Assembly: GCA_043823745.1 (NCBI GenBank)
Contig: JBDRAN010000006.1
Coordinates: 40,176-104,175, forward strand
DNA length: 64,000 nt
Direction of reading: 5' to 3'
From: Candidatus Omnitrophota bacterium
GTDB lineage: Bacteria > Omnitrophota > Gorgyraeia > Duberdicusellales > 4484-171
In this document: piece by piece, positions 1 to 64,000 of the stretch
Numbering within the stretch: the first letter of the stretch is position 1
Layout of the letters: each line of letters opens with the position of its first letter
The notes under the pieces: generated by a model
What the model was told of the DNA's origin: nothing
Database searches by the model: none
What the model saw: the letters and a program-made list of their open reading frames with translations, nothing else
Position numbers and translations under genes: made by a program

Positions 1-187
1 GCTATCATACCTCGCGCCAGGAAGCTTTGTGGACGTGAAAGCAAAATCAGTTCCGGTAAAAGAAAAAATTATCATCACCAAGAAAGGTGATAATTTTTAT
101 TTTGTCCGCTATCAAAACGCTGCAAAAGAATTTGACCAATACGATGCCGCTTTTTCTCATATGGTTAGTACGATGAAATTAAAATAG
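1..187 (+). CDS. 3' end of an unidentified upstream gene (partial, enters window)
   Basis: Frame 2 is open from the window edge to TAG at 185-187 (…FVRYQNAAKEFDQYDAAFSHMVSTMKLK*); no recognisable family. Confidence 0.3.
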   Translation, partial: LSYLAPGSFVDVKAKSVPVKEKIIITKKGDNFYFVRYQNAAKEFDQYDAAFSHMVSTMKLK

Positions 188-395
188 CTCTTCGCACCAA
201 CCCCTCCCTTTATATCATCAAAACTCACAACGATTCGATCGCGCCTCAACGACCCTGTAAAAGATAGTTTTTACGATCGATCGCCTGCCCCTCGCCGAGA
301 TTGACCAACAAGCTTTCTGCTTTAATACTCCTTTTGAGCACAATACTCATTTTCCATGACGAGGCAGCTAAATTATGCTACAATAGTCCCCGATT

Positions 396-2081
396 ATGAA
401 ACCAAACTTTATTACCGAAATTATTGACGAACACAATAAAACCGGAAGGTTTTCCGGTCGGGTGCATACGCGTTTTCCGCCCGAACCCAACGGCTATCTC
501 CATATCGGCCATGCCAAATCAATTTACCTTAACTACGGACTCGCCCGGCAATACAACGGCATGTTTAATTTCCGCTTTGACGACACCAACCCCTGCAAAG
601 AAGAACAAGAGTATGTTGATTCGATCGTCGAAGATGTCAGATGGCTTGGCGCTGACTGGCAGGACCGGCTTTTTTACGCCTCTGATTATTTCATGCAGAT
701 GTATGATTATGCCGTTATGCTTATTAAAAAAGGTAAAGCGTATGTCTGTGATCTGGGTACCGAGGAAATTCGCGCGCATCGGGGAAATTTGACTGAAGCC
801 GGGAAAGAAAGCCCGTTTCGTAACCGCTCGATCGAAGAAAATATTCAGTTATTCGAGCGCATGCGCGCGGGGGAATTTTCCGACGGCTCCAAAACTCTAC
901 GGGCAAAAATCGACATGACGCATCCGAATTTCACCATGCGCGATCCGGTGATGTATCGCATTGTGCACGCGACCCACCACCGCACCGGTAATGACTGGTG
1001 TATCTACCCTATGTATGACTGGGCGCACGGCCTTGAAGATTCTCTCGAAGGCATAACGCATTCTATCTGCACCCTTGAATTCGAAAACCACCGCCCGCTC
1101 TATGACTGGTTTTTAAGCGCACTGGGAATATTTCACCCCCAGCAAATCGAATTCGCCCGGCTCAACCTGACCTATACCGTCTTAAGCAAACGTAAACTCC
1201 TTGAGCTGGTGCAAACAAAACAGGTACGTGGCTGGGATGATCCACGTATGCCCACCCTGGCCGGCTTACGGCGCCGGGGTTACCCGGCAGAAGCGATACA
1301 TAATTTCTGCGACGAAATAGGTGTTGCTAAATTCAACAGCACCATCGATGTAACAATTTTAGAGGAAGCGGTGCGCAGGATTTTAAATAAAAGTGCCGGG
1401 CGCGTTATGGCGGTGCTGCGGCCGCTTAAAATTATTATCACCAATTACCCCGAAGGCCAAACCGAGAATTTAAGCGCCGTCAATAACCCCGAAGACCCAG
1501 CGGCGGGAACGCGCAGCGTTCCGTTTTCACGAGAGCTCTACATTGAACGTGACGATTTCCGGGAAAATCCTCCGAAAGAGTTTTTCCGCCTCACACCGCA
1601 ACGAGAGGTACGTTTACGCTACGCATATTTTATCAGGTGCACTGATGTTATTAAAAACCCTGATGGCTCAATTAAAGAATTACATTGCACCTATGACCCG
1701 CAAACCCGCGGCGGAGATTCACCCGATGGACGCAAAGTAAAGGCAACATTGCACTGGGTTTCGGCCACGCAGGCAGTACGATCGACCGTCAGACTGTATG
1801 ACCGCCTCTTTAAGAATGAGGATCCCGATGACGCCCCAGACGGAAGCTTTCTGGACAACGTTAACCCTCGATCGCTTGAGACCATATCCGACGCATGGCT
1901 TGAACCAAGCCTTGCGAATGCAGCTGTGGGCACGCGTTATCAATTCGAACGCCTGGGCTATTTTTGCCTTGACCCTAAAGATTCAACAGCCGCCAACCTC
2001 GTCTTTAGCCGTATCGTTACCCTTAAAGATACCTGGGCTAAGATAGAAAAGAAAATGAAACCACCGGCGCGTACGGTATAA
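396..2081 (+). CDS. glnS: glutaminyl-tRNA synthetase
   Basis: Class I HIGH motif ([14 protein letters not shown]), VLSKR (KMSKS-type), GlnRS-like anticodon-binding C-terminus; 561 aa. Confidence 0.9.
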
Positions 2082-2196
2082 TGCTCAGAGCGCACTAAAC
2101 GTATAACCCTATTGCTATTTATCGCAATCGGTATATAATAACGCCAATCCGAAAAAACGACCTACCTTTATATGCTATTTTTTACCTCGGTAAAAC

Positions 2197-5100
2197 ATGC
2201 GAGGCCGCGCTAAGCGGCTTGTGTCGATAAAACACGTAAAGAGTATACGCCTGGCTATGACTACCCAAAAGAAAAATAAAAGAATACCACGAAAGCTAAA
2301 ACCAAAACGTAGCCCTCCGGCGAGCCATCTGTTTGACGTCACCGGTTACGGCGTCTGCCGATACCTGGTGAACGAAGAAAGAATACTTTTTGCAAACCAA
2401 GGTGTCATTGACATTATGGGCTTACGCTGCAAACCCGAAGAGCTTACGGGAAAATGTTTTGATGATATTTTCGCTCTTATCGATAAGCCGGACACGATTA
2501 AAAAAGCGCTTGCATCGGGCGATGAAATTATTCATACCGAATGTCATTTCAAGACCCTTACCGGGGAAGAAAAATGGATTTTACTCGACGCTCGAATCAA
2601 GAGAAATCCCGCAACGACGAAAAAAACAGCTGAAGCGATCATCCGGGACATTACGTATCTAAAACTCTCCGAACATAATCTTGCAGCCCTCAATCAGAAG
2701 CTGAAGATGCTCGTTGAATGCAGCCAGACGATCGTGCACGCTACCGACGAGCAGGAATTACTGAAAAAAATATGTGACATTATCATTACCGAAGGCGAAT
2801 ACCGCTTCACCTGGATCGGTTTGGCACGGGACAATGAGCAGAAGACCGTCGAACCAATTGTCTGGGCAGGCTACGAGAAGGATTACTTACAAACAATCCG
2901 CGTAAGTTGGGGCATCAATGAATATGGCCAAGGTCCTGTGGGAACCGCCATACGCACCGGTAAATCAAATATCAATCGCAACATCCTGGTTGACCCTCAA
3001 TACGGTCTCTGGCGCGAAGAAGCATTGCGGCGCGGATATAACGCCTCAATTTCACTGCCGCTTGTAATTGATAACCTCTGTATCGGCGCGTTAAATATCT
3101 ACGCCAGCTGCGCCGAAGCATTTGACCCTGACGAAGCACTCCTTCTTTCGGAATTAGCCAGTGACATTTCATACGGGATCACCACCTTGCGTGCGCGCAA
3201 CGAAAAAAATAAAACTGAGGCTGCGCTTGCCGAAAGCGAGGAACGCTTCCGTAAAGCATTTGAAACGACCGGCATCGGCATGGCACTGGTAGCATTGGAT
3301 GGTCGATGGCTTAAAGTCAATCGCACCCTCTGTGAAATCGTCGGTTACAGCACCGAGGAGCTCCTTTCAATGAGTTTTCAGGATATTACTCATCAGGATG
3401 ATCTGGGAGCCGACGTCAGTTACGTGCAAAGGATGCTCCGTAGGGAAATTCTCTATTACCACCAGGAGAAACGCTATGTGCACAAACAGAGCCACATCAT
3501 CTGGGTATTGCTGAGCGCTTCTCTTGTGACCAGCCCCACCGGAGAACCACTCTATTTTGTATTTCAAATACAAAATATTACCGATCGTAAAAAAGCAGAA
3601 GAAGCGTTGCGTGCGGGGGAGCGCTTTCTTTCAAGCTGCTTCACCAGCATTCAAGATGGCATCAATATACTCGATAAAGAAATGAATATCCTCCGGGTTA
3701 ACCCGGTAATGGAAACCTGGTACGCTCATGCAATGCCCCTGGTCGGAAAGAAATGTTATGACGCCTATCACAGCCGCACGCGGCAATGCGAAATCTGCCC
3801 CAGCGCGCAAACAATCGTATCAGAGAAAGCCGCGTATGAAGAAGTCCCTAAGCGCGGGCCGGGCGGAGAAATTGTCGGGTGGCTCGATCTCTACAGTTTT
3901 CCCCTTATTGACCAGGAAACAGGAACCATGAAAGGCGTCATTGAGTATGTCCGCGATATTACCGAACGTAAACGTGCCGAAGAAGCGCTGAAAGAAAGCA
4001 AGGAGCGGTTTGAACAGATCGCCAACAACGCGTATGAATGGGTTTGGGAAATAGATCAAAACGGCCTTTATGTGTACTCAAACCCCGCGGTTGAAAAGAT
4101 ACTCGGATACCGGCCCGAAGAACTTGTAGGGGAAAAATTTTTTTACGATTTCTTCACTCCTCAAAGCACAGAGCAACTCGCCATGGATGCGCGTGCCGCC
4201 TTCCAAAAGCAACAGCCGATTAAAAATTTTATTAATCCCTGTGTTACAAAAACCGGAGCCATCGTCGTCCTTGAGTCAAACGGAACTCCGATTCTTGACA
4301 AGCAAGGAGCCTTTTGCGGCTACCGCGGTATCAATGTTGATGTTACCCAACGCAAAGCGCTTGAGGAACTCAAAGATAACTTCATTAATACGATTTCCCA
4401 CGAGCTTAAGACGCCTCTCTCTATCACTAAAGAAGGCGTGAGTTTAGTGCTCGATGGGATACTCGGTGACATCAATGAAAAACAGGAACGAATTCTCACG
4501 ATTGCAAAGAATAACGCAGACCGTCTGGCGCGTATTATCAGCAAACTCATCAGTATTTCTCTGATCCAGTCAGGGGAAATGGAGTTCAAACGCAAGCAGA
4601 CGGATATTGTGATGATAGCCCGGCATATCATAGCTGATTACCAGGCACGCGCGCAGGATAAGGGGATTGAATTGCGCGGAGTGTTTGAAAAGGAAAAAAT
4701 CACGCTGTATATCGACGAACGCAGCATCACCCACGTATTCACCAATCTCTTAGATAATGCCGTGAAATTTGCGAAAGCCGGTGCAATCGAGCTATCAATC
4801 AAAGAATTGCCCATGACCGTTGAATGCAGCATTACCGATATGGGGGCGGGAATTGATGCCGGAAAAATTAACGACCTTTTTGATAAATTCCACCAGCTGG
4901 AGCGCGGTGACGACGCGGGTGAGAAAGGAATCGGCATCGGCCTTTCAATCACACACAGCATCATTCAAATGCATGAAGGTAATATTTGGGTTGAAAGTCC
5001 GGCGTTTCCCGATGCCGCGCAAGAGCATAGGGGGACCTGCTTTGTCTTCAGCCTGCCAAAATACGACGCGGCAACCATTGCGCAAAAACATATCAGAAAC

Positions 5101-5487
5101 GCTATTGAAAAAGCTGCCAGGCAAAATGAGAAAATGTCTGTGCTTGCCGCTGTACGCGCTCGCGACGAAGCGCTCCTTAACGAATTGCCCCGCGAAGCGT
5201 TCTTTGTGCTCTTTCAAGATATTGAAGAAATTTTAAAAGGCGGCCTGCGCAGCGGCGGAGATGTGGTCCTGGAAGACACCGGCGATATTGTCTTGGTCCT
5301 CGGGGACTGCGACAAAGAAAGCTCATACGTGCTTATCATGAGACTTCAGAAACTTATCAATGAATACCTGGAAAGCCGCAATCTTGCCGGAAAAATCAAC
5401 ATACACTTCGGCAGCGCAACCTACCCCGACGACGCTGCCGATGAAGCAACGCTCTTGGCAAAAGCAAAAAATATACAGGCAGATTGA
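2197..5487 (+). CDS. multidomain sensor histidine kinase (PAS-GAF-PAS-PAS-PAS-HisKA-HATPase) with a C-terminal degenerate GGDEF-like tail
   Basis: HisKA H-box ISHELKTPLS; HATPase G-boxes (DNAVKFA…GIGIGLSITHSIIQMHEGNIWVES); several PAS segments and one GAF; ~200 aa after the ATPase resembles an inactive GGDEF (GDIVLVLGD…SATYPDDAADEATLLAKAK). Confidence 0.85.
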   Translation: MRGRAKRLVSIKHVKSIRLAMTTQKKNKRIPRKLKPKRSPPASHLFDVTGYGVCRYLVNEERILFANQGVIDIMGLRCKPEELTGKCFDDIFALIDKPDTIKKALASGDEIIHTECHFKTLTGEEKWILLDARIKRNPATTKKTAEAIIRDITYLKLSEHNLAALNQKLKMLVECSQTIVHATDEQELLKKICDIIITEGEYRFTWIGLARDNEQKTVEPIVWAGYEKDYLQTIRVSWGINEYGQGPVGTAIRTGKSNINRNILVDPQYGLWREEALRRGYNASISLPLVIDNLCIGALNIYASCAEAFDPDEALLLSELASDISYGITTLRARNEKNKTEAALAESEERFRKAFETTGIGMALVALDGRWLKVNRTLCEIVGYSTEELLSMSFQDITHQDDLGADVSYVQRMLRREILYYHQEKRYVHKQSHIIWVLLSASLVTSPTGEPLYFVFQIQNITDRKKAEEALRAGERFLSSCFTSIQDGINILDKEMNILRVNPVMETWYAHAMPLVGKKCYDAYHSRTRQCEICPSAQTIVSEKAAYEEVPKRGPGGEIVGWLDLYSFPLIDQETGTMKGVIEYVRDITERKRAEEALKESKERFEQIANNAYEWVWEIDQNGLYVYSNPAVEKILGYRPEELVGEKFFYDFFTPQSTEQLAMDARAAFQKQQPIKNFINPCVTKTGAIVVLESNGTPILDKQGAFCGYRGINVDVTQRKALEELKDNFINTISHELKTPLSITKEGVSLVLDGILGDINEKQERILTIAKNNADRLARIISKLISISLIQSGEMEFKRKQTDIVMIARHIIADYQARAQDKGIELRGVFEKEKITLYIDERSITHVFTNLLDNAVKFAKAGAIELSIKELPMTVECSITDMGAGIDAGKINDLFDKFHQLERGDDAGEKGIGIGLSITHSIIQMHEGNIWVESPAFPDAAQEHRGTCFVFSLPKYDAATIAQKHIRNAIEKAARQNEKMSVLAAVRARDEALLNELPREAFFVLFQDIEEILKGGLRSGGDVVLEDTGDIVLVLGDCDKESSYVLIMRLQKLINEYLESRNLAGKINIHFGSATYPDDAADEATLLAKAKNIQAD

Positions 5488-5539
5488 CCATCGCTTTTAC
5501 CACAAAGACGGCGGGATCTGTGGCGCAACAAGGAGTATC

Positions 5540-5911
5540 ATGGCTAAAAAAATTCTTTTTATTGAAGACGAACCGGATCAAAGGACTATTGTTGAAGTGC
5601 GTCTTCGAACGGCCGGCTACGACGTGATCACCGCCTGCGACGGCGAAGAAGGGCTCGCGAAGGCCCGCTTGGCGCGGCCTGACCTAATCCTCCTTGATAT
5701 CGTGATTCCCAAGCACGATGGTCTTGAGGTGTGCGCGATACTGAAAGGAGACTCGGGGACAAAGAAAATTCCGATCATCATGCTTACCGCGTACGGAGTT
5801 AACCGCGTGGAGGAAAAAAGTTTTGCTGCGGGTGCCGACGACTGCATTTCTAAACCATATGAACCACAAGAGCTGTTGCAAAAAATCAAATCGCTCCTGG
5901 GGAAACAATAA
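5540..5911 (+). CDS. stand-alone response-regulator receiver (CheY-like)
   Basis: KKILFIEDEP…LILLDIVIPKHDGLEV…KIPIIMLTA receiver signature; RBS AGGAG 5 nt upstream of ATG 5540; the tracked ORF start 5360 is a spurious N-terminal extension. Confidence 0.85.
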   Translation: MAKKILFIEDEPDQRTIVEVRLRTAGYDVITACDGEEGLAKARLARPDLILLDIVIPKHDGLEVCAILKGDSGTKKIPIIMLTAYGVNRVEEKSFAAGADDCISKPYEPQELLQKIKSLLGKQ

Positions 5912-5929
5912 TACACGAGGGGAGTCACG

Positions 5930-6289
5930 ATGAAAAAGGATATTATTCTGATCGGCGATAAAGTGCTGATCGATCCCGACGAAGGCGAAGGAAAAACTGA
6001 CGCGGGGCTTTACCTGCCTCAGAATGTGAAAGAGAAAGAAAAAATTCAAACCGGGACAGTCGTGAAAACCGGACCAGGCTATCCGGTACCCGACCCGGGG
6101 GCGCTTGAGCAGGAACCGTGGACAAAAGCAACACTCGACAAATATTTCCCCCTGCAGGCGCAGGAAGGCGACTATTGCATGTTCCTGCGCGATCAGGGCG
6201 TTGAGATATCCTTTGAGAAAAAACGCTATATCGTCGTTCCGCATTCGGCAATTCTCGTACTCACCCGAGATAACCGTACTGAAAATTAA
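5930..6289 (+). CDS. GroES/Cpn10-like co-chaperonin paralog with extended hairpin insertion
   Basis: IILIGDKVLI…KTDAGLYLP…IQTGTVVKTGPG…YIVVPHSAILVL aligns to the Cpn10 fold; ~30-aa insertion; no groEL adjacent. Confidence 0.55.
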   Translation: MKKDIILIGDKVLIDPDEGEGKTDAGLYLPQNVKEKEKIQTGTVVKTGPGYPVPDPGALEQEPWTKATLDKYFPLQAQEGDYCMFLRDQGVEISFEKKRYIVVPHSAILVLTRDNRTEN

Positions 6290-6344
6290 AGCATGTGCTG
6301 TTTTTTTCAGGAACGCTGAGTAGATGATCAAAAAGGAGGGGCCC

Positions 6345-7214
6345 ATGATAAAAAAAATTGCACCGGTATGTCTGTTGGCGTTTCTCGTAGGGGTACATGT
6401 GTATGCTTTAAATACTCAAAACTCATTTGAAAAGCTGCGCGTGGGTACGGCCCAGGAGCGCTCAAAAGCAGCAGTTGAGCTTGGCAGGAAAAAAAATCCC
6501 GAGGCCATAGGCGCACTCATGGCGGCCCTGAAAGATAGCTCTGAAAATGTCCGGGGACGCGCGGCAGAGGCCCTGGGAAGGATACAAGATGCCCGCGCCA
6601 TAGACGCTCTTATCGAGACCTTGAAAGACAAAAATGCCGCAGTGCGCGCATACGCCGCAGAAGCATTAGGCAAGATTCAAGATACAAAAGCAGTTGAAGC
6701 GCTGATCGCATTACTTACTGATGCAAACGCTACCGCAAAAAGATCAGCCATTGAAGCGCTTGCAGCCATCAAAGATACCCGCGCGACAGACCAGTTGATT
6801 ACCTGTTTAAAAGATAGCGATGAAGCTATTCGGAAATTTAGCATTGATGCCCTGGCGCGCATCAAAGACACGAAAGCCGTTGAACCAATAATCGAGAGCC
6901 TTAAAGACACCTCTGCTGCCATTCGTGCAAAAGCCGCAACGGCCCTCGGAGAACTGGGTGATGCCCGCGCGCTCAAACCGCTTACGGAAGCGCTCTCCGA
7001 TAAATACAAAGACGTACGTGCCAGCGCTACCGAGGCCCTGGGAAAGCTTAATGACACCCACGCAGTAGAAGCGTTACAAAAGATGCTTGCGGATGAACAC
7101 AAAAATGTCCGGGATAACGCCAAGAAGGCAATTGCACAATTGACCGGTAAGACTCCCGAAGAGAAAAAAGAACCGGCAAGCACGGGCACCAATACAAATC
7201 TTGAACTAAAATAA
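6345..7214 (+). CDS. secreted HEAT-repeat (PBS-lyase type) protein
   Basis: Signal peptide (IAPVCLLAFLVGVHVYA), then ~8 repeats of the form …VRxxAAEALGxIxDxRAIDALIxxLKD; ATG 6345 preceded by AAGGAGGGG. Confidence 0.7.
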   Translation: MIKKIAPVCLLAFLVGVHVYALNTQNSFEKLRVGTAQERSKAAVELGRKKNPEAIGALMAALKDSSENVRGRAAEALGRIQDARAIDALIETLKDKNAAVRAYAAEALGKIQDTKAVEALIALLTDANATAKRSAIEALAAIKDTRATDQLITCLKDSDEAIRKFSIDALARIKDTKAVEPIIESLKDTSAAIRAKAATALGELGDARALKPLTEALSDKYKDVRASATEALGKLNDTHAVEALQKMLADEHKNVRDNAKKAIAQLTGKTPEEKKEPASTGTNTNLELK

Positions 7215-7338
7215 TTCGAATACGGAGCGTAAAGCAGCGGATAGCGCGTATAGTAAAAACTCTGCGCTATCCGCTCTACGCGTATGACTATGCGCGCACG
7301 CAGTATCGTGCCGGCGCGTAGTTATTTTTTAAACAACC

Positions 7339-9261
7339 ATGATCGCCTTAACCAACATCACGAAAAGCTACGGAGAACGAATCTTGCTCAATAATATCTC
7401 CCTGTCTATTAACCGGGGAGAGAAAATCGGCCTGATCGGCCCCAATGGGGCCGGAAAATCAACACTTTTTTCCATCATACTCAATTCACGCGAAGCATCG
7501 TCCGGCACCATCAACATACAGAAGACGACCCGCATTGGATACCTTCCTCAAGAAGTACATTTTTCATCAAATATAACCGTCCTCGGAGAGCTACTCGAGG
7601 GAAATGAAAAGATCAAAGAGCTCCTTGCGCAAAAAAAAGCTCTTGAGCTCGCGAACCAAGCCGGTGGAGCCCGCTATGGCGATATTCTTCATACCCTTGA
7701 AACGATGGGGTATTTTGCGCTTGAGCACACGGCAAAAAAAATACTCGCGGGCCTAGGATTCAAAGAGACTGATTTTACCCGGCCGGTACAAGCCTTAAGC
7801 GGTGGTTGGAAAATGCGCGTGCTCCTGGCGAAACTGCTCACCTACGATTATGACCTGCTCCTCTTAGACGAACCAACCAACCATCTTGACTTAAGTGCCG
7901 CGCTGTGGTTTAAAGATTACCTTGCGGCCTTTAAGGGTACCTTTGTCATGGTTTCCCATGATCGAGATTTCCTTGACGAGGTAACCGACTACACGCTCAT
8001 TCTCGAAAATGGCGCAATCGTCAAAATCCACGGCAATTACGAGCATTACTTAAAGATTCGCGGGGAACGTAAAATATACCTGGTGAAACAATTCAAGGAA
8101 CAGGAAAAAAAACGTAAACAATTACAGGAGTTTATCGACCGCTTCCATGCCCAACCCAACAAAGCCTCACAGGTGCGCGCGAAACGCAAAGAAATAGAAC
8201 GCATGGAAGAAATTATCGTTCCACCCGATCGTCGAGAAAGCATCCGTAGTTTTCATTTCCCGCAAACGCACAAAAGCGGGCAGAGCGCGATGCGCCTGGC
8301 CAACATCTCAAAAGCCTACGGCAGCATCCAGGTTTATAATAATTTTGATTTCGAAATCACCCGCGGAGAGAAAGCGGTGCTGGTAGGAGAAAACGGCGCC
8401 GGCAAATCAACGCTGCTTAAGATTCTTGCCGGAGTTATTGATATCGATAGCGGCACGCGTGTTGCCGGTTATAATACCGACGTCGGTTACTTTTCCCAAA
8501 CACGCATGGATGTATTAAGCCCGGAGAACACGGTGCTCCAAGAAACGTTTACCTCTGCTCGAGAATATATTTCTGAAGAAAGTATTCGCACTATCCTGGG
8601 AGCGTTTCTTTTTAGCGGTAGCGACGTCGAAAAGAAAGTAAGCGTGCTCTCCGGGGGCGAAAAAAGCAGGCTGATTCTTGCGAAACTCCTAATTCGCCCG
8701 CCTAATCTTCTTTTACTCGATGAGCCAACGACACACCTTGACGTGGACGCGGTGGATGCTCTCATCCAGGCGCTCGCCGGATACGAAGGAACGCTCGTAT
8801 TTATCAGTCACGACATCCACTTTGTGCGCTCGACCGCCACCATGGTCTACGAGGTAAGTTCTGGCCGCGTACGAAAATTCCCCGGTAATTTCGATTATTA
8901 CCGCAGCCAGAAAGACAAAACCCATGTCGTAACGCGCGCCAAACCAGGCAAGCGTACCATCTGGCAGGAAACGTTCGACGAGCTGAAAGCGCGCTCAAAA
9001 CAACGATATCGCACCCCTCAAGAGGAAGAAGAGACAAAGGCTCACAATGCACAATTATCACTCGCCATCAAGGCGCTGCGTAAAGAAAAAGAAAAGCTCG
9101 CCGCCGAGCGAGCCGTCAAGGAACGGATCATTGCCAATAAATTCAGCCATCATGGAGCCAGCGCTAAACAACAATACACCGAGCGTTTACGCGCAATCGA
9201 TGAACGCATGGGGGCGATCGAAGAAGAAATAAAACACATTAAAACAAAATTTATCTCTTGA
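7339..9261 (+). CDS. ABC-F family ATPase (Uup/EttA-like, two ABC domains, no TMD)
   Basis: Two Walker A motifs (GPNGAGKST, GENGAGKST), two LSGG signatures (LSGGWKMR, LSGGEKSR), linker, C-terminal coiled-coil. Confidence 0.85.
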   Translation: MIALTNITKSYGERILLNNISLSINRGEKIGLIGPNGAGKSTLFSIILNSREASSGTINIQKTTRIGYLPQEVHFSSNITVLGELLEGNEKIKELLAQKKALELANQAGGARYGDILHTLETMGYFALEHTAKKILAGLGFKETDFTRPVQALSGGWKMRVLLAKLLTYDYDLLLLDEPTNHLDLSAALWFKDYLAAFKGTFVMVSHDRDFLDEVTDYTLILENGAIVKIHGNYEHYLKIRGERKIYLVKQFKEQEKKRKQLQEFIDRFHAQPNKASQVRAKRKEIERMEEIIVPPDRRESIRSFHFPQTHKSGQSAMRLANISKAYGSIQVYNNFDFEITRGEKAVLVGENGAGKSTLLKILAGVIDIDSGTRVAGYNTDVGYFSQTRMDVLSPENTVLQETFTSAREYISEESIRTILGAFLFSGSDVEKKVSVLSGGEKSRLILAKLLIRPPNLLLLDEPTTHLDVDAVDALIQALAGYEGTLVFISHDIHFVRSTATMVYEVSSGRVRKFPGNFDYYRSQKDKTHVVTRAKPGKRTIWQETFDELKARSKQRYRTPQEEEETKAHNAQLSLAIKALRKEKEKLAAERAVKERIIANKFSHHGASAKQQYTERLRAIDERMGAIEEEIKHIKTKFIS

Positions 9262-9359
9262 CCAATACTGCGTGAAAAAAAAGTTTTCCGACTACCAAAT
9301 TAATGTTATAATAACGATTGTTGTCTAATACTTATCGGACCACATAAAAAGGTACCACT

Positions 9360-10076
9360 ATGGATTTTGCCATAGCATTAGTTGGATTGGCGGTGATAGG
9401 GGGGGTCGGCCTGATTGTTTACATGATACGGTCCCCGGCGAAGCCTCATGAACCTACGGGACAGAGGAGCATTGCCGAAGAAGAAAAAATCAGGATAGAG
9501 GGAGAACTCTTTTCCTGCAAAGATGAACGGGATCGCCTCAAAGCAGAACGTGAAAGCCTTGCAAGCGCACTACAGGAAATAAAAAAAGAAGATTCGGAGT
9601 TGCGCGATCAGATTTCACGCCTTAAAGAATGGTATGGAAAAAACCAGGAAGCACTTGAAAAAGTAAAAAAAGAAAATCTTGATCTGAAAGACAAGCTCGT
9701 CAGCCAGGAGAAAGGCATTACTGAGCACATCACGCATGTCGGAAACCTCAACAAAGAGCTCAAAGAAGCTAAAGGGAAAATTGACTATCTTGAGAAAGAA
9801 AATAAAGAGCTACTCCAGAAAATAAAAGCTCCGGGGCAGGGAGAGACCCTTCCCAAGCCTCAGGCGCCGGCGGCAGCCTCCCCAACGCATGAGCCACGCG
9901 CAAAAGAAGATAAAAAACCGGAGTCAGATGAGGCGCCACCGACGGCGCCCGAGCGCAAAGAAATAAATATCAAACCCCAGCCAACACCACCCGCTCCGAT
10001 ACCTCCCGCCGCACCGCACCCAAAAGAAGAAAAAAAGTCAGAAACACCCGACAAACCGAAAAATCCGGAAGAATAA
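9360..10076 (+). CDS. membrane-anchored coiled-coil protein with Pro-rich C-terminus (hypothetical)
   Basis: N-terminal TM helix (IALVGLAVIGGVGLIVYMI), heptad-rich E/K segment, PxP-rich tail; TTATAAT-like promoter upstream. Confidence 0.5.
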   Translation: MDFAIALVGLAVIGGVGLIVYMIRSPAKPHEPTGQRSIAEEEKIRIEGELFSCKDERDRLKAERESLASALQEIKKEDSELRDQISRLKEWYGKNQEALEKVKKENLDLKDKLVSQEKGITEHITHVGNLNKELKEAKGKIDYLEKENKELLQKIKAPGQGETLPKPQAPAAASPTHEPRAKEDKKPESDEAPPTAPERKEINIKPQPTPPAPIPPAAPHPKEEKKSETPDKPKNPEE

Positions 10077-10217
10077 AATACACTGGTTTACGCCTCGAGC
10101 GCAGCAAGCATGTGGACACTCTACCGGGGATACCTGCGCATCGATAATTCCTAATTACTAATAACGAAACATTTTTCTTTAGCAGTTCGTAATTAGTAAT
10201 TTTATAATTTTGCACTT

Positions 10218-11993
10218 ATGCCCAATTTTCTTCCCATCTCAAAATCTGATTGCAAAATACGGGGCTGGGATGCGTGTGACATCATTATCGTCAGTGGCGA
10301 CGCCTATGTTGACCATCCTTCCTGGGGGGTCGCGGTAATTGCCCGGGTTCTTGAACACGCCGGATACCGCGTCGGCATCATCCCGCAACCCGATTGGCGT
10401 AACACTGCCGATTTTATGGCGCTTGGCCGGCCGCGGCTCTTCTTCGCCATTACCGCGGGAAACCTTGACTCAATGGTCGCAAATTATACAGCCAACAAAC
10501 GGCCGCGGCGAAACGACCATTATTCTCCGGCAGGCACCCCGGGCATGCGACCTGACCGAGCAATCATCGTCTATGCCAACCGCGTGCGCCAAGCTTTTCC
10601 TGATAGCCCAATTGTCATCGGAGGCATAGAAGCTTCGTTGCGCAGAATTGCTCACTATGATTATTGGGATAATAACGTTCGCGGCTCCATCATCCTTGAT
10701 ACCCGAGCCGACATCCTGGTCTACGGCATGGGGGAAAGACAAATCATCACGATCGCCCGGCGACTGGCGGAAAAAAAAGACCTCGAAGGTATTCCGGGTA
10801 CCGTTGTTATACAAAAAGACGTGAGCACATGCGCCGATTACCTGGAGCTACCCTCATACGATGAGGTAAGAAACGATACTAAAAAGTTCAACGAAGCCTT
10901 TGAAATATTTTACCGTAACCAAGATCCTCTGCACGGAAAAACACTTGCTCAAAAACATGGCACCCGCTTTATCGTGCACTTCCCGCCGGCGGCTCCCCTG
11001 ACAAGCCAGGAGTTAGACGCCATCTACGCCCTTCCCTTTGCGCGTCGGCCACATCCGGTCTACACAAAAGCGGGCGGTATCCCTGGATTTGAAACGGTAA
11101 AGTTTTCAATTATCACTAATCGTGGCTGCTGCGGAGAATGTAATTTTTGCTCGCTCTACGCGCACCAGGGAAGAATCGTACAATCGCGCAGCGAAGAATC
11201 AATTATTACGGAAGCGCGACTCCTGGCGCAACAGGCTGGCTTTAAGGGCACCATCAGCGATATAGGCGGGCCAACCGCAAATCTTTACGCGGCACATTGC
11301 CGGCATTGGAATACGCGCGGGACATGCCGCAAGCGCCAATGCCTTATGCCGCGACCGTGCCCACACCTTAAGCCCGGCATCGAACAAAGCCGACATCTCT
11401 ACCGGAAGTTGCGCGCAGTCCCGGGGGTACAGCATGTCTTTATTGAAAGCGGTATGCGCTATGACCTTCTTGGTGACCCCAGCGCCGCCGGATATCTTGA
11501 AGATGTCTGCGCCTACCATGTCAGCGGCCAACTTAAAGTGGCGCCTGAACATACGGTTAACCATGTATTGGCACTAATGAACAAGCCCAATTTTTCTGTC
11601 TACGAAGGCTTTACGCGCCAGTTTACCGCTGCAACTGCGCGCTGCCGCAAAGAATTATATCTGGTTAATTATTTTATCAGCGCCCACCCCGGCGCAACGC
11701 TTAATGATGCCCTTACGCTTTCTCTTGAGCTTATGCGCCGGCATATCCGCCCTCAACAGATACAAGATTTCATACCGCTTCCCATGACCGTCTCAACCTG
11801 CATGTTTTATACCGGTAGGCACCCCTTAACCGGAGAAACCGTATATGTGGCTCGCGAGCCGGCCCAGCGCGCCATGCAGCGCGCGCTTATCCAATATTTT
11901 AATCCAAAAAATAAAAACGTAATCCGACAAGCGCTGAAGATATTGGGCAAGGAAGATTTATGGGGTACGTTTCGGCGCGCGGGCTTGCGATGA
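10218..11993 (+). CDS. ygiQ: YgiQ family (UPF0313) radical SAM protein
   Basis: YgiQ N-terminal domain (DIIIVSGDAYVDHPSWGVAVIARVLE) and radical-SAM cysteine motif GCCGECNFC; 591 aa. Confidence 0.8.
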   Translation: MPNFLPISKSDCKIRGWDACDIIIVSGDAYVDHPSWGVAVIARVLEHAGYRVGIIPQPDWRNTADFMALGRPRLFFAITAGNLDSMVANYTANKRPRRNDHYSPAGTPGMRPDRAIIVYANRVRQAFPDSPIVIGGIEASLRRIAHYDYWDNNVRGSIILDTRADILVYGMGERQIITIARRLAEKKDLEGIPGTVVIQKDVSTCADYLELPSYDEVRNDTKKFNEAFEIFYRNQDPLHGKTLAQKHGTRFIVHFPPAAPLTSQELDAIYALPFARRPHPVYTKAGGIPGFETVKFSIITNRGCCGECNFCSLYAHQGRIVQSRSEESIITEARLLAQQAGFKGTISDIGGPTANLYAAHCRHWNTRGTCRKRQCLMPRPCPHLKPGIEQSRHLYRKLRAVPGVQHVFIESGMRYDLLGDPSAAGYLEDVCAYHVSGQLKVAPEHTVNHVLALMNKPNFSVYEGFTRQFTAATARCRKELYLVNYFISAHPGATLNDALTLSLELMRRHIRPQQIQDFIPLPMTVSTCMFYTGRHPLTGETVYVAREPAQRAMQRALIQYFNPKNKNVIRQALKILGKEDLWGTFRRAGLR

Positions 11994-12842
11994 AAGACCG
12001 TGGGCGGCAACAAACTCCGTGAACCGTTCAATAAACTCTTGTTGATAAACATACGGCCCGTCGTTATGGTCCCCTGGAAGGATAAAAAATTCTTTCGGAG
12101 AAGCTGCATTCTCATAGAGCTTGCGGCCGATGGCCAAAGGAACGATGCTGTCTGCTTCTCCATGAATAAAAAGTTTAGGCACAATGAGGCGGCTCGCGCG
12201 CGCCTGCGCATCAAACTTAACGCTGGCAAGATTCTTAAACAGCACTGAAGGAACCCAGGGGAACATAACCCGCCCCATATCGATAGCTGAACTAAACCCT
12301 CCCTGGATGACTACTGCTGCAACCGTCACCGTAGAGGCGACATCAAGCGCAACCGCACTGCCGATTGATTCACCATAGAGGATAACTCTGCGAGGCGCAA
12401 TCGCACGCGCGGTAACCAGATAGCGATAGCTTGAAAGAGCGTCCTGGTAGAAACCGGCCTCGGATGGCTTTCCCGAACTCTTACCGTAGCCACGGTAATC
12501 GAAAATCAAAACCCCGAACCCTGCGTCAGAAAATAGTTTGAGCAGCAAAACGCGGTCACCGATATTCCCGGCGTTGCCATGACAAAACAAAATAACCGGC
12601 GAAGAAACCGGACCTTCAAGAAACCACGCGTTAATCGTTTCGCTGCCGGAAGGAATCATCACCTCTTCAAAGTTTACACCCACCGCCGATGGCGTGACCG
12701 TGATATCCCGAGACGGGAAAAAAATCCCTGTTTTTTCAAAATACTTCAGAAAGAGAACGAGCGCAAGCAACGCGACTCCCACAACAATAAAACCATTCAA
12801 CAGAATTAACATAATCTTTTTTGTAGAAAAATAATGCACCAT
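11958..12842 (-). CDS. membrane-anchored alpha/beta hydrolase
   Basis: N-terminal TM, HGNAGN oxyanion-region motif, nucleophile elbow GESIGSAVA (GxSxG); 36-nt 3' convergent overlap with ygiQ. Confidence 0.7.
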   Translation of the reverse strand: MVHYFSTKKIMLILLNGFIVVGVALLALVLFLKYFEKTGIFFPSRDITVTPSAVGVNFEEVMIPSGSETINAWFLEGPVSSPVILFCHGNAGNIGDRVLLLKLFSDAGFGVLIFDYRGYGKSSGKPSEAGFYQDALSSYRYLVTARAIAPRRVILYGESIGSAVALDVASTVTVAAVVIQGGFSSAIDMGRVMFPWVPSVLFKNLASVKFDAQARASRLIVPKLFIHGEADSIVPLAIGRKLYENAASPKEFFILPGDHNDGPYVYQQEFIERFTEFVAAHGLSSQARAPKRTP

Positions 12843-12959
12843 GTTATAATACGCTCGTTTATTATTATAACGTTGCTTCTTAAAATCGCAAGCTGGTGGA
12901 AGTTACGCTTCGTCCGCGTGTACAGTCTAGAAGCCGAGTGTACAGTTCTTACTATTGGC

Positions 12960-13160
12960 CGTATAAGGTTGCGTCTATGGGCTGCGCACCAGCGCGTCCC
13001 GAAGGGGCTGCGAGGCTCGTTTCGGTTGCGTCAAACGCCAATCGTCTTTATTCTTAATAATGTTTTTGACGCAACCGATCTACGTATGACGTGACCAGAT
13101 GCACACCAGTGCGTCCCGCAGGGGACTGCGCAACCGCTGGACGTATGACGAGACGATACA
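12960..13160. repeat. intergenic direct repeats and short GC hairpins between divergent hydrolase and maf-rlmD genes
   Basis: ~32-nt imperfect direct repeat (gcgcaccagcgcgtcccgaaggggctgcgaggc at ~12983, gcacaccagtgcgtcccgcaggggactgcgcaacc at ~13107); 12-nt inverted repeat ggttgcgtcaaa / tttgacgcaacc; acgtatgacg duplicated. Confidence 0.4.
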
Positions 13161-13286
13161 GTGCAAACATATCTTATAAATAATACAATCCCAGGATACG
13201 AACGAGTGTGAAGCGTACCTGAGGCCTCCTCGCAGAGGGTGGTCGACGGACGACAAAGAAAGCCTTACGCTTACGTATATATTATT

Positions 13287-15197
13287 ATGAGTATTATCCT
13301 TGCTTCAGCATCCAGTCGCCGAGCAGAACTTCTTAAAAAAATCACTGCTGATTTTATGGTTGTGACAAGCAGCGTTAATGAAACACTCATTACGGAACGC
13401 GATCCGGTGCGCTTCGCGCTTGCGGCAGCGGAAGCAAAAGCAAAAGATGTAGGAACACAATTCCCTCAAAGCACGGTCATCGGCGCCGATACCATCGTGG
13501 TCTTACATGATACCATATTAGGAAAACCAAGCGGAATTGAGAACGCACGCGCGATGCTGCACACTCTCTCAGGTACAACGCACCTCGTTATCACGGCGCT
13601 GGCGCTCTATGCGCATGACGAGAACAAACTACTCCTTACCTATCAGACCAGCGCGGTAACCTTTAAAAAACTGACTCATGAGATGATTGAAACGTATCTG
13701 GCGCGCGGTGACTTTGACGACAAAGCGGGTTCATACGCGATTCAAAATGTCGGCGATACCTTTGTAAGCGCCGCGGAAGGCGATTACGACAATATAATAG
13801 GGCTTCCGGTGGAAACCCTGCGCAAGCTTCTTGAGGCCTTCATGACCCCGTTACTCACCCTCGATATTATTGATATTGCGCTGCCCGATGGTTACGGCGT
13901 AGCTAAACACGAGGGTGGCGTTATCTTTATCCCTCAAGCGGTTACCGGTGACACTATAGCTGCTACGATCGTAAAAGAAAAACCCCGGCTGGCCTATGCG
14001 CACATGATCGGGCTCACCGCGCTTTCAGCCTCTCGCGTAACAGCAACGTGCCCCCATTCCGGCATCTGCGGAGGGTGCATCCTGCAAGAGCTAAACTACC
14101 CTGAACAACTACGCCTGAAAGATCGACACCTCTACCAGACACTCGGTCGTATCGGAAAAATCGATACAAGCCGCGTTCAGAAAATACCCATTACCCCGTC
14201 ACGCCACCAATACTTCTATCGTAATAAAATCGAACTTTCATTTTCAACGCGCCAAGAGAAAGCCATCCTCGGCTTCAAAGAAAGAGCCTCAGGGGCCCCT
14301 AACCAGGAGGCGATCATCCCTGTCAGCCAATGCCCCATCGCAAACCCGCGCGTCCCGGAAATTATTTCCCGCGTTTTGGAATTCGCAGACGCAGCCGATC
14401 TGGCTGCGTATAACCCCCACAAAAAAGAAGGTGTGTTAAAACGCCTCATCATTAAAGAAGCAAAAGCCTCAGGGAAATTGATGGTGATCCTGGTAACCAA
14501 ACAAGCCGCCGTCACACGCTACGCACAACGCTTACATGAAGCACTCTCTTCGATAGAACCGATAGAAAGCCTCTGCTGGGCAATCGAAGAACGCGATGAC
14601 ACCCGCAGCTTTGAGCAGAAAATACTTATCGCCGGAGAGAATTGCATCAGGGAACGCATCGGCGATTTCTCCTGTAATGTCTACCCTGAAACATTTCTTC
14701 AGGCTAACAGCGAAACTGCGCCGCGATTGTATGAACACATCAAACAACACCTCGGGCACGATGAAAAGATCTTAAGCCTCTACTGTGGCTCGGGCCTTCT
14801 TGAGCTTTCGATAGCCCATGCGTCGCAAGAAATTACCGGCATCGACACGAACGCAAACAATATCTCCTGCGCCAGAGAAAACTGCCAGCTCAACAATATT
14901 ACCAATTGCAATTTCTCTCCTGGCAAAGCCGAGGAGGCACTCAAGAAAAAGAGAGAGCGCGATTGCAACACCCTTATCCTTGACCCTCCACGATCGGGCT
15001 TAAGCCCTGAAGCATTGCGGCGCGTCTGCTCGTATGGCGCTGCAAAGATTCTGTATGTCTCCTGCAACCCGGCAAGCCTGGCGCGCGACATAGCGATACT
15101 TGCCAAACCCTACCACCTTGCCAGCGTAGCCGCCTTTGATATGTTCCCGCAAACCGGCCACCTCGAAATTGTGGCGATACTGCGCAAAAAACAATGA
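13287..15197 (+). CDS. fusion protein: Maf-like nucleoside-triphosphate pyrophosphatase (N) + RlmD/RumA-type 23S rRNA (uracil-5)-methyltransferase (C)
   Basis: N-term ~185 aa Maf (ILASASSRRAELL…VIGADTIVV…GKP…AIQ); continues in frame without a stop into TRAM domain, 4Fe-4S Cys cluster (CPHSGICGGC) and SAM-MTase (LDPPRSG…YVSCNP). Confidence 0.75.
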   Translation: MSIILASASSRRAELLKKITADFMVVTSSVNETLITERDPVRFALAAAEAKAKDVGTQFPQSTVIGADTIVVLHDTILGKPSGIENARAMLHTLSGTTHLVITALALYAHDENKLLLTYQTSAVTFKKLTHEMIETYLARGDFDDKAGSYAIQNVGDTFVSAAEGDYDNIIGLPVETLRKLLEAFMTPLLTLDIIDIALPDGYGVAKHEGGVIFIPQAVTGDTIAATIVKEKPRLAYAHMIGLTALSASRVTATCPHSGICGGCILQELNYPEQLRLKDRHLYQTLGRIGKIDTSRVQKIPITPSRHQYFYRNKIELSFSTRQEKAILGFKERASGAPNQEAIIPVSQCPIANPRVPEIISRVLEFADAADLAAYNPHKKEGVLKRLIIKEAKASGKLMVILVTKQAAVTRYAQRLHEALSSIEPIESLCWAIEERDDTRSFEQKILIAGENCIRERIGDFSCNVYPETFLQANSETAPRLYEHIKQHLGHDEKILSLYCGSGLLELSIAHASQEITGIDTNANNISCARENCQLNNITNCNFSPGKAEEALKKKRERDCNTLILDPPRSGLSPEALRRVCSYGAAKILYVSCNPASLARDIAILAKPYHLASVAAFDMFPQTGHLEIVAILRKKQ

Positions 15198-15410
15198 TAA
15201 TAATTGACGCGCCTAGTCTCCCATGATAAGGTAGACAACTGTGCGTGATAACAATACATACGTTCTATGAACACCCGGCTGAATCTCACCCGGCGCTATC
15301 GGATGCGCCGGTGTACGCCCCTGCGTTAGAATAGCCGGTGTGCACTTTAGGGTTTATACCCCGCGCTTAAAGGAATTGCGCGGGTACGCCCCTCTGGGCA
15401 AGGAGGTTGT

Positions 15411-16373
15411 ATGAAAAAATATAGCAGTGTTTTTATTTGTATCTATGCGTGTGCGGCGATGTGGACCTGCGCGCTTGCTCAAGACACAGCCCTGTCACAG
15501 GAAACCCACGAAATAGCCGCCGCCGCTCAAGAAGACGCAACGCTGGCAACCGTAGGAGACTGGCACATCAGCCTGACGGAATTTAACCAGGCACTTAAAA
15601 AATTGACGCCGGTGCTTGCGCAACAAAAAATTCCGATGGGCCCTGACTTTAAAGAACAAATGCTTAATGAACTTGTGGAGCAGGAAATTCTCGCGCAGAT
15701 CGCGGCACGTAAAGGGAAAGACAAAGATGCGGATCTGGTGCGCGCGATGAATCGTTATCGGAGCGCGCTCCTTGCAGCGAAACTTATGGAAGAAACGGGA
15801 GAAGCGATCGTTATCGATCCAGCCGACGTTAAAACGTTTTACGATGCAAATAAAGAAATCTTCGCTAACCCTCCCCGAGAAATTAAAATTCTCGAAATCC
15901 TCGCGGGTAGCGAACCAGAGGCGCAGGAAATAGCCGGGCGCCTCGCACGGAACGAAGACTTTGCGACGGTCGCGCGCAAATCCTCAAAGAGTGAATCGGC
16001 GAAAGTCGGTGGGGATCTTGGCTTTATCTCAACCAGGGAGATACTCCTTACCTATCACGGCATCGAACCTCCCGAGCGTACGGGAAAGAACGCCCCGATT
16101 AATGTGCCAAACCGCCCGGAAGCCTTCTGGGAAAAAGCGATCGTGCTTGCGAAAGGGGAGATTTCCGATCCTATCAAGGTCGAGGACGGTACCTACTATA
16201 TCATTAAGGTAAGCGACATACGAGGGGGCCAGACGATCCCTGAACTGGGAGAAGTAAGCCCGTATATCGAGCAATACTTAAAAATGAACCGTTTTGAGAA
16301 AGAAATAGAAAAGCTCGTTGATGGCTTTAAAGCCTCTCAAAAGGTAGAAATTAACAAGGATTTACTGAAATAA
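15411..16373 (+). CDS. secreted PpiC/parvulin-type peptidyl-prolyl isomerase (SurA/PrsA-like)
   Basis: Signal peptide, chaperone-like N-domain, parvulin motif GGDLGFIS. Confidence 0.7.
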   Translation: MKKYSSVFICIYACAAMWTCALAQDTALSQETHEIAAAAQEDATLATVGDWHISLTEFNQALKKLTPVLAQQKIPMGPDFKEQMLNELVEQEILAQIAARKGKDKDADLVRAMNRYRSALLAAKLMEETGEAIVIDPADVKTFYDANKEIFANPPREIKILEILAGSEPEAQEIAGRLARNEDFATVARKSSKSESAKVGGDLGFISTREILLTYHGIEPPERTGKNAPINVPNRPEAFWEKAIVLAKGEISDPIKVEDGTYYIIKVSDIRGGQTIPELGEVSPYIEQYLKMNRFEKEIEKLVDGFKASQKVEINKDLLK

Positions 16374-16437
16374 TAGCTCAAAAAATTACAGGAAATAACT
16401 TGACGCCTTTTGCTTTCTATGCTAATATTCAAGACCT

Positions 16438-16746
16438 ATGTGGGCAATTGTCGAGATATCAAACAAACAATACCTGATTAAAGAAGGGGAATCTCTTAAG
16501 GTAGAACGCCTTAAACAGGAGGGTGAAATAACCCTGGATAAGGTGCTCCTTGTAGCTGACGAGGGCACGGTTACCATAGGAAACCCCTATATTAACAAGG
16601 CCAAAGTCACCGCTACCATCACCGGCGAGGCTAAGGGTGAAAAAATCATTAGCTATAAGTACCGCCGCCGAAAAAAATCCCGTTGGAAGAAAGGGCATCG
16701 CCAGATTTATACCCTCCTTACCGTCTCTCGCATTAAACCTGCGTAA
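16438..16746 (+). CDS. rplU: 50S ribosomal protein L21
   Basis: MWAIVEISNKQYLIKEGE…; ~102 aa, basic C-terminus; conserved position upstream of obg. Confidence 0.85.
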   Translation: MWAIVEISNKQYLIKEGESLKVERLKQEGEITLDKVLLVADEGTVTIGNPYINKAKVTATITGEAKGEKIISYKYRRRKKSRWKKGHRQIYTLLTVSRIKPA

Positions 16747-16826
16747 TCGCGAGAATTTTCCTTCTTCATATATACGAACTTTTTTAACGTCTTATCGGGG
16801 CTGGCGTCTTACCATAAGGTTCAACC

Positions 16827-17828
16827 ATGATTATTGACCGCGTTAAAATCTATGTCAAAGCCGGCGACGGCGGAGAAGGCGATTTATCAAGCCTGACGCT
16901 CTCAGCCCGCAGGATTATCGGCGGAGGAGGAGATGGTGGTGACGGGGGCAATGTTATTATCAAGGTAAATCCACACCTCTATGATTTAAACAAGTTCCTG
17001 GTAAACAAAACATTTACAGCCACCAACGGCGCCCGCGGCAGCCGAAATAATAAAAAGGGTAAAAGGGGCGAAGACATCACCGTGAACGTACCGGAAGGGA
17101 CCCTCGTGTTTGATGAAGCAGGGAACTTTATCGCGGACGTAAGCGGCGAAACACAAGAACTCCTCGTCTGCCGGGGAGGCAGGGCCGGTAAAGGTACCTA
17201 CAAAAAAACCTACAGCCTTCCTGCCGAAGCAGGGGAAGAGCACAAACTCATTTTAGATTATCGCGCCCCCAATGATGTAGCGGTGCTGGGAATGCCTAAC
17301 AGCGGAAAAACTTCACTGGTCAATGCGCTTACCAGGCATTCCTTTAAAGTAGCGGACTACCCTTTCACCACAACATCCTGTGCCTGGGCCAAGGCAACCT
17401 ACGCATACAAACCGTTCACGGTCCTGGATACCCCCCCTTTAAATGAAAAAACACATAGCAAGGGGCTCAACGGCTTCTTGAAACATCTTACCCGCAGTTC
17501 CATACTGCTCTTGGTAAGTGAAAACGCTTCGCGTTTTCAAGAAGAATTCGCTTTCCTTAAAAAGGAAATCATCGCTTTCGACGAAGAGACGCAAAGCCTC
17601 CCCCACGTAGATGAGGGAGTGCAAAGCCTGCCCTGCGCAGGCAAGGGAATGCGAAGCCTCCCCCACGGAGGTGAGGGATTACTCAAGGGTAAAAAAATTT
17701 TTTACTTATTAAGCAAAGTTGATACAATAGAAAAGGGAGCTGGCGCTAAGAATTGCCTCCGGGTTTCAGCCGCGACCGGCCTGGGGATCGAAACATTAAA
17801 AAAGAAGATCGTAAACGCTCTAACCTAA
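16827..17828 (+). CDS. obg: GTPase Obg (short form lacking C-terminal OCT domain) with internal 10-aa x3 repeat insertion
   Basis: Gly-rich Obg fold (VKAGDGGEG…GGGGDGGDGGN), G1 GMPNSGKTSL, G3 DTPP, G4 SKVD; tandem repeat QSLPHVDEGV/QSLPCAGKGM/RSLPHGGEGL between G3 and G4. Confidence 0.8.
   Translation: MIIDRVKIYVKAGDGGEGDLSSLTLSARRIIGGGGDGGDGGNVIIKVNPHLYDLNKFLVNKTFTATNGARGSRNNKKGKRGEDITVNVPEGTLVFDEAGNFIADVSGETQELLVCRGGRAGKGTYKKTYSLPAEAGEEHKLILDYRAPNDVAVLGMPNSGKTSLVNALTRHSFKVADYPFTTTSCAWAKATYAYKPFTVLDTPPLNEKTHSKGLNGFLKHLTRSSILLLVSENASRFQEEFAFLKKEIIAFDEETQSLPHVDEGVQSLPCAGKGMRSLPHGGEGLLKGKKIFYLLSKVDTIEKGAGAKNCLRVSAATGLGIETLKKKIVNALT
17591..17679 (+). repeat. 3 x 30-nt imperfect tandem repeat inside obg coding sequence
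   Basis: gcaaagcctcccccacgtagatgagggag / gcaaagcctgccctgcgcaggcaagggaa / gcgaagcctcccccacggaggtgagggat, in frame. Confidence 0.8.
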
Positions 17829-17847
17829 CATACGCTGCAGGTGCCGC

Positions 17848-18894
17848 ATGAAAAAGCTCGTCATAAAAATCGGTAGCAGCATTATCGCGCCGGCTGGTAA
17901 ATTGGATAACTGCCTGGTGCGTGAGCTTATTGCCGATATACTCGCAACCCAAGCTCTGGGGTATAAGGTAATCCTTGTTTCTTCGGGCGCGATTGCCTGC
18001 GGCGCAGACGCGCTCGGTATCACCAAAAAACCTACGGATGCCCACTCTCTGATGGCTCTTGCCTCATTGGGCCAAATTATTCTGATGGATGCGTATCGCG
18101 CCGCTTTTGGGGCACATCAGAGAAATTGCGCGCAAATCCTCCTTACCTGGGATGACTTCGATAACCGCAAGCGTTTCTTAAACGCGCGCGCTACGATCGA
18201 TAAACTTCTTGCCATGGAGATCATACCGATCATCAATGAGAATGATGCTGTTTCAAGCGAAGAAATAAAATTCGGAGATAACGACCGCCTCGGGGCTCTG
18301 GTCACCGACCTGGTACATGCTGGGCATTCGATCATTCTCTCTGATGTAGCGGGTTTACTCGATGAAGCGGGAGCGATTATCCCGGTAATCACGAAAATTG
18401 ACGCAAAAATCTATAAACTGGTCAAAGTAAAAAGCGGCGCCTTCACCAGCGGCGGGATGCAGACCAAACTACAGGCTGCTGAAATCGTAACGGCTGCGGG
18501 TGCGACACTGGTAATCGCCAGCGGACACGAAAAAGAGCCCCTACGGCGCATTATGGGCGGGGAACATCTGGGCACTCGTTTTGTCCCCGCAGCCACCGTA
18601 TCGCGAGCGCGCAAACGCTGGATTGCTTTCAGCAAAAAGATCAAAGGAAAAATCTACATCGATGCCGGTGCAAAAAAGGCGATCCTCGAAAACGGTAGAA
18701 GCCTGCTCGCCGTCGGTATAAGCACAATCGAAGGGGATTTCAAACCCAATGACTCAGTCTGTGTACTTGACGCGACCGGCGCCATAATCGGGTGCGGCCT
18801 TGCCAATTATTCGTCTGACGATCTTCGCGAAGGCAAAGGGAAAAAGTTTGAAAAAGAAATCATCCATCGCGACAATTTCGTAAAAAATGAATAA
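17848..18894 (+). CDS. proB: glutamate 5-kinase with PUA domain
   Basis: LVIKIGSS…, amino-acid kinase fold, C-terminal PUA; precedes proA. Confidence 0.85.
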   Translation: MKKLVIKIGSSIIAPAGKLDNCLVRELIADILATQALGYKVILVSSGAIACGADALGITKKPTDAHSLMALASLGQIILMDAYRAAFGAHQRNCAQILLTWDDFDNRKRFLNARATIDKLLAMEIIPIINENDAVSSEEIKFGDNDRLGALVTDLVHAGHSIILSDVAGLLDEAGAIIPVITKIDAKIYKLVKVKSGAFTSGGMQTKLQAAEIVTAAGATLVIASGHEKEPLRRIMGGEHLGTRFVPAATVSRARKRWIAFSKKIKGKIYIDAGAKKAILENGRSLLAVGISTIEGDFKPNDSVCVLDATGAIIGCGLANYSSDDLREGKGKKFEKEIIHRDNFVKNE

Positions 18895-18946
18895 CAGTTC
18901 TTTAAAGCCAAGAGCCTAGACCCTGGAACCTAGAACATAGTATGCA

Positions 18947-20197
18947 ATGAAATCTTACATCAAAACTCTCGTTACCAAAGCAAAAACCAATAGTTTTAAG
19001 CTCGCGCGCCTGGATACTGCCGCCAAAAATACTACCCTCGTGCGCATGGCGGAGTACATCCTGACGGAAAAAGATTATATTCTCAAAGAAAATAAAAAAG
19101 ACGTAACGGGAGCGCTGAAACGCAAATTACAGAAAAGCTTTATCGACCGGCTCACCTTAAACGAGGAACGACTCGATGAAATGGCAGCTTCACTGCGCGA
19201 TATCGCCACACTTCCTGATCCAGTTAATGCCACGATCGCCGACTGGCAACGGCCCAATGGCCTTCTCGTAAAAAAAATCCGCGTGCCTATCGGCGTTGTG
19301 CTCATTATTTATGAGGCACGGCCCAATGTTACCAGCGACTGCGTAGGGTTGCTCTTTAAATCATCAAACGTAGGCATCCTGCGTGGCGGAAGCGACGCCA
19401 TCGCTTCAAATACCGCTATCGCGAAAGTCTTAAACCGCGCGGTAAGAGCAAGCGGCTTCGACTTTGAGCCTTTTTTTGTGATCCAAAAAACAAGTTATGC
19501 AGTCACCACGGGCCTTCTTAAACAAAACGAATATATCGATATGGTTATACCCCGCGGCGGAGAAGCGCTGATACGTATGGTGGTAGCGCAATCACGTATC
19601 CCGGTTATTAAACACTATAAAGGAGTCTGTCACCTCTTCATCGACGCAGATGCAGATACCGCGCGCGCCTTAAAAATCTGTGTTAATGCCAAAGTCCAGC
19701 GGCCCGGGGTATGCAATGCAGTTGAAAAAATATTAGTGCATAAGGACTGTGCGGCAATCTTTTTGCCGCTTCTTAAAAAAGAATTCGACGCACACCATGT
19801 TATTATGCGCGGAGACGACGCGTCGCGCAAAATCATTAAAGGAATAAAGAAAGCGACCACGCACGATTGGCGGGCAGAATATCTTGACTTAATCGTCACG
19901 ATTAAAGTTGTAGCGAATGTCTCTGAAGCAATCGAACACATTAATCGGTACGGCTCGCATCATACCGATAGCATCATTACCAACAATCCCGCGCACGAGG
20001 CTCAATTCATCCGGGAGGTCGACTCTGCCTGTTGTTTCGCAAACATCTCAACACGCTTCTCCGACGGTCATCAGCTTGGCCTTGGCGCTGAAATCGGCAT
20101 CTCAACCGATAAACTCCATGCCCGCGGCCCGATGGGATTACAGGAACTAACCACGTATAAGTGGGTGGTGACCGGGGACGGACAAATTAGAGAATAA
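18947..20197 (+). CDS. proA: gamma-glutamyl phosphate reductase
   Basis: Aldehyde dehydrogenase-like GPR; 416 aa; operon partner of proB. Confidence 0.85.
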   Translation: MKSYIKTLVTKAKTNSFKLARLDTAAKNTTLVRMAEYILTEKDYILKENKKDVTGALKRKLQKSFIDRLTLNEERLDEMAASLRDIATLPDPVNATIADWQRPNGLLVKKIRVPIGVVLIIYEARPNVTSDCVGLLFKSSNVGILRGGSDAIASNTAIAKVLNRAVRASGFDFEPFFVIQKTSYAVTTGLLKQNEYIDMVIPRGGEALIRMVVAQSRIPVIKHYKGVCHLFIDADADTARALKICVNAKVQRPGVCNAVEKILVHKDCAAIFLPLLKKEFDAHHVIMRGDDASRKIIKGIKKATTHDWRAEYLDLIVTIKVVANVSEAIEHINRYGSHHTDSIITNNPAHEAQFIREVDSACCFANISTRFSDGHQLGLGAEIGISTDKLHARGPMGLQELTTYKWVVTGDGQIRE

Positions 20198-20316
20198 AAC
20201 AAGTCACAAGTCACCAGCACACAAATATAAATGAGCACCGGTACCATTTGTAATCTAGTAAATATTAGCGGAAATTAGCGCTTTTGATTCGCGATGATTA
20301 GCGTTATAACGAAATT

Positions 20317-20880
20317 ATGATGAAGATAGGTATACTCGGCGGAACCTTTAACCCACCGCACATCGGCCATTTGATTCTGGCACAGGAAGTTTACCAGAAG
20401 CTTAGCCTGGATAAGATTTTCTTTATCCCCACCAATATCCCGCCGCATAAAGAAAGCCATAACGTGACGGCACGTGATCGCCTGACTATGGTCAGACGGG
20501 TAATCGGGCGCGATAAGCGCTTTGCGGTGCTTGATCTAGAAATAAAACGAGGTGGGGTATCTTACACCATCGATACGGTCAGGGAACTTAAAAGGCTCTA
20601 TCCGCGCGCCACGTTTTTTCTTATTGTCGGCTCTGATTTAGCGCGTGATTTTCCCACGTGGAAGTATTTTGAAGGGCTTAAAAAAGCGGTGAGCATTGTC
20701 GTGGCAAAACGACGCGCCTATCCGCTTGAGGGAAAAACCAAATTTATTATCGTTGATATCGTACAGATGGGCATTTCATCTTCCTATATAAGAACCTTGA
20801 TAAAAAAGGGTTTTTCGATACAATATCTCGTTACCGAGAACGTCGCACGGTATATAGAGAAACGGAAATTGTATAAATGA
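20317..20880 (+). CDS. nadD: nicotinate-nucleotide adenylyltransferase
   Basis: GILGGTFNPPHIGH (H/T-x-G-H nucleotidyltransferase motif), …ISSSYIR. Confidence 0.85.
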   Translation: MMKIGILGGTFNPPHIGHLILAQEVYQKLSLDKIFFIPTNIPPHKESHNVTARDRLTMVRRVIGRDKRFAVLDLEIKRGGVSYTIDTVRELKRLYPRATFFLIVGSDLARDFPTWKYFEGLKKAVSIVVAKRRAYPLEGKTKFIIVDIVQMGISSSYIRTLIKKGFSIQYLVTENVARYIEKRKLYK

Positions 20881-20917
20881 GGCAGCATCTTTTTCCGAAC
20901 AACGTGAGAGAAAAAGT

Positions 20918-21046
20918 GCGTAGCCGAATTTACCCCGCCCTTTTCTCGGTGGATTTAACGTGCAGCGGTAAAGCATTGGTTAAAAGATAACTTATATTTT
21001 TAAAGTAACTAATTATCCCTCACCAAAAGGGCGGGGTTCAATTCGC
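20918..21046. repeat. IR-bounded ~130-nt promoter-proximal cassette, copy 1 (upstream of PGM/PMM)
   Basis: Left arm gcgtagccgaatttaccccgccctttt (20918-20945); right arm ccaaaagggcggggttcaattcgc (21023-21046); ~75 nt AT-rich core; followed by leader hairpin gtgatttttg…caaaaatcac and CTCATTGAAAAGGAG-ATG. Confidence 0.7.
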
Positions 21047-21105
21047 ACAGTGATTTTTGTGCACTGACGTTTCAAAAATCACGTGCTCATTGAAAAGGAG
21101 AAAAC

Positions 21106-22497
21106 ATGATTAAATTCGGTACTGACGGCTGGCGCGCGGTTATCGCGGAAGATTTTACGTTCGCAAACTTAAAAATTATTTCACAGGCAATCGCTGATTA
21201 TCTTAAAAAACAGCCCGGAAAAAATAAAAAAGTTGTTATCGGATATGATTGCCGCTTTCTTTCCGCTGAGTTCGCAAAAACCGTAGCCCTCGTTCTTGCG
21301 GCAAACAGAATCAAAGCAGTGCTTTCCGATAAACCGATCCCCACTCCCGCGGTCAGCCTTCACGCGCTGCATGGAAAATACGATCTTGGCGTCATGATCA
21401 CCGCCTCACACAACGGAGCCGAGTTTAACGGCCTTAAGATCAAAACAAAGGACGGCGGTGCGGCGGATAAAACGCTCACCGATGCGGTTGAACGCCTGCT
21501 CTATAAGACAAAACCGAAAATCGCGAATGAGGAAGAAGCCCGGAAACAAAAGCTTTTTTCCATACAAGATCTCTCCCAGTTCTATATTGATTTCTTTAAA
21601 ACCTTCGTCGACGTCGGGGCGATAAAGAAACTTAAACTTAACATCTTAATCGACACCATGTACGGCGCGGGAGATCATTTTATCGCTAACGTTTTAGGCG
21701 AATGCGGAATTAACCTGCATTACTTACACAACGAATTTAACCCTTCCTTCGGCGGATTGCACCCTGAACCGATCGAACCGTATTTAGAAGAAATGACGGC
21801 GGCAATGAAAAGCGGAACGTATGATTTAGGGATTGTGCTTGACGGGGACGCCGACCGCATCGCTACCTTTGACAGCAAAGGCACCTATATCAATGCACAA
21901 ATACTCCTTCCGCTCCTGTGCATCCACATGAATAAAAACAGAAATGAAAAGGGGGGTATCGGAAAGACCGTGGTTGGCAGCAACATCATTGATTCGGTCG
22001 CGCTGGCCCTCGGGGTTGCTTGCTACGAGACGCCGGTCGGATTCAAATATATCTCAAGCCTCTTTAAGCAGAATCTTATTTCTGTGGGAGGAGAGGAAGC
22101 CGGCGGCATTGGCTTTCACGGTTATATCCCTGAACGCGATGGCTCAATGAGCGCACTCCTGTTACTTGAAATGCTTGCCTGTGAACAAAAAAGCTTTGAT
22201 GCGCTCCTTGGTGAGCTCTTTCGGAACTACGGCCGCTGGTACTACAGCCGCGCCTCGATACCCGTTAAAAGCGTCAGAAAAAGCGTCAACGACATGAAGT
22301 TGCCGGCAAAACTCCTCGGTAAACCCGTTGAACGCGTCAACACGCTCGACGGAGTTAAGCTGATCACCAAGGATAACTGGCTGATGTTTCGTCAGTCCGG
22401 CACCGAACCGATTGTACGCGTCTACGCGGAAAGTCAGAGCAAAAAAGAAGCGGACGCGCTCCTGGCGCTGGGCAAGAAAATGATCTATGCTCTATGA
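21106..22497 (+). CDS. phosphoglucomutase/phosphomannomutase family protein
   Basis: Active-site loop TASHNGAEFNGLKI, four-domain alpha-D-phosphohexomutase layout; 463 aa. Confidence 0.8.
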   Translation: MIKFGTDGWRAVIAEDFTFANLKIISQAIADYLKKQPGKNKKVVIGYDCRFLSAEFAKTVALVLAANRIKAVLSDKPIPTPAVSLHALHGKYDLGVMITASHNGAEFNGLKIKTKDGGAADKTLTDAVERLLYKTKPKIANEEEARKQKLFSIQDLSQFYIDFFKTFVDVGAIKKLKLNILIDTMYGAGDHFIANVLGECGINLHYLHNEFNPSFGGLHPEPIEPYLEEMTAAMKSGTYDLGIVLDGDADRIATFDSKGTYINAQILLPLLCIHMNKNRNEKGGIGKTVVGSNIIDSVALALGVACYETPVGFKYISSLFKQNLISVGGEEAGGIGFHGYIPERDGSMSALLLLEMLACEQKSFDALLGELFRNYGRWYYSRASIPVKSVRKSVNDMKLPAKLLGKPVERVNTLDGVKLITKDNWLMFRQSGTEPIVRVYAESQSKKEADALLALGKKMIYAL

Positions 22498-23077
22498 ATT
22501 CTGCAAAGCCTTAGGTTTTTTGCTGCTCAAGGTTTTTTACGGACTCTCCATACGCAATAACGGCGTATTTCCCAAGCGCGGGCCGTTCATCCTTGCCTCA
22601 AACCACGAAAGCAATGTTGACCCGGTAGTCCTGGGGGTCGCCTGCCCCCGGCAGCTCTATTATCTTGCCAAGGCGGAGCTCTTTCGAAACAAGCTTTTCG
22701 GAGCCTTCCTTAAAAAGATCAATGTTCTCCCTCTTCACCGCAACACAAGCGACATACGCATGGTACGCACGGCGCTCTCATTACTTGAAACCAAACCGAT
22801 CGCCCTTTTTCCCCAAGGAACACGGGGAGGGAGCTTCAACGCCTCTAAACCCGGGGTGGGGTTTCTCCACCGTAAAACCGGCGTTCCGGTAATCGCAGCA
22901 TACGTACGCGGGACCGACACCATACTACCCAAAGGCGCAACACGCCTACGTAAAGGCACGATATGCGTTACGTTTAGCCTGGTAACCGACATCTCTCCCG
23001 AAGCGAGCAGCGAAGAAGCTACCCAGAAAGTGATCGATGCAATCAAAAATCTCGAGGATTCGAAATGCCATCCCTAG
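22487..23077 (+). CDS. plsC: 1-acyl-sn-glycerol-3-phosphate acyltransferase
   Basis: HX4D motif (NHESNVDP), FPQGTR motif; 196 aa. Confidence 0.75.
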   Translation: MLYEFCKALGFLLLKVFYGLSIRNNGVFPKRGPFILASNHESNVDPVVLGVACPRQLYYLAKAELFRNKLFGAFLKKINVLPLHRNTSDIRMVRTALSLLETKPIALFPQGTRGGSFNASKPGVGFLHRKTGVPVIAAYVRGTDTILPKGATRLRKGTICVTFSLVTDISPEASSEEATQKVIDAIKNLEDSKCHP

Positions 23078-23089
23078 ATTTGTTTTTTA

Positions 23090-23118
23090 TTGACAAAGAT
23101 TATAATTTAAGCGATAAT
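23090..23118 (+). promoter_or_regulatory. sigma70-like promoter for rpsA
   Basis: TTGACA (23090-23095), 17-nt spacer, GATAAT (23113-23118). Confidence 0.45.
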
Positions 23119-23254
23119 TGGGCAGTTTCGTGGTTACTGTGTCTGTTGCTTAAAGACACCTCGCAACAAAATACCGCACACTACCACGGTAAGTACAATC
23201 TACGCCGAATATAACCGGCGCGCGATGAAAATCTTGTAAGGAGGATTTTTACTA

Positions 23255-24823
23255 ATGGCTGATGTATCTACGGAATTACAAAATGCGTATTTCAATTCTA
23301 TCAAGGAATTAAAAGAGGGCGAAATCATCAAGGGTAAGATTTTAAGCGTCACCCCCAACGAAGTGATTATCGATGTGGGGTATAAGGCTGAGGGAATACT
23401 CCTGCGTGAAGAATTTGAAGGGTTTGACATTGAAAATACCCAAGAAATCGACGTCTACGTTGAAAATGTAGAGGATGAGGAAGGAAAAATAATTCTTTCT
23501 TTTAAGAAAGCGCGCGAAACCAAAGGCTGGCAGAATCTTGCCAACAACTTCAATGAAGGTGATCTGGTTGAAGGAATACTCACGCGCAAGGTAAAGGGCG
23601 GCTACATGGTAAGTGTCTTCGGTGTAGAAGGGTTCCTGCCACAGAGCTTATCTTCATTCCGTAATGTTAGCGACGAAGAGATTATGGGCAAGAAATTCCA
23701 TTTCCAGATCGTAAAGATGAGCCGCGCCAAAGAAAATTTCATCCTCTCCCGTAAAGACGCGCTTAAAATCGAAAAAGAGCTTTCCCGCAAGAAAGTCTGG
23801 GAAGAAATAACTATCGGGAAACTCATGAAAGGCAAGGTAAAAAGCATCGCCAATTTCGGTGCGTTTATCGATCTGGGCGGCGTTGACGGCCTTCTGCATA
23901 TCGCCGATATGAGCTGGAGGAAAATTTCGCACCCCTCCGAAGTAGTGGCCGTAGGAGATGAGATTAACGTTCTCATTCTTAATTTTGACCGCGAAAAGAG
24001 TAAAATATCGCTGGGATTAAAACAGACCACACCGGACCCCTGGAAGGAAATAGGCCAAAAGTATCTTGCCGGTTCCATCGTCAAGGGACGTATCACCAAT
24101 ATCCAGAATTATGGCATTTTTGTTGAACTGGAAAAAGGCATTGAGGGGCTTGTGCATATCAGCGAGATTTCCTGGACCAAGAAGTTTATCAACCTGCATG
24201 AAACCTACGCCATCGGCGATGCTATTGAAACAAAAATTATCGGCGTTGACGCGGCAGAACGCAAAATTTCACTCAGCATCAAACACCTGGAGCGTGACCC
24301 GTGGGAGGATGTCGAAAATCTTGTTGTAATTGACACCTCAACCAAAGGTAAAATTGCAAGTTACGGCGAGGGCTGTGCCTACATGGAGCTTGAAAACGGC
24401 CTCGAGGGTATCGTCTATAATGAAGATATCTCGTGGACCAAACGCGTAACACGCGCACAAGAAATATTGAAGCGTGCGCATACCTATGACGTTAAGATCC
24501 TGGGTATTGACCGTACCAATCGAAAGGTGATCCTCGGCATGAAGCAACTTAAAGATGATCCCTGGCCGCAGCTTTTAGGCAAATACCAAGTCGGCAATGT
24601 TCTTGTGGGCGAAGTAGTCAAGGTCACCAACTTCGGCGTCTTCGTCAAGCTCGAAGAGGAACTTGAGGGGCTGGTCTTCTCCGGAGAAATAGATAAGGAA
24701 ACTGCTGAAAAATTGAAGCCTAAGGATACGCTTACCGTAAAAATCATCAAAATCGACGCGGGAGCGGCGAAAATCGGACTTTCGGCGAAAATAGATGAAA
24801 AGTCAGATACAGCGGCATCTTGA
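23255..24823 (+). CDS. rpsA: 30S ribosomal protein S1
   Basis: Multiple S1 domains (six, by eye); RBS GGAGG upstream; 522 aa. Confidence 0.85.
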   Translation: MADVSTELQNAYFNSIKELKEGEIIKGKILSVTPNEVIIDVGYKAEGILLREEFEGFDIENTQEIDVYVENVEDEEGKIILSFKKARETKGWQNLANNFNEGDLVEGILTRKVKGGYMVSVFGVEGFLPQSLSSFRNVSDEEIMGKKFHFQIVKMSRAKENFILSRKDALKIEKELSRKKVWEEITIGKLMKGKVKSIANFGAFIDLGGVDGLLHIADMSWRKISHPSEVVAVGDEINVLILNFDREKSKISLGLKQTTPDPWKEIGQKYLAGSIVKGRITNIQNYGIFVELEKGIEGLVHISEISWTKKFINLHETYAIGDAIETKIIGVDAAERKISLSIKHLERDPWEDVENLVVIDTSTKGKIASYGEGCAYMELENGLEGIVYNEDISWTKRVTRAQEILKRAHTYDVKILGIDRTNRKVILGMKQLKDDPWPQLLGKYQVGNVLVGEVVKVTNFGVFVKLEEELEGLVFSGEIDKETAEKLKPKDTLTVKIIKIDAGAAKIGLSAKIDEKSDTAAS

Positions 24824-25991
24824 TGTTTTGCGCGAAAATGCCGTCGACGTAGTCTCGGAAGATGAGCTTCGTGTTAAGCTCGAAAATTCTCTTCTTACCA
24901 ATACCCCCCTTAAACTTAAAATCGGCTTTGACCCCACGGCGCGCGATATTCATTTAGGCCATACGGTCCTCTTGCGTAAACTGCGCAAGCTACAGGATCT
25001 CGGCCATTTTGTCTATCTTGTCATCGGTGATTTTACGGCAAAAATAGGGGACCCCTCCGGACGAAATAGCCTGCGCCCGATTTTAAGCGACGACGAGATC
25101 AGGGAAAACGCCACCACCTACACCGAACAAGCTTTTAAGATTCTTGACGAAGGAAAAACAAAAATTATTTACAATAGCATTTGGTATAAACAGATTAAGC
25201 TTTCCTCATTCCTGAGCATCCTTTCTTCCTATACGGTGGCGCGGGTGCTCGAGCGTGAAGATTTTTCGCAGCGCATCAAAGAGAACCGTCCCCTCACCTT
25301 ACTTGAAATCATCTATCCTTTAATCCAGGGGTACGATTCCGTAATGCTTGAGGCGGATATCGAGTTTGGCGGCACCGATCAAAAATTTAACCTCATTGTG
25401 GGAAGACACTTACAGGAGGTTTTCAACCAGAAACCGCAAGGGGTCGTCACGATGCCTCTCTTAGTCGGCCTTGACGGGAAAAATAAAATGTCAAAGTCGC
25501 TGGGTAACTATATCGGCGTAACCGATGAACCGCAGGCGATGTTCGGAAAAGTTATGAGCATCAACGATGAGGTGATGTGGGAATATTTTAGACTCTTAAC
25601 CGACGCGCATATTCCGCAGATGAAAACGCTGCATCCTAAGGAAGCGAAATTACAACTGGCCCAAACAATCGTTTCTTTTTACGCCGGTATTGAGGCGGGA
25701 AGAAAAGCGCGGGATGAATTTGAACGTGTTTTTTCGCACCGTGAACTTCCTGGTGATATCACCACGATTTGTGCCGAACACGGGACTGTCGACTTACTGG
25801 ATATTCTTATGCGCGCGGGAATGGTATCCTCTAAAAACGAAGCGCGACGGTTACTTTCTCAAGGGGGGATCTCGGCGATCAGCGAGCAAAACCCGACCGA
25901 GAGCCTGACCATCACGGAACAGTCCTTGACGATACCCTCCGGTGGAGTTATCCTAAAAATAGGGAAGAAGAAATTTCTCAAAATTCAATAG
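24795..25991 (+). CDS. tyrS: tyrosyl-tRNA synthetase
   Basis: HIGH-type motif (DIHLGH), KMSKS, C-terminal S4-like domain; start overlaps rpsA 3' end by 29 nt. Confidence 0.85.
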   Translation: MKSQIQRHLDVLRENAVDVVSEDELRVKLENSLLTNTPLKLKIGFDPTARDIHLGHTVLLRKLRKLQDLGHFVYLVIGDFTAKIGDPSGRNSLRPILSDDEIRENATTYTEQAFKILDEGKTKIIYNSIWYKQIKLSSFLSILSSYTVARVLEREDFSQRIKENRPLTLLEIIYPLIQGYDSVMLEADIEFGGTDQKFNLIVGRHLQEVFNQKPQGVVTMPLLVGLDGKNKMSKSLGNYIGVTDEPQAMFGKVMSINDEVMWEYFRLLTDAHIPQMKTLHPKEAKLQLAQTIVSFYAGIEAGRKARDEFERVFSHRELPGDITTICAEHGTVDLLDILMRAGMVSSKNEARRLLSQGGISAISEQNPTESLTITEQSLTIPSGGVILKIGKKKFLKIQ

Positions 25992-25994
25992 CCA

Positions 25995-26396
25995 ATGCAG
26001 GAACCATTTTACGAATCATTCGAAGAACGCAGAAAATTCAAACGAATTCCGGTTAATTTTATCGTTACCTATAGACCAAAAGAACCGGCGAAACTTAAAA
26101 TGTTGGTCGCGGAAGAAGAGATCAGGGCGGCAATGCTTGATTTAAGCGAAAGAGGCATGGCCCTTCTGACTGCATATGATATCCCGGTCGGAAGCCTTCT
26201 CTTAATCGAGTTTACCTTTATTGACACCAGCGTCCCCCAGGAAAATCTTCTGCATACCATGAAAATTTTAGGTGAAGTCCGTTATAATGCCCTCCAGGAT
26301 GCCCGCGCCCATCGTCTTGGGATCCAATTTACCGAAATCAGCGAAAACGATAAATACATCATCTCTATTTTCTGCCGCAAAGCAACACTGAAATAA
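25995..26396 (+). CDS. PilZ domain protein
   Basis: RxxxR (RRKFKRIP) and DxSxxG (DLSERGMAL) c-di-GMP-binding motifs; 133 aa. Confidence 0.6.
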   Translation: MQEPFYESFEERRKFKRIPVNFIVTYRPKEPAKLKMLVAEEEIRAAMLDLSERGMALLTAYDIPVGSLLLIEFTFIDTSVPQENLLHTMKILGEVRYNALQDARAHRLGIQFTEISENDKYIISIFCRKATLK

Positions 26397-26501
26397 CCCG
26401 CCGCGGGCTTATAAAAATAAAATTATTCGCGTGGCACCGCACGATTAAAAATCATAATAGAATCAATACGATTCGTGTGCCCTCCGGGTGGTACAAACAT
26501 C

Positions 26502-26529
26502 TTGCAATTTGATTTGCCATTGTTATAAT
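26502..26529 (+). promoter_or_regulatory. sigma70-like promoter upstream of first GalT-like gene
   Basis: TTGCAA (26502-26507), 16-nt spacer, TATAAT (26524-26529). Confidence 0.4.
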
Positions 26530-26582
26530 AATGCAACTATGGGACGGGCGGTTTCCAGGCTCGCCGTTAACCATCGATTATC

Positions 26583-27590
26583 ATGCCTCAATTACGTAAA
26601 GACCCTATCTTAGGACGTTGGGTTATCATTGCCACCGAGCGGGCCAAAAGACCAAAAGATTTTAGCCACGCTCGTTCTTCGCCGCCCGAGAAAGAATGCC
26701 CTTTTTGTCGCGGCAAGGAAGCAATGACCCCACCTGAAATTTATTCCGTTAAAGACGCTCGGGGCGAGTGGCGCGTGCGCGTGATCCCGAGTAAAAAACC
26801 CTTTGTCGGAAGCGAGGAAGAACTCTGGAAAAAAGGCAAGGGTCCCTACGACTTTATTAATGCCGTGGGAAACCACGAAGTTATCATCGAAAGCCCCGAT
26901 CACATCGACAATATTGCCGACCTTAATGAAAACCAGATTAAGGATGTTCTTTTCACCTACTGCAAACGCTTTCGCGAAATAGAAAAAGATAATCGCATCA
27001 AGTCAATTCTTGTTTTCAAAAACTACGGGTGGGACGCCGGAGGGGGTCGCGTCAAACATTCGCGTTCTCAGCTCATCTCGACGCCGGTTAATTTAAGACG
27101 CGTAAAAGAAGAGCTTGAGGGCAGCAAACACTACTATGACTCCCATGAACGATGTATCTTCTGCGATCTCATCCAGCAAGAGCTGGCAAGCGGAGAACGC
27201 GTGGTTCTCGACGAAGACGGGTTCATCGTACTCTCGCCCTTTGCGTCACGCTTTCCTTTTGAACTCTGGATACTGCCGAAAAAACATTCACCTGATTTCT
27301 ACAAAATCAGTGAAGATCAAGTCTGGGGCTTGTCACGCGTCCTGAAAAAGACACTTCTTAAAATAAAAATTTTGCTTAACGACCCGCAGTATAATTATGT
27401 TATCCATACCGCTCCGTTTCGCCGGGCGTATCCGGGATACTGGTCAACAATCGAAGAAGATTACCATTGGCATTTTGAGATTACGCCTTATCTAACAAAA
27501 GTAGCCGGTTTTGAATGGGGGAGTGGATTTTATATCTGCCCGACGCTACCGGAAGAAGCAGCGAAGTTTTTGAAAGAAACGAATGTGTAG
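26583..27590 (+). CDS. GalT-family (galactose-1-phosphate uridylyltransferase-like, HIT superfamily) paralog 1; nucleophilic His replaced by Arg (HSRSQ)
   Basis: DPILGRWVIIATERAKRP N-terminus, CPFC zinc knuckle, HEVIIESPDH; active-site pentad reads H-S-R-S-Q instead of H-x-H-x-Q. Confidence 0.7.
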   Translation: MPQLRKDPILGRWVIIATERAKRPKDFSHARSSPPEKECPFCRGKEAMTPPEIYSVKDARGEWRVRVIPSKKPFVGSEEELWKKGKGPYDFINAVGNHEVIIESPDHIDNIADLNENQIKDVLFTYCKRFREIEKDNRIKSILVFKNYGWDAGGGRVKHSRSQLISTPVNLRRVKEELEGSKHYYDSHERCIFCDLIQQELASGERVVLDEDGFIVLSPFASRFPFELWILPKKHSPDFYKISEDQVWGLSRVLKKTLLKIKILLNDPQYNYVIHTAPFRRAYPGYWSTIEEDYHWHFEITPYLTKVAGFEWGSGFYICPTLPEEAAKFLKETNV

Positions 27591-27757
27591 CCTGGCTTCA
27601 AGCTACAAGCCGCAAGCTCTTGGAATCATTACCCAAAGCCTGCAGCCTGTCCCGTTTCCTATAATATTTTATTAAGGTGCGGGACGCCCCGAACCTTAGT
27701 ATAATTATTAAGGGTAACGGGGCTGGAGCGTGCAGCAATAATACTTAATAATAAAAC

Positions 27758-28759
27758 ATGCCTGAACTAAGAAAAGATCCTATTGTTGCCCGCTGGGTCG
27801 TGGTGAATGTGGAAAAGCCGTATGAACCTAGTGATTTCCATGTCGTACCGTTTGTTTGGAAAGGCAAAGACGGTTGTTCGTTTTGCACCAACAATGAGCA
27901 CCTGACGCCACCGGAAGTTGAAGCGATTTCTGAAATCCACCGCGCGCCGAACACGCCGGGATGGAAAGTGCGTGTTGTCCCTAACAAGTTTCCCGCGCTT
28001 AAAATTGAGGGAGCACTCGATAAGCGGGCGCTGGGAATCTATGACATGTCCAACGGCATCGGCGCGCATGAAGTTATTATCGATAATCCTGATCATTTTA
28101 AAACAATCGCCGAACTAAGCACCGTTGACGTTGAATATATCTTAAAAGCGTACCGTTCCCGCTCTCTCGATTTACGACGCGACCGGCGCTTCAAATACTT
28201 GCTTATTTTCAAGAACGTCGGCGTTGAAGCCGGTGCCAGCCTTGAGCACGGTCACTCGCAGCTCATCGCGCTGCCGATGGTTCCGAAAAACGTCAAGGAA
28301 GAGGTCAAGGGCGCCCGACACTACTATGAATACCGTGAGCGTTGCATCTTTTGCGATATGCTTGCCTACGAAGAAGAAAGCGACAAGGGACGCGTGGTCG
28401 CGGAGAACGAGGGTTTTGTCTCGTTCTGCCCGCTCTCAAGCAGATTTTCATTTGAAACCTGGATTGTCCCCAAGCAACATTCAACCGACTATGCCGAAAT
28501 TGACGACAGCCGGGTAAAAGACCTTGCGACAATCTTAAAAGAAACGTTGCTACGCTTAAAGAAAGTCCTGGGGGAACACCCTTATAATTACATTCTGCAC
28601 ACTTCTCCCGTCAATACCGACGCGCATTTTTCGTTCCACTGGCATATTGAGATTATGCCTAAGCTTACACGCGTAGCCGGTTTTGAATGGGGCAGCGGAT
28701 TTTACCTTGTGTTTACTCCGCCCGAAGTAGCCGCGAAACATTTGCGAGAGGTCAAATGA
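27758..28759 (+). CDS. GalT-family nucleotidyltransferase paralog 2 (canonical HGHSQ active site)
   Basis: ~45% identical to paralog 1 by eye; CSFC knuckle, HEVIIDNPDH, canonical EHGHSQLIA. Confidence 0.75.
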   Translation: MPELRKDPIVARWVVVNVEKPYEPSDFHVVPFVWKGKDGCSFCTNNEHLTPPEVEAISEIHRAPNTPGWKVRVVPNKFPALKIEGALDKRALGIYDMSNGIGAHEVIIDNPDHFKTIAELSTVDVEYILKAYRSRSLDLRRDRRFKYLLIFKNVGVEAGASLEHGHSQLIALPMVPKNVKEEVKGARHYYEYRERCIFCDMLAYEEESDKGRVVAENEGFVSFCPLSSRFSFETWIVPKQHSTDYAEIDDSRVKDLATILKETLLRLKKVLGEHPYNYILHTSPVNTDAHFSFHWHIEIMPKLTRVAGFEWGSGFYLVFTPPEVAAKHLREVK

Positions 28760-28795
28760 AATAGCAGTTTTCAAGCCTCGGGCGACGGAAAACTG

Positions 28796-28926
28796 CGTGA
28801 TTGAATTTGACCCCGCTCCTTTGGCAGAAGATTGTGCAGCTATATTATAGAAGTAAGTTAAAGTTACGCATGTAATCAAACGGTTGGATAAAACCTTCGC
28901 CAAAGGGGCGGGGTTTAATTCGTAGA
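28796..28926. repeat. IR-bounded ~130-nt promoter-proximal cassette, copy 2 (upstream of gap)
   Basis: Left arm gcgtgattgaatttgaccccgctcctttggc (28796-28826); right arm ccaaaggggcggggtttaattcgtag (28901-28926); followed by hairpin gtcccgc…gcgggac and CTCATTAAAGGAGG-ATG. Confidence 0.65.
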
Positions 28927-29011
28927 CGTCCCGCATAAAAAGGCGGGACTACAATTTACGTTCGCTCTCATACATTGCTCCGTAAATTGTCTACTCATTA
29001 AAGGAGGTTCT

Positions 29012-30064
29012 ATGGCGGTCAAAGTCGGTATCAATGGGTTTGGAAGAATCGGAAGGATGGTAGGTCGAGCGATCCTTGAACGAAATTCAAAAAACATCGA
29101 ACTTGTAGCAGTTAATGATATTACGGATGCCAAAGCTCTTGCGCATCTTCTCAAATACGACTCGGTCCATGGCCGCTTTCCCGGGGGCGACGTCAAAGTC
29201 GGTACAGGCTCAATTATGGTTAACGGTAAAGAGATAAAAGTACTCGCTAAAAAAGATCCGGGGGAATTGCCGTGGAAAGAGCTTGGCGTTGATATCGTGG
29301 TCGAATCAACAGGGCTTTTTACCATAAAGAATGACGGCGTCAACAAGAAAGGAAAAGAAGTAAAAGGTGCCATCAACCATATTGCCAAGGGCGGCGCAAA
29401 AAAAGTTATTATCTCGGCTCCGGCAGAAGGAGAAGATATCACGATTGTCATGGGTGTTAACGACAATAAATATGACCCCAAGAATCACCATGTGATTTCA
29501 AACGCTTCCTGCACCACCAACTGCCTTGGACCTGTCGCGAAAATTATCAATGATACCTGGGGTATTGAGAAAGGCTTAATGACCACCATACACGCCTACA
29601 CGAACGACCAGCGCGTACAGGACCTTCCGCACTCGGATATGCGCAGAGCCCGTGCGGCAGCAGTGTCGATGATTCCCACCTCAACCGGTGCAGCGAGAGC
29701 TATCGGCCTGGTTATTCCTGAGCTTAAAGGAAAACTGGACGGCTTTGCCATGAGAGTCCCGGTTGTTAATGTCTCGGTAGTTGATCTTTCCTGCACGCTC
29801 AAGAAAGACGTAACGGTAGAAGATATCAACGGAGCACTTAAAACAGCTTCCCAGGGTGCCTTGAAAGACATTCTTGATTATACCGACGAAGATGTTGTTT
29901 CGGTTGACTTTAACCATTACCCGGCTTCATCAACGGTCGATTCCAAAATGACGAAGGTTATCGGCGGTAACTTCGTAAAAGTCCTTGCCTGGTATGATAA
30001 CGAGTGGGGTTATTCCTGCAGAGTAGTAGATTTGATTGAATTAATGGTAAAGAAAGGATTATAA
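29012..30064 (+). CDS. gap: glyceraldehyde-3-phosphate dehydrogenase
   Basis: NGFGRIGR Rossmann motif, catalytic SCTTNCL; 350 aa. Confidence 0.9.
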
Positions 30065-30066
30065 TA

Positions 30067-30131
30067 CTAGAAGCGGAAGTACGCGGAACATCAGCGTTTA
30101 TCCGCGTTTTGATCCGCGGCAATCCGCTTCT
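30067..30131. repeat. REP/MITE-like intergenic element family 1, copy A (gap-pgk spacer)
   Basis: tagaagcggaagtacgcggaacatcagcgtttatccgcgttttgatccgcggcaatccgcttcta; terminal 10-bp inverted repeat tagaagcgga/tccgcttcta; internal GCGGAA and ATCCGC iterations. Confidence 0.75.
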
Positions 30132-30140
30132 AATAAAAAG

Positions 30141-31328
30141 GTGGTCATGTCAAAACTAACCCTTAACGATGTGGATGTAACGGGAAAAAAAGTGATTATG
30201 CGCGTTGACTTTAACGTGCCGCTTGATAAGCAAGGCGTAATTACGGATGATAACCGCATACGGGAGGCTCTGCCGACCATCAAATATATTCTTGAGCGCG
30301 GAGCGCGCACATTAATTCTTATGAGTCATCTGGGCAGGCCTGACGGAACGGTTGTTGAAGGCCTGCGTATGAGCGCGGTAGCAAAGAAATTATCAAGCTT
30401 GCTCGGACAAGAGGTAGAAAAGCTTGACGACTGCGTGGGGCCGGAGGTGCAAAAGGCAATCGCGGCGACAAAGGCAAAAATCGTTCTTCTTGAGAATCTT
30501 CGTTTTCACGCAGAGGAAGAAGCCGGTGACGAAGCGTTTGCCAAAGAACTCGCTTCGCTTGCCGATATCTATGTCAATGACGCATTCGGCACCGCTCATC
30601 GCGCGCATGCTTCAACCACGCTTATCGCACAGTTCATCCCCTCCTGCCTCGGTTTTCTCATGGAGAAAGAAGTAACCTCGCTCGCCGCGGCATTAAAGCC
30701 TGCCAAGCCATATGTCGTGATCTTAGGAGGGGCGAAGGTCTCCGATAAAATCGGCGTCATCAGCAATTTAATGAAAAATGCCGATACGATACTCGTCGGC
30801 GGCGCCATGGCCTATACCTTTTTAAAAAGCAGGGGCGAGGATGTGGGTAATTCGCGCGTTGAGGCTGATAAGCTTGCCCTGGCCAAAGACATCTTAACCG
30901 AAGCGAAACAGAAAAATGTGCACATTATATTACCCGTCGATCACGTGGCAGTTGAAGCGATCGATAACCCCGCGACAAAGAAAATCGTGGACACAATCCC
31001 CGCTGGTTTTCTGGGCGTCGATATCGGCCCCAAAACAATCGCGCTGTTTAAGAAAGAACTTTCTCTCGCTAAAACGGTGCTCTGGAACGGGCCCGTGGGC
31101 ATTTTTGAGAAAGAACCATACGCTCAGGGGACACGTGAGCTCGCGCTGTACCTGGCGACACTTACAAGCACAACCGTTATTGTCGGAGGCGGGGATTCTG
31201 CCGCAGCTGCCAAGAAATTTGGAGTAGCCGGAAGTCTTTCGCACGTTTCAACCGGCGGAGGAGCTTCGCTTGAACTCTTAGAAGGGAAAGAATTGTCGGG
31301 GATCGCGATAATACCGGATAAAAAATAG
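30141..31328 (+). CDS. pgk: phosphoglycerate kinase
   Basis: Typical PGK N- and C-domain motifs; 395 aa; its TAG stop lies inside family-1 copy B. Confidence 0.9.
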   Translation: MVMSKLTLNDVDVTGKKVIMRVDFNVPLDKQGVITDDNRIREALPTIKYILERGARTLILMSHLGRPDGTVVEGLRMSAVAKKLSSLLGQEVEKLDDCVGPEVQKAIAATKAKIVLLENLRFHAEEEAGDEAFAKELASLADIYVNDAFGTAHRAHASTTLIAQFIPSCLGFLMEKEVTSLAAALKPAKPYVVILGGAKVSDKIGVISNLMKNADTILVGGAMAYTFLKSRGEDVGNSRVEADKLALAKDILTEAKQKNVHIILPVDHVAVEAIDNPATKKIVDTIPAGFLGVDIGPKTIALFKKELSLAKTVLWNGPVGIFEKEPYAQGTRELALYLATLTSTTVIVGGGDSAAAAKKFGVAGSLSHVSTGGGASLELLEGKELSGIAIIPDKK

Positions 31329-31400
31329 AAGCGGAACAACGCGGAAGCACGCGGAACATCAGCGTCTATCCGCGTTTTGATCCGCAGCAATCCGCTTCTA
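31326..31400. repeat. REP/MITE-like element family 1, copy B (pgk-tpiA spacer; has an extra ACGCGGAA unit)
   Basis: tagaagcggaacaacgcggaagcacgcggaacatcagcgtctatccgcgttttgatccgcagcaatccgcttcta; the pgk stop codon TAG is the first 3 nt of the element. Confidence 0.75.
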
Positions 31401-31414
31401 AAAAAAGGAATTAT

Positions 31415-32170
31415 ATGAGAAAACCAATAATTGCAGGTAACTGGAAAATGTATAAAACGATTAATGAAGGTGTGGCGCTCGCCAATGGATTAAAACGCGA
31501 GCTTCTCGACTTCAATGAAGCTGAAATCGTATTGTGCCCGCCCTTTACGGCTCTCGCGTCAATATATGAGATACTCATGGAAACCGAGATTAAACTGGGC
31601 GCGCAAAATCTTTTCTGGGAAAAAGAAGGAGCATATACCGGAGAAGTGTCTTCGCTGATGCTCAAAGACGCAGGCTGTGAATTTGTCATTCTCGGCCATT
31701 CCGAACGGCGAAAATATTTCGGGGAAACAGACGATGCAATCAACAAAAAGATACGCGTCGCCATGGCCGTCGGGCTTACGTCTATCTGTTGCGTCGGAGA
31801 AACACTCCAGGAACGGGAATCCGGAAAAACCATCGATGTTATTACGACGCAACTGACCGGTTGTTTTACGGACTTGCAGATCGAAGATATTATGGGTATT
31901 GTGATTGCGTATGAACCGGTCTGGGCTATCGGGACCGGCAAAAACGCAACACCGACGCAGGCACAGGAAGTGCACACGTTCATCCGCACCTGGCTTGCCG
32001 AACGATTCTCGGATGGTTTTGCTCAAAACACGCGTATCCTCTACGGAGGAAGCGTAAAACCCGCAAACACCAAAGAAATCATGAATGAACCTGACGTTGA
32101 CGGCGCGCTGGTCGGCGGAGCATCACTGGAAATTGCTTCGTTTGTGAATATTGTCAAAAATGCCGTCTAA
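31415..32170 (+). CDS. tpiA: triosephosphate isomerase
   Basis: AGNWKMY…, catalytic-loop motifs; 251 aa. Confidence 0.9.
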   Translation: MRKPIIAGNWKMYKTINEGVALANGLKRELLDFNEAEIVLCPPFTALASIYEILMETEIKLGAQNLFWEKEGAYTGEVSSLMLKDAGCEFVILGHSERRKYFGETDDAINKKIRVAMAVGLTSICCVGETLQERESGKTIDVITTQLTGCFTDLQIEDIMGIVIAYEPVWAIGTGKNATPTQAQEVHTFIRTWLAERFSDGFAQNTRILYGGSVKPANTKEIMNEPDVDGALVGGASLEIASFVNIVKNAV

Positions 32171-32184
32171 GGAGAATTACGCTG

Positions 32185-32592
32185 ATGTATACCTTTATGC
32201 TTGTTCTTCACATTATCATTGTTGTGGCGCTCTTGGCAGCCATCCTCATCCAGCGCGGAAGAAGCGGGGGCCTTATTGAAGCGCTGGGTGGCGTAGAATC
32301 ACTTTTTGGTACTAAGACAAGTTCATTCTTTGTCAAGATCACCGTGGTCCTGGCAGTACTTTTCTTTACTTCGACGATCACTCTTGCCTGGCTTGCCAAG
32401 GGGCGCGGCAAATCATTAATGGGTACCTACGAAACAACCATTGACGAAAATACCGCGGCACAAAAACAAACGTCTCTACCGGACGCGCGCGCCGCAGCCC
32501 CTCAGAGCGCCGGCGAACAAAAAGCAGAGACGACCGCCGCGGCTCCAAGCGCCGAGAATGCCGCACCTGCGAACACGAATGAGAATCAGTAG
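32185..32592 (+). CDS. secG: preprotein translocase subunit SecG
   Basis: Two TM helices with QRGRSGG loop, Ala/Pro-rich tail; conserved gap-pgk-tpi-secG order. Confidence 0.75.
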   Translation: MYTFMLVLHIIIVVALLAAILIQRGRSGGLIEALGGVESLFGTKTSSFFVKITVVLAVLFFTSTITLAWLAKGRGKSLMGTYETTIDENTAAQKQTSLPDARAAAPQSAGEQKAETTAAAPSAENAAPANTNENQ

Positions 32593-34387
32593 GATTATCC
32601 TGTCGGCACTTCTGTTGTGGACAACGGCGCAAAGCGGGACGGCAGCCCGGGAAATCTTTAAAAAACCCTATACCAGTTATAAACTTTCCTGCGCAGACCC
32701 CGGGGGAACGCTCGTCCTCGCGACAACAACCGAGCCAAAATCATTCAATCCCATCACCGCACAGGAAACCTCTACCACTCAAATCACTTCCTTTATTTTC
32801 GAAGGATTAACCCGCACCGATCCGCGAACCCTCGAGGTTATGCCCAATCTGGCCGAACGATGGGAGACGCGCGATGGGATCGATTGGATCTTCCACCTGC
32901 GGCGCGATGTGCGCTGGAATGACGGCGCACCTTTCAGTGCCGACGATGTCGTCTTTACGTTCAATGAAATTATTTGCAACCCCACCATACCCAGCTCAAG
33001 TAAAGACATCTTTATGCTCGACGGTAAACCCCTTATGGTAGAAAAGATCGACGCGTACACGGTCCGCTTTGAGCTTCCGTGCGTATTCGCTCCTTTTTTA
33101 CGCGCTCTTTCCCAGGAAATTCTTCCGGCACATGCCTATCAGGCGCTTGTCCTTCAGGGCCGGTTTTCTTTTTCTCTCGGCCTTGACGCAGGCTGTGCCG
33201 ACATCATCGGCACCGGACCTTTTCTCCTTTCCCAGTATCTTCCCGGGGAACGCGTCGTGCTCAAAAAAAATCCGTTTTACTGGAAACGCGATGCCTGCGG
33301 AAAACAACTTCCTTATTTAGAAAAAATTATCTTTGTGATAATTCCCAGCCCCGATACCGCGCTGATGAAATTTCTTGAAGGCCAGATCGACTACTATAGC
33401 GTGCGCCCCCAGGACCTGGGGCTGCTTGGACCCCAGCAAACGAAAAAAAGATTTAGCCTTTACAACGCCGGGCCGGGCGTCGGAACTCATTTTCTGGTGC
33501 TCAACCGCAACGATGCCGTCAACCCGCACACGCACAAACCTTTCGCGAGCCCCCATAAAGTGCGATGGGCGGATGATGTTCGTTTTCGAAAAGCCATCTC
33601 GTATGCGATCAACCGAGAAAAAATTATCGCCGTGGTCTACAACGGCCTGGGTATCGCGCAGTATTCGGCGGAGAGCCCGGCAAATAAAGCATTCTACACC
33701 GATAACATTACCACCTATCCTTACAACCCCGAACGAGCGAAAGCATTGCTTGTTGCCTGCGGTTTTACCAAGCGCCCCGACGGCACGCTCATGGATCCTG
33801 AGGGAAATGAGCTTACGCTCACCTTTATGACCAATGCCGACAGCTCCGAACGCGTACAAATCGCCTCGCTGATACAGAAAGATTTAACCGCTATAGGCAT
33901 TACCACTAATTTTATTTCCCTCGATTTTAACACCTTGGTCAACAAGCTTGTGGCGACACGTGACTGGGAAATGATGCTTATCGGCCTTTCGGGTACTATC
34001 GAACCGTATTTTGGCAAAAACGTCTGGTCGTATACCGGAAGTTTACACGCATGGGATTTAAGCGGGAAAGCGCGCGAGGCGTATGAAGAAGAGATCGAAG
34101 AAATTTTTCGCGCGGGAGCGACGACCCTGGACGAAGAAAAGCGCAAGGCGCTTTTTAGCCGCTTTCAGAAAATTGTCAGCGAAGAACAGCCGCTTATCTA
34201 TACCGTTATTCCTTATTCACTCTATGCGATAGCCGACAAATTCGGCAACCTTTTCCCTACGGTCTACGGGGGCGCGTTTTCGGAGATCGAATATCTTTAC
34301 GTAAACCCGGCGTTTGCTCACCCCACGAAAGCGGGGCACGCAAACGCTGCCCGAAGGACCGACGAACGAAACCCCGAAGAGAGATAA
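32579..34387 (+). CDS. orphan ABC-transporter substrate-binding protein, family 5 (peptide/nickel type)
   Basis: Signal peptide MRISRIILSALLLWTTAQSG, SBP_bac_5 architecture; no permease or ATPase genes adjacent; start overlaps secG stop by 14 nt. Confidence 0.7.
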   Translation: MRISRIILSALLLWTTAQSGTAAREIFKKPYTSYKLSCADPGGTLVLATTTEPKSFNPITAQETSTTQITSFIFEGLTRTDPRTLEVMPNLAERWETRDGIDWIFHLRRDVRWNDGAPFSADDVVFTFNEIICNPTIPSSSKDIFMLDGKPLMVEKIDAYTVRFELPCVFAPFLRALSQEILPAHAYQALVLQGRFSFSLGLDAGCADIIGTGPFLLSQYLPGERVVLKKNPFYWKRDACGKQLPYLEKIIFVIIPSPDTALMKFLEGQIDYYSVRPQDLGLLGPQQTKKRFSLYNAGPGVGTHFLVLNRNDAVNPHTHKPFASPHKVRWADDVRFRKAISYAINREKIIAVVYNGLGIAQYSAESPANKAFYTDNITTYPYNPERAKALLVACGFTKRPDGTLMDPEGNELTLTFMTNADSSERVQIASLIQKDLTAIGITTNFISLDFNTLVNKLVATRDWEMMLIGLSGTIEPYFGKNVWSYTGSLHAWDLSGKAREAYEEEIEEIFRAGATTLDEEKRKALFSRFQKIVSEEQPLIYTVIPYSLYAIADKFGNLFPTVYGGAFSEIEYLYVNPAFAHPTKAGHANAARRTDERNPEER

Positions 34388-34623
34388 TCCCACAAGGATA
34401 GACCTTCCTGCACCTTTTAAGGAAGGGTCTAATCATGCGTGCGGAGTAATACCAAAACGAGCCTACGCCTTTTTACGATGCTCCTCTGTGAAGCAAACAG
34501 GCATTACCGTAACCACGCGCGGTGTGCCTGTGGTATAATACAATTGTTGGCTCTCATGTACGTGAGATCCATGATCGTTTTACGGTTCCGTAAACGAAAT
34601 TCTCTTGACATCAATATCCATTT

Positions 34624-35475
34624 ATGTTACATTTAACGATGATGAGATACATTTTCATCCTTGCACTCTTTTTTTCCCCCCTCGTTTCTGTTTATAGCCA
34701 GAGTGATTCCGTAAAGGAAGATTTAAAAACTCAAGCGCGTACGTATCGAACCGAAGGCTATAGACTGCAAGCGCAAGGGGACACAGCCCAGGCGCTGATG
34801 TACTATCAGAAAGCCGCGACTCTGGACCCTACCTATCTTGAAGTCTTTAATGACATCGGGGTGGTCTGTGAGGCAATGGGTAACACCGCGGACGCCGAGG
34901 CTATGTATAAAAAAGCCTTGGAGATAGATGCGAACTATCTGGCCACCTATACTAATCTCGCATTCCTATACGAGAAAAAAGGCGATATCCCAAATGCCTC
35001 ACACTACTGGGAAAAGCGCTACGAGCTCGGCCAGGAAGGAGAATATTGGCGCGAGGTTGCCGCGCAGCACCTGCTTGCCTTAGGAACATATCCTCAGGTC
35101 AAAAAGACACTCCTTGAGAAACAAGCGTTGCGGCTTTCACGCGATCTATCCTATGATCGCGAACAGGAACGATTAAAGACTCTCGAAGAAGCGAAGTTAC
35201 ACTATGATATCGGAACGAATCTGTTTCTGCGAGCCGATTACGCCGCGGCAATAAAGGAATTTGAGACGGTTTTATCGCTTAACCCGCCTGATGAAGAGCT
35301 CAAGGCCCAGACGATCGAATTCTATAAAAAGACAGAAAAAGCGAGGACACGAGAACAAGCCATTAATGATATCCAGGAAGCGCTTACCTATATAAAGAAA
35401 GAAGATTACCTTTCCGCAGGAGAAAGACTCAAGAACGCTCTTACAGGCATTTTTCGTTTGGCCCAGGAAAAGTAA
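34624..35475 (+). CDS. secreted TPR-repeat protein
   Basis: Signal peptide plus several 34-aa TPR-like repeats (AxxYxxA…). Confidence 0.6.
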   Translation: MLHLTMMRYIFILALFFSPLVSVYSQSDSVKEDLKTQARTYRTEGYRLQAQGDTAQALMYYQKAATLDPTYLEVFNDIGVVCEAMGNTADAEAMYKKALEIDANYLATYTNLAFLYEKKGDIPNASHYWEKRYELGQEGEYWREVAAQHLLALGTYPQVKKTLLEKQALRLSRDLSYDREQERLKTLEEAKLHYDIGTNLFLRADYAAAIKEFETVLSLNPPDEELKAQTIEFYKKTEKARTREQAINDIQEALTYIKKEDYLSAGERLKNALTGIFRLAQEK

Positions 35476-35648
35476 GGTGCGGACCAGCCTTTACATCTTT
35501 TAATTCATAATTCCCAAATGATTACCAAGGTATCTCTACCGTTATAGGAACATACATGGATGCGCGCCCCTATTGCTTCAATGCGCACGTTTCTTCTTTT
35601 ATCCATACAATAATGTAAGCTACGACGGAATTCAAGCGAAACGCTATT

Positions 35649-38147
35649 GTGACCAACGAACCAATCTACCTCATCGACGGAACATCTATCTGTTACCGTT
35701 CATTCTATGCACTGAAGCTTTCGAACTCAAAAGGACTTCCGACCGGTGCGGTATATGGTTTTTACAATACGCTTAAAAAAATACACGCGCTGTTTGGGCC
35801 CCAGCTCTTGGCTATGTGTTTCGATGTATCGCGCAAGACGTTTCGTCAGGAAAAATATAAAGAATATAAGATTAACCGTCCTCCGTCACCGGATGGCTTA
35901 AAAATACAAATCCCTTTTATCAAGCGCTTAGTCGCTCTTATGGGCCTGGCTGTCGTTGAAAAAGACGGATTTGAAGCCGATGACATTATATACACATTAA
36001 CTAAAAAAGCGGTCGCCCAGAATCGACCCACGGTTATTGTCACGTCCGATAAAGATATGTATCAGTTGCTCAGTGAGAGCAATGTAACGATATACAACCC
36101 CACGCAGGAACGCCTGATCAGGGAAGAAGATTTTTTCAAAGATTTTGGTTTTACCTCGTCGTTTATTATTGATTACCTGGCTCTGGCGGGTGATGCCAGC
36201 GATAACATCCCCGGCGCCAAGGGAATCGGCAAGGTAGGCGCCTCAAAGCTCATACAAGAATATCATACAATAGAAAACATATTCGCGCACATCGATGATA
36301 TCGCGCCAAAAACGAAAAAAATACTGATCGAGAACAAAACTATGGTCACCTTAAGCAAAGAGTTGGTAAAGCTTGCCTCCTGCGATATCGGGCTCGATTG
36401 GAAAGATTTAGGCGTTGGAGCCGCTGATCGTACGGGCCTATGCACCCTCTTTAGCGAGCTTGAGTTTAAAAGCCTGGTTAAAGACTTTGCGCAAGAAAGC
36501 CTTACGGTGCGCCTTGACATCAAAGATGCCACAGCCGCCGAAATCAAGGCGCTCAACAAAGACACGCTTACTTTTTTTAGCGAGGATGCCATAATCTATA
36601 TCTGCGGTGACAACACCCGCCTGTACCAAATTTCACTCGATGCGATCAAGGATGTCTTGGCTGACCAGGCTATACGAAAAATTTCATATGACTTTAAGGA
36701 GCAGCTCTACACCTGGGACGGCATTGCCTGCGCAGGAATATGGTTTGATATTAAAATTGCTGCCTATGTTGATGATCCGGCGTTACCTGATTATAGCCTC
36801 GAGGGTCTTGTGGCGCATTATCTGGGAGAATTTGTCTCAGAGATCCCAGGCCACGCAGCGCCCTATTACATTGATAAACTCTATACCGTACTTGCCGCAA
36901 AACTTACCGCGGAGAACCTCGAAAATCTTTTTTTCACCGTAGAGATGCCTCTTATGAAAGTTTTACGCGATATGGAATCAAGAGGTGTCGCAATCGACAC
37001 CACAGCGCTGCAAGACTTAGGCTCCGAAGTCCAAACGCGGCATGCGCAGGTAAGCAACGAAATTTTTTCGTTGGCCGGCAAAGAGTTTAACCTTAACTCG
37101 CCGACGCAGTTACGCGTTGTGCTTTTTGAAGACTTAAAAATACCGCCTCTGTCAAAGACCAAAACAGGCTATTCAACCAACGAAGAGGTTTTAACGAAAC
37201 TTGCGGCGCGCCACCCCATCGCGCGATTGCTCCTTGAACACAGGGAACTGACGAAACTAAAAACTACCTACATTATGCCTATCCTTGAAGCAGTAAAGCG
37301 GGGCGCGGGCAGACTCCATACGACCTTTAATCAGACCGCGACCCAGACGGGCCGGCTTTCTTCATCATCTCCGAATCTACAAAGCATTCCCGCGCGAGGA
37401 ACGTTTTCTGACGCATTGCGCCGCACCTTTATCTCGTCGTTTAACGAGGGTGTTATCCTGTCTGCTGATTATTCACAGATCGAATTACGTATCCTGGCTC
37501 ATTTTTCAGCCGACGCGGCGCTTACGCAAGCATTCAGGGATAATACCGATATCCATAGCTTTACCGCATCTCTGCTCTTTGGCGTACCTCAGGCTTCTAT
37601 ACGCGAGCTCGAGCGAGATACGGCGAAAAAGGTGAACTTTGGAATTCTCTACGGCATGAGCGCCTACGGCCTGGCGAGTGAGCTTGGGATTACCGCGCAC
37701 GAAGCGCAGAATTTTATTGATAGTTATTTTCTTCGCTACCCTGGCGTAAAAGAATACATCGATCATATACACCAGGCCGCCGAAACAAATGGGTATGTGA
37801 CTACAATACTCGGGAGACGCAGAAAACTGAACGACATTAAAAGCCAAAACCAGGCACTTCGTGAATTTGCGCGTCGACAAGCAATTAATACGCCGATCCA
37901 GGGATCCTGCGCCGATATCATAAAAACAGCAATGATACATATCCAGCGATCGCTGCGTGATCAAGGCTATACCGCGCAAATGATCATTCAGATACACGAT
38001 GAGCTTGTTTTCGATGTCCCGGTTGCGGAGCTCGAAAATGTTAAAAAAATCGTGCGCGTGCATATGGAAGAAAGTGTGCCCCTGCGCGTTCCTTTAAAAG
38101 TAAATATCGAAGAGGGAAAAAACTGGGCAGATACTCAAAAATCCTAA
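35649..38147 (+). CDS. polA: DNA polymerase I
   Basis: 5'-3' exonuclease N-domain, family-A polymerase motifs A (DYSQIELR), B (R…K…NFGILYG) and C (HDE); GTG start; 832 aa. Confidence 0.9.
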   Translation: MTNEPIYLIDGTSICYRSFYALKLSNSKGLPTGAVYGFYNTLKKIHALFGPQLLAMCFDVSRKTFRQEKYKEYKINRPPSPDGLKIQIPFIKRLVALMGLAVVEKDGFEADDIIYTLTKKAVAQNRPTVIVTSDKDMYQLLSESNVTIYNPTQERLIREEDFFKDFGFTSSFIIDYLALAGDASDNIPGAKGIGKVGASKLIQEYHTIENIFAHIDDIAPKTKKILIENKTMVTLSKELVKLASCDIGLDWKDLGVGAADRTGLCTLFSELEFKSLVKDFAQESLTVRLDIKDATAAEIKALNKDTLTFFSEDAIIYICGDNTRLYQISLDAIKDVLADQAIRKISYDFKEQLYTWDGIACAGIWFDIKIAAYVDDPALPDYSLEGLVAHYLGEFVSEIPGHAAPYYIDKLYTVLAAKLTAENLENLFFTVEMPLMKVLRDMESRGVAIDTTALQDLGSEVQTRHAQVSNEIFSLAGKEFNLNSPTQLRVVLFEDLKIPPLSKTKTGYSTNEEVLTKLAARHPIARLLLEHRELTKLKTTYIMPILEAVKRGAGRLHTTFNQTATQTGRLSSSSPNLQSIPARGTFSDALRRTFISSFNEGVILSADYSQIELRILAHFSADAALTQAFRDNTDIHSFTASLLFGVPQASIRELERDTAKKVNFGILYGMSAYGLASELGITAHEAQNFIDSYFLRYPGVKEYIDHIHQAAETNGYVTTILGRRRKLNDIKSQNQALREFARRQAINTPIQGSCADIIKTAMIHIQRSLRDQGYTAQMIIQIHDELVFDVPVAELENVKKIVRVHMEESVPLRVPLKVNIEEGKNWADTQKS

Positions 38148-38178
38148 TGTTCTCTACGTACAACAGAAGGGGGTCACG

Positions 38179-39549
38179 ATGAAAGTTGCGCTATGTTCTT
38201 CCGAAGTTTTCCCGTTCGCAAAAACCGGAGGGCTTGCTGACGTTACCGGAGCGCTGCCGGCGGCACTTGCAAAAGAAAAAGTTCAGGTAAAAGTATTTAT
38301 GCCCCTCTATAAAAACATAAAGCCTCAAAAGATGTTTGCCGACTACGGCCTCACCAAACAGGGCACCGTTGACTTTTATTTCGTCAAGAATGATAATTAT
38401 TTTTCACGCGATGCTCTTTACGGAACCCCTCAAGGGGATTATCCGGATAACCTTGAACGCTTTTCTTTTTTCAGCAAACAGGTACTTGAGATCTTAAAGA
38501 AAATAAAATTCTCTCCTGATGTGCTCCACGCCAATGACTGGCAAGCGGCACTGATCAATATTTACGCCAAAACAATCTATAAAAAAGACCCCTTTTTCAA
38601 GAACAGCCGCTGCGCGCTGACTATTCATAATCTCGCATACCAAGGTCTCTTTGAAAAAGAAAAATATCCACTTCTGGGCCTTTCATGGGATTATTTCAAT
38701 ATGCATCAGCTTGAATTTTACGGAAAGATAAATCTTTTAAAAGGCGGTATCGCTTTCTCCGATGTCGTCAACACCGTCAGCCCCACCTACGCAAAGCAAA
38801 TCCAGACACCCGACTATGGGTGCGGCCTGGAAGGCGTACTGCGAGAAAAACGAGAGCATCTATGCGGAATTTTAAACGCCATTGACTATACGATCTGGAA
38901 CCCTAAGACCGATACGCACATTTATAAGAAGTTTTCCGTGCTTAATCTTGAGGCAAAGCTTGAAAACAAAAAAGCCTTTCAGAAAGCCCTTGGCCTTACC
39001 GTAAACAAAGACACGCTGATGCTGGGCATGGTTACGCGGCTTGCGGAGCAAAAAGGTGTGGACATCCTCTCTGAAAGCATGGAGTACATCCTGAAAAAAC
39101 ACCAGGTGGTCATCCTTGGCTTTGGCGATGAAAAATACCATAAGACACTGAAAAAACTTGCGGTAAAATATAAAAAATCATTTTCCCTTAATTTAACGTT
39201 TGACGAGACACTCGCGCATCGAATTTATGCAGCGTGCGACTGTTTCCTCATGCCATCGCGCTTTGAACCCTGCGGCCTGTCGCAGATGATGAGCTACAAA
39301 TACGCCACGATTCCAATTGTGCATCATACCGGTGGCCTGGTAGATACGGTCGTTGACACGAGCTTGAAAGGCGGCGGATTCGTGTTCTATAAGTACTCAA
39401 GTAACGATTTAATCACGTGCATCGAGCGCGCGTACGCGCTGTTTAAAAATCGAAAAGAATGGTCCGCGTTACTTAAAAAAGTAAGCCGCTTCAACTTTTC
39501 CTGGGAAGCAACGGCGAAGAAGTATATTGAGATGTACGCGAAACTCTAA
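38179..39549 (+). CDS. glgA: glycogen synthase (ADP-glucose type)
   Basis: N-terminal KTGGLADV motif, GT-B fold; 456 aa. Confidence 0.85.
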   Translation: MKVALCSSEVFPFAKTGGLADVTGALPAALAKEKVQVKVFMPLYKNIKPQKMFADYGLTKQGTVDFYFVKNDNYFSRDALYGTPQGDYPDNLERFSFFSKQVLEILKKIKFSPDVLHANDWQAALINIYAKTIYKKDPFFKNSRCALTIHNLAYQGLFEKEKYPLLGLSWDYFNMHQLEFYGKINLLKGGIAFSDVVNTVSPTYAKQIQTPDYGCGLEGVLREKREHLCGILNAIDYTIWNPKTDTHIYKKFSVLNLEAKLENKKAFQKALGLTVNKDTLMLGMVTRLAEQKGVDILSESMEYILKKHQVVILGFGDEKYHKTLKKLAVKYKKSFSLNLTFDETLAHRIYAACDCFLMPSRFEPCGLSQMMSYKYATIPIVHHTGGLVDTVVDTSLKGGGFVFYKYSSNDLITCIERAYALFKNRKEWSALLKKVSRFNFSWEATAKKYIEMYAKL

Positions 39550-39565
39550 TCCTAAATTTTATTTG

Positions 39566-39638
39566 ACTACGTATCACGTATCAAGTAGCACGTAGCAGGT
39601 CATCAAAGACGTGATACGTGTTACGTGCTACCTGATAC
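39566..39638. repeat. ACGTGATACGTG-type palindromic intergenic element, copy 1 (glgA-coaE spacer)
   Basis: ctacgtatcacgtatcaagtagcacgtagcaggt … gacgtgatacgtgttacgtgctacctgatac; the 12-mer cacgtatcacgt and its reverse complement are both present. Confidence 0.65.
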
Positions 39639-39661
39639 TTTTTGGAAAAGGTTTATTAGTA

Positions 39662-40315
39662 ATGCCTGTCTTTGCGATAACCGGAAATCCTGGTTGCGGT
39701 AAGAGTACCGTGTGTGCGATGCTCGCAAAACGCGGGGCGCTGATCTTTGACGCCGATGCGTATGTCCACCGACTGTATCAAAATCGTAAAAGCCCGGTGT
39801 ACAAAAAAGTCGCAACCGTATTCCCGCAGACACTGACCCGGGGCGTTATTGACCGCCGCGCCTTAGGGGCGTTTGTCTTTAATAAACCCAAAGCGCGGAT
39901 GCGTTTAGAAGGTATTGTGCATCCGCCGGTTATTAAAGCGTTGCGGGCCTGGTGTCTTAAGGCGCGCTCAAAGAAACTCATTGCGCTCGCGGAAGTACCG
40001 CTTCTTTTTGAGAAGAAGTTAGAAAATATTTTCGATGGGGTAATTGTAGTGCGCGCGCCCCTTAAGACGCTGCGTGAGCGCACAAAGAAACGGAAAGGAT
40101 ATTCGGTTCGTTCTGCACGCGATCGGTTTTCGTTGTATCTGCCGATGGCTACCAAAATTAGACAAGCTGATTTCATTATCGATAACAGCGCATCGCGCGC
40201 GCGGTTATATAAAGAAATCGATATAGCCTGGAAAAAAATACAAACATATACATCGCGCGAAAAAAACTCATTACGGTCAATCACTAAGGAGGTTTCGTAT
40301 GGATGCGACCATTGA
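39662..40315 (+). CDS. coaE: dephospho-CoA kinase
   Basis: P-loop [11 protein letters not shown] at N-terminus; ATG 39662 (tracked ORF start 39611 is an upstream extension). Confidence 0.8.
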
Positions 40316-41558
40316 TATCGCGGTTTTAAAGGAAATGAAAATTTCGGAATTAAACAAGATGGCCAAAGATATGGACATCAACGGCTTCAGCGGCCTAAAA
40401 AAACAAGAGCTGATTTTTAAGATCCTGCAGGCCAAGGCGGAAAAAGAAGGGCTCATGTTTGGAAACGGAGTCCTTGAAATACTGCCCGAGGGCTTTGGCT
40501 TCCTACGTTCGCCCAACTACAACTATTTACCGTCACCCGATGACATTTATGTTTCTCCCTCGCAAATACGCAAATTCTCTCTGCGCACGGGAGATACGGT
40601 CAGCGGCCAAATACGCCCACCCAAGGAGAACGAAAAATATTTTGCGCTCCTTAAGGTCGAAGCGGTGAACATGGAGCACCCCGAAGAGGCGCGTAACCGG
40701 GTGCTGTTTGACAACTTAACGCCGATTTACCCGAAAGAGCGCCTCATTCTTGAAACGACGCCTGAAGAGCTCTCTACGAGAATCCTGGACCTGCTTTCAC
40801 CGATCGGCAAGGGCCAACGCGGCCTGATCGTCGCGCCTCCCTACAGCGGGAAAACAGTGCTTCTTCAAAAGGTAGCCAATGCTATAATGAAAAATTTCCC
40901 GGAAACAATCCTCATGGTGCTGCTCATTGATGAACGTCCGGAGGAAGTCACGGAAATGAAAACCATGGTCAAGGGTGAAGTTATCAGCTCCACCTTCGAT
41001 GAGCCGGCCCAGCGGCACGTGCAAGTGGCAGAAATTGTACTTGAGAAAGCAAAGCGCCTGGTCGAGCACAAAAAGGATGTGATTATCCTCCTCGATAGCA
41101 TTACACGTCTTGCGCGCGCCTACAATATTGTGGAACCGCACTCGGGACGAATACTTTCCGGCGGAATTGACTCCAACGCCCTTCATAAGCCTAAACGGTT
41201 CTTCGGAGCAGCACGGGCGATGGAAGAAGGGGGGTCCCTTACGATTATCGCGACCTCATTGGTCGACACCGGATCGCGCATGGACGATGTCATTTTTGAG
41301 GAGTTCAAAGGAACCGGCAACATGGAAATTAATATGGATCGCAACATTTTTCAGCGAAGGCTATACCCGTCGATCGATATTAAACGCTCCAACACCCGGC
41401 GCGAAGAACTGCTTATCCATCCTGATGAGCTCCAAAGAATCTGGATCTTACGCAAAGCCCTAAACGAGCTCAGTTCGGCGGAGGCGCTGGAGCTGTTGAT
41501 CGAACGGCTGTCGAAGACTAAAAACAACGTAGAGTTTCTCCTGACGCTGAATAAATAA
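40299..41558 (+). CDS. rho: transcription termination factor Rho
   Basis: N-terminal RNA-binding domain, RecA-like ATPase with Walker A/B, Q- and R-loops; 419 aa. Confidence 0.9.
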
Positions 41559-41585
41559 ATGAAGCAGCCCCGGTGTCATGGCGGG

Positions 41586-41713
41586 GCGTAGCTGAATTTA
41601 CCCCGCCCTTTTGGTCAAAGGTAACGTTCGGCTAAGGTAAAGTTTTGATTTACAAATTCGTAAATTAGTATATATTTTAAGGACTATGGGAACCTCGCCT
41701 TAAAAGGGCGGGG
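41586..41713. repeat. IR-bounded ~130-nt promoter-proximal cassette, copy 3 (upstream of rpmE)
   Basis: Left arm gcgtagctgaatttaccccgcccttttgg (41586-41614), which also forms a local GGCGGGG/CCCCGCC hairpin plus CTTTT that could terminate rho; right arm cttaaaagggcggggttaattcgcg (41689-41713); core has TTGATT-17-(g)TATAT; followed by hairpin gcggacgac…gtcgtccgc and CTCATTAAAGGAGG-ATG. Confidence 0.7.
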
Positions 41714-41801
41714 TTAATTCGCGGACGACAAAAAGCCTACGACTTACGTTCATTCGCGGGCTCATTCCGTAAGTCGTCCGCTCATTAAAGGAGGGTCTAT
41801 C

Positions 41802-42008
41802 ATGAAAGACAAAATTCACCCCAAGTATGAATCTGCCACCATTATGTGCGCATGCGGTAACGTCGTGCACACCCGTTCAACAAAAAAAACGTTGAACGTT
41901 GAAATCTGCTCAAAATGCCATCCCTTTTTTACCGGCAAACACAAATTTGTCGATTCAGAGGGACGAGTAGATAAGTTCATCAAGAAATACGCAAAGAAGA
42001 AATCGTAA
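41802..42008 (+). CDS. rpmE: 50S ribosomal protein L31
   Basis: MKDKIHPKY…CxC…[10 protein letters not shown] zinc ribbon; 68 aa. Confidence 0.85.
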
Positions 42009-42107
42009 GGCATTGCACCTGGTACGCGCCACGGCTTAAGGGGCCCGTTAACGGTCAGGGACATCGAGAATCCGTTCCGGCCAGCGTCGCATAGCACACG
42101 GCACTCC

Positions 42108-43178
42108 ATGATTAACTACGACAAGCTTAAAGAAGAACATGCACTGGTTTCCGAGCAGCTTTCGCATGCCGCCGTCCTGACGAACCGAGAGAAATATCAG
42201 CACCTAACCCGGCGTTTTTCGTTTCTTGAAAAAATAATGGCGATGCTGAAGCTGCGTGATGAACTGTTCGCGCAAAAAGCCCATCTCAAAGAGATCTTAA
42301 CCGTTCCCAAAGAGGAAGAAGAGGTTAAGCATATGGCACGCGAGGAACTCGCGGCGGTTGAGAATAAAATCAGCGCGCTCCAAGAGGGTATCGAAGAGCG
42401 GCTCTTTGAAGAAGATGAACCCGAAGGTGACGTTCTCGTTGAAATTAGGGCTGCTGCCGGAGGGGAAGAATCAGCCCTTTTTGCGGCAACCCTTTTAAAG
42501 ATGTACTCTAAATATATCGAGAGAAAAGGCTGGAACTTCGAACTTTTGAGTTCGCACGCCACGGATATCAAAGGCTACAAAGAAGTCATTTTTTCGGTAC
42601 AGGGCAAGGGGGCCTACACCAATTTAAAATTTGAAAGCGGCGTACACCGAGTGCAACGTGTGCCCGCGACGGAGGCAAGCGGCAGGATTCATACGTCAAC
42701 CGTTACGGTCGCGGTACTCATTGAGCCGCAGGAAGTTGAGCTCAAGCTTGGCCCCGAAGATCTTAGAATCGATACCTATCGCGCCGGAGGAGCCGGGGGC
42801 CAGCATGTAAACCGTACCGATTCTGCCGTGCGCATGACGCATCTCCCAACCGGCATCGTAGTCTGTTGCCAAGATGAACGCTCCCAGTTAAAAAACAGAA
42901 CAAAAGCGCTCAAGATAATGAAAATACGTATTATGGATAAGATGGAACGCGAGCAAACAGCTAAAATCACGAGTGCCCGGCGAGTACAGGTTGGAACGGG
43001 TGAGCGCAGCGAAAAGATACGCACCTACAATTTCCCCGAACGCCGGATCACAGACCACCGTATCAACTTCACCACATACCGCTTAGAAGAGGTCCTTGAG
43101 GGTGACCTTGCGGAGCTTTTTAAAGCGCTGACCCACGAGGAACGAAAAAAACTATATGAGCTTAAAGGATTGGTGTAA
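42108..43178 (+). CDS. prfA: peptide chain release factor 1
   Basis: GGQ motif ([13 protein letters not shown]), PxT-region; 356 aa. Confidence 0.9.
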
Positions 43179-43950
43179 AAAATACGAGCGGGACTTCAGC
43201 CCGCGTGACTTACACTTTCTCATGAAACACTGGCCGGCCGCCGCGGACCAAACTCCTCTTGATCGAGCCTCCTGCGTCATGCTTGAAGATGTAAGGACCC
43301 GGTACGGCCGCGGTGAACCCATGGCCTACATTATTGGAAAAGAAGAGTTCTACGGCAGGGAATTTCTGGTTAACGCGCATACACTTATCCCGCGTCCGGA
43401 AACAGAAATTATCGTAGAACGCGCTGGTGATCTCATCAAACATGCGGGCCTCAAGCGTATCCTCGATCTTGGCTGCGGATCCGGCAACATTGCCATAACG
43501 ATTCAAAAACGCTCTTCGGAAACCATTGAGGTCGTTGGCGCCGACATCAGTATGCAGGCACTTCGGGTAAGTCACCATAACGCGCGCAAACATGAGAGCC
43601 CGGTTATGCTGGTGCAGACAGATCTCTTCGCATGCTTTAAGCACCATGTTTTTGACATGATCGTAGCGAATCCTCCGTATGTTGAAGCGGAGTACCTGGC
43701 ACAAAGCTCTTCGCTCGCGCATGAACCGCGCGTCGCGCTCTGGGCAGGCACCGATGGTCTCTCCTTTATACGGACTATTATCGAGAAAGGGTATCGTTAT
43801 GTGACCCCCCACGGATATGTACTGATCGAGGTTGGGGCGCAACAAAAAGATGCAATTAATAAACTTCTTGATACAATACAGGTATACCGTAATCGAGAAT
43901 GGATCACGGATTACAGCAATAACGACCGGGGGATATTACTCCAAATATAA
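43156..43950 (+). CDS. prmC: release-factor glutamine N5-methyltransferase
   Basis: NPPY motif, SAM-binding LDLGCGSG; follows prfA with 23-nt overlap. Confidence 0.8.
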
Positions 43951-43953
43951 TCT

Positions 43954-45216
43954 ATGGATAAATTTGTCTTACATAAATCAATACTTAAAGGAACCGTTGT
44001 TATCGGGGGTTCAAAAAACGCGGCGCTTCCGCTGATGGCTGCAACAATCCTGACGGATGAGGAATGTGTCATCAAGAATGTTCCTGACCTCATGGATATC
44101 CGCACCATGCTCAAAATCCTTGAGGTGTTGGGCAAAGAAGTTTCCTTGAATGCCGGCATCGTTACGGTCCGCGCTACCAAAAAACAGGGGTTTGTCGCGC
44201 CTTACCGGCTTGTGCGAACTATGCGCGCATCGTTTTGCTGCCTTGGGCCTCTTCTGGCCAAGCGCAAAAAAGCAAAAGTAAGCTTACCCGGGGGTTGCAT
44301 TATTGGAGTACGCCCCGTGGATCTGCATATCAAAGGTTTAACGGAACTGGGGGCGAACATCAATGTTGAGAAAGGTTATTGTATCGGTGACGGCAAAGCG
44401 TTGCGCGGCACACACATTTATTTAGGCGGTGCTTTTGGCTCATCGGTGCTTGCCACCGCCAACGTCATGATGGCAGCAACGCTTGCGGAGGGAGAAACAG
44501 TCATTGAATACGCGGCGTGTGAACCGGAAATAGAAAGTCTTGCGATATTTCTAAAACGGATGGGCGCGGACATCTCCGGCGAGGGAACGCCGATGGTGCG
44601 TATTCGCGGAGTAAAAAAACTTGCCGGGGGCACGTTTGAGAACATTTCAGACCGCATCGAAGCAGGAACCTTTATCGCGGCAGCGTTAGCCACAAATTCT
44701 ACAATCATCATCCAGGGAGTAAACCCATTTCATTTAACCTCGGTGCTTGAGGCGGCACGTAAAATCGGTTCTGATATTCGTATCGACAACAACGCAACCA
44801 TCATGATCCAGCCAAAGACAATACTTAAACCTTTTAATATCGTGACGCTTCCCTATCCGGGGTTTCCTACGGACCTGCAGGCTCAATTTATGGTTGCGCT
44901 ATGCTTCGCGAAGGGAATTTCTCTGATTACGGAAAAAATCTACCCTGATCGTTTTATGCATGTCGCGGAATTAAATCGTATGGGGGCACATATCCAGCGC
45001 AGCGGTCCCTACGCAATCATTGAGGGGGGCGGAGCGCTCTACGGAGCCGAGGTAATGGCTTCCGATTTACGCGCCTCGGCGGCGCTGGTCATCGCAGCAC
45101 TTGCAGCGGAAGATAAAACCGAGATATTCCGTATTTACCATATTGACCGGGGGTATGAACACATCGAAGAGAAACTACGCGCGCTCGGAGCAAAAATAAA
45201 GAGAGAGAAGCAGTAA
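43954..45216 (+). CDS. murA: UDP-N-acetylglucosamine 1-carboxyvinyltransferase
   Basis: EPSP-synthase-like fold, catalytic Cys region (…RASFCCLGPLLA…); 420 aa. Confidence 0.85.
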   Translation: MDKFVLHKSILKGTVVIGGSKNAALPLMAATILTDEECVIKNVPDLMDIRTMLKILEVLGKEVSLNAGIVTVRATKKQGFVAPYRLVRTMRASFCCLGPLLAKRKKAKVSLPGGCIIGVRPVDLHIKGLTELGANINVEKGYCIGDGKALRGTHIYLGGAFGSSVLATANVMMAATLAEGETVIEYAACEPEIESLAIFLKRMGADISGEGTPMVRIRGVKKLAGGTFENISDRIEAGTFIAAALATNSTIIIQGVNPFHLTSVLEAARKIGSDIRIDNNATIMIQPKTILKPFNIVTLPYPGFPTDLQAQFMVALCFAKGISLITEKIYPDRFMHVAELNRMGAHIQRSGPYAIIEGGGALYGAEVMASDLRASAALVIAALAAEDKTEIFRIYHIDRGYEHIEEKLRALGAKIKREKQ

Positions 45217-45218
45217 CA

Positions 45219-45284
45219 AGTACCACGTACCAGGTAACACGTCAAATAAACGTGATACGTGATACGTGCTACATGATACGTAGA
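45219..45284. repeat. ACGTGATACGTG-type palindromic intergenic element, copy 2 (murA-trpG spacer)
   Basis: caagtaccacgtaccaggtaacacgtcaaataaacgtgatacgtgatacgtgctacatgatacgtag; right half near-identical to copy 1 (acgtgatacgtg.tacgtgctac.tgatac). Confidence 0.65.
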
Positions 45285-45288
45285 TACC

Positions 45289-45852
45289 ATGGTATTAATG
45301 ATCGACAATTACGACTCGTTCACCTATAACCTGGTTCAATATTTTCAGGAACTGAATCAGCAGGTAGTCGTGTATCGCAACGACGCGATAGATCTCGCCG
45401 GCATCGTGAGGCTTAAAGCCAGCCGCGTAGTGATTTCTCCCGGCCCCGGAAGACCACAGGATGCGGGTATCAGCTGCGCTGTTATCCGTGCCTTATACAC
45501 AACGGTACCTATCCTGGGTGTATGTCTTGGGCATCAGTGTATCGGATACGCATTTGGCGCTAAAATTATCCGGGCTCCGGAAATCATGCACGGCAAAACA
45601 TCGCTTGTGTATCATACCGGTTCCGGAATATTTAAGAATGTAAAAAACCCCTTCACCGCAACCCGTTATCATTCACTGGTGATTGATAAAAAAACGGTTC
45701 CAACCGCATTGACGATCACCGCACGCACGCGGACCGGTGTGATTATGGGCGTGCGAGAAAAACGGTATCCGCTTTGGGGAGTACAATTTCATCCTGAATC
45801 GATACTGACCGGGGAAGGAAAGAAAATACTCGCTAATTTCTTACGCATATGA
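45289..45852 (+). CDS. trpG: anthranilate synthase component II / glutamine amidotransferase
   Basis: Class-I GATase triad region GVCLGHQ…H-E; 187 aa; heads trpD-C-F-B-A. Confidence 0.8.
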   Translation: MVLMIDNYDSFTYNLVQYFQELNQQVVVYRNDAIDLAGIVRLKASRVVISPGPGRPQDAGISCAVIRALYTTVPILGVCLGHQCIGYAFGAKIIRAPEIMHGKTSLVYHTGSGIFKNVKNPFTATRYHSLVIDKKTVPTALTITARTRTGVIMGVREKRYPLWGVQFHPESILTGEGKKILANFLRI

Positions 45853-46892
45853 TTAAAGAAGCAATCGTAAGCCTATTTCAACACAAAGACCTCTCAAGGG
45901 CATGCGCGCAGGAAGCGTTCGAAGAAATTCTTTCTCAAAAAGCAACCAATGCTCAAATTGCGGCATTCCTGGTCGCCCTTGCTGCCAAACAGGAGAAAGA
46001 AATCGAGATTACCGCGGCGGCACTGACGCTCCGGAAAAAAGCGATACGGGTAATCGCGCGGGAATCTTTCGTGGGCATCGAAAACACCGATGAGCCGATA
46101 TTCGACACCTGCGGTACCGGCGGCTCCGGCGTCAATAAATTCAATATTTCAACGGCAACGGCGTTTGTGGTAAGCGCCGCGGGCATTCGAGTGGCTAAGC
46201 ACGGTAATCGTGCCATGACCTCCAGCTGCGGAAGCGCTGATGTATTGGAGGCGCTGGGAGTCACCGTGACGGCAGAACCACGCATCATGGGGGATGCGAT
46301 ACGCGCGGTCGGCGTCGGTTTCCTCTTTGCTCCCCTTTACCATCCGGCACTGGCCGGTATTGCGCAGATTCGCCGGGAAATCGGCATACGTACTATTTTC
46401 AATATCCTCGGGCCCCTCTGTAATCCCGCGGGAGCCACGCATCAACTGCTCGGAGTCTACCGTAAAGAGCTCCTGGGAACCATGGCACGCGTTCTTCGAG
46501 CCCTTGGCACGCGCCGTGCGTTCGTCGTACACAGCAGTGATCTTAAAGATGAGATTTCTCTTTCAAGTACCACCGCCGTCGCGCATCTTCATAAAAATAA
46601 AATCGAAAAGATTTCGATACGCCCGTCCGATTTCGGCTTAAAAAAAATAAAGATTAAAGACATCGAGGTTGGGAACGCGAAAGAAAGCGCGCGCGTCATT
46701 ACGGGTGTCCTGGGCGGTAAACGATCGGCTGCGCGCGAAATTGTATTAGCGAATGCCGGGGCTTCTTTGTATATTCTCGGTTGCGTCGCAAACCTTAAAG
46801 AGGGCGCGCGCATTGCCGCAACCCTCATCGATACAGGCGCGGCGCAAAAAAAGCTCTTTGACTTAAAGGAGTTTATACGCTCCCATGCATAA
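45849..46892 (+). CDS. trpD: anthranilate phosphoribosyltransferase
   Basis: GTGGSG-like PRPP-binding region (DTCGTGGSGVNKFNISTA); 347 aa. Confidence 0.85.
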   Translation: MIKEAIVSLFQHKDLSRACAQEAFEEILSQKATNAQIAAFLVALAAKQEKEIEITAAALTLRKKAIRVIARESFVGIENTDEPIFDTCGTGGSGVNKFNISTATAFVVSAAGIRVAKHGNRAMTSSCGSADVLEALGVTVTAEPRIMGDAIRAVGVGFLFAPLYHPALAGIAQIRREIGIRTIFNILGPLCNPAGATHQLLGVYRKELLGTMARVLRALGTRRAFVVHSSDLKDEISLSSTTAVAHLHKNKIEKISIRPSDFGLKKIKIKDIEVGNAKESARVITGVLGGKRSAAREIVLANAGASLYILGCVANLKEGARIAATLIDTGAAQKKLFDLKEFIRSHA

Positions 46893-47667
46893 TGTCCTTT
46901 CGTTGATCGTTGAAGCAGCCAAGAAAAGAGTCGCCGTGCTTACAAAAAACCGCGCGGCGATCCTTGCGTTGATCGATAAAGCTCCGGCACTTATTTCTTT
47001 TAAGAATGCGCTCTCGCGGCCGGGGAAAATGTCGATTATCGGCGAAGTAAAGCAAGCCTCTCCGGCGAGCGGGATCTTGCGAAAAGACTTCTCTCACCTG
47101 GCAATCGCGGCGACCTATGCGCGATACGGCATTAATGCGATCTCAGTCCTCACCGAAGAGGAGTTTTTTCTGGGGAAGATACAATATATCGAAGAAATTA
47201 AAAAAGAGACGCCGCTGCCTGTTCTGCGTAAAGATTTTATTCTCGATGAAATTCAGATTCTTGAGTCGCGCGCCGCAGGTGCCGATGCGGTACTTTTGAT
47301 TGCGGGGATCCTCTCGCACGAGAAACTTACAAAGCTATACGGATCCGCAAAAGAGCTGGGGATGGACGCATTGATTGAAGTGCATACCGAAAAAGAGCTG
47401 ACCCGGGCGATCACGCTGGGAGCCGATATCATCGGGATTAATAATCGTAACTTAAACACCTTGCAGGTCGATTTAACGACGACACAAAAGTTGATTCCCT
47501 TTATTCCGTCGGACACAATCAAAGTAAGCGAAAGCGGGATACAATCACTGAAAGATGTGCTCTGGCTTAAGGGTCTAGGCATACAGGCCATTCTGGTAGG
47601 TTCGGCCTTTATGAAGTCTGAAAATATTGAAGAAAAAGTAAAAGAGTTGCATATCGACCGCGACTAG
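46885..47667 (+). CDS. trpC: indole-3-glycerol phosphate synthase
   Basis: TIM-barrel IGPS motifs (IIGEVKQASP…GINNRNL); 260 aa. Confidence 0.85.
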   Translation: MHNVLSLIVEAAKKRVAVLTKNRAAILALIDKAPALISFKNALSRPGKMSIIGEVKQASPASGILRKDFSHLAIAATYARYGINAISVLTEEEFFLGKIQYIEEIKKETPLPVLRKDFILDEIQILESRAAGADAVLLIAGILSHEKLTKLYGSAKELGMDALIEVHTEKELTRAITLGADIIGINNRNLNTLQVDLTTTQKLIPFIPSDTIKVSESGIQSLKDVLWLKGLGIQAILVGSAFMKSENIEEKVKELHIDRD

Positions 47668-47683
47668 AAAGAGGGGGGTCCCT

Positions 47684-48313
47684 ATGATAAAAATAAAGAT
47701 CTGCGGCATCACCAATATACCTGATGCGCTGCTGTGCTCGCACGCAGGAGCAAACGCCTTAGGGTTCATTTTCTCCAAAAAAAGCCCGCGCTGCATTGGA
47801 GAGAAAGCCGCAAAAAAAATAATTGCGGAGCTCGATCCTTTTGTGAGTAAGGTGGGTGTTTTTCTTGACGAAGAAAAGAATACGGTAGCTGATATCGCGG
47901 GCGCACTGACCCTCGACGCACTTCAGTTCCACGGTTCAGAGTCTCCGGCCTATTGCGCTTTCTTCCGGGAACATTACAATGTAATAAAGGTATTCTTCGC
48001 GGGCAACAAGAACCTGAGAGAGACGGTCGCCCGTTACCATGTCGACGCATATTCTTTTGATATCAAATACGAAGATAAACTACGGGGCCTAAAAACATTA
48101 CCCAAAGATATGCTGCGAAACATTATCCCGTTCATCAAAATGGGCAAGCGGATTATTGTCTCGGGCGGCCTTACGGTTAACAACATTTCCTCGGCTCTTA
48201 AGATTAAGCCTTACGCCGTTGATGTTGCGAGCGGTCTTGAGGAATTTGTCGGAAAAAAAGATGCACTCCTGGTGCATCGATTTATCAATGAGGTTACCCA
48301 TGCAACTACCTGA
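47684..48313 (+). CDS. trpF: phosphoribosylanthranilate isomerase
   Basis: [10 protein letters not shown]…; 209 aa. Confidence 0.8.
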
Positions 48314-49484
48314 TGCGCGGGGATATTTTGGGGAGTTTGGAGGAAGCTTTGCGCCGGAAATACTGTATGCCTGCCTCCATGAACTTACCGTCGCGTACGC
48401 GCGGGCGCGTCGCGACGCCGCCTTTACGCGGGATCTGGCATACTACTTGAATGAATATGCCGGGCGGCCCACGCGGTTATACTATGCCCAGCGCCTAAGC
48501 GTATTCGCCGGGGCTTCGATATATTTAAAACGCGAAGACCTTCTGCATACCGGCGCGCATAAAATAAATAACTCACTCGGCCAGGCAATGCTTGCGCGCT
48601 TTATGGGTAAACGACGGATTATCGCCGAAACCGGCGCGGGGCAACACGGCGTCTCGGCTGCGACGGTCGCGAGGCTCTTTAACCTGACCTGCGATGTGTA
48701 TATGGGAGAAGAGGACATGCGTCGGCAACGCATGAATGTACTCCGCATGAACATGCTGGGCGCGCGCGTGATTCCCGTAACCACGGGCACAAAAACGCTT
48801 AAGGATGCCTGTAGCCAGGCGATGCGCGACTGGGTAACCAATGTACGTGATACGTATTATCTGACCGGCTCAACCTTCGGTCCTCATCCGTATCCGATGA
48901 TGGTTCGTAATTTTCAGTCGGTAATCGGAAAAGAAGCGCGTAAACAAATCTTACGGAAAGAAAAAAGATTACCTGATTATTTGGTGGCCTGCGTCGGTGG
49001 CGGGTCCAATGCCATGGGCCTTTTTTATCCTTTCTACAAGGATACGCGCGTGCACCTGGTCGGCGTTGAAGCCGGGGGCACCGGAAGATCCCACAATGCT
49101 GCATCCGTGTGCTATGGGGACGTCGGAATTTTGCATGGAGCAAAAACGTTCATTTTACAGGATCGCGATGGCCAGATACAAGATACCCATTCTGTTGCCG
49201 CGGGCCTCGACTATCCGGGCGTAGGGCCGGAACATGCATACTACCACGAGAGCGGCAGAGGACGCTACGTCGCGATCAAAGACAAGCAAGCGCTGCACGG
49301 TTTTAAGATTTTAAGTGAGCTTGAGGGAATTATCCCGGCGCTTGAAAGCGCTCATGCTATTTATTATGCCACGCGTCTCGCGAAAAAAAAGAAAGGAACG
49401 CTTATCGTGGTGTGCCTTTCGGGAAGAGGGGACAAGGACTTGGAGATAGTCCAAGAGCATATAGAAGCGGATAAACGCAGATAG
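48300..49484 (+). CDS. trpB: tryptophan synthase beta chain
   Basis: [10 protein letters not shown]…, PLP-lysine region (HTGAHKINN), GGGSNA; start 48300 (or 48288) overlaps trpF stop; last codons overlap family-1 copy C. Confidence 0.85.
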
Positions 49485-49630
49485 TAACGTGGAAAAGCGC
49501 GGATGAATAAAGAACCAATAATAATTACGGTACAGAAAATATCGATTTTATCTTACATGTCATAAAATAATGAGTAAATTTAATTTTATCCGCGTCGATC
49601 AGCGTTTTGATCCGCAGGAATCCGCTTCTA
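49463..49630. repeat. REP/MITE-like element family 1, copy C (split arms with AT-rich insert; overlaps trpB 3' end)
   Basis: Left arm tagaagcggataaacgcag…gaaaagcgcggatgaa (49463-49510) lies in the last codons of trpB (…EADKRR*); right arm ttatccgcgtcgatcagcgttttgatccgcaggaatccgcttcta (49586-49630); ~75-nt AT-rich interior. Confidence 0.55.
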
Positions 49631-49633
49631 ATT

Positions 49634-50458
49634 ATGAATATTAAACAAAAATTCGAACAGCTCAAAAAAGAAGGCAGGAAAGCCTTCATCGCCTACGTGC
49701 CGTTTGGATTCCCGACAATTGCACGCAGCAAGGACATCATCCTGACGTTACAAGGCGCCGGAGTTGATATTATTGAACTCGGTATTCCCTTTTCTGACCC
49801 GGTTGCTGACGGCGCGATTATCCAGGCAGCGTCGATCCACGCCCTAAATGGCGGCGCAAATACCGAAAATCTTTTTGCGGCGCTTCGGTCTTTACAAAAA
49901 TCTCTTTACGTACCCGTTGCGCTTATGACTTATTATAATCCTATCTTTCGTTTCGGTGTCGAAAAATTTTTTACCACACTGCGGGGCGTCGGGGTTACGG
50001 GGCTTATTACCGTTGATCTCCCGGCTGACGAAAGCCGGGATTACATACGCTTCGCGCGCGAAAGCGCCATTGAAACAATATTTTTGGTAACACCGGTAAC
50101 TTCGCATGAACGCGCGCGATATATTGCCCGCGCATCCCGAGGATTCGTCTACTATGTTTCCGTTGCCGGAACAACCGGGCCCCAGAATATCACGATGCTC
50201 CCGCTGGCACGCCACATCCAAAAACTTAAATCACTGACGCGGTTGCCCATGTGCGTTGGTTTCGGTATTCATAGCGCGGCACAGGTACGGGCCATTAGCG
50301 CGATAAGCGACGGCGTGATCGTCGGCAGCAGTATTGTCAATTTCATCGCCCGCAGGTACGCTCATCCGATGTTTTTAAAAAAATTGAAAGCGTACATCCA
50401 GGGGCTGCGCCGACCATCGCCATCAAACGCATGGGGCCGGGCTAAACAAAATTTTTAG
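49634..50458 (+). CDS. trpA: tryptophan synthase alpha chain
   Basis: MNIKQKFEQLKKEGRKAFIAYV…, TIM barrel; ATG 49634 (tracked 49607 start lies in the repeat). Confidence 0.8.
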   Translation: MNIKQKFEQLKKEGRKAFIAYVPFGFPTIARSKDIILTLQGAGVDIIELGIPFSDPVADGAIIQAASIHALNGGANTENLFAALRSLQKSLYVPVALMTYYNPIFRFGVEKFFTTLRGVGVTGLITVDLPADESRDYIRFARESAIETIFLVTPVTSHERARYIARASRGFVYYVSVAGTTGPQNITMLPLARHIQKLKSLTRLPMCVGFGIHSAAQVRAISAISDGVIVGSSIVNFIARRYAHPMFLKKLKAYIQGLRRPSPSNAWGRAKQNF

Positions 50459-50481
50459 CTCAAACGACGCACGCACCATTT

Positions 50482-51768
50482 GTGAGGGAACGAATGAATG
50501 AATTAATTACCGTTAATGGCGCAAAACTTATTTTTTCTCCCTGCAAAGACGTGGAAACCGCATCCTTCGGTGTTTTTTTAAAGATCGGCGGCCGCTACGA
50601 ACCGATCAAGACCAAAGGTATCGCCCACTTTCTTGAGCACTTGATTTTTAAGGGGAGCAAAAAACATTCCTACAAGGAAATTAAACGAGAAATCGAGGGC
50701 CGCGGTGGAACCCTCAATGGCTTCACGTCGCACGAATTCACCGGCTACTATGCGCATTTTCTTAAGAAGAATTTGCTCCCGACGTTAGATATTCTCCTTG
50801 ATATGGTTTTTCATCCCATGCTTACCCTCTCCGATATCGAAAAGGAACGTAAGGTTATTCTTGAGGAAATAAAGATGTACAACGACTTACCCAGCTCGCG
50901 CGTTGGGATGCTGCTCGATAAACTCCTTTGGCCCGGTCATATTCTTGGAGAAGAGGTCATCGGAAGCGCGGCGAGCGTCAAAGGGATTTCTCGAAAAGAT
51001 TTGTCACGGTTTAAAGCTGCATATTATCTGACCTCAAACGCCACTATTTCCTGCAGCGGAAATTTTGAGAAGACCTCGCTTACCAGGCTCCTGACCGAAC
51101 GGATACACCCTGCCCCCGGGAGAGCAAACCTTACGACCATCGCACCGGGCGTGTTGCGCGGTATCGCGATTTCTATCGAGCACAAAAAACTAGAACAGGC
51201 TCACGTATGCATCGGCTTTCGCTCTGTTTCTTACTTCGATCAAAAACGTTTTGCCGCTGAGCTCTTAAGTATACTCTTGGGGGCAAACATGAGTAGCCGC
51301 CTTTTCGAAGAAGTGAGAGAAAAAAAAGCGCTCTGCTACGATATCTCAACCGACGTACGTAAATATAAAGATAGCGGCGCCTTTGTCGTGCACACCGCTT
51401 TAGATAAAACAAAAATTGACACCGCTCTTGCCTGCGTTCTAAGAGAGCTACAAAAGATCAAAGACCGTTGTGTACCGAGCCGTGAATTAACACGAGCCAA
51501 GGACTATCTTCTTGGTCAGATCGCGATGGGGCTTGAACGACCTCAAGGAAAAATGTTCTACTCTGCTGAAAGCTTGCTTACGACCGGAGAAATTCTTTCG
51601 TTTACCCGCATCACGGAAATAGTGCAAAAAATCACCGCAGAAGAAATTCAAGTGTTCGCGAAGGAAATTTTTGATTTCACCAACATGCGTATTTCTTGTG
51701 TCGGCGATGCCGAAGCGGCGCGAACGGAAGATAGTATCAATAAGACGCTGAAACGGTTTTTGTCCTAA
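50482..51768 (+). CDS. M16-family (pitrilysin/insulinase-like) zinc peptidase
   Basis: Inverted zincin motif HFLEH…E; 428 aa. Confidence 0.75.
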   Translation: MRERMNELITVNGAKLIFSPCKDVETASFGVFLKIGGRYEPIKTKGIAHFLEHLIFKGSKKHSYKEIKREIEGRGGTLNGFTSHEFTGYYAHFLKKNLLPTLDILLDMVFHPMLTLSDIEKERKVILEEIKMYNDLPSSRVGMLLDKLLWPGHILGEEVIGSAASVKGISRKDLSRFKAAYYLTSNATISCSGNFEKTSLTRLLTERIHPAPGRANLTTIAPGVLRGIAISIEHKKLEQAHVCIGFRSVSYFDQKRFAAELLSILLGANMSSRLFEEVREKKALCYDISTDVRKYKDSGAFVVHTALDKTKIDTALACVLRELQKIKDRCVPSRELTRAKDYLLGQIAMGLERPQGKMFYSAESLLTTGEILSFTRITEIVQKITAEEIQVFAKEIFDFTNMRISCVGDAEAARTEDSINKTLKRFLS

Positions 51769-51783
51769 CCAAAGGGGGTCGTT

Positions 51784-52173
51784 ATTCCCAAAAAAACAAA
51801 TCCTCTCAAAACAAAAGCACTGCGGATCGCTGAGTTCGCGCTCGCTCAGCATGCCGAAAAAAACACCATTCTCGATGTCGAAGGTAAATGCGGTATCTGC
51901 GATTACTTTGTGATCTGCTCCGGGGAAACCGGCGTGCAAACACGCGCGATTGCGCACGAAGTAGTCACCCGATGCAAAGAACAAGGCTATGCGGTTCATC
52001 ACTACGAAGAAGATAGCGAGGCTCGATGGATTCTCGTCGACCTTTTCGATATCATCGTGCACATTTTTACTCGCGAGGCTCGCCTGTTTTATAATCTCGA
52101 GTATCTTTGGGCTGACGCGAGGAAAGTTCGTGTCTTAAAAAATAAAAAAATATCACTTCCTTCACGAAAATAG
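51784..52173 (+). CDS. rsfS: ribosome silencing factor RsfS (Iojap-like); start codon uncertain
   Basis: …ILDVEGKCGICDYFVICSGETGVQTRAIAHEV…WILVDLFDIIVHIFTREARLFYNLEYLWADA; frame is open back to the peptidase stop (51766-51768) with no in-frame ATG; GGGGG RBS at 51773-51777 suggests a near-cognate start (ATT 51784/GTT 51781); the track's GTG 51910 would truncate the domain. Confidence 0.6.
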   Translation: MPKKTNPLKTKALRIAEFALAQHAEKNTILDVEGKCGICDYFVICSGETGVQTRAIAHEVVTRCKEQGYAVHHYEEDSEARWILVDLFDIIVHIFTREARLFYNLEYLWADARKVRVLKNKKISLPSRK

Positions 52174-52201
52174 TTGACATTTGTCCAATCATTTGCTAAA
52201 T
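52173..52201 (+). promoter_or_regulatory. sigma70-like promoter for the lysine-rich micro-ORF unit
   Basis: TTGACA (52173-52178), 17-nt spacer, TAAATT (52196-52201). Confidence 0.45.
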
Positions 52202-52256
52202 TAAAAGTAACATACGTTCCGAGTGGTCGGACAAAAAACATTAGAAGGAGGTGACC

Positions 52257-52298
52257 AATGGCGAAGAAAGCGAAAGCGAAGAAAGCGAAGAAGAAATA
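52257..52298 (+). CDS. micro-ORF 1: 13-aa poly-Lys/Ala peptide MAKKAKAKKAKKK
   Basis: AGGAGG 7 nt upstream of ATG; own promoter upstream and a strong intrinsic terminator downstream; TAG stop overlaps the SD of micro-ORF 2. Confidence 0.4.
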
Positions 52299-52307
52299 GG
52301 AGGTTCT

Positions 52308-52379
52308 CATGTCAGGATGTGGATGCAGCATGAAAAAGACTCCGAAGAAAGCTTCTAAGAAGAAAACGAAAAAGAAATA
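52308..52379 (+). CDS. micro-ORF 2: 23-aa Cys-Gly-Cys-containing, Lys-rich peptide MSGCGCSMKKTPKKASKKKTKKK
   Basis: TAGGAGG SD 6 nt upstream; followed 20 nt later by a perfect rho-independent terminator. Confidence 0.45.
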
Positions 52380-52398
52380 GAACATCCTTGAGAGACTC

Positions 52399-52436
52399 AA
52401 ACCCCGCGCGTACCTCGCGCGGGGTTTACCTTTTTT
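52399..52436 (+). terminator. rho-independent terminator
   Basis: aaaccccgcgcg-tacct-cgcgcggggttt then accTTTTTT. Confidence 0.8.
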
Positions 52437-52508
52437 AAGACGCGCGCCCTCGGGATCTCCTGAATAAAAACAAACGGCTTATGCACGACGCACAACAAAC
52501 GAATACCT

Positions 52509-52760
52509 ATGCATGACTATCACCTTGTCAAATCGGTTATAAAGAGCATCGAAGAAAAAACCTCAAAACTCGAGAAGATAAAACGAGTAACCCGTATCCG
52601 CCTTACCCTCGGGTCGCTTAAAATGGTTACCAAGGAGCATTTTACGCAGACCTTTAAGGAAGTTTCCCGCGGCACGCTCTGCGAAGGAGCACGTCTGGCG
52701 ATCACTGAGGTACCGGGGGACGTTTTGATTGTGGATAACATCGAAGGGGAATTCGACTGA
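52509..52760 (+). CDS. HypA-like N-terminal (Ni-binding) domain protein lacking the zinc-finger half; possible gene remnant
   Basis: MHDYHLVKSVIKSIEE…KRVTRIRLTLG…F…RGTLCEGARLAITEV aligns along the HypA/HybF N-domain (MHE…KRVT…G…AEG…L.IEE); ORF ends before any CxxC…CxxC; no hydrogenase genes nearby. Confidence 0.4.
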   Translation: MHDYHLVKSVIKSIEEKTSKLEKIKRVTRIRLTLGSLKMVTKEHFTQTFKEVSRGTLCEGARLAITEVPGDVLIVDNIEGEFD

Positions 52761-52833
52761 TCTTGCCTCCCCGATATCTTCAAAAACCTAATACAGGTAG
52801 CTTTTTTCCGGCTCCTATGATATAATCGAACAC

Positions 52834-53418
52834 ATGTTTACCGGCATTGTCCAAGAAATAGGCCTCCTTGCACAACGACGCAAAAAAAGCACGATAACCA
52901 CGTTCACAATACAGGCTCCCGTCAGCGCCCAAAGTGCTTCGGCAAGCGACAGCATCGCGATTAACGGTGTTTGCCTGACCGTTACGCGTAAGGAAAAAAA
53001 CCTTTTGGTTTTTGACGCGGTGGCACCGACACTCATAAAAACGAATCTTGCAACCATGCGTATTGGCGATCGAATCAATATCGAACCAGCGCTTAAGGTG
53101 GGGGGTACGCTCGGTGGTCATTTTGTCTTAGGGCATATTGACGCGACCGCGAAGCTGGTGCGTGTTATCAACAAACGAAACTACTGGCAGGTAACTCTGG
53201 CGCTACCGGTAAAAAAATACGGCCACCTCGTCGAAAATGGATCGATAGCGGTAGAAGGCGTTTCGCTTACCGTTAAAAAATTTTCCGGCCGCGAGATCAC
53301 TCTTGATATTATTCCTTTTACCTATTTGCACACGACGCTACAGTATAAAAAGCCGGGTAGCTGGCTGAACATGGAATTCGATTATCTTTTGAAGAAATTA
53401 GAAGCGGAAAAACGCTGA
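52834..53418 (+). CDS. ribE: riboflavin synthase (alpha subunit)
   Basis: MFTGIVQEIG… and internal repeat …GHFVLGHID…; 194 aa; last codons (…EAEKR*) lie inside family-1 copy D. Confidence 0.85.
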   Translation: MFTGIVQEIGLLAQRRKKSTITTFTIQAPVSAQSASASDSIAINGVCLTVTRKEKNLLVFDAVAPTLIKTNLATMRIGDRINIEPALKVGGTLGGHFVLGHIDATAKLVRVINKRNYWQVTLALPVKKYGHLVENGSIAVEGVSLTVKKFSGREITLDIIPFTYLHTTLQYKKPGSWLNMEFDYLLKKLEAEKR

Positions 53419-53456
53419 CAGCGTAAATCCGCGTTACTATCCGCGTGTATCCGCCT
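53399..53456. repeat. REP/MITE-like element family 1, copy D (degenerate; overlaps ribE 3' end)
   Basis: ttagaagcggaaaaacgctgacagcgtaaatccgcgttactatccgcgtgtatccgcc; shares the tagaagcgga head and ATCCGCG iterations. Confidence 0.5.
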
Positions 53457-53464
53457 CTATTATT

Positions 53465-53539
53465 CGGGGCGTGGCTCAGCCCGGCTAGAGCGCTTGGTTC
53501 GGGACCAAGAGGTCGGTGGTTCAAATCCACTCGCCCCGA
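53465..53539 (+). tRNA. tRNA-Pro (anticodon CGG)
   Basis: Cloverleaf: acceptor CGGGGCG/CGCCCCG, D-stem GCTC/GAGC, anticodon stem CTTGG/CCAAG with loop TTCGGGA, T-arm GGTGG-TTCAAAT-CCACT, discriminator A; CCA not encoded. Confidence 0.85.
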
Positions 53540-53686
53540 CGTTTTATTTACTTTCCCCGCGGCCCCTTGAGCATCCGCGGGGGACGCCCCCCTCTAATGA
53601 GGTGTCCGGGTCATGCGTGCTTCGTTTCTATCTTTCCGGTGCCATTTTTTCGTTGCAAAGAGAGCGGTTTGGACTACAATAATGCA

Positions 53687-54610
53687 ATGGATACCTATAT
53701 AGGGATTGATTGGGGCGGTACCTATATTAAGTCGGGTTTAGTTTCGGAAAAAGGCACGGTCATCGCCAAAGAAGTGTTTTCTTCCAGCCTCCTTAAGAAA
53801 AAAAAGGTCTTTATTGAAACGGTGTCCCGGCTCGTAAAAAAGTACGCTAATCGCCGGATAGGCGCAATCGGAATCGGCGCTCCGGGAATTATTGACACGA
53901 CAAAAGGCTTTATTTATTATTTACCAAACATTGCGGGATGGAAAAATTATCCGCTCAAGACAATACTACAAAAAAAGCTCCGTGTTCCTGTCTTTGTCGA
54001 TAATGACGCTAATGTTTTTGCCCTTGCGGAAGCGCGGTTAGGCGCGGCAAAAAAAACAAAGCGCGCAATTTTTTTAACTCTTGGAACGGGCCTGGGTGGA
54101 GCGGTGATCTGGAACGGAAATATTCTTGAGGGTCGCGCAAGCGCTTCGGAGATCGGACATGTGCCCATCGCCATAGAAGGTAGGCCGTGCTCCTGCGGCG
54201 GGAATGGTTGCATTGAAACGTTCGTGGGGGCACCTCATCTTCTCTCCCATTATGCTCTCCTGGAACCAGGCGCGCGCGTAACGGAAGTTAAGGAAATTTT
54301 TCGCCGGGCTCTGGCTCACGATCCGTCGGCGATAACCGTTTGGCGTAATTTCGCACATGCTCTAGGAAAATTTTTAGGGGGCATGGTTAACATTTTTAAC
54401 CCCGAAATTATTGTTCTTGGCGGGGGAGTAGCGGGGGCTTTTAGTTTTTTTAAGCCTCTCCTGGAACGAGCGATACGCACGCAAGCGATGTGGCCGAACC
54501 ACAAAGGTCTGCGCCTGGTGCGGGCGCGGCTTTCCGATCCCGGCATTATCGGCGCAGGGCTTCTTGCCAAGGAGCGTCTCAACCGCGCCTCTCAATCGTA
54601 TTCACGATGA
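53687..54610 (+). CDS. ROK-family glucokinase
   Basis: [11 protein letters not shown] motif, ROK zinc motif [10 protein letters not shown]; ATG 53687 (upstream part of the tracked ORF overlaps the tRNA). Confidence 0.75.
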
Positions 54611-55263
54611 AACTTTTTATTGATACCGCAAATCTTGAAGAAATAAAAACAGCTCGCGCGTTGGGGGTGCTTGACGGTGTTACCACCAACCCCACGCTCT
54701 TGGCAAGAGAAAAAGCAGAGCCCCGACAACAGCTTAAGGCTATCTGCGCTGCCGTCCGGGGGCCGGTCAGCGCCGAAGTAATGGGCCTGACGGCTGTTGA
54801 GATGGTCCGCGAAGCACGAGAACTCGTTGCTATTGCCTCAAATATCGTTATTAAAATACCTTCAACCGTCGAGGGGCTTACCGCGACAGCTGCTTTGCGG
54901 GACCTGAACATACAAACAAACCTCACGTTGTGTTTCTCCGCCTCTCAGGCACTGCTCGTCGCAAAAGCAGGCGCCACCTTTGTTTCACCGTTTGTAGGAA
55001 GGCTCGACGACATATCCCAGGAAGGGATGAATCTCATCCGAGACATACGACTGATATATAAAAATTATACCCTCCCGACGCAAATCATCGTTGCCTCGAT
55101 CAGGCACCCGCTTCATTTTGTGGAGGCAGCGCGTATCGGCGCCGACATTGCCACGGTCCCTTTTGCTGTTATTGAAAAACTGATGCATCATCCATTAACC
55201 GACATCGGCGTTCAACGCTTTCTCGAAGACTGGAAAACTTTAAACGACATCCTTAAAACATGA
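54607..55263 (+). CDS. transaldolase (short Tal / fructose-6-phosphate-aldolase-type)
   Basis: [13 protein letters not shown]…, Schiff-base lysine region (…VIKIPST…); ~218 aa. Confidence 0.8.
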
Positions 55264-57368
55264 AACAGTACTTTTTCCTGCTCGCCCTTCTCGTGGTGCC
55301 CCTTGCAACCAGTGCCGCCAGTGAAGTTTTGCCGGTTGACATCAACGCCGATGAAATCAACTATCTACAAGAAGAAGGCACTGCCGTAGCCCACGGCAAT
55401 GTCAAAATGTCCTACAAAGATACCACGCTCTACTGCGACGAGGCCCATTACGACGCAAAAAAACAATTAGTAAATATTACAGGCAAGGTAAAAATCGTCA
55501 AAGACGGAATAACCGCCTATGGCGAGAATGTCGTATACGATTTCAATACTCAAAACGCGACGCTCGCCGGCATGACCATGACTAACCCGCCAATGTATGT
55601 CTCGGCACATGAAGCACAGAAGGTCGGTAAGGAAAAATATGTCTTAAATAACGGTTATGTTACCACCTGCGACAAGAAAGAGCCGCACTACCGCATCGTC
55701 GCCCAACACATCTCCTTTTATCCCGGCGTTAAGGTAGTGGCGAAAAATGTTATCATTAAAGTCGGTACCGTCCCCATATTGTACATACCGTACTTCTCAC
55801 TACCCTTTAATGACAGATCGTTCCCGCTACAAATCACACCCGGGCAAGATGATAAATGGGGGACCTATCTACTGAGCCGCTGGCGCTACCATATTGGCAA
55901 CCAAAACAGGGGAAAAATTATTTTTGACTGGTATGACAAACGCGGTTTTGGCAAAGGAATCCTGCATAAAGCCGAAGGCACAAAGTTTGGCGACGCGCTC
56001 CTTAATGTATATTCGATCGAAGATGATATGTACAAACTCCAGAACCGGGACGATCTCTTTAAAAAATACCCTGAGCGTAAGGATTTAGGCTCAAAGGCCC
56101 TTGAGGATGATCGCTACAAAATACAATTCTATCAAAGCTGGCAGCCTAAACCAGAGCTTTCGATAAAAACGGAACTTAATAAATTTTCAGACCAGTACTT
56201 TATGAAGGATTTCTTCTACCGCGAATATGAAATAGAACCGCGCCCCCTTTCCTACAACCTCATCGACTACGCGTTTCCTAACTCTTCTCTCTCGCTCCTG
56301 ACACAAAAGCGGGTGAACGATTTCTTTACGGAATTAGAATACGTGCCCCAAGCGGAATATAATTTTTACCGGCAACAGCTCGGCGCTTCAAATTTTTATT
56401 TCGAGTCGACGTCAACCGCCGGGAACCTCGCCTACCACGTTGCCGACTCCGACAGCCACTACGACTCAGCCCGCGTTCACTCCCATAACGTTCTCAGCTA
56501 TACTCAAAATATTAAGTGGCTTTATATTAACCCGTATGCCGGCTCCTACACTACTTTTTACTCCAAGGGCTCTGATGAAAATTCTGATTTCTGGAGAGTC
56601 GCGCCTGAGACCGGTGTTAATTTTAGTACCAAATTATACAAAAATATCGACCACCCGTTTTTATTGGGTCGGGAGCGTGTTTCCACGATGCGCCATATCA
56701 TAACGCCGATTCTCTCTTACAGCTACATCTTTCCACCCACGGTTTCGCGTACCCGTATTTATCAATTTGACACAACCGACAATCTGGCGCGCGATGAAAA
56801 AATACGCTTCGCACTCGACAACAAGCTTAAAGCCCGCAGTGACCGACGTACCTGGGACTTTATATACTTCAGCCCCGCGGTCGAATACAGCGTAAACAAA
56901 GAAGGGATGAAAGGGAGCTACTTCGACAAAATTACCGCTGATTTTGAAATATACCCCAAAGAATGGCTCTCGTTTAACTCCAAAACCCAATACGATTGCG
57001 TTGACCGGGCAATCAAAGAGGTTACCGCTGATTTTACGATTCACGACCCCCGCAACAGGGAAAACACCATCTCGCTTGGCCACCGCTATATGCGTCATGA
57101 GAGCTCACAAGGAACATTCGGATTAACCTATCAGCTCACTCCCAAGGTACAGTTTAGAAATTATTTACGCTACGAATACAAAGAAGGGAAATTCCAGGAG
57201 CAGCAATATAGCGTGCGCACGGACCTTCATTGTTGGTGGCTTGATGTTGGCACCAATATCGATAATAATAAAAATTACACCCTATGGTTTGCTTTTATAC
57301 TCAAAGACTTCCCCGATATACACCTGGGCTTTGACCAAACCTATAGCGGCGCAAAAGAATCGTATTAA
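55260..57368 (+). CDS. lptD: LPS-assembly outer-membrane protein LptD (OstA family)
   Basis: Signal peptide, OstA N-domain (DINADEINY…GNVKM…), large C-terminal beta-barrel-type region ending in aromatic residues. Confidence 0.7.
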
Positions 57369-57380
57369 CAACGAGGTGCC

Positions 57381-58700
57381 ATGAAACAAAAAAAACAGAG
57401 TAAGCATACTATTTGTGTGGTGGGCGCAGGCCACGTCGGCCTGGTTTCAGCAGCCTGCTTTGCCGAGCTTGGACACTCGGTTATCTGCATTGACAACGAT
57501 CCCAAGAAGATTGCCCGGCTCAAAACAGGCATTATGCCCTTTTACGAGCCTGAACTGCGGCCCCTGGTGATGCGCACGGTCAAAAACAAAATGCTGCACT
57601 TCTCGACAAGCCTCCGTGAGAGCGTTAAAAAAGCTGATATTATCTTTATCGCGGTAGGAACACCGCCGCTTGCGGACGGCTCCGCGGACTTGACCGCTAT
57701 CGAAACAGTCGCGCGTACCATCGCGCAGAACTTGAATTCTTATAAGTTGGTTATCGAAAAATCAACGGTGCCGGTGCAGACCGGCCAGAAGATCAAAGAA
57801 ACGATTCATCGCTATCGCAAAGCCGGTGTGCCATTTGACGTCGCTTCCAACCCTGAATTCTTACGGGAAGGAAAGGCAGTTTACGATTCTGTTCATCCGG
57901 ACAGGATCGTCATTGGTGTCGAATCGGAACGGGCTGCAAGAATCTTACAAGAAATCTACGCGCCGCTTGAGGTTCCTGTTATTGTGACGGACATCAACAC
58001 TGCCGAAATTATTAAGCATGCTTCTAATTCTTTTCTTGCTACAAAAATATCCTTTATCAACGCGCTCGCGCGCATTTGCGACTTAACGGGAGCTAATGTG
58101 GAAAAAGTCGCCGAAGCAATGGGTCTTGATACGCGTATCGGCAAACAATTTCTTGCGGCGGGGATCGGCTACGGGGGGTTTTGCTTTCCCAAGGACCTCG
58201 AAGCCTTCATTTACATTTCTCGCAAGATCGGTTACAACTTTGGATTGTTAAAAGAGGTGAAACAGGTCAACGATGAACAACGCACGTATTTCTTTGAAAA
58301 AGTCAAAGAACATCTTTGGGTGCTCAAAGATAAAAAGATTGCGATTCTTGGCCTCGCGTTTAAGCCCGATACCGACGACATGCGCTTTGCGCCTTCGGTT
58401 GACATCGTCAATGCATTGTACCGGGAAGGGGCGAAGCTCTTTCTCTACGATCCAAAAGCACACCAGGAAGCCATGCATATTTTTTCAGGAAAAAAATTAA
58501 CCTTCTGTAAGAACGCCTATCATGCGTTAAAAAATTGCGATTGTGCGTGCTTTTTAACCGAGTGGGGTGAATTTAAAACTCTTGATTTTAAGAAAGTTAA
58601 AAAACTCATGGCCCATGCGTTCATCGCCGACGGAAGAAACATGTTCGATAAAAAGGCCCTGACTGCATTGGGTTTTGAATATATTGGTATAGGAAAATAA
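57381..58700 (+). CDS. ugd: UDP-glucose 6-dehydrogenase family protein
   Basis: N-terminal VGAGHVGLV Rossmann motif, catalytic Cys region (GGFCFPKD); 439 aa. Confidence 0.8.
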   Translation: MKQKKQSKHTICVVGAGHVGLVSAACFAELGHSVICIDNDPKKIARLKTGIMPFYEPELRPLVMRTVKNKMLHFSTSLRESVKKADIIFIAVGTPPLADGSADLTAIETVARTIAQNLNSYKLVIEKSTVPVQTGQKIKETIHRYRKAGVPFDVASNPEFLREGKAVYDSVHPDRIVIGVESERAARILQEIYAPLEVPVIVTDINTAEIIKHASNSFLATKISFINALARICDLTGANVEKVAEAMGLDTRIGKQFLAAGIGYGGFCFPKDLEAFIYISRKIGYNFGLLKEVKQVNDEQRTYFFEKVKEHLWVLKDKKIAILGLAFKPDTDDMRFAPSVDIVNALYREGAKLFLYDPKAHQEAMHIFSGKKLTFCKNAYHALKNCDCACFLTEWGEFKTLDFKKVKKLMAHAFIADGRNMFDKKALTALGFEYIGIGK

Positions 58701-58717
58701 CTCGTGCTGTTGCATCG

Positions 58718-59695
58718 ATGATAGCCCATAAAAAAATTCTTGTTGCCGGCGCGGGCGGCTTTATCGGAAGCCATATCGCACGTACGTTATTCGAACAGAA
58801 TAACTTCGTCAGGGCAGTCGACATAAAATGGGACAATTATCTTTCGGAACCTTCTTGTAACGAGAAGCTGACGTTGGATCTACGTGAACAAGAAAACTGC
58901 CGAACGGCAACCGCGGGAATCGACTACGTCTTTAACCACGCGGCTAACATGGGCGGTATTGGCTTTATCACGGCGACCGGTGCGGATATTATGTACGACA
59001 ACGTACTGATTAATGCTCACCTTGCCCGTGCTTGTGTGGACAATGGCGTGGCGCGCCTCTTTTTCTCATCGTCTGCCTGCGTCTATCCGGCCTATCGGCA
59101 GAAAACCGCACAGGTAACCCCTTTGAAGGAAGATGATGCCAACCCAGCTGACCCGGATACGTTTTACGGTTGGGAAAAACTATACACGGAAAAAATGCTT
59201 GCCGCTTTTCGAAAAGATTATTCTCTCGACATTCGAATCGCGCGCTTTCATAATATTTATGGGCCCGAAGGAACGTATGACGGCGGGAGAGAAAAATCTC
59301 CGGCTGCGCTTTGCCGCAAAGTAGCGCTCGCCAAAAACCATGAAAGCATTGAAATCTGGGGAGATGGGAATCAAACACGTTCATACTGCTATATCACTGA
59401 TTGTGTCGAGGGGGTACTGCGCTTGATGGAGTCAGGCTATGTCGAACCGCTTAATATCGGTTCCGATCGTCTCGTGACAATCAACGAGGTTGCCGACATA
59501 ATTATATCCCTTTCGGGGAAATCCATTGAAAAAACCTACAATAACGCCGCCCCGCAGGGTGTACGCGGTAGAAATTGCGACAACACGCTCCTGCGCCAGA
59601 CACTACGCTGGGAGCCCCGCGTCAGCCTTGAGGATGGGCTCGCGCAAACGTATCGGTGGATCGAAAGTGAACTTCGTCGAAAAGGAGCGCTCTAA
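58718..59695 (+). CDS. NAD-dependent epimerase, GDP-mannose 3,5-epimerase (GME)-like
   Basis: GAGGFIGSH, YGWEK (YxxxK), strong GME-type blocks FHNIYGP…GGREKSPAALCRK…WGDGNQTRSYCYITDCVEGVLRLM. Confidence 0.65.
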   Translation: MIAHKKILVAGAGGFIGSHIARTLFEQNNFVRAVDIKWDNYLSEPSCNEKLTLDLREQENCRTATAGIDYVFNHAANMGGIGFITATGADIMYDNVLINAHLARACVDNGVARLFFSSSACVYPAYRQKTAQVTPLKEDDANPADPDTFYGWEKLYTEKMLAAFRKDYSLDIRIARFHNIYGPEGTYDGGREKSPAALCRKVALAKNHESIEIWGDGNQTRSYCYITDCVEGVLRLMESGYVEPLNIGSDRLVTINEVADIIISLSGKSIEKTYNNAAPQGVRGRNCDNTLLRQTLRWEPRVSLEDGLAQTYRWIESELRRKGAL

Positions 59696-59699
59696 TATC

Positions 59700-61016
59700 A
59701 TGCCCTCCGTAGCGTGTTACGCTGAACAATTAAAAAATAAAATCGCCAGTCATGATGCGCATGTGTGTATTGTCGGATTAGGCTACGTTGGCCTGCCGCT
59801 TGCAATAGCCTTTGCCAAAAAGGGCTTTATAGTTACTGGTTTTGATACAAACCCAGCCCATATTGAGCGCCTCAAAAAAGGGGACCGCTATATTGTTGAC
59901 GCCGACCCCGCAGAAGCACACGCGCTCATGCGCAAGAAACTATTTATCCCGTCGGGTGACCCTCGTGTTATACACGACAATGACGTCATTATTATATGCG
60001 TGCCAACGCCCTTGCGTAAAGTTAAAACACCCGATATCTCCTACGTCGTGCACGCAGCGCACACAATCAAGAAATACCTGCGCCCCGGACATCTCATTAT
60101 CCTTGAAAGCACATCATACCCGACGACCACGCGCGAAGTGGTTCTACCGATCTTGCAGGAAACGGGGTTATCCACGGAGAGCGATTTCTTTCTCTGTTTT
60201 TCTCCCGAACGCGTTAACCCCGCTGATAAAAATTTTCCTTTGACCAAAATACCAAAAGTCGTGGGTGGCCTCACTCCGCAATCAACGGAGCTGGCGCGCC
60301 TTCTCTATTCCCGTATTATCAAAAAAGTTTTCTGCGTATCCAGCCCTGAGATCGCGGAAACCGCCAAGCTCCTGGAGAATACATTTCGCCTGGTCAACAT
60401 CGCTCTTGTCAATGAATATGCCCTCATCTGTCATGCCATGGGCATCGATATCTGGGAAGTAATTAAAGCGGCGAAAACAAAACCGTTCGGCTTTATGCCC
60501 TTCTACCCGGGTCCGGGCCTGGGCGGACATTGCATCCCGGTTGATCCGCTCTTTTTATCGTGGAAAGCGAAAAAACTGGGGTTTCAGACTAAAATGATCG
60601 ATCTCGCCTCGCATGTCAATCGCTATATGCCGCATTTTGTAGCGCGCCGTACCGAAGAGATTATCGCGAGCCGGGGCGGTTCCATCAAGAAAGCACGTAT
60701 CCTCATCGTGGGTGTTACGTATAAAAAAGACGTTAAAGACCTTCGTGAATCGCCGGCCCTCGATGTTATTCACATACTTCAACAAAAAGGCGCGCGCGTC
60801 GCATTCCACGACCCCCTCATCCCATATTTAAAAATAGGCGGTATTAATTTAAAAACGGTGCCGTTGAATAAAAAAAACATAGAAAGCTTTGATTGCGTAG
60901 TGCTTATTACCGATCACTCCGGGGTTAATTACATGTTCGTACAAAAAAGCGCGCGGGTAATTTTTGACACCCGTAATGTATACAAAGCCAAACACAAAAA
61001 CGTAATCAGCCTATGA
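59700..61016 (+). CDS. nucleotide-sugar dehydrogenase (UDP-N-acetyl-D-mannosamine/glucosamine dehydrogenase-like)
   Basis: IVGLGYVGLPLA Rossmann motif, catalytic GGHCIPVDP; ATG 59700 (tracked 59526 start overlaps previous gene). Confidence 0.75.
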   Translation: MPSVACYAEQLKNKIASHDAHVCIVGLGYVGLPLAIAFAKKGFIVTGFDTNPAHIERLKKGDRYIVDADPAEAHALMRKKLFIPSGDPRVIHDNDVIIICVPTPLRKVKTPDISYVVHAAHTIKKYLRPGHLIILESTSYPTTTREVVLPILQETGLSTESDFFLCFSPERVNPADKNFPLTKIPKVVGGLTPQSTELARLLYSRIIKKVFCVSSPEIAETAKLLENTFRLVNIALVNEYALICHAMGIDIWEVIKAAKTKPFGFMPFYPGPGLGGHCIPVDPLFLSWKAKKLGFQTKMIDLASHVNRYMPHFVARRTEEIIASRGGSIKKARILIVGVTYKKDVKDLRESPALDVIHILQQKGARVAFHDPLIPYLKIGGINLKTVPLNKKNIESFDCVVLITDHSGVNYMFVQKSARVIFDTRNVYKAKHKNVISL

Positions 61017-61462
61017 TTGAAGGGGTAAAAGTAAAAGAATTGCGCGTTAACTACGATGACCGCGGTTATCTCATGGAGATCCTGCGTGCCGATGAAGCCA
61101 TCTTTGAGAAATTTGGGCAGGTTTACATCACCACCGCAAAACCGGGAATCATTAAAGCCTGGCACTACCACAAAAACCAGGACGACCATTTCTGCTGCAT
61201 TGCGGGAATCATGCGCCTGGTGCTGTATGACGCTCGCCTTCAGTCAAAAACAAAAGGCAAGATTATGGAGTGGGACGTGGGCATCGGGAAACCAAAACTA
61301 GTCAAAATCCCTGCGGGGGTGTATCATGGGTTTAAATGCGCCTCGAACGTTGACGCTGTCGTAATAAACGTCCCCACGCGACCCTACGATAGTGTGAACC
61401 CGGATGAATATCGAGTTGACCCGTTCGAAAAAACCATACCCTACGACTGGAGGAAACCATGA
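61013..61462 (+). CDS. RmlC-like cupin (dTDP-4-dehydrorhamnose 3,5-epimerase family, short form)
   Basis: …DDRGYLMEILR…KAWHYHKNQDDHFCCIAGIMRLVLYD…; 149 aa, shorter than typical RmlC. Confidence 0.6.
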   Translation: MIEGVKVKELRVNYDDRGYLMEILRADEAIFEKFGQVYITTAKPGIIKAWHYHKNQDDHFCCIAGIMRLVLYDARLQSKTKGKIMEWDVGIGKPKLVKIPAGVYHGFKCASNVDAVVINVPTRPYDSVNPDEYRVDPFEKTIPYDWRKP

Positions 61463-62199
61463 AAGGAATCATTCTTGCCGGCGGCCTTGGCTCGCGCCTT
61501 AAGCCCTTAACCGATGTTACCAATAAACACCTTTTGCCTGTTTTTAATAAACCGATGATTAACTACCCCCTGCAGGCCTTGGTTGAGGCGGGGATACGGG
61601 ATATTTTAATTGTTACCGGCGGGCATCACGCCGGGGAATTCCTGCGGCTGCTCGGTAATGGCAGCCAGTTTGGCTTGAAAGAAATTCATTACACCTATCA
61701 GACCGGTGAATCGGGTATTGCGGATGCTCTGCGCCTGGCTCAAGATTTTTCTGATGGAGAAAAAATTGTTGTTATCCTGGGTGATAATATCTTTGAGTGC
61801 TCACTGAAACCTTTTGTCGAGAGCTTTGCGCAGCAAGACTCGGGCGCTAAAATATTGATCAAGAAGGTTCTTCACCCCGAACGTTTCGGTGTGGTCAGTT
61901 TCGCGGGTAAACGCGTTGTTGCAATTGAGGAAAAACCAAAAAAGCCGAAATCACACTATGTTGTCACTGGCATTTACATGTATGACAGCCGGGTTTTTAA
62001 TTTTATCCGGGGCTTGAAAAAATCCGGTCGCGGAGAATACGAGATCACGGATATCAATAACCGCTACCTAAAAGAAGGCTTACTAACCTCTGACGTCTTG
62101 AAGGGTTTCTGGACCGACGCCGGGACATTTGAATCCCTGCTGACCGCCAATATGCTTGTTGCAAAAAAACAGGGTTATACAGGAAAGGAGCAATTATGA
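61459..62199 (+). CDS. rmlA: glucose-1-phosphate thymidylyltransferase-like nucleotidyltransferase
   Basis: GIILAGGLGSRLKPLT signature; 246 aa. Confidence 0.75.
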   Translation: MKGIILAGGLGSRLKPLTDVTNKHLLPVFNKPMINYPLQALVEAGIRDILIVTGGHHAGEFLRLLGNGSQFGLKEIHYTYQTGESGIADALRLAQDFSDGEKIVVILGDNIFECSLKPFVESFAQQDSGAKILIKKVLHPERFGVVSFAGKRVVAIEEKPKKPKSHYVVTGIYMYDSRVFNFIRGLKKSGRGEYEITDINNRYLKEGLLTSDVLKGFWTDAGTFESLLTANMLVAKKQGYTGKEQL

Positions 62200-63155
62200 A
62201 GATCTTAGTTACCGGGGGGGCAGGATTTATCGGCTCGCACTTTATACGCTATCTGCGCCAAACATACCCCGACTATACCATTACCAACCTGGATTGCCTC
62301 GCCTACGCCGGTAACAGAGAAAATCTTTGCGACGTGCGGGAGGATAAACAATACACCTTTATTAAGGGTGATATACGAGACCCTAAAGTGGTGCAGCGTG
62401 TGATGAAAACCACCGATGTTGTGGTAAATTTCGCGGCTCAGACTCATGTCGACAGATCCATCGCCCACGCGAAAGATTTTATTGAAACAAATATTAATGG
62501 GACCGTTACGCTTCTTGAGGCGGCGCGAACATGTGATATTAAAAAATTTATTCAGATCGGCACCGACGAAGTATATGGAAGCGTCCTTGAGGGGTCCTCT
62601 ATAGAAAGCGATCCGCTCGCGCCATCGAGCCCCTATTCGGCTTCCAAGGCAAGCGCGGATCTTTTGTGCCACGCCTATAGCCTTACCTACAAGCTGCCGG
62701 TCATGATTACCAGAAGCAGCAATAATTTCGGCCCTTTTCAGTACCCTGAAAAAGTAATCCCGCTCTTTATTACAAATCTTCTGGAAGGAAAAAAAGTACC
62801 TCTCTACGGCGATGGCATGAATGTCAGGGATTGGATTTATGTCCTTGATAATGTACGGGCAATTGACTTTATTCTCCACCAGGGGGAGCCGTCGCACATC
62901 TATAATATCGGCGGGGGAAATGAAATTAACAATACCGACCTTACCAAGCTCATCTTGAGCAAGTTCGGTTTAGGGGCCGAGTGGATCGAATTCGTAGAAG
63001 ACAGGGCCGCACACGATCGCCGCTATGCTCTTGATACCGGAAAAATCAGGCATATGGGTTGGAAGCCGCTGTACGATTTCGGAAAGTCGCTTGAGGCAAC
63101 CATAGATTGGTATAAAGCAAATACGAAGTGGTGGAAAAAAATAAAAAAATCATAG
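62196..63155 (+). CDS. rmlB: dTDP-glucose 4,6-dehydratase
   Basis: MKILVTGGAGFIGSH, YSASKASAD (YxxxK); 319 aa. Confidence 0.85.
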   Translation: MKILVTGGAGFIGSHFIRYLRQTYPDYTITNLDCLAYAGNRENLCDVREDKQYTFIKGDIRDPKVVQRVMKTTDVVVNFAAQTHVDRSIAHAKDFIETNINGTVTLLEAARTCDIKKFIQIGTDEVYGSVLEGSSIESDPLAPSSPYSASKASADLLCHAYSLTYKLPVMITRSSNNFGPFQYPEKVIPLFITNLLEGKKVPLYGDGMNVRDWIYVLDNVRAIDFILHQGEPSHIYNIGGGNEINNTDLTKLILSKFGLGAEWIEFVEDRAAHDRRYALDTGKIRHMGWKPLYDFGKSLEATIDWYKANTKWWKKIKKS

Positions 63156-63994
63156 TTACCGGGGCCCGGGGAATGTTGGGCCACGCTCTTTGCGCCACGC
63201 TTGAGAATTCTTTTGCCGTAGAAGGTATAGACAAAGAAGAGCTCGACATTACCAGCGAGAAAGACGTGAGCACCTTCTTTAAGAAGGGCTGCCCGGATGC
63301 GCTCATCCATTGCGCTGCATATACCGCGGTCGACCGGGCCCAGGATGAGCCCGAAAAAGCATATGCCGTCAACGCGCTTGGCACGCGCGCCATCGCAGGA
63401 GCTCTGGCCGGCAGTACGTGCTTATATATTTACCTGAGCACCGATTATGTCTTTGACGGTACGAAATCGGCTCCCTACGATGAGGGGGACGCGCCGAACC
63501 CCTTAGGCGTGTACGGTCGAACGAAATTAGCGGGTGAACGGTTTGTAAAAGAATACCCTCACCATCTGATTGTCCGTACCGGTTGGCTCTTTGGCCCCGG
63601 CGGACCCAACTTTATAAAAACGATTATTCAAGCGGCTGGTGCCAACGGCACTTTGCGCGTCGTAAACGACCAGGTTGGGTCTCCAACCTACACGCGGAAC
63701 CTGGCGAGCGCAATACATGATATGGTACGCATCTATTTTCGAAAGGGAATCCCCGAGCGCATCTATCACGTTACCGGGTCGGGCAGCTGTAGCTGGTATG
63801 AACTTGCCTGCAAGACAATAGCCATGGTAGGCTCGCCTGCGGCAATCGTCCCGATTACATCGAGCGAACTTTCCCGGAAAGCTCCGCGGCCGAAAAACTC
63901 TCGGCTTTCAAACGAAAAGTTTTATGCGCTTACCGGGCATTATTTACCGAGCTGGCAAGAAACGCTTGGAGACTACCTTAAGGGAACATTATAG
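63128..63994 (+). CDS. rmlD: dTDP-4-dehydrorhamnose reductase
   Basis: RmlD-type SDR, YGRTKLAGE (YxxxK); 288 aa. Confidence 0.8.
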   Translation: MVEKNKKIIVTGARGMLGHALCATLENSFAVEGIDKEELDITSEKDVSTFFKKGCPDALIHCAAYTAVDRAQDEPEKAYAVNALGTRAIAGALAGSTCLYIYLSTDYVFDGTKSAPYDEGDAPNPLGVYGRTKLAGERFVKEYPHHLIVRTGWLFGPGGPNFIKTIIQAAGANGTLRVVNDQVGSPTYTRNLASAIHDMVRIYFRKGIPERIYHVTGSGSCSWYELACKTIAMVGSPAAIVPITSSELSRKAPRPKNSRLSNEKFYALTGHYLPSWQETLGDYLKGTL

Positions 63995-64000
63995 GTACGT

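Follow-up and report, generated by a model that had tools for sequence, protein, structure and literature searches.

In the genome of Candidatus Omnitrophota bacterium (assembly GCA_043823745.1), a Maf-type nucleotide pyrophosphatase and an RNA methyltransferase of the RumA type share one reading frame on the 64,000-nucleotide stretch of contig JBDRAN010000006.1 that we analysed (hereafter, the window). This raises the question whether they form one genuine protein and, if so, why two such enzymes should be kept together. The role of Maf in vivo is still argued over, with cell-division arrest and nucleotide-pool clean-up as the contending views, and behind the clean-up model stand mainly substrate preferences in vitro. 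From fusions of Maf with methyltransferases, and from adjacency of their genes, Tchigvintsev et al. 2013 (PMC3899018) took it that the two are functionally related, and the association was reported there for eukaryotes and archaea. In the literature on Maf with RlmD, RumA, m5U or ASMTL, we found no description of a bacterial fusion of Maf with an m5U methyltransferase. An earlier reading of this locus, made from the DNA alone (the sequence-only reading), had regarded the architecture as undescribed; this holds, as far as we found, for papers on the bacterial fusion, but databases already contain the architecture with automatically given names, such as ‘RumA/MAF protein’ at JGI, and Maf-methyltransferase fusions as such had been raised in PMC3899018.

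Gene structure and reading frame

In the ORF listing, a single reading frame, with no stop or frameshift anywhere, extends on the plus strand from a GTG at 13239 to 15197. From the ATG at 13287 it encodes a bifunctional Maf–RumA-type protein of 636 aa that terminates with a TGA at 15195–15197; the complete CDS (13287..15197, stop codon included) was delimited by ORF, Pfam and NCBIfam analysis and by an identical 636-aa gene call on NCBI contig JAHJZK010000288.1. This contig is 100% identical over 2986 bp, and its gene call, together with the alignment of homologues, backs the start at 13287. The identical protein was found in a Logan assembly too, which brings the other public records to two. 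No Shine-Dalgarno motif was seen at this start. Upstream of the gene lies a divergent intergenic region of 444 nt (12843..13286, by sequence inspection), which probably contains its promoter; an Rfam search of 12750–13350 for regulatory RNAs (E<=1) gave no matches. Short direct and inverted repeats also occur in 12843..13286.

The earlier description of a Maf domain running without a stop into an RlmD-type enzyme of about 636 aa was thus borne out as to the continuous reading frame, and all motifs quoted for it (ILASASSRRAELL, GADTIVV, GKP, CPHSGICGGC and LDPPRSG) were found in the protein. Both domains are complete in one polypeptide, as had been claimed, and apparently catalytically intact, to judge from profile coverage and the catalytic residues kept.

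The Maf half

Pfam, NCBIfam, alignment and Foldseek place a Maf domain of the YhdE subfamily at residues 1–185 (13287..13841, plus strand). The Pfam profile Maf (PF02545) matches residues 3–184 (E 2e-53; 181.1 bits, cut-off 27) over profile positions 2–186 of 187, and the NCBIfam model TIGR00172 maf reaches 165.3 bits, above its cut-off of 117.15. Explicit alignment to YhdE (4p0e) and B. subtilis Maf put S9, R12, E32, K51, D68 and K80 at the positions of YhdE Ser10, Arg13, Glu33, Lys52, Asp70 and Lys82, i.e. the S-R-E-K-D-K signature, and R11, T69 and Q153 at those of Arg12, Thr71 and Gln153, i.e. the R-T-Q motif of the YhdE subfamily as opposed to W-Q-E of YceF (signature and subfamily motifs as defined in PMC3899018). 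All these residues are invariant in 27 aligned fusions. An AlphaFold2 model of the window protein was obtained with a pLDDT of 88 and a pTM of 0.80, and its Maf half matches B. subtilis Maf 4heb with a Foldseek TM of 0.90. The N-terminal half is accordingly annotated here as a predicted YhdE-type nucleoside-triphosphate pyrophosphatase. Enzymes of this type convert an NTP to monophosphate and pyrophosphate in a metal-dependent reaction; the characterised members cleave dTTP, UTP, CTP, m5UTP, pseudo-UTP and m5CTP, with a lower Km for the modified nucleotides (PMC3899018).

The methyltransferase half and its RNA target

The C-terminal 451 residues are, as predicted from profiles, conserved residues and modelled fold, a RumA-family RNA m5U methyltransferase with TRAM, a [4Fe-4S] site and a SAM-dependent catalytic domain. 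TIGR00479 rumA matches residues 201–627 over model positions 4–432 of 432 with 306.9 bits (cut-off 183.55). The TRAM-like N-terminal beta-barrel (residues 186–245; 13842..14021, plus strand) was located from the onset of the TIGR00479 match at residue 201, from predicted strands at 190–245 and from Foldseek alignments to RlmCD and RumA, which run from the N-termini of these enzymes; the Pfam TRAM profile was undetected in the window protein at E<=0.01 and was detected in several fused homologues. Four cysteines, C255, C261 and C264 (C-x5-C-x2-C) and C349 (14049..14333, plus strand), identified in sequence alignments, form the predicted [4Fe-4S] site; every fusion class and the standalone relatives retain them without change and, by arithmetic from alignment ranges, they would correspond to RumA C81, C87, C90 and C162.

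The catalytic domain (residues ~451–636; 14637..15194, plus strand) was defined by the Pfam family tRNA_U5-meth_tr (PF05958) at residues 460–634, by invariant residues and by Foldseek matches to 5zq0, 1uwv and 2jjq. On the plus strand within it lie motif I (LYCGSG), D520 and DPPR (566–569), as well as the predicted nucleophile C593 (15063–15065) and the predicted general base E627 (15165–15167). Set against the catalytic residues C389 and E424 and the SAM motifs of RumA, the residues C593, E627, DPPR 566–569, G501 and D520 are kept or show only conservative replacements; the four cysteines, DPPR, C593 and E627 do not vary at all among the aligned fusions. In the reaction of RumA-family enzymes, a specific uridine is flipped out and receives a methyl group at C5 via a cysteine nucleophile. 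In structural comparison, the model aligned with RlmCD at a TM of 0.90, over about 454 columns, and with RumA at 0.84.

Homology does not decide between 23S U1939 and/or U747, or tRNA U54, as the target: neither NCBIfam scores nor solved relatives nor Foldseek single one out. The strict model for E. coli-type RlmD (23S U1939), NF009639, scored 229.6 bits, far under its cut-off of 458, and the RlmC and TrmA models NF002910, TIGR02085 and TIGR02143 scored 181.5 (cut-off 558), 158.9 (429.5) and 90.8 bits (334.65). RlmC (23S U747) and TrmA (tRNA U54) are without TRAM, and TrmA is also without the Fe-S cluster; the window protein, in contrast, combines TRAM with the four cysteines. The best solved relative by sequence is the tRNA (U54-C5) methyltransferase of Pyrococcus abyssi (2jjq, 180 bits), followed by the U747 rRNA enzyme of P. 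horikoshii (8z62, 178 bits), RlmCD (about 173) and E. coli RumA (139), and with the NF009639 score this leaves the label ‘RlmD, 23S rRNA’ of the sequence-only reading not established. The C-terminal half may not be an RlmD orthologue but the enzyme that methylates tRNA U54 in this organism, or else a dual-site enzyme like RlmCD; Maf would then be tied to the principal source from which the cell obtains m5U and not to a single rRNA position. The ranking of solved relatives, the position of RlmCD as best structural match and the low scores with the strict models all speak for this, but the broad ‘rumA’ model was passed and, to our knowledge, the bacterial members with TRAM and an Fe-S cluster characterised so far are rRNA enzymes (RumA, RlmCD); we consider it unlikely, if a serious candidate. 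The choice touches the label of the methyltransferase half and not the fusion.

Conservation of the junction and distribution of the fusion

The domains meet at ...LLEAF-MTPLL..., the junction sequence given earlier, with Met186 as the first residue of the methyltransferase. A GAGG at 13833–13836 and a 5-nt spacer precede the ATG of Met186 at 13842–13844 (13833..13844, plus strand), and Met186 is a possible candidate for an internal start. This arrangement resembles a former gene start, as might be left by a sequencing or assembly artefact or by a very recent loss of a stop codon limited to the window genome, and the junction had indeed been read as hinting at a lost stop. However, just two of the 27 homologues aligned have methionine in this column, the junction is linker-free and constant in length in more than 50 sequences at 31–45% identity, and the identical sequence is present in three records. 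The identical records and the divergent fused homologues in practice rule out an artefact or recent event, the probability of which we consider negligible, and with them the hint of a recently lost stop fell away.

A search of relatives for the same fusion, proposed in the sequence-only reading, returned more than 50 fused homologues from several phyla, with 31–45% identity to the window protein; by their source names they belong to Aminicenantes, Ratteibacteria, Margulisiibacteriota, Acidobacteria and WOR-3, the window protein itself being from Omnitrophota. Nearly all of the 56 Maf-then-methyltransferase sequences (the window protein counted in, as are P0001, a fragment with 100% identity, and a few further truncated pieces) switch domains at residue 185/186. 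The fusion is thus genuine and ancient, and conserved across several phyla. It draws attention to a family of proteins in several uncultivated phyla that are automatically called ‘RlmD’, an annotation in which half of the protein is missing. It does not constitute a new class of enzyme, nor does it imply new chemistry.

When the methyltransferase halves are placed in a neighbour-joining tree, most of these fusions fall into one clade, and the window protein, P0035 and a WOR-3-type group interleave with standalone enzymes on long, poorly resolved branches; a single origin of all Maf-then-methyltransferase fusions is therefore not settled by this tree. The fused Maf halves score level with the best standalone Mafs in a local phmmer comparison, according to which the presence of standalone Mafs alone among the best 120 matches of a Maf-only database search reflects how the candidates were selected.

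Both enzyme families also occur fused to each other in the reverse order, TRAM-methyltransferase then Maf, in four clusters at 50% identity (P0096, P0151, P0189 and P0183; loci L084 and L085), one of which was seen as a single gene on both ENA and JGI contigs. These proteins conserve all catalytic residues and have a YhdE-type Maf with R-T/S-Q, but differ from the window protein in the opposite domain order and a shorter methyltransferase (about 400 aa). Their methyltransferase halves form a separate clade in the neighbour-joining tree, and their Maf halves score 85–110 bits against the window Maf, lower than more than 100 standalone Mafs. Because the methyltransferase clade is different and the Maf only distantly related, the reverse-order fusion is an independent event.

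Adjacent but separate genes were found in Clostridia MAGs, as maf then rlmD (L004) and as rlmD then maf (L079). We scanned 81 loci (L001–L081) with HMMs built from both halves; among the 76 in which rlmD was unfused or truncated, no more than two had maf within about 6 kb, namely L004 and L079, and these had been ranked up since both their genes matched the query. Neither the nearest standalone RlmDs (P0047, P0046, P0044) nor the nearest standalone Mafs (P0310, P0313) have the partner gene adjacent. With only these two adjacent pairs among the 81 loci and the nearest standalone genes unlinked, a conserved maf-rlmD operon finds no support as the general ancestral state. The reverse-order fusions and the adjacency in Clostridia nevertheless make the link between Maf and this methyltransferase recurrent, although rare. 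Every linked Maf examined is of the YhdE type, which discriminates little because most non-proteobacterial bacteria have a YhdE-type Maf only (PMC3899018). Both domains are also found fused with unrelated partners (RibF-RlmD, AlaX-like-Maf and Maf-dipeptidase), so that fusion alone is weak evidence.

Why the two enzymes are joined

The explanation that we favour overall, with somewhat better than even confidence in a judgement that blends its parts, is that of an ancient, genuine two-enzyme fusion kept for the dosage of an m5U writer and its clean-up enzyme. It is highly probable, given the conserved sites, that the protein is truly bifunctional with both sites competent; that the two are linked for the sanitation of m5UTP is conceivable, at a little less than even confidence. 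Degradation of m5U-containing RNA would release m5UMP, which would be re-phosphorylated to m5UTP, and removal of the latter would keep ribothymidine from random re-incorporation into RNA. With both activities presumably retained and the fusion held by selection, the dose of the m5U ‘writer’ would be tied to that of the m5UTP-removing enzyme; since no substrate passes directly between the active sites, this coupling would be one of co-expression and stoichiometry and not of substrate channelling. In Arabidopsis in which 5-methyluridine degradation is blocked, free 5-methyluridine from RNA turnover re-enters mRNA and growth is impaired (PMC10415118). For m5UTP clean-up as such the fusion is not mechanistically required: m5U is long-lived in stable RNA, and methylation and clean-up are therefore separated in time and space. 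YhdE-type Mafs act on dTTP, UTP and CTP as well, and the relevant substrate therefore need not be m5UTP. The Rosetta-stone link advanced in the sequence-only reading keeps its footing in the recurrence of the fusion in relatives, the reverse-order family, the adjacency in Clostridia and the uniformly YhdE-type Mafs, but loses some of it in that the proposed chemistry does not need a fusion.

Two further explanations accept the fusion as real. Neighbouring ancestral maf and RumA-type genes may have lost the intervening stop long ago, and the fusion may have persisted because re-splitting is unlikely, with the enzymes acting independently and having no functional relationship. The rarity of the link among standalone loci, the unlinked state of the nearest standalone relatives, the fusions of both domains to unrelated partners and one MAG in which the fusion gene is split into abutting ORFs of 311 and 325 aa all fit such neutral persistence. 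Against it, the association arose at least twice with opposite domain orders, related Clostridia MAGs have the genes as neighbours in either order, the fusion has been kept with a fixed junction across several phyla in sequences only 31–45% identical, and the association was noted independently in eukaryotes and archaea (PMC3899018); we regard it as unlikely, yet worth keeping in view. Far less probable, in our opinion, is that Maf is a recruited non-catalytic module that serves the methyltransferase in nucleotide, RNA or pre-ribosome binding, or in regulation by pyrimidine nucleotide levels: a junction without a flexible linker and a pTM of 0.80, which fits a defined domain arrangement in the model, would agree with this, but the six signature and three specificity residues are invariant in every fusion class, which would be unexpected for a purely structural module.

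Returning to the dosage explanation, we tentatively propose, as a doubtful generalisation, that a YhdE-type Maf and an RNA m5U methyltransferase make a recurrent ‘writer plus sanitiser’ pair, that in these lineages the YhdE-type Maf serves physiologically to break down ribothymidine triphosphate derived from degraded m5U-RNA, and that selection for matched dosage fused or linked the genes at least two to three times. If true, this would be the first comparative-genomic evidence in bacteria tying a specific RNA-modifying enzyme to the clean-up of its own free nucleotide, and it would open the role of Maf in vivo to direct tests. The conserved fusion, the reverse-order fusion and the adjacency in a third group lend the long-proposed clean-up model independent evolutionary support, and together they point to m5UTP as a relevant substrate. 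For experiments, the fusion provides a compact system in which a single protein can be studied with two assays and with point mutants.

Comparison with known systems

The N-terminal half has its fold in common with YhdE and B. subtilis Maf/BSU28050 (4p0e, 1ex2, 4heb; TM 0.87–0.90, 36–40% identity), but the characterised YhdE-type Mafs are standalone proteins of ~190 aa, whereas in the window protein the C-terminal Maf helix passes straight into the TRAM domain. The C-terminal half shares the TRAM, central and SAM domains, the four cysteines, the cysteine nucleophile and the glutamate base with RumA/RlmD (1uwv/2bh2), RlmCD (5xj1/5zq0) and the archaeal tRNA U54 enzyme (2jjq) at TM 0.82–0.90, although identity is only 24–29% and the N-terminal Maf is an addition. 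Human ASMTL and other eukaryotic fusions likewise combine Maf and a methyltransferase in one protein, and the Maf domain of ASMTL (2p5x) matches the N-terminal half of the window protein. In ASMTL an N-terminal YhdE-like Maf is joined to a partner of the ASMT-like O-methyltransferase class and not to an RNA m5U methyltransferase; the window protein agrees in its Maf part, but Pfam assigned its partner to PF05958, with no match to an O-methyltransferase family. The Maf domain of ASMTL cleaves the same modified pyrimidine NTPs, and its partner is a predicted methyltransferase the substrate of which is not known (PMC3899018). The partner in the window protein, unlike that of ASMTL, is predicted to produce precisely one of the modified bases that Maf removes as triphosphates.

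Gene structure and genomic setting

The gene under study is a single unbroken open reading frame on the + strand, running from GTG at 13239 or ATG at 13287 to TGA at 15195–15197; the start at 13287, which gives a protein of 636 aa, is backed by the alignment of homologues and by the NCBI gene call on an identical contig. Pfam places Maf at residues 3–184 (E 2e-53) and tRNA_U5-meth_tr at residues 460–634, and the cut-offs of the NCBIfam models TIGR00172 (maf; 165 bits, cut-off 117) and TIGR00479 (rumA; residues 201–627, model positions 4–432 of 432; 307 bits, cut-off 184) are both exceeded. The reading frame, these domains and the junction sequence (...LLEAF-MTPLL...) confirm the in-frame fusion proposed in the sequence-only reading. 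No second Maf or RumA-type gene was found within the 64-kb window; another SAM methyltransferase-like ORF, at about 43156–43950, is unrelated. Long ORFs of the window (1–64000) lie nearly all on the + strand, and its sole Rfam match is one tRNA (53465–53539). Its Obg gene matches a Candidatus Omnitrophota sequence at 100%, with further Omnitrophota as the runners-up.

An AGGAG-type ribosome-binding site precedes about one third of the gene starts in the window; the start of the fusion gene has none. The sole indication of an internal start is a GAGG-N5-ATG motif at the domain junction (13833–13844), where initiation could occur. The divergent intergenic region upstream (444 nt, 12843–13286) contains repeats at 12914–13154, namely two direct repeat pairs of 25–26 nt (12983–13007/13100–13124 and 13070–13095/13129–13154) and a perfect 14-nt inverted repeat (13022–13035/13065–13078), as well as a 13-nt repeat pair. 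Its RNA fold z-score is -2.25, no Rfam match was found in it, and the 27-nt motif at 13104–13130 has no other copy within the window.

Age and distribution of the fusion

The exact 636-aa protein is also encoded on NCBI contig JAHJZK010000288.1 (assembly GCA_018827245.1), which is 100% identical to the window over 2986 bp, and a truncated copy is present in a Logan assembly. The search for the fusion in relatives, proposed together with the sequence-only reading, located it in several phyla: a collection of 5.8 billion proteins holds about 42 full-length proteins (626–655 aa) of this architecture at 37–45% identity, from Aminicenantes/Aminicenantales, Ratteibacteria, Margulisiibacteriota and Acidobacteria, and 1.84 billion cluster representatives, scanned exhaustively with HMMER, gave six full-length 50%-identity clusters at 40–43% identity and three further ones at 31–32%, including one from candidate division WOR-3. 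HMMs made from each half showed Maf ahead of the methyltransferase in 56 sequences, a count that takes in the window protein, the fragment P0001 (100% identical to it) and a few more truncated fragments. The domain switch falls at residue 185/186 in nearly all of them, and of the 27 homologues aligned only 2 share the window's junction methionine. An assembly error or the recent loss of a stop codon at this junction (the earlier reading had suggested a lost stop) is ruled out by the identical records, the divergent homologues, the constant position of the switch and the non-conserved methionine; judged from this alignment, the fusion is old.

A Candidatus Omnitrophota chromosome (CP070684.1, locus L072, 6001–7137) carries a standalone RumA-type gene of about 391 aa that matches residues 254–635 only, without Maf and apparently without TRAM, so the fusion is not universal across Omnitrophota. 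At locus L089 (MAG GCA_936416015.1, 4001–5915), the fusion is called as abutting ORFs of 311 aa (4001–4936) and 325 aa (4938–5915), which may be due to an erroneous frameshift or stop, or else to a gene in decay or split again. A high-GC fused homologue (L002, 6001–8199) leaves the family consensus right after DPPR and continues in a low-complexity Arg/Pro-rich frame, likely a frameshift in that MAG assembly.

Active sites and RNA target

The Maf and RumA-type domain families are both well characterised, and conservation was read here from a 27-sequence alignment with a mean column identity of 59%. Invariant in the Maf half are S9, R11, R12, E32, K51, D68, T69, K80 and Q153. The Maf signature S-R-E-K-D-K corresponds to Ser10, Arg13, Glu33, Lys52, Asp70 and Lys82 of YhdE, whose subfamily has the motif R-T-Q (Arg12, Thr71, Gln153) versus W-Q-E in YceF (Tchigvintsev et al. 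2013, PMC3899018). Since these residues correspond in an explicit alignment with both YhdE (4p0e) and the B. subtilis Maf (1ex2), the N-terminal half is assigned to the YhdE type. Characterised Mafs of this type cleave dTTP, UTP and CTP, and also m5UTP, pseudo-UTP and m5CTP at lower Km.

Invariant in the other half are C255, C261, C264, C349, D566-P-P-R569, C593 and E627. Read off positions in the alignment ranges, the C-x5-C-x2-C motif with its distal cysteine, the YVSCNP cysteine and the C-terminal Glu would match RumA C81/C87/C90/C162, C389 and E424. By its sequence, this half belongs to the RumA family of m5U methyltransferases and has TRAM and a predicted Fe-S site. Its closest solved sequence relatives are the P. 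abyssi tRNA (U54-C5) methyltransferase (180 bits), the P. horikoshii U747 rRNA enzyme (178 bits), RlmCD (about 173 bits) and E. coli RumA (139 bits). Of the original RlmD/RumA label, the family part stands, with TIGR00479 above its cut-off, but not the strict RlmD part: scores with the narrow equivalog models of E. coli-type RlmD, RlmC and TrmA all fall far short of the cut-offs, and the candidate targets are 23S U1939, U747, both, or tRNA U54.

An AlphaFold2 model built from the alignment (mean pLDDT 88, pTM 0.80) matched S. pneumoniae RlmCD (TM 0.90), E. coli RumA (0.84), the P. abyssi tRNA U54 enzyme (0.82) and B. subtilis Maf (0.90) in a Foldseek search of the PDB, in which no structure spanning both halves was found. 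The comparisons establish that the two-domain protein is real and conserved and that, at the level of sequence, its two active sites are intact.

Recurrence of the link and its interpretation

Four proteins (P0096, P0151, P0189 and P0183; 628–641 aa; four 50%-identity clusters) have the reverse order, with TRAM and tRNA_U5-meth_tr first and Maf at residues ~405–610; P0189 appears as one called gene on ENA and on JGI contigs that are independent of each other. On the tree, the methyltransferase halves of the four share a clade distant from the Maf-first fusions. Scored against the Maf of the window, their Maf halves reach 85–110 bits and are surpassed by more than 100 standalone Mafs, versus 160–218 bits for the main group of Maf-first fusions, so that, on both counts, this family is an independent fusion event. 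The family comes from metagenomes (loci L084, 5001–6899, and L085, 4155–6053) and conserves all catalytic residues; in two members the Thr of the YhdE motif is replaced by Ser. A comparable distance in both halves sets apart a WOR-3-type Maf-first group (P0067, P0071, P0081), which may represent a third event on this tree of limited resolution. Separate genes adjoin in two related Clostridia gut MAGs, as maf then rlmD with a 54-nt gap (L004, 6001–8016) and in the opposite order (L079, 5386–7499). Every Maf in these arrangements is YhdE-type, and the Fe-S and catalytic residues are retained in every methyltransferase. Reverse fusion, adjacency and shared Maf type thus point to a recurrent link between Maf and m5U methyltransferase, the last being weakly discriminating because most non-proteobacterial bacteria have a YhdE-type Maf as their only Maf (PMC3899018).

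The main rival explanation is that the fusion is neutral, its two housekeeping enzymes being unrelated. The link is rare: among the 81 loci scanned (L001–L081), 76 have a non-fused or truncated rlmD, and maf lies within ~6 kb at only L004 and L079, both favoured by the ranking because the query hit each of their two genes. Among standalone RlmDs and Mafs, the nearest have no link to the partner gene, and the same two domains have unrelated fusion partners, as in RibF-RlmD (P0085, 738 aa, FAD synthetase/riboflavin kinase with a RumA-type methyltransferase), AlaX-like-Maf (P0057, a tRNA-editing domain) and Maf-dipeptidase (P0056, renal-dipeptidase family); P0058 combines Maf with VWA. These points temper the functional, Rosetta-stone reading first proposed, in favour of which stand the recurrence of the link and the intact sites; on balance that reading has partial support. 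Reuse of Maf as a non-catalytic module, a minor rival, is opposed by its invariant catalytic residues.

Nucleotide or RNA-modification genes often adjoin standalone relatives (L083, 35–2096; L086, 83–1668; L087, 4001–5540; the P0047 contig): one RlmD is followed after 11 nt by a HAD hydrolase, a second RlmD has a PNP_UDP_1 nucleoside phosphorylase as its neighbour and a PfkB kinase ~3.4 kb off, a PfkB kinase also comes after one Maf, and another Maf overlaps a dihydrouridine synthase gene tail-to-tail.

Under the functional reading, the Maf domain would cleave pyrimidine NTPs, including m5UTP, to NMP and pyrophosphate, and the C-terminal domain would methylate a specific uridine of rRNA or tRNA. 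Channelling between the two sites would be impossible, because m5U remains part of stable RNA up to the degradation of that RNA. A plausible gain would be the fixed co-expression of the m5U writer with an enzyme barring the salvaged nucleotide from RNA; in Arabidopsis, when 5-methyluridine degradation is blocked, m5U enters mRNA and growth is slowed (PMC10415118).

Relation to known Maf–methyltransferase proteins

In the sequence-only reading, the architecture was not known to have been described. No published description of the bacterial fusion was found in the literature covered, which takes in few subscription journals, but public databases already contain it under automatic names that usually cite one half only ('RlmD', 'dTTP/UTP pyrophosphatase'; some JGI entries read 'RumA/MAF protein'), and the association of Maf with methyltransferases is on record: fusions occur in human ASMTL and other eukaryotes, and maf adjoins a methyltransferase gene in some archaea, from which a functional relationship was inferred (PMC3899018). 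We rate the fusion as belonging with the Maf–methyltransferase bifunctional proteins, a kind already known. It is of value mainly because it adds comparative support for a house-cleaning role of Maf and can conveniently serve as a test system. Like the window fusion, ASMTL joins Maf to a methyltransferase, but one of a different class and of unknown substrate, whereas the partner in the window fusion is predicted to make a base whose triphosphate Maf removes, which would make it the more informative of the two.

Follow-up and report, generated by a model that had tools for sequence, protein, structure and literature searches.

The window analysed here, 64,000 nt of contig JBDRAN010000006.1 from a Candidatus Omnitrophota bacterium, contains exactly three copies of an intergenic element. 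A covariance-model search finds them as six hairpin units with E-values from 1e-10 to 6e-21, and nothing in the remainder of the 64 kb scores above 12.3 bits. Each element is approximately 230-250 nt long and occupies the entire gap between two co-directional genes. Pfam identifies the downstream genes as PGM/PMM, GAPDH and L31 (copies 1, 2 and 3, respectively) and the gene upstream of copy 3 as Rho, in agreement with the original prediction, which had also located the three copies correctly. Chance is excluded as their source, since the arm motif with at most two mismatches gives 7 matches in the window against 1.17 expected. Virtually no credence can be given to a chance resemblance, or to the arms being generic GC-rich terminator half-sites. 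An arm does resemble half a terminator, a GC run followed by T4, but this explanation is refuted by covariance-model E-values down to 1e-21, by the presence of only 6 matches in 64 kb, all of them paired, by the recurrence of the same 20-mer in 52 genomes, and by the absence of the arm motif after most genes.

In the direction of the genes, an element consists of a STOP hairpin, a central inverted repeat with a variable spacer, and a START hairpin (Table 1). The stop codon of the upstream gene sits within the base of the STOP hairpin, whose TAA-N-TGA-R-G carries stop codons in two reading frames and terminates the upstream ORF. The START hairpin is an inverted copy of the STOP hairpin, and its 3' strand ends with CTCATTNAA, adjoining GGAGG-ATG, the Shine-Dalgarno sequence (SD) of the next gene. 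The whole element is itself one large imperfect palindrome. The arms of the central inverted repeat, ACCCCGCCCTTTTGG and CCAAAAGGGCGGGGT, bound the central module as an inverted repeat of 15-22 bp and are those originally taken to delimit a cassette of about 130 nt with a nearly constant arm spacing of about 100-102 nt. The true element runs from the upstream stop codon to the SD/ATG, and the arm-to-arm offsets are 94, 93 and 103 nt. The leader hairpin and CTCATT start context recorded after each copy are a single arm-adjacent unit of about 57 nt, the inverted copy of which, to the left of the left arm, had been missed. The N of GGGGTT-N-AATTCG covaries with the N' of CTCATT-N'-AA, and the GGCGGGG...CCCCGCC hairpin after rho is found in copy 3 only. 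The blocks thought to be shared by the AT-rich cores amount to a marginal likeness, with identities of 0.60-0.66 against a between-genome mean of 0.53 and a 95th percentile of 0.64.

Table 1. Coordinates of the three elements and their parts, numbered from the first nucleotide of the window. Bit scores are those of the covariance models R1 and R2.
Feature	Position	Strand	Details
Copy 1, extent	20878-21106		upstream stop TGA 20878-80 to SD/ATG 21106
Copy 1, STOP-type unit	20874..20932	+	TAAATGAGG...CCGAATTTA; R1 57.9 bits, R2 47.2 bits, fold; TGA of cytidylyltransferase-like upstream gene (Pfam) at 20878-20880, inside base
Copy 1, central module	20933..21036	.	left arm CCCCGCCCTTTT 20933-20944, with CCCCGC(C/T)C at 20933-20940; right arm AAAAGGGCGGGG 21025-21036, with GGGCGGGG at 21029-21036; AT-rich spacer, mid-size class
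Copy 1, START-type unit	21037..21094	+	TTCAATTCG...CTCATTGAA; R1 79.4 bits (minus strand), R2 68.1 bits; then AAGGAG 21095-21100 and ATG of PGM/PMM at 21106
Copy 2, extent	28757-29012		upstream stop TGA 28757-59 to SD/ATG 29012
Copy 2, STOP-type unit	28753..28810	+	TCAAATGAAAT...TGAATTTGA; R1 54.0 bits, R2 45.3 bits; TGA of GalT-like gene at 28757-28759
Copy 2, central module	28811..28913	.	left arm CCCCGCTCCTTTGG, with CCCCGC(C/T)C at 28811-28818; spacer; right arm CCAAAGGGGCGGGG, with GGGCGGGG at 28906-28913
Copy 2, promoter-like match	28821-28848		TTGGCA-16-TATTAT, overlapping left-arm tail
Copy 2, START-type unit	28914..29002	+	TTTAATTCG TAGACG[tcccgc..gcggga]CTACAATTTACG...CGTAAATTGTCTA CTCATTAAA; R1 42.4 bits; additional side hairpin; then GGAGG 29003-29007 and ATG of GAPDH at 29012
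Copy 3, extent	41556-41802		upstream stop TAA 41556-58 to SD/ATG 41802
Copy 3, STOP-type unit	41556..41600	+	TAAATGAAGC AGCCCCG..CGGGGCGT AGCTGAATTTA; R1 47.0 bits, R2 28.0 bits; upper stem GC-rich, atypically short; rho stop TAA at 41556-41558
Copy 3, central module	41601..41713	.	left arm CCCCGCCCTTTTGG, with CCCCGC(C/T)C at 41601-41608; right arm AAAAGGGCGGGG, with GGGCGGGG at 41706-41713; AT-rich 87-nt spacer with promoter-like TTTACA-16-TATATT
Copy 3, START-type unit	41714..41789	+	TTAATTCG CGGACG...ACGACTTACG...CGTAAGTCGTCCG CTCATTAAA; R1 50.9 bits, R2 31.6 bits; then GGAGG 41790-41794 and ATG of rpmE (L31) at 41802

Relatives hold further copies. An exact arm pattern search of genome contigs returned 106 stretches. 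Of these, 101 come from 52 species-representative genomes of Omnitrophota, a few of which carry the label Planctomycetes or just 'bacterium'; the remaining 5 are the number expected by chance. All loci were fetched via the CCCCGCCC arm pattern, and the sample is biased to that extent. The hairpin unit has the consensus TTAATGAGC...GCGAATTAA, and in an alignment of 68 unit sequences 13 of the 16 predicted pairs have compensatory changes. The fetched loci contain 216 units making 87 tails-inward pairs; among the 55 adjacent pairs detected with the hairpin-only model, the tails point inward in 50 and outward in 4, and one pair is in tandem. The element is repeated many times per genome, with three copies in 64 kb here and copies on up to 7 fetched contigs of one MAG. 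Spacers fall into three size classes of about 27, 78 and 278 nt, with half of the family in the first, and the shortest form, in locus L009, is the near-contiguous palindrome CCCCGCCCTTTTGCAAAAAGGGCGGGG. Within a genome, spacers reach 0.71-0.83 identity against a mean of 0.53 between genomes (Mann-Whitney p = 0.002), and these similar spacers sit between differing flanking hairpins and genes. The outer hairpins also surround at least five other central inverted repeats with no known ORF, and START hairpins sometimes stand alone ahead of genes. In Rfam, only tRNA passes the gathering threshold in the whole window, and the best matches to copy 3 at an E-value threshold are chance miRNA/snoRNA matches (E >= 0.8). 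A literature search for Omnitrophota repeats or GIY-YIG genes, for GIY-YIG with REPIN or MITE, and for the arm sequence found nothing pertinent. This is apparently an undescribed family of tripartite palindromic intergenic repeats specific to the Omnitrophota.

The family keeps a close register with its neighbouring genes. Upstream ORFs end at a TAA at position 0 of the STOP unit (n = 28) or at a TGA at position 4 (n = 15). The ATG lies mostly 10-15 nt past the START unit, and the SD core begins at offset 0 in 33 of 88 units and within -2..+3 in 54 of 88. Flanking-gene orientation is strictly fixed: there are 39 STOP-to-START pairs and no genuine divergent or convergent pair. The prfA reading frame of L051 runs 10 codons into the STOP hairpin. 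A perfect 171-nt tandem duplication in L069 is bounded by TAAGTGAGG...AAAGGAGG; the stretch between stop codon and SD thus behaves as one discrete element. Comparison of orthologous intergenic regions, a check proposed with the original prediction, gave positive presence/absence results in the rho-rpmE-prfA-prmC cluster and at galT-gap. By synteny, the rho|rpmE junction is filled in the window and L026 and empty in L051, rpmE|prfA is filled in L072 only, and prfA|prmC in L051 only. Likewise, galT|gap is filled in the window and L038 and empty in L052, the junction of gap with the next gene is filled in L052 only, and w35649|glgA in L074 only. Since the position of the element differs in conserved gene clusters of relatives, it has been gained and lost. 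No target-site duplication was found in comparing filled and empty sites, a weak test with few empty sites, and the element flanks are inverted (GAATT / AATTC; TAA..TTA), not direct. There is no clear empty-site rule; TA microhomology is seen only at the L069 tandem copy and is not general. The strict orientation, the stop/SD register, and persistence at orthologous gap (window, L038) and rpmE (window, L026) sites argue that host-level selection also acts.

All nine long spacers (9/9), approximately 10% of arm pairs, contain a sense-oriented ORF of 82-96 codons, the only ORF found inside the elements. Its 85-aa product matches Pfam PF01541 above the gathering cut-off, with E = 4e-15 to 2e-17 (best 1.9e-17), and its nearest solved structures are UPF0213 proteins; at 82-96 aa it comprises a GIY-YIG catalytic domain and lacks a DNA-binding domain. 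Its match to the NCBIfam model for group I intron endonucleases reaches 24 bits, below the cut-off of 56. UPF0213/YhbQ-type GIY-YIG proteins are a family of unknown function with solved structures. Four copies of the gene in MAG JBDRHJ01, three of them at contig ends, are about 93-97% identical until the arm end and diverge beyond it. The same arms flank a GIY-YIG gene in Cytophagales, there as a 20-bp perfect inverted repeat, and in Elusimicrobia, and in L113 the arms of the gene carry a compensated CCCAGCCC/GGGCTGGG change. In L107 and L108, the loci from Cytophagales and Elusimicrobia, the hairpin model detects no outer hairpins. Comparison of these loci has shown the CCCCGCCCTTTTG arms to be cognate inverted repeats of the predicted 85-aa UPF0213-like GIY-YIG nuclease gene. 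The 64-kb window has no GIY-YIG gene. An apparent AATAGTTTA similarity suggested that the short and mid spacers were internal-deletion derivatives of the ORF-bearing element; nhmmer against shuffles detected no homology to its interior, and they are therefore not demonstrable deletion derivatives. Because the outer hairpins occur around at least five other central repeats, the GIY-YIG gene cannot explain the hairpin layer. The MITE-type reading of the original prediction is borne out in its general sense, in that the element is multi-copy, patchy at orthologous sites, and has an ORF-bearing version with the same arms. However, the inverted repeat formed by the arms lies inside a larger element with three hairpins, and no target-site duplication was found with it.

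Are the stems maintained as DNA or as RNA? Wobble pairs are approximately 1% and symmetric, G-T 8 versus A-C 13 in START units and 10 versus 7 in STOP units, and compensatory Watson-Crick changes preserve the pairing in the stems on both strands. Such almost purely Watson-Crick stems point to DNA-level maintenance. A minimum free energy comparison favours the GA-rich strand in both unit types; this preference arises from energy bonuses for GA mismatches and GNRA-like loops, and the wobble count is the cleaner strand test. When folded as read-through RNA, each of the three window copies forms three helices (z = -4.8 to -8.3). In copy 1, the arm-to-arm pairing that had been suggested for checking is predicted as an arm-arm helix, z = -5.2. 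The arm-arm helix ends with GGGG and then UU(N)AAUUCG, with 4-5 U among the first 8 bases, and a GC stem followed by UU(N)AAUU is found in the sense direction only. A terminator consensus scan flagged the local hairpin of copy 2 alone, and terminator-like sites in the element region are not above shuffles.

These features could be accommodated by a host-selected RNA punctuation module. One hairpin would form a 3' end, the central helix would be a terminator or RNase III site and in some cases enclose a promoter, and the last hairpin would lie in the 5' leader and present the SD. Copies would have spread because they are useful, and the GIY-YIG gene would be a parasite of the conserved centre. 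We regard this as improbable, short of dismissing it. The invariant orientation and exact stop-codon/SD register fit it well, as do the strong three-helix fold, the sense-only UU(N)AAUU after the GC stem, the solitary START hairpins before genes, and the maintenance of the element at orthologous gap and rpmE sites across species though the spacer diverges. The downstream genes, a mixed housekeeping set overall, are rich in ribosomal proteins, ACP, RpoA, DnaK and GAPDH. However, G-U pairs are no commoner than A-C on either strand, unlike what RNA-only selection would leave. START is the reverse complement of STOP including the unpaired GA/GAA motifs, which become UC/UUC in the sense RNA and would not be required by a function in RNA. 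The arm sequence is conserved beyond pairing and travels with the GIY-YIG gene into other phyla, junction occupancy is patchy among relatives, and canonical terminators and promoters are not enriched.

Far less probable is the promoter module of the original prediction, a promoter bracketed by two arm sites for a dimeric or looping regulator of a glycolysis and translation regulon. In its favour, the spacers have an AT-rich composition, the two arms are inverted relative to each other and keep a more or less fixed distance, and two window copies have 10/12 sigma-70-like matches in their spacers, which may be promoters. Against this, sigma-70-like sites are not enriched, with 0/38 in short spacers and 6/31 in mid spacers against 4.5 +/- 2.0 in shuffles. 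There is no positional -35/-10 signal, each spacer position carrying less than 0.7 bit of information. The spacers range over about 27, 78 and 278 nt, the largest holding an ORF, and the same arms surround a nuclease gene in other phyla. Instead of a glycolytic and translation regulon, the downstream genes are a functionally heterogeneous, wide housekeeping mix. A promoter role of the element is not established, and the originally proposed insulator, a combined terminator and promoter, is no more than a possible role.

Several other resemblances were considered and set aside. A fixed-geometry promoter in the short spacers, with a -35 in TTTTGGCN and a -10 before CGCCAAAA, catches the eye, but a positional signal is lacking and none of the 38 spacers has a consensus match. 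A tRNA-like T-arm, a hammerhead core (CUGANGA...GAAA) and a k-turn were weighed by eye and rejected; the tandem GA comes without a CUGA bulge or 3-nt bulge. A boxA was likewise rejected, the boxA-like stretch (GCUCUUUAACAA versus GCUCAUUAAA) being one side of a stem that covaries. A four-way junction, in which an outer helix would close STOP head on START tail, is possible over 5-6 bp, but the covarying N positions pair inside each unit and not from one unit to the other. The analogy to integron attC sites fails, as the genes on either side belong to the housekeeping core and keep their synteny.

The organization of the element is reminiscent of REP, BIME and REPIN-RAYT systems in Enterobacteria and Pseudomonas. 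Like them, it consists of short imperfect palindromes between genes, paired in inverted orientation on either side of a spacer, present in tens to hundreds of copies per genome, long persistent within a lineage, able to fold as separate hairpins or one long hairpin, and associated with a nuclease-type gene flanked by repeats. Could the hairpin doublets be mobilized in trans by an unlinked single-copy transposase, such as a RAYT-type HUH enzyme, with the GIY-YIG gene and its arms an independent element inserting at the doublet centre? Two inverted imperfect palindromes and a spacer match REPINs (PMC3116915, PMC3337134). The hairpin units occur with several unrelated central repeats. They are locus-specific and look older than the central modules, which fall into young families within single genomes. 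Nevertheless, we consider this unlikely. No RAYT or other transposase was noticed beside the elements in an unsystematic look at approximately 700 kb of loci. REP palindromes measure 20-40 nt and bear a GTAG or CGTC tetranucleotide tag at one end (PMC3733652), whereas the Omnitrophota units are about 57 nt, have conserved internal GA motifs, and have no conserved GTAG/CGTC tag in their consensus. In addition, REPINs are not tied to stop or start codons, whereas this element keeps a fixed register with the stop codon and the SD of genes that run in the same direction, and always has an extra central inverted repeat. Its gene encodes a GIY-YIG (UPF0213-like) protein rather than an HUH/Y1 enzyme, lies between the two units, and has several copies in at least one genome.

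Correia elements of Neisseria and promoter- or terminator-bearing MITEs (ERIC, RUP, RPE) are similarly 100-250-nt non-coding sequences with inverted repeats that lie between genes and are transcribed with them, can provide expression signals and hairpins in RNA, and are polymorphic for presence among relatives. There is no sequence similarity to them, and no TA or other target duplication is demonstrable. In contrast to them, the Omnitrophota element has three hairpins in a single fixed orientation to genes, gives stop codons at one end and adjoins an SD at the other, and has a putative GIY-YIG partner enzyme rather than a DDE transposase. We know of no GIY-YIG protein that is a transposase. 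A further parallel is with GIY-YIG homing endonuclease genes such as those of I-TevI and the Seg proteins. The catalytic domain is shared, the gene is embedded in conserved sequence on both sides with near-identical copies at several sites, and homogenized flanks fit co-conversion. The same arms also occur with and without the ORF, at different loci in the sample, and may correspond to ORF-containing and ORF-less versions of one site. Unlike I-TevI and Seg proteins, the putative Omnitrophota nuclease has no DNA-binding domain, and its 'target' would be a multi-copy intergenic palindrome rather than a unique conserved gene. Finally, the element recalls the RNase III stems of the phage T7 early region and rRNA operons, in that its long-range helix of 15-22 bp lies between cistrons and has hairpins on both sides. 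After cleavage, the hairpins would cap the upstream 3' end and the downstream 5' end, purely by analogy. Conserved sequence is not required at RNase III sites, and the G-U pairs that selection on an RNA helix should leave are missing from the Omnitrophota stems.

In the light of these comparisons, we favour, with a probability of roughly 0.6, a mobile palindromic intergenic repeat of REPIN/Correia-like character, whose centre serves a homing-type GIY-YIG gene as its site or inverted repeat, with plausible effects on expression. The window cassettes, which are non-coding copies, would be ORF-less targets or derivatives. The GIY-YIG protein might cut at or near the arm palindrome, or a cruciform extruded from it, and repair from another copy would spread and homogenize the central module of arms, spacer and ORF, as in homing with flank co-conversion. 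This would account for a near-invariant 20-nt arm in genomes of 35-65% GC. The element would be transcribed with its neighbours, and its three hairpins would therefore probably punctuate the cistrons. The 15-22-bp GC arm helix followed by UUNAAUU could act as a terminator, attenuator or RNase III-type site, and the flanking hairpins could form 3' and 5' mRNA end structures that leave the SD exposed just beyond the last helix. Any such role in expression is an inference.

A bolder and more tentative reading, which we consider less likely than not, is a two-layer system. In it, a minimal selfish gene for a structure-selective 85-aa GIY-YIG nuclease, bounded by a 16-20-bp palindrome, would home into 'portable intergenic regions' of dozens of Omnitrophota species, its target being the middle one of their three hairpins. 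Cleavage would fall in the arm palindrome or its cruciform, ectopic repair would copy the centre between loci and co-convert the arms, and the complete element, with its stop codons, three hairpins and SD, could be dropped between, or removed from, any two co-directional genes. The 20-mer would then be held near invariant across dozens of species and carried into other phyla, and operon boundaries would be rewired in a phylum for which no genetic system exists. Bolder again is the corollary that transcription units between two elements would begin with AAAAGGGCGGGG and finish with CCCCGCCCUUUU, so that the 5' and 3' ends of these bacterial mRNAs would be complementary to each other.

The Omnitrophota are uncultured, ultra-small and widespread bacteria, and to our knowledge almost nothing is known of their gene punctuation and genome rearrangement. 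If the mobile-repeat reading holds, the signature and covariance models would mark gene and operon boundaries in dozens of species as an aid to annotation, and would explain contig breaks in MAGs. It would tie a UPF0213/YhbQ-type GIY-YIG protein to a specific conserved DNA palindrome, making its activity directly testable. A nuclease with a 16-20-bp inverted repeat, approximately 300 bp in total, would possibly be a new minimal mobile unit. A repeat that carries its own stop codons and adjoins a ribosome-binding site could be viewed as a possible natural "portable intergenic region", relevant to the evolution of operons and to insulators in synthetic biology.

What separates the genes in front of PGM/PMM, gap and rpmE? 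Inspection of the window sequence finds three copies of the element there, as in the original prediction, with inverted-complementary arms (left GAATTT(G)ACCCCGC(C/T)C(C/T)TTT, right AAA(A/G)GGGCGGGGTT(N)AATTCG) at offsets of 94, 93 and 103 nt, similar rather than near-constant. Pfam supports the neighbors: copy 1 lies between a cytidylyltransferase-like gene and PGM/PMM, copy 2 between a GalT-like gene and GAPDH, PGK, and copy 3 between Rho and L31, PrfA. All three spacers are of the middle class (~78 nt). The window has seven matches to the arm motif (≤2 mismatches) where 1.17 would be expected, and the three pairs account for six of the seven. The predicted leader hairpin and CTCATT context are real, and are not separate features: both belong to one conserved hairpin unit of ~57 nt that starts in the arm-adjacent TTNAATTCG. 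The predicted extent was too small, because an inverted copy of the unit also lies left of the left arm, reading TAA(A/G)TGA(A/G)G-stem-loop-stem-(C/T)GAA(C/T)TT(G)A. Nearly all long ORFs of the window are on the + strand, AT skew is positive throughout (0.04-0.27), and there is a single tRNA. The gene orders rho-rpmE-prfA-prmC and gap-pgk-tpi are Firmicute-like, though the relatives are Omnitrophota; the GAPDH is identical to one in GCA_018827245.1, and the tandem GalT/HIT-like pair upstream of copy 2 also precedes gap in loci L038 and L052 from other genomes.

When all matches are compared in register, the N of TTNAATTCG covaries with N' of CTCATTN'AA (TTCAAT/ATTGAA, TTTAAT/ATTAAA, TTGAAT/ATTCAA, TTAAAT/ATTTAA), and among the 16 consensus pairs in an alignment of 68 units, 13 show compensatory changes. 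A covariance model of hairpin unit plus arm finds exactly six units in the window, the three pairs (E = 1e-10 to 6e-21; the rest ≤12.3 bits), and a hairpin-only model finds the same six. Further copies lie outside the window: a scan of GTDB genomes, one for each species, for exact matches to the right-arm pattern gave 106 stretches, 101 of them in 52 different Omnitrophota MAGs/SAGs, some labeled Planctomycetes or simply 'bacterium', and the remaining five are close to chance expectation. The established range is these 52 species genomes, not the whole phylum; all loci were fetched by the CCCCGCCC arm, which biases arm-family proportions and any phylum-wide scope, and MAG contigs are short and ORF calls in the loci mechanical. 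The 106 loci and the window hold 216 units and 87 tails-inward pairs; with the hairpin-only model, adjacent pairs are tails-inward (50), tails-outward (4) or tandem (1), and unit-to-unit distance is trimodal (~27, 78 and 278 nt). The GA-rich strand of many units has the apical part YGG-AGC-GNNA-GCG-AAC-R, a mini-hairpin between GA/GAA, and the base of the unit has another tandem GA. This apical motif resembles one designed for recognition by protein or RNA, but it is equally conserved in both orientations.

The element follows the orientation of its genes, the STOP unit standing beside the upstream gene and the START unit beside the downstream gene in 39 pairs; three apparent exceptions are ascribed to ORF-calling errors because each has one STOP-like and one START-like head. 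The STOP unit begins TAA(A/G)TGA(A/G)G, which supplies the stop codon of the upstream ORF, either through its TAA (n = 28) or through its TGA (n = 15). The START unit has the 3' end GCTCATTNAA, with the SD core beginning exactly at the unit end in 33/88 and within -2 to +3 in 54/88; in about a quarter of cases the ATG lies 0-4 nt from the unit instead. In locus L051 prfA enters the STOP hairpin for ten codons and stops at a TGA in the loop, so stop codons in several frames are available in the STOP unit. Locus L069 carries a perfect tandem duplication of the complete element, with TA common to the junctions, whose boundaries (TAAGTGAGG...AAAGGAGG, also written TAAGTGAGG...CTCATTAAAGGAGG) mark it off as one discrete unit that runs from the stop codon to the SD. 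This tandem copy would stem from a recent event, a second insertion or a duplication, or else be an artefact of assembly. A similar, partial duplication is found in L048. Four START-type hairpins stand right before genes (rplI, metG and others); their central repeat is weak, short or atypical, no STOP partner can be recognized, and they may be elements in decay or leader hairpins that occur alone.

This multi-copy, gene-oriented, three-hairpin intergenic repeat is gained and lost. In syntenic pieces found by tblastn of window proteins against the loci, occupancy differs at six junctions (Table), in line with the mobility first suggested; the organism of L038 is closely related to that of the window, with 89% identity in GAPDH. 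Because a conserved 230-nt sequence could not originate separately at each junction, copies must have moved or been copied. No target-site duplication was found between filled and empty junctions. At the empty rho-rpmE junction of L051, TGAG comes after the stop codon just as in the STOP unit head, which could be the footprint of a lost element or a preferred insertion sequence.

Could the element instead be a conserved promoter module of a glycolysis and translation regulon? With one consensus rule applied to all spacers, sense-strand sigma-70-like sites occur in 0/38 short spacers and in 6/31 mid spacers, the latter versus 2 antisense and 4.5 ± 2.0 in shuffles, and positional signal stays below 0.7 bit per position outside the arm extensions. 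Across the family the element is not a promoter. Copies 2 and 3 of the window each have a 10/12 match, in copy 2 overlapping the arm tail and in copy 3 within the spacer (TTTACA-16-TATATT), and these are candidate promoters. The best matches of the 20-30 kb stretch lie in element-free intergenic gaps. Downstream genes, mostly named by eye from N-termini, with Pfam support for those of the window only, form a heterogeneous housekeeping set: L31, GAPDH and RpoA (two each), ACP (four), L7/L12, L9, L13, L18, L20, L22, L27, L32, DnaK, GyrA, ClpC, ArgG/H, PrfA, many enzymes and membrane proteins. Judged by these names, there appears to be no such regulon.

For each of the three window copies (z = -4.8, -5.2 and -8.3), folding of the read-through RNA predicts three helices, namely the STOP hairpin, an arm-arm helix and the START hairpin; the arm helix could extend to ~22 bp via GAATTTA/TNAATTC at the cost of the unit base stems. 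In the model-fitted alignment, which is biased toward modeled pairs, 95% of stem cells are Watson-Crick. The comparison of G-T with A-C is symmetric under that bias: 8 versus 13 of 880 cells in START units and 10 versus 7 of 720 in STOP units, so wobble pairs are rare and neither strand is favored. The START unit also keeps the complement of the unpaired GA/GAA motifs of the STOP unit, which a sense-strand RNA function would not need. Together these features suggest that the stems are maintained as DNA, or on the two strands alike, regardless of any role of the RNA.

The arms are tied to a small GIY-YIG gene that multiplies within genomes. All nine long spacers hold a sense-oriented ORF of 82-96 codons, beginning ~15 nt past the left arm and ending ~10 nt short of the right, whose product has a GIY-YIG domain (PF01541, E = 4e-15 and 1.9e-17). 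Its nearest solved relatives are the UPF0213 proteins BH0048 and EF2693, of a family placed with Slx1, YhbQ and YazA (PMC7017083). Four contigs of MAG JBDRHJ01 carry copies ~93-97% identical across ORF and arm that diverge abruptly past ...GGGGTTAATTCG; three of the four break off within the gene, as repeats do in assemblies. A protein search gave 113 clusters of the subfamily, mostly Omnitrophota, with some Cytophagales and Elusimicrobia. On a Cytophagales contig the gene lies within a perfect 20-bp inverted repeat (CCCCGCCCTTTTGATTATTA/TAATAATCAAAAGGGCGGGG), and in the Elusimicrobia locus L107 it adjoins CCCCGCCCTTTTGAGTCTG...CAGACTCAAAAGGGCGGGG between two tRNA-like sequences, with a degenerate extra right arm straight after the ORF (CAGACTCAAAAGG-agtttcgcgat-GGGGCATAG) and CATAG on both sides of the intact palindrome, which may be a 5-bp duplication. 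The L113 arms differ by a compensated change (CCCAGCCC/GGGCTGGG); there is none in a homologue with 46% identity. With the same arms around it in at least three phyla, the nuclease gene has in the arm its cognate inverted repeat. The hairpin model has no match on L107 or the Cytophagales locus L108, so the outer hairpins may be confined to Omnitrophota.

Other central inverted repeats (CCCCCACACCAATTG, CCCCCACCACTTTC, CCCTTGACATTTTG, ACCCAGCACTTATTTTAC, TCCCG) likewise lie between outer hairpins, in 29/161 units of a sample biased to CCCCGCCC; one such case contains a TTGACA hexamer. Among the loci sampled no doublet is without a central palindrome, the smallest being 26 nt. Central modules form families: spacer identity is 0.71-0.83 within genomes (PMCS01, VGKH01), where flanking hairpins and genes differ, versus a mean of 0.53 between genomes (95th percentile 0.64; Mann-Whitney p = 0.002). 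The three window spacers are 0.60-0.66 identical, and identity is only 0.52 between the gap spacer of the window and its ortholog in L038. The center (arms, spacer and any ORF) thus turns over, or is homogenized, at a faster rate than the hairpins. Derivation of short and mid spacers from the ORF is not detectable.

Positions of individual features, and occupancy of orthologous gene junctions
Feature	Source (junctions: with element)	Position	Remark (junctions: without element)
rho-rpmE junction	window, L026		L051
rpmE-prfA junction	L072		window, L026, L051
prfA-prmC junction	L051		window (genes overlap)
galT-gap junction	window, L038		L052
gap-next gene junction	L052		window, L038
w35649-glgA junction	L074		window
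Empty rho-rpmE	L051	1030-1060	20-nt gap TAATGAGAGGAG...ATG; TAATGAG-AGGAG-N7-ATG
Tandem duplication	L069	5528-5863 (minus strand)	171 nt
Partial duplication	L048	6742-7051	162 nt
START-type hairpin	L077	546-607	
START-type hairpin	L070	3674-3728	
START-type hairpin	L032	1933-1992	
START-type hairpin	L059	437-510	
Sigma-70-like match, copy 2	window	28821-28848	TTGGCA-16-TATTAT
Sigma-70-like match, element-free gap	window	23090-23118	TTGACA-17-GATAAT (11/12)
Sigma-70-like match, element-free gap	window	26502-26529	TTGCAA-16-TATAAT, extended TG
Tandem GalT/HIT-like paralogs	window	26583-28759	335, 333 aa
tRNA	window	53465-53539	
Strand and AT skew survey	window	1-64000	
Apical motif	L010	4702-4758	
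Apical motif	L014	4424-4480	
GIY-YIG gene, Elusimicrobia	L107	2800-3440	JAPLKI010000025.1
Other center	L076	5668-5843	
Other center	L099	~7735-7900	
Other center	L068	6780-6860	
Other center	L050	4013-4150	
Other center	L034		
Other center	L014	3075-3212, 5408-5560	
Other center	L036	7813-7990	

Among known systems, REPIN/BIME-RAYT, Correia-type MITEs and GIY-YIG homing endonuclease genes come closest. The GTAG/CGTC tag of the first is absent, and no RAYT was seen beside elements in about 700 kb of loci; neither the target duplication nor the DDE partner of the second was found; the DNA-binding domain of the third is missing, and cleavage here is putative. With at least one defining feature failing for each, it is not to be filed under any of the three. 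No description was found in the literature searched on Omnitrophota repeats or GIY-YIG, GIY-YIG with REPIN or MITE, or the arm sequence, and Rfam has no matching family. The element combines known things, palindromic intergenic repeats and a selfish nuclease gene. A mobile palindromic repeat family with GIY-YIG-linked arms is very probable. Homing by the nuclease is a more tentative proposal, at slightly under even odds: the enzyme would recognize the palindrome of the arms, perhaps extruded as a hairpin or cruciform in view of the enzyme's Slx1/UPF0213 kinship, and break the DNA there, and repair from another copy would spread the central module and co-convert the arms. Such spread would explain why a 20-mer stays nearly invariant across genomes with 35-65% GC, why spacers form families within a genome and why similarity ends so sharply at the arm. 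Taken jointly, the three-hairpin mobile repeat, its GIY-YIG-linked arms, homing and a role as punctuation have a probability of about 0.6. In that role the element would be co-transcribed with its neighbors, with stop codons at one end and an SD just beyond the last helix, and it would probably serve as intercistronic punctuation, as an attenuator, a terminator or an RNase III-type helix with end-protecting hairpins.

Follow-up and report, generated by a model that had tools for sequence, protein, structure and literature searches.

The two adjacent GalT-family genes described here—'up' (paralog 1, p1) and 'down' (paralog 2, p2)—probably encode the two halves of an obligate pseudoenzyme–enzyme heterodimer of the GalT type, in which one active site works and the other is dead. 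GalT-class HIT enzymes are textbook symmetric homodimers. Each active site of these dimeric class I proteins is composed of cis residues of one chain (the Zn knuckle, the N-x-F-P-A nucleotide loop, the Ser loop, and the H-x-H-x-Q pentad) and trans elements of the other (the N-terminal R-x-x-R arm and the C-terminal sugar loop). If the proposed arrangement is correct, the pair marks a naturally asymmetric GalT-class enzyme, whose duplication was locked by complementary loss of cis and trans residues. Each gene would then be useless alone, and one lineage later joined both into a single polypeptide.

Complementary residue losses in two GalT-family genes

Both genes are intact at the coordinates listed in Table 1, which refer to the window, that is, the whole 64,000-nt stretch of DNA analysed. 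This bears out the description of two adjacent GalT-family genes of ~334 aa given by an earlier sequence-only reading of this DNA, and all motifs it quoted (DPIxxRWV, AKRP, CxxC, and HEVII..PDH) are found in the translations. Full-length identity between the two proteins is 43% (BLASTP, E 1e-96), and both match the Pfam families GalP_UDP_transf and GalP_UDP_tr_C (PF01087, gathering cutoff 22.1 bits: p1 34.6, p2 51.7; PF02744, cutoff 29.2: p1 46.9, p2 38.6). For TIGR00209 galT_1 (cutoff 102.1), p2 lies above the threshold with 122.1 and p1 below it with 89.2, and both are far below the cutoff of 448 for the equivalog NF008724 PRK11720 (p1 104.2, p2 126.9). As judged by its residues, p2 is a catalytic member of the class I GalT branch, and p1 is a member by descent and fold alone.

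Table 1 Features of the gene pair and its surroundings (positions in the window)
Feature	Position	Strand	Remark
'up' gene (paralog 1, p1)	26583..27590	+	335 aa, intact ORF; GalT/HIT-fold pseudo-subunit
'down' gene (paralog 2, p2)	27758..28759	+	333 aa ORF; predicted catalytic subunit
Arg161 codon CGT of up	27063..27065	+	position of the nucleophilic His (Ec H166, At H186)
R20-A-K-R23 codons of up	26640..26651	+	phosphate-binding arm, equivalent to EcGalT R28/R31 and hGALT R48/R51; would act across the dimer interface by homology
S70-K71-K72-P73-F74 of up	26790..26804	+	degenerate N-K-F-P-A nucleotide loop (hGALT N97-A101), predicted to contact the partner's Arg arm
H164-G-H166-S-Q168 pentad of down	28247..28261	+	H166 (CAC, 28253-28255) is the predicted nucleotidyl-accepting His
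K20-P-Y-E23 of down	27815..27826	+	site of the lost R-x-x-R arm
gap	29012-30064	+	conserved downstream neighbour of the pair in Omnitrophota
pgk	30141-31328	+	conserved downstream neighbour of the pair in Omnitrophota
tpi	31415-32170	+	conserved downstream neighbour of the pair in Omnitrophota
Promoter-like site TTGCAA-16 nt-TATAAT (with TG)	26502..26529	+	upstream of up; consensus match only
Long imperfect hairpin	27640..27735	+	occupies most of the 167-nt up/down spacer
PGM-family gene	21106-22497		4 kb upstream of the pair
glgA	38179-39549		9.4 kb downstream of the pair

The residue map of class I GalTs comprises R28/R31, N77, S161, and H164/H166/Q168 of the E. coli enzyme (Ec). A five-sequence MAFFT alignment equates Ec H164/H166/Q168 with H184/H186/Q188 of At5g18200 (At), with H164/H166/Q168 of p2, and with H159/R161/Q163 of p1. 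BLASTP sets VKHSRSQLI of up opposite LEHGHSQLI of down, and phmmer sets 'vkhsrsq' of p1 opposite 'mshshsq' of At5g18200—the deposited mutant 2H39 differs from 1Z84 solely in that pentad His. The replacement of the nucleophilic His by Arg in paralog 1, first noticed in the sequence-only reading, is hence the same in three independent alignments, as is the canonical EHGHSQ of paralog 2. With Arg161 in place of the nucleotidyl-accepting His, paralog 1 is still predicted to be unable to form the covalent intermediate.

The H-x-H-x-Q motif is present in p2 (H164-G-H166-S-Q168) and absent from p1 (H159-S-R161-S-Q163), and the reverse applies to the N-terminal R-x-x-R arm, which is present in p1 (R20, R23) and absent from p2 (K20, E23). 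In addition to the nucleophile, up has lost the nucleotide-loop Asn (S70) and A74 (now F74) and carries a one-residue insertion at the Ser loop (G155/R156), and it retains N147, Q163, the R20/R23 arm, and the C-terminal AGFEWG loop. Down has an intact Zn knuckle, N76-K77-F78-P79-A80, S161, and pentad; its Arg arm is gone. The Zn ligands—C39, C42, H107, and H159 of p1 and C40, C43, H113, and H164 of p2, equivalent to Ec C52, C55, H115, and H164—are 96–100% conserved in the up and down clades alike.

These losses suggest a tandem duplication in an Omnitrophota ancestor, after which the upstream copy would have lost cis residues and kept its trans elements, and the downstream copy would have kept all cis residues and lost the trans Arg arm. 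All losses would fall in one site, composed of up-cis and down-trans residues, and the site composed of down-cis and up-trans residues would be complete. A homodimer of either protein would lack a complete site, which would explain why both genes are always retained together. In the working site, His166 of down would attack the alpha-phosphate of an NDP-hexose (ADP-glucose or UDP-hexose), giving a covalent nucleotidyl-His and releasing hexose-1-phosphate, and the nucleotidyl group would then be transferred to phosphate or another hexose-1-phosphate. R20 and R23 of up would hold the sugar-phosphate or phosphate. The product would enter PGM and glycolysis, consistent with the conserved gap-pgk-tpi neighbourhood. 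The physical heterodimer, its single live site, its substrate, and its physiological role are deduced from sequence comparison, and the trans role of the Arg arm would extend to the At5g18200-like branch by homology with human and E. coli GalT.

Conservation, pairing, and natural fusions

By motif search, 114 of the 120 top homologues in the protein database carry Arg at the nucleophile position (3 more of the 120 matched no motif), as do 29 of 31 up genes on genome contigs and all 19 up genes on metagenome contigs, a frequency far above chance. Over 150 independent sequences, drawn from many assemblies, share this Arg, and it is encoded by all six synonymous codons (CGT 13, CGC 9, AGG 2, CGA 2, CGG 2, and AGA 1). 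Exceptions are four up lineages with His (codon CAT) and one up protein with Lys (P0095); a further up protein (L004) has the pentad HSRSR, in which Gln is lost too. Changes limited to up comprise N76S (90% of up), K77I (most up relatives), A80 to a bulky residue, an insertion at 155, and H166R. Because the four His lineages keep the rest of the site degenerate, Arg161 is a marker of the dead site and not its sole cause. The initial view of the His-to-Arg exchange as the defect therefore stands insofar as the nucleophile is missing, but it is accompanied by further coordinated losses in the same site (Asn to Ser, Lys to Ile, Ala to a bulky residue, and the Ser-loop insertion).

R20 and R23 are 97% conserved in up and 98% and 92% conserved, respectively, in single-copy genes. 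Both are present in all up genes of the first set with an available N-terminus, and no down gene retains both; one sublineage (L082, L083) has lost R23 of up to E or K. Since paralog 2 has lost the arm that paralog 1 keeps, paralog 2 is itself incomplete. Up shows ~100 invariant columns across 19 orthologues, and over 26 pairs the mean pairwise identity is 0.61 for up versus 0.57 for down, with correlated pairwise distances (r = 0.83). Up is at least as constrained as down. In two-gene systems, N147, S162, Q163, the Zn site, and the trans loop of down are 93–100% conserved. The trans loop of down is its C-terminal AGFEWG loop, expected to serve the dead site. As this loop and Q163, N147, and the Zn ligands of up are conserved, the dead site is not simply decaying and may retain some role, a point against the main model.

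The two genes occur together in both directions. Wherever sequence continues beyond an up-type gene (28 genes), a His-bearing copy directly follows it, and the two exceptions lie at contig ends. Reciprocally, in an independent collection, each of the 19 down-type genes whose upstream flank is available is directly preceded by an Arg-type gene; the four down-type exceptions all start <250 nt from a contig end. The 57 canonical genes of the independent collection are all single within ±3 kb. The question raised earlier, whether relatives carry the same paired arrangement, is thereby answered in the affirmative at every informative locus. The stop-to-start distance is −13 to +9 nt in 20/28 pairs, which points to translational coupling. 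In the window itself, up and down are uncoupled with a spacing of 167 nt, which counts against the heterodimer model. In a neighbour-joining tree, the up genes and the down genes each form a single clade, and the two clades mirror each other in topology; a single duplication was thus followed by co-inheritance.

A search of 1.84 billion proteins, represented by clusters at 50% identity, yielded few close representatives (best identity to p1 0.49); the size of the Arg clade is not readable from representatives at this level. As regex motif classing proved unreliable, 150 of them were classified by alignment. The search revealed other nucleophile-less lineages and three up–down fusion proteins, P0121, P0271, and P0272, which are 52–56% identical and independent. 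Their N-half keeps the invariant ERAKRP arm and the AGFEWGTG loop and has lost CxxC, NK, HEVII, and the pentad. Their C-half, in which the arm is deleted, begins at CPFC; it retains every cis motif, and its own trans loop is relaxed. By these motifs, the fusions show the same cis/trans logic as the two-gene pair. P0121, the sole fusion traced to a contig, occupies the orthologous slot NadD-PGM-PlsC-S1-TyrRS-[fusion]-gap-pgk-tpi. Its AF2 model is of moderate confidence (pLDDT 74.4, pTM 0.68) and gives no interface detail; confidence is low in N-half residues 16–70 and the linker, and the input alignment placed every single-domain sequence on the C-half.

A general rule that each nucleophile-less GalT-like protein adjoins a live paralog was considered and rejected: P0133, P0149, and P0134 are stand-alone proteins of mixed Arg-arm status, so loss of the His alone does not imply a partner.

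Known relatives and competing readings

The best solved relative of both proteins is the Arabidopsis ADP-glucose phosphorylase At5g18200 (PDB 1Z84, 2H39; E 3.5e-69 for up and 1.3e-64 for down), whose entry 1Z84 is the top PDB match for both and covers residues 2–334. McCoy et al. 2006 are said to have found activity of At5g18200 with ADP-glucose and Pi, with ping-pong kinetics via AMP-His186. The proposal of an ADP-glucose-phosphorylase-like branch rather than Leloir GalT is upheld by 1Z84 being the closest full-length relative of both. Fold, Zn ligands, pentad position, and a dimer with active sites between subunits are common features, and among the aligned catalytic residues down lacks the Arg arm alone. 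Like class I GalTs, At5g18200 is a homodimer whose active sites lie between its subunits (bioRxiv 10.64898/2026.09.13.751320). It bears identical chains and two live sites and has R41/R44, whereas the pair described here bears diverged chains, one without nucleophile and one without Arg arm. The second-best solved relative is Pyrobaculum aerophilum GalT (6K5Z, E about 1e-36). This short class I GalT-like protein from a prokaryote carries the pentad HPHSQ and its own His nucleophile, and its entry lists two chains under one molecule name (galactose-1-phosphate uridylyltransferase). As this relative is deposited as a uridylyltransferase, ADP-glucose and a UDP-hexose are both candidate substrates of the pair; specificity determinants are not readable from sequence.

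E. coli and human GalT (1HXP, 5IN3) belong to the same superfamily branch and share the cis/trans active-site architecture; however, their similarity is much weaker (E about 1e-17 to 1e-22), and they are homodimers, whereas the pair appears heterodimeric. In human GALT (hGALT), the N-terminal Arg arm reaches into the active site of the other subunit (hGALT literature), with stable intersubunit contacts R48A–F99B, H47A–P100B, S45A–A101B, and D98A–R51B, and R48/R51 bind Glc-1-P (PMC8513031). Mapped by MAFFT, these contact segments are exactly those that degenerated in down (Arg arm) and up (nucleotide loop). The complementary losses also provide independent evolutionary evidence for the R-x-x-R arm working in trans in the GalT family.

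Among enzymes of other folds, deoxyhypusine synthase (DHS) bears its active sites at subunit interfaces, and both trypanosomatid DHS genes are essential. PMC3663545 describes how, in the DHSc/DHSp system, a catalytically dead and an impaired paralog must combine into an active enzyme. This 'prozyme' follows the same logic of duplication and then mutual dependence, but it is eukaryotic and of unrelated fold and chemistry, and the pair described here is known from sequence comparison alone. The 'prozyme'-type pattern of a dead paralog always beside an active one is found at the 28/28 and 19/19 loci, together with mirrored trees, and the bacterial pair adds operon coupling and natural fusions to this theme. 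A literature search of incomplete coverage turned up no GalT/HIT pseudoenzyme heterodimer and nothing on GalT in Omnitrophota, which leaves absence unproven; complementary-loss heterodimers are apparently undescribed for GalT/HIT enzymes.

The conservation around the dead site could also reflect a heterodimer in which this site was rebuilt as a non-catalytic allosteric pocket, where Arg161, and often Arg156, would bind phosphate or sugar phosphate and regulate the live site—tying hexose-1-phosphate entry to the glycolytic state. Arg161 was indeed kept through synonymous codon turnover, roughly half of the up genes carry Arg at the Ser-loop position (R156), the surrounding residues and the trans loop of down are conserved as given above, and in hGALT Q188R a pentad Arg forms persistent salt bridges to the nucleotide phosphate (PMC8513031). 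We nevertheless consider this unlikely, as four lineages carry His with nothing else restored, P0095 carries Lys, L004 lacks the Gln as well, R156 varies in deep branches, the whole site decays in the fusion lineage, and a ligand is not inferable from sequence. Similarly doubtful are a more specific form, in which R161, R156, N147, S162, Q163, and the partner's sugar loop would line a pocket that senses phosphate or sugar phosphate and gates the live site, and an alternative in which Arg161 would support non-covalent single-displacement nucleotidyl transfer. We know of no such transfer in the HIT superfamily; the pocket, if real, would let the pair itself act as a metabolic sensor at the entry to the gap-pgk-tpi block.

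Two independent homodimers are still less probable, with down as an ordinary transferase for a substrate that needs no Arg arm and up as a separate binding protein or a single-displacement enzyme using Arg. Stand-alone nucleophile-less homologues in other contexts and the strong overall conservation of up would fit, and the sequence-only reading had raised this alternative. Yet it gives no account of the conservation of R20/R23 in up, whose own sites would be dead, of the perfect two-way co-occurrence and coupling, or of fusions that keep the trans elements of the up-half alone and delete the arm of the down-half. The loss of the nucleotide-loop Asn and the filled A74 moreover argue against nucleotide binding by up. 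The earlier idea of a phosphorylase-type variant with a different mechanism has little support. It is hardly credible that paralog 1 reflects pseudogene decay or a sequencing artefact: the missing catalytic His alone speaks for it, and against it stand the intact reading frame, the invariant columns, conservation at least equal to that of the active partner, and the recurrence of Arg in independent assemblies. Of the alternatives suggested earlier, the comparative evidence favours a pseudoenzyme partner of paralog 2 within a heterodimer (two-way co-occurrence, coupling, mirrored trees, and fusions). Up is probably not merely regulatory, as it would supply the trans Arg arm absent from down, making the dependence mutual.

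Annotation and locus surroundings

Public MAG annotation names the up gene 'galactose-1-phosphate uridylyltransferase' or 'DUF4931', although its product is predicted to be incapable of forming the covalent intermediate. In metabolic reconstructions of Omnitrophota, the two genes should be treated as a single enzyme with unassigned NDP-sugar specificity. More generally, the heterodimer would provide an unusually clean sequence-level example in bacteria of the origin of pseudoenzyme subunits and obligate heteromers, following constructive neutral evolution or 'prozyme' logic.

Most pairs in Omnitrophota are translationally coupled and located 5' of gap-pgk-tpi. The pair had been described as lying next to glycogen-metabolism genes; this did not hold, as glgA is remote (Table 1), glgC, glgB, and glgP are absent from the window, and the conserved linkage is to gap, pgk, and tpi rather than to glycogen genes. 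The statement that no other gal genes are nearby was correct, with no galK, galE, or galM as neighbours.

The claim that each gene has its own promoter-like region applies to paralog 1 (Table 1), but the promoter scan called none between the two genes. A search for a repeat or promoter element common to both upstream regions yielded just short repeats at chance level; an Rfam search of the intergenic regions gave no credible riboswitch or other known RNA. The hairpin in the spacer is lineage-specific and probably lies outside the enzyme system.

Two paralogs with a single nucleophile

The sequence-only reading had placed tandem GalT-family paralogs at 26583–28759, and the ORFs were found at exactly these coordinates (see the table). 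The upstream protein (p1, "up") and the downstream protein (p2, "down") share 43% identity along their entire length (BLASTP, E 1e-96), and both exceed the gathering scores of Pfam GalP_UDP_transf and GalP_UDP_tr_C. With the NCBIfam model TIGR00209 galT, p2 scores 122.1 and p1 89.2—above and below the cutoff of 102.1, respectively—and both fall far short of the equivalog PRK11720. The top solved relative of both proteins is Arabidopsis At5g18200 (1Z84; E 3.5e-69 for p1, 1.3e-64 for p2), Pyrobaculum GalT, E. coli GalT and human GALT being much weaker matches. Hence, the pair belongs to the ADP-glucose-phosphorylase-like branch of class I GalT, and, judged by descent and predicted fold, both proteins are members of the class I GalT/HIT family. 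In the catalytic sense, only "down" is a class I GalT, as "up" lacks the nucleophile; the Arg arm typical of the class is in turn missing from "down".

Features of the pair and its surroundings in the window
Feature	Coordinates	Strand	Length	Remark
"up" (p1), GalT-like ORF	26583–27590	same as "down"	335 aa	
"down" (p2), GalT-like ORF	27758–28759	same as "up"	333 aa	
Spacer between "up" and "down"	27591–27757		167 nt	
Spacer hairpin	27640–27735			long, imperfect
Folded spacer segment	27588–27760			
PilZ-domain gene	25995–26396		133 aa	between tyrS and the pair
rpsA (S1)/tyrS frame overlap	24795–24823		29 nt	
PGM-family gene	21106–22497			
glgA	38179–39549			
ORF	55260–57368		702 aa	no Pfam match at 1e-8
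ORF	9360–10076		238 aa	no Pfam match at 1e-6

The proposed His-to-Arg exchange in p1 holds in three alignments that all agree: Arg161 takes the position of the nucleophilic His in the pairwise BLASTP of p1 and p2, in the phmmer alignment to At5g18200, and in a MAFFT alignment of five sequences including the E. coli and human enzymes. The H-x-H-x-Q pentad of p2 is likewise canonical as proposed (H164-G-H166-S-Q168, with numbering identical to E. coli). The nucleophile-position His is also the sole difference between the deposited mutant 2H39 and 1Z84.

The exchange is widespread. The best 120 database homologues of p1 share 60–87% identity with it, and almost all carry an Omnitrophota label; by motif search, 114 of them have H-x-R-x-Q and three match no motif. 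Arg is also present in 29 of 31 "up" genes from genome contigs. Six codons encode the Arg of these genes (CGT 13, CGC 9, AGG 2, CGA 2, CGG 2, AGA 1), which argues that the Arg is kept by selection rather than by recent common descent. Conservation of the "up" proteins also equals or exceeds that of their partners (mean pairwise identity 0.61 vs 0.57 over 26 pairs), which rules out that p1 is a pseudogene or an artefact. By default, we read the role of Arg161 as structural, filling and neutralizing the pocket; possibly, the site serves as an anion-binding regulatory pocket. Arg is also common at the Ser-loop position of "up", and the two-gene systems retain the Zn ligands, N147, S162, Q163, and the "down" trans loop.

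Pairing and complementary residue losses

A scan of one genome per species with the "up" alignment returned 80 loci, in which all GalT-like ORFs were classified. A His-bearing copy lies directly downstream on the same strand in 28/28 "up" genes with downstream sequence; the only two "up" genes without one sit at a contig edge. Each of the 48 single-copy genes, which come from Zixibacteria, Acidobacteriota, Nitrospirota, and other groups, is canonical in full. In the reciprocal search of an independent metagenome-contig collection with the "down" alignment, an Arg-type gene is found immediately upstream of 19/19 "down" genes with upstream sequence, four "down" genes without a partner start <250 nt from a contig end, and 57/57 canonical genes are single within ±3 kb. 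The paired arrangement therefore recurs in relatives at every informative locus. In 20 of the 28 pairs, the start of "down" lies −13 to +9 nt from the stop of "up"—such short distances are the usual mark of translationally coupled subunits. In a neighbor-joining tree, the "up" and the "down" sequences form one clade each, the branching of one mirroring that of the other, and the pairwise distances of the two clades are correlated (r = 0.83), which points to a single old duplication followed by co-inheritance.

The N-terminal part of "down" is split or unaligned at three loci (L012 7002–7974, L099 2995–3999, and L103 1711–2784), with the pentad and the remainder intact; this may reflect a frameshift or an assembly error. 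Some close homologues of the pair labelled Aenigmatarchaeota, Planctomycetales/Planctomycetia, or Anaerolineales (protein P0015; loci L007, L016, L019, L020, L022–L024, L055) have the Omnitrophota pair and mostly also the gap-pgk-tpi synteny, so that these labels are probably binning or taxonomy errors.

The column-by-column comparison of 31 "up", 29 "down", and 48 single-copy sequences reveals what each paralog has lost. Changed in "up" alone are, in p2 numbering, N76 (to S in 90%), K77 (to I), A80 (to F/I/V/L), L162 (to I/V), and H166 (to R), together with one extra residue inserted ahead of the Ser161 position. R20 and R23 of the E-R-A-K-R-P motif are found in 97% of "up" and in 98% and 92% of single-copy genes, whereas none of the 29 "down" genes compared retains both. 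The Pro at position 2, for which we know of no role, is similarly conserved in "up" and single-copy genes and changed in "down".

The counterparts of R20/R23 are R28/R31 in E. coli and R48/R51 in the human enzyme, and N76–A80 matches human N97–A101. A molecular dynamics study of the human enzyme describes stable intersubunit contacts R48A–F99B, H47A–P100B, S45A–A101B, and D98A–R51B, as well as binding of Glc-1-P by R48/R51 (PMC8513031). At5g18200, like class I GalTs, forms homodimers with active sites between the subunits, the neighboring subunit supplying sugar-binding residues (2026 preprint, bioRxiv 10.64898/2026.09.13.751320). If the assignment of residues to a chain's own site (cis) or to that of its partner (trans) is carried over from human and E. 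coli GalT, the cis losses of "up" and the trans losses of "down" would fall in one and the same dimer site, and the other site, of "down" cis and "up" trans residues, is predicted to be intact. An up–up dimer would be without a nucleophile, a down–down dimer would miss the Arg arm in both sites, and only an up–down dimer would hold a complete site. The strict retention of R20/R23 in "up" despite its own dead site would then be explained by the arm serving the site of the partner. The evidence for this heterodimer is comparative throughout.

Four "up" lineages (L018, L021, and L082/L083, i.e., P0044/P0042) carry His instead of Arg. Their His codon is always CAT, one transition from CGT. The degenerate signature of S70, I-L-Q71, and a bulky residue 74 is still there, their partners still lack the Arg arm, and R23 of "up" is also gone in L082 and L083 (E or K). 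Hence, the site appears dead whatever residue occupies the Arg position.

The closest functional analogy is offered by trypanosomatid prozyme systems such as DHSc/DHSp (PMC3663545). In the literature searched, we found no report of a GalT/HIT heterodimer in which one subunit is dead, and nothing on GalT in Omnitrophota. As a case, the pair is clear-cut and open to testing; it would surprise specialists of HIT enzymes and pseudoenzymes without changing a field.

Natural fusions and nucleophile-less relatives

Searching 1.84 billion representatives with a profile led to P0121, a protein of 599 aa with two GalT-like halves from an Omnitrophota MAG (L081 6001–7800). It occupies the orthologous slot—NadD-PGM-PlsC-S1-TyrRS-[fusion]-gap-pgk-tpi—with the gene order of the window. 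Two further fusions from other samples, P0271 and P0272, are 52–56% identical to P0121, which indicates that the architecture is real and maintained; all three span 596–599 aa, and P0121 is the one traced to a contig. In their N-halves, the MSELRK..RWV.VAVERAKRPNDF arm is invariant and the AGFEWGTG loop strictly conserved; CxxC, NK, HEVII, and the pentad have been lost. With Zn site 1 and the pentad gone, this dead half has decayed well beyond the two-gene "up". The C-halves start at CPFC, the arm being deleted, and retain VPNKFPAL, HEVIIE, and AGASLEH.HTQLI, while their trans loop is relaxed (SGFEWSTGSY, TGFERETEIY, TGFELATGSY). At the level of sequence, the fusions carry the division of labor of the pair further, and they argue independently for an action of the Arg arm in trans. 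An AF2 model of a fusion reached moderate confidence and was left out of the evidence.

Other two-domain GalT-like proteins are P0251 (969 aa), where a live HPHSQ domain precedes an HPTWQ domain—the reverse of the order in the Omnitrophota fusions—and P0128 (871 aa), with two His-bearing domains and long low-complexity extensions.

Loss of the nucleophile is not confined to the pair. Of the 150 best representatives, 18 proteins each have one aligned GalT-like domain from which the nucleophilic His is missing, with Y, I, V, S, C, L, T, Q, or R in its place; 16 of the 18 are single-domain proteins of 280–400 aa. The three examined, P0133 (L085), P0149 (L086), and P0134 (L087), are stand-alone genes near baeRF/DUF123, adjoining acetate kinase, and near Pan kinase/Usp, respectively. 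The nucleophile-less proteins form separate lineages of uncharacterized, probably noncatalytic GalT-like proteins. As the three examined stand alone in unrelated contexts, the heterodimer model should be confined to the clade of the pair.

Neighborhood and possible function

In practically all paired loci, gap comes directly after the pair, and pgk and tpi usually come next; the upstream flank differs among loci. No galK, galE, or glgC is present within the window, in agreement with the earlier remark that other gal genes are missing nearby. The proposed proximity to glycogen-metabolism genes stands only in part: glgA is in the window, but the conserved linkage is to gap-pgk-tpi. This linkage suggests a route delivering hexose-1-phosphate to glycolysis. 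At5g18200, the nearest characterized relative, reportedly uses ADP-glucose and phosphate (McCoy et al. 2006), and 6K5Z, the next solved relative, was deposited as a uridylyltransferase.

The spacer of the window folds with −59.6 kcal/mol (z = −4.55; 0/200 shuffles as stable), and the hairpin core sequence is unique within the window. An intrinsic terminator was rejected, there being no T run. The closest relatives have spacers of 72 and 39 nt without this hairpin, and in most pairs a spacer is missing altogether; the hairpin looks like a lineage-specific insertion. The PilZ gene is found in the closest relative, L088, and its absence from L081, L082, and L083 argues against it being a conserved part of the cluster. 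The rpsA/tyrS overlap recurs identically in L082, L083, and L088.
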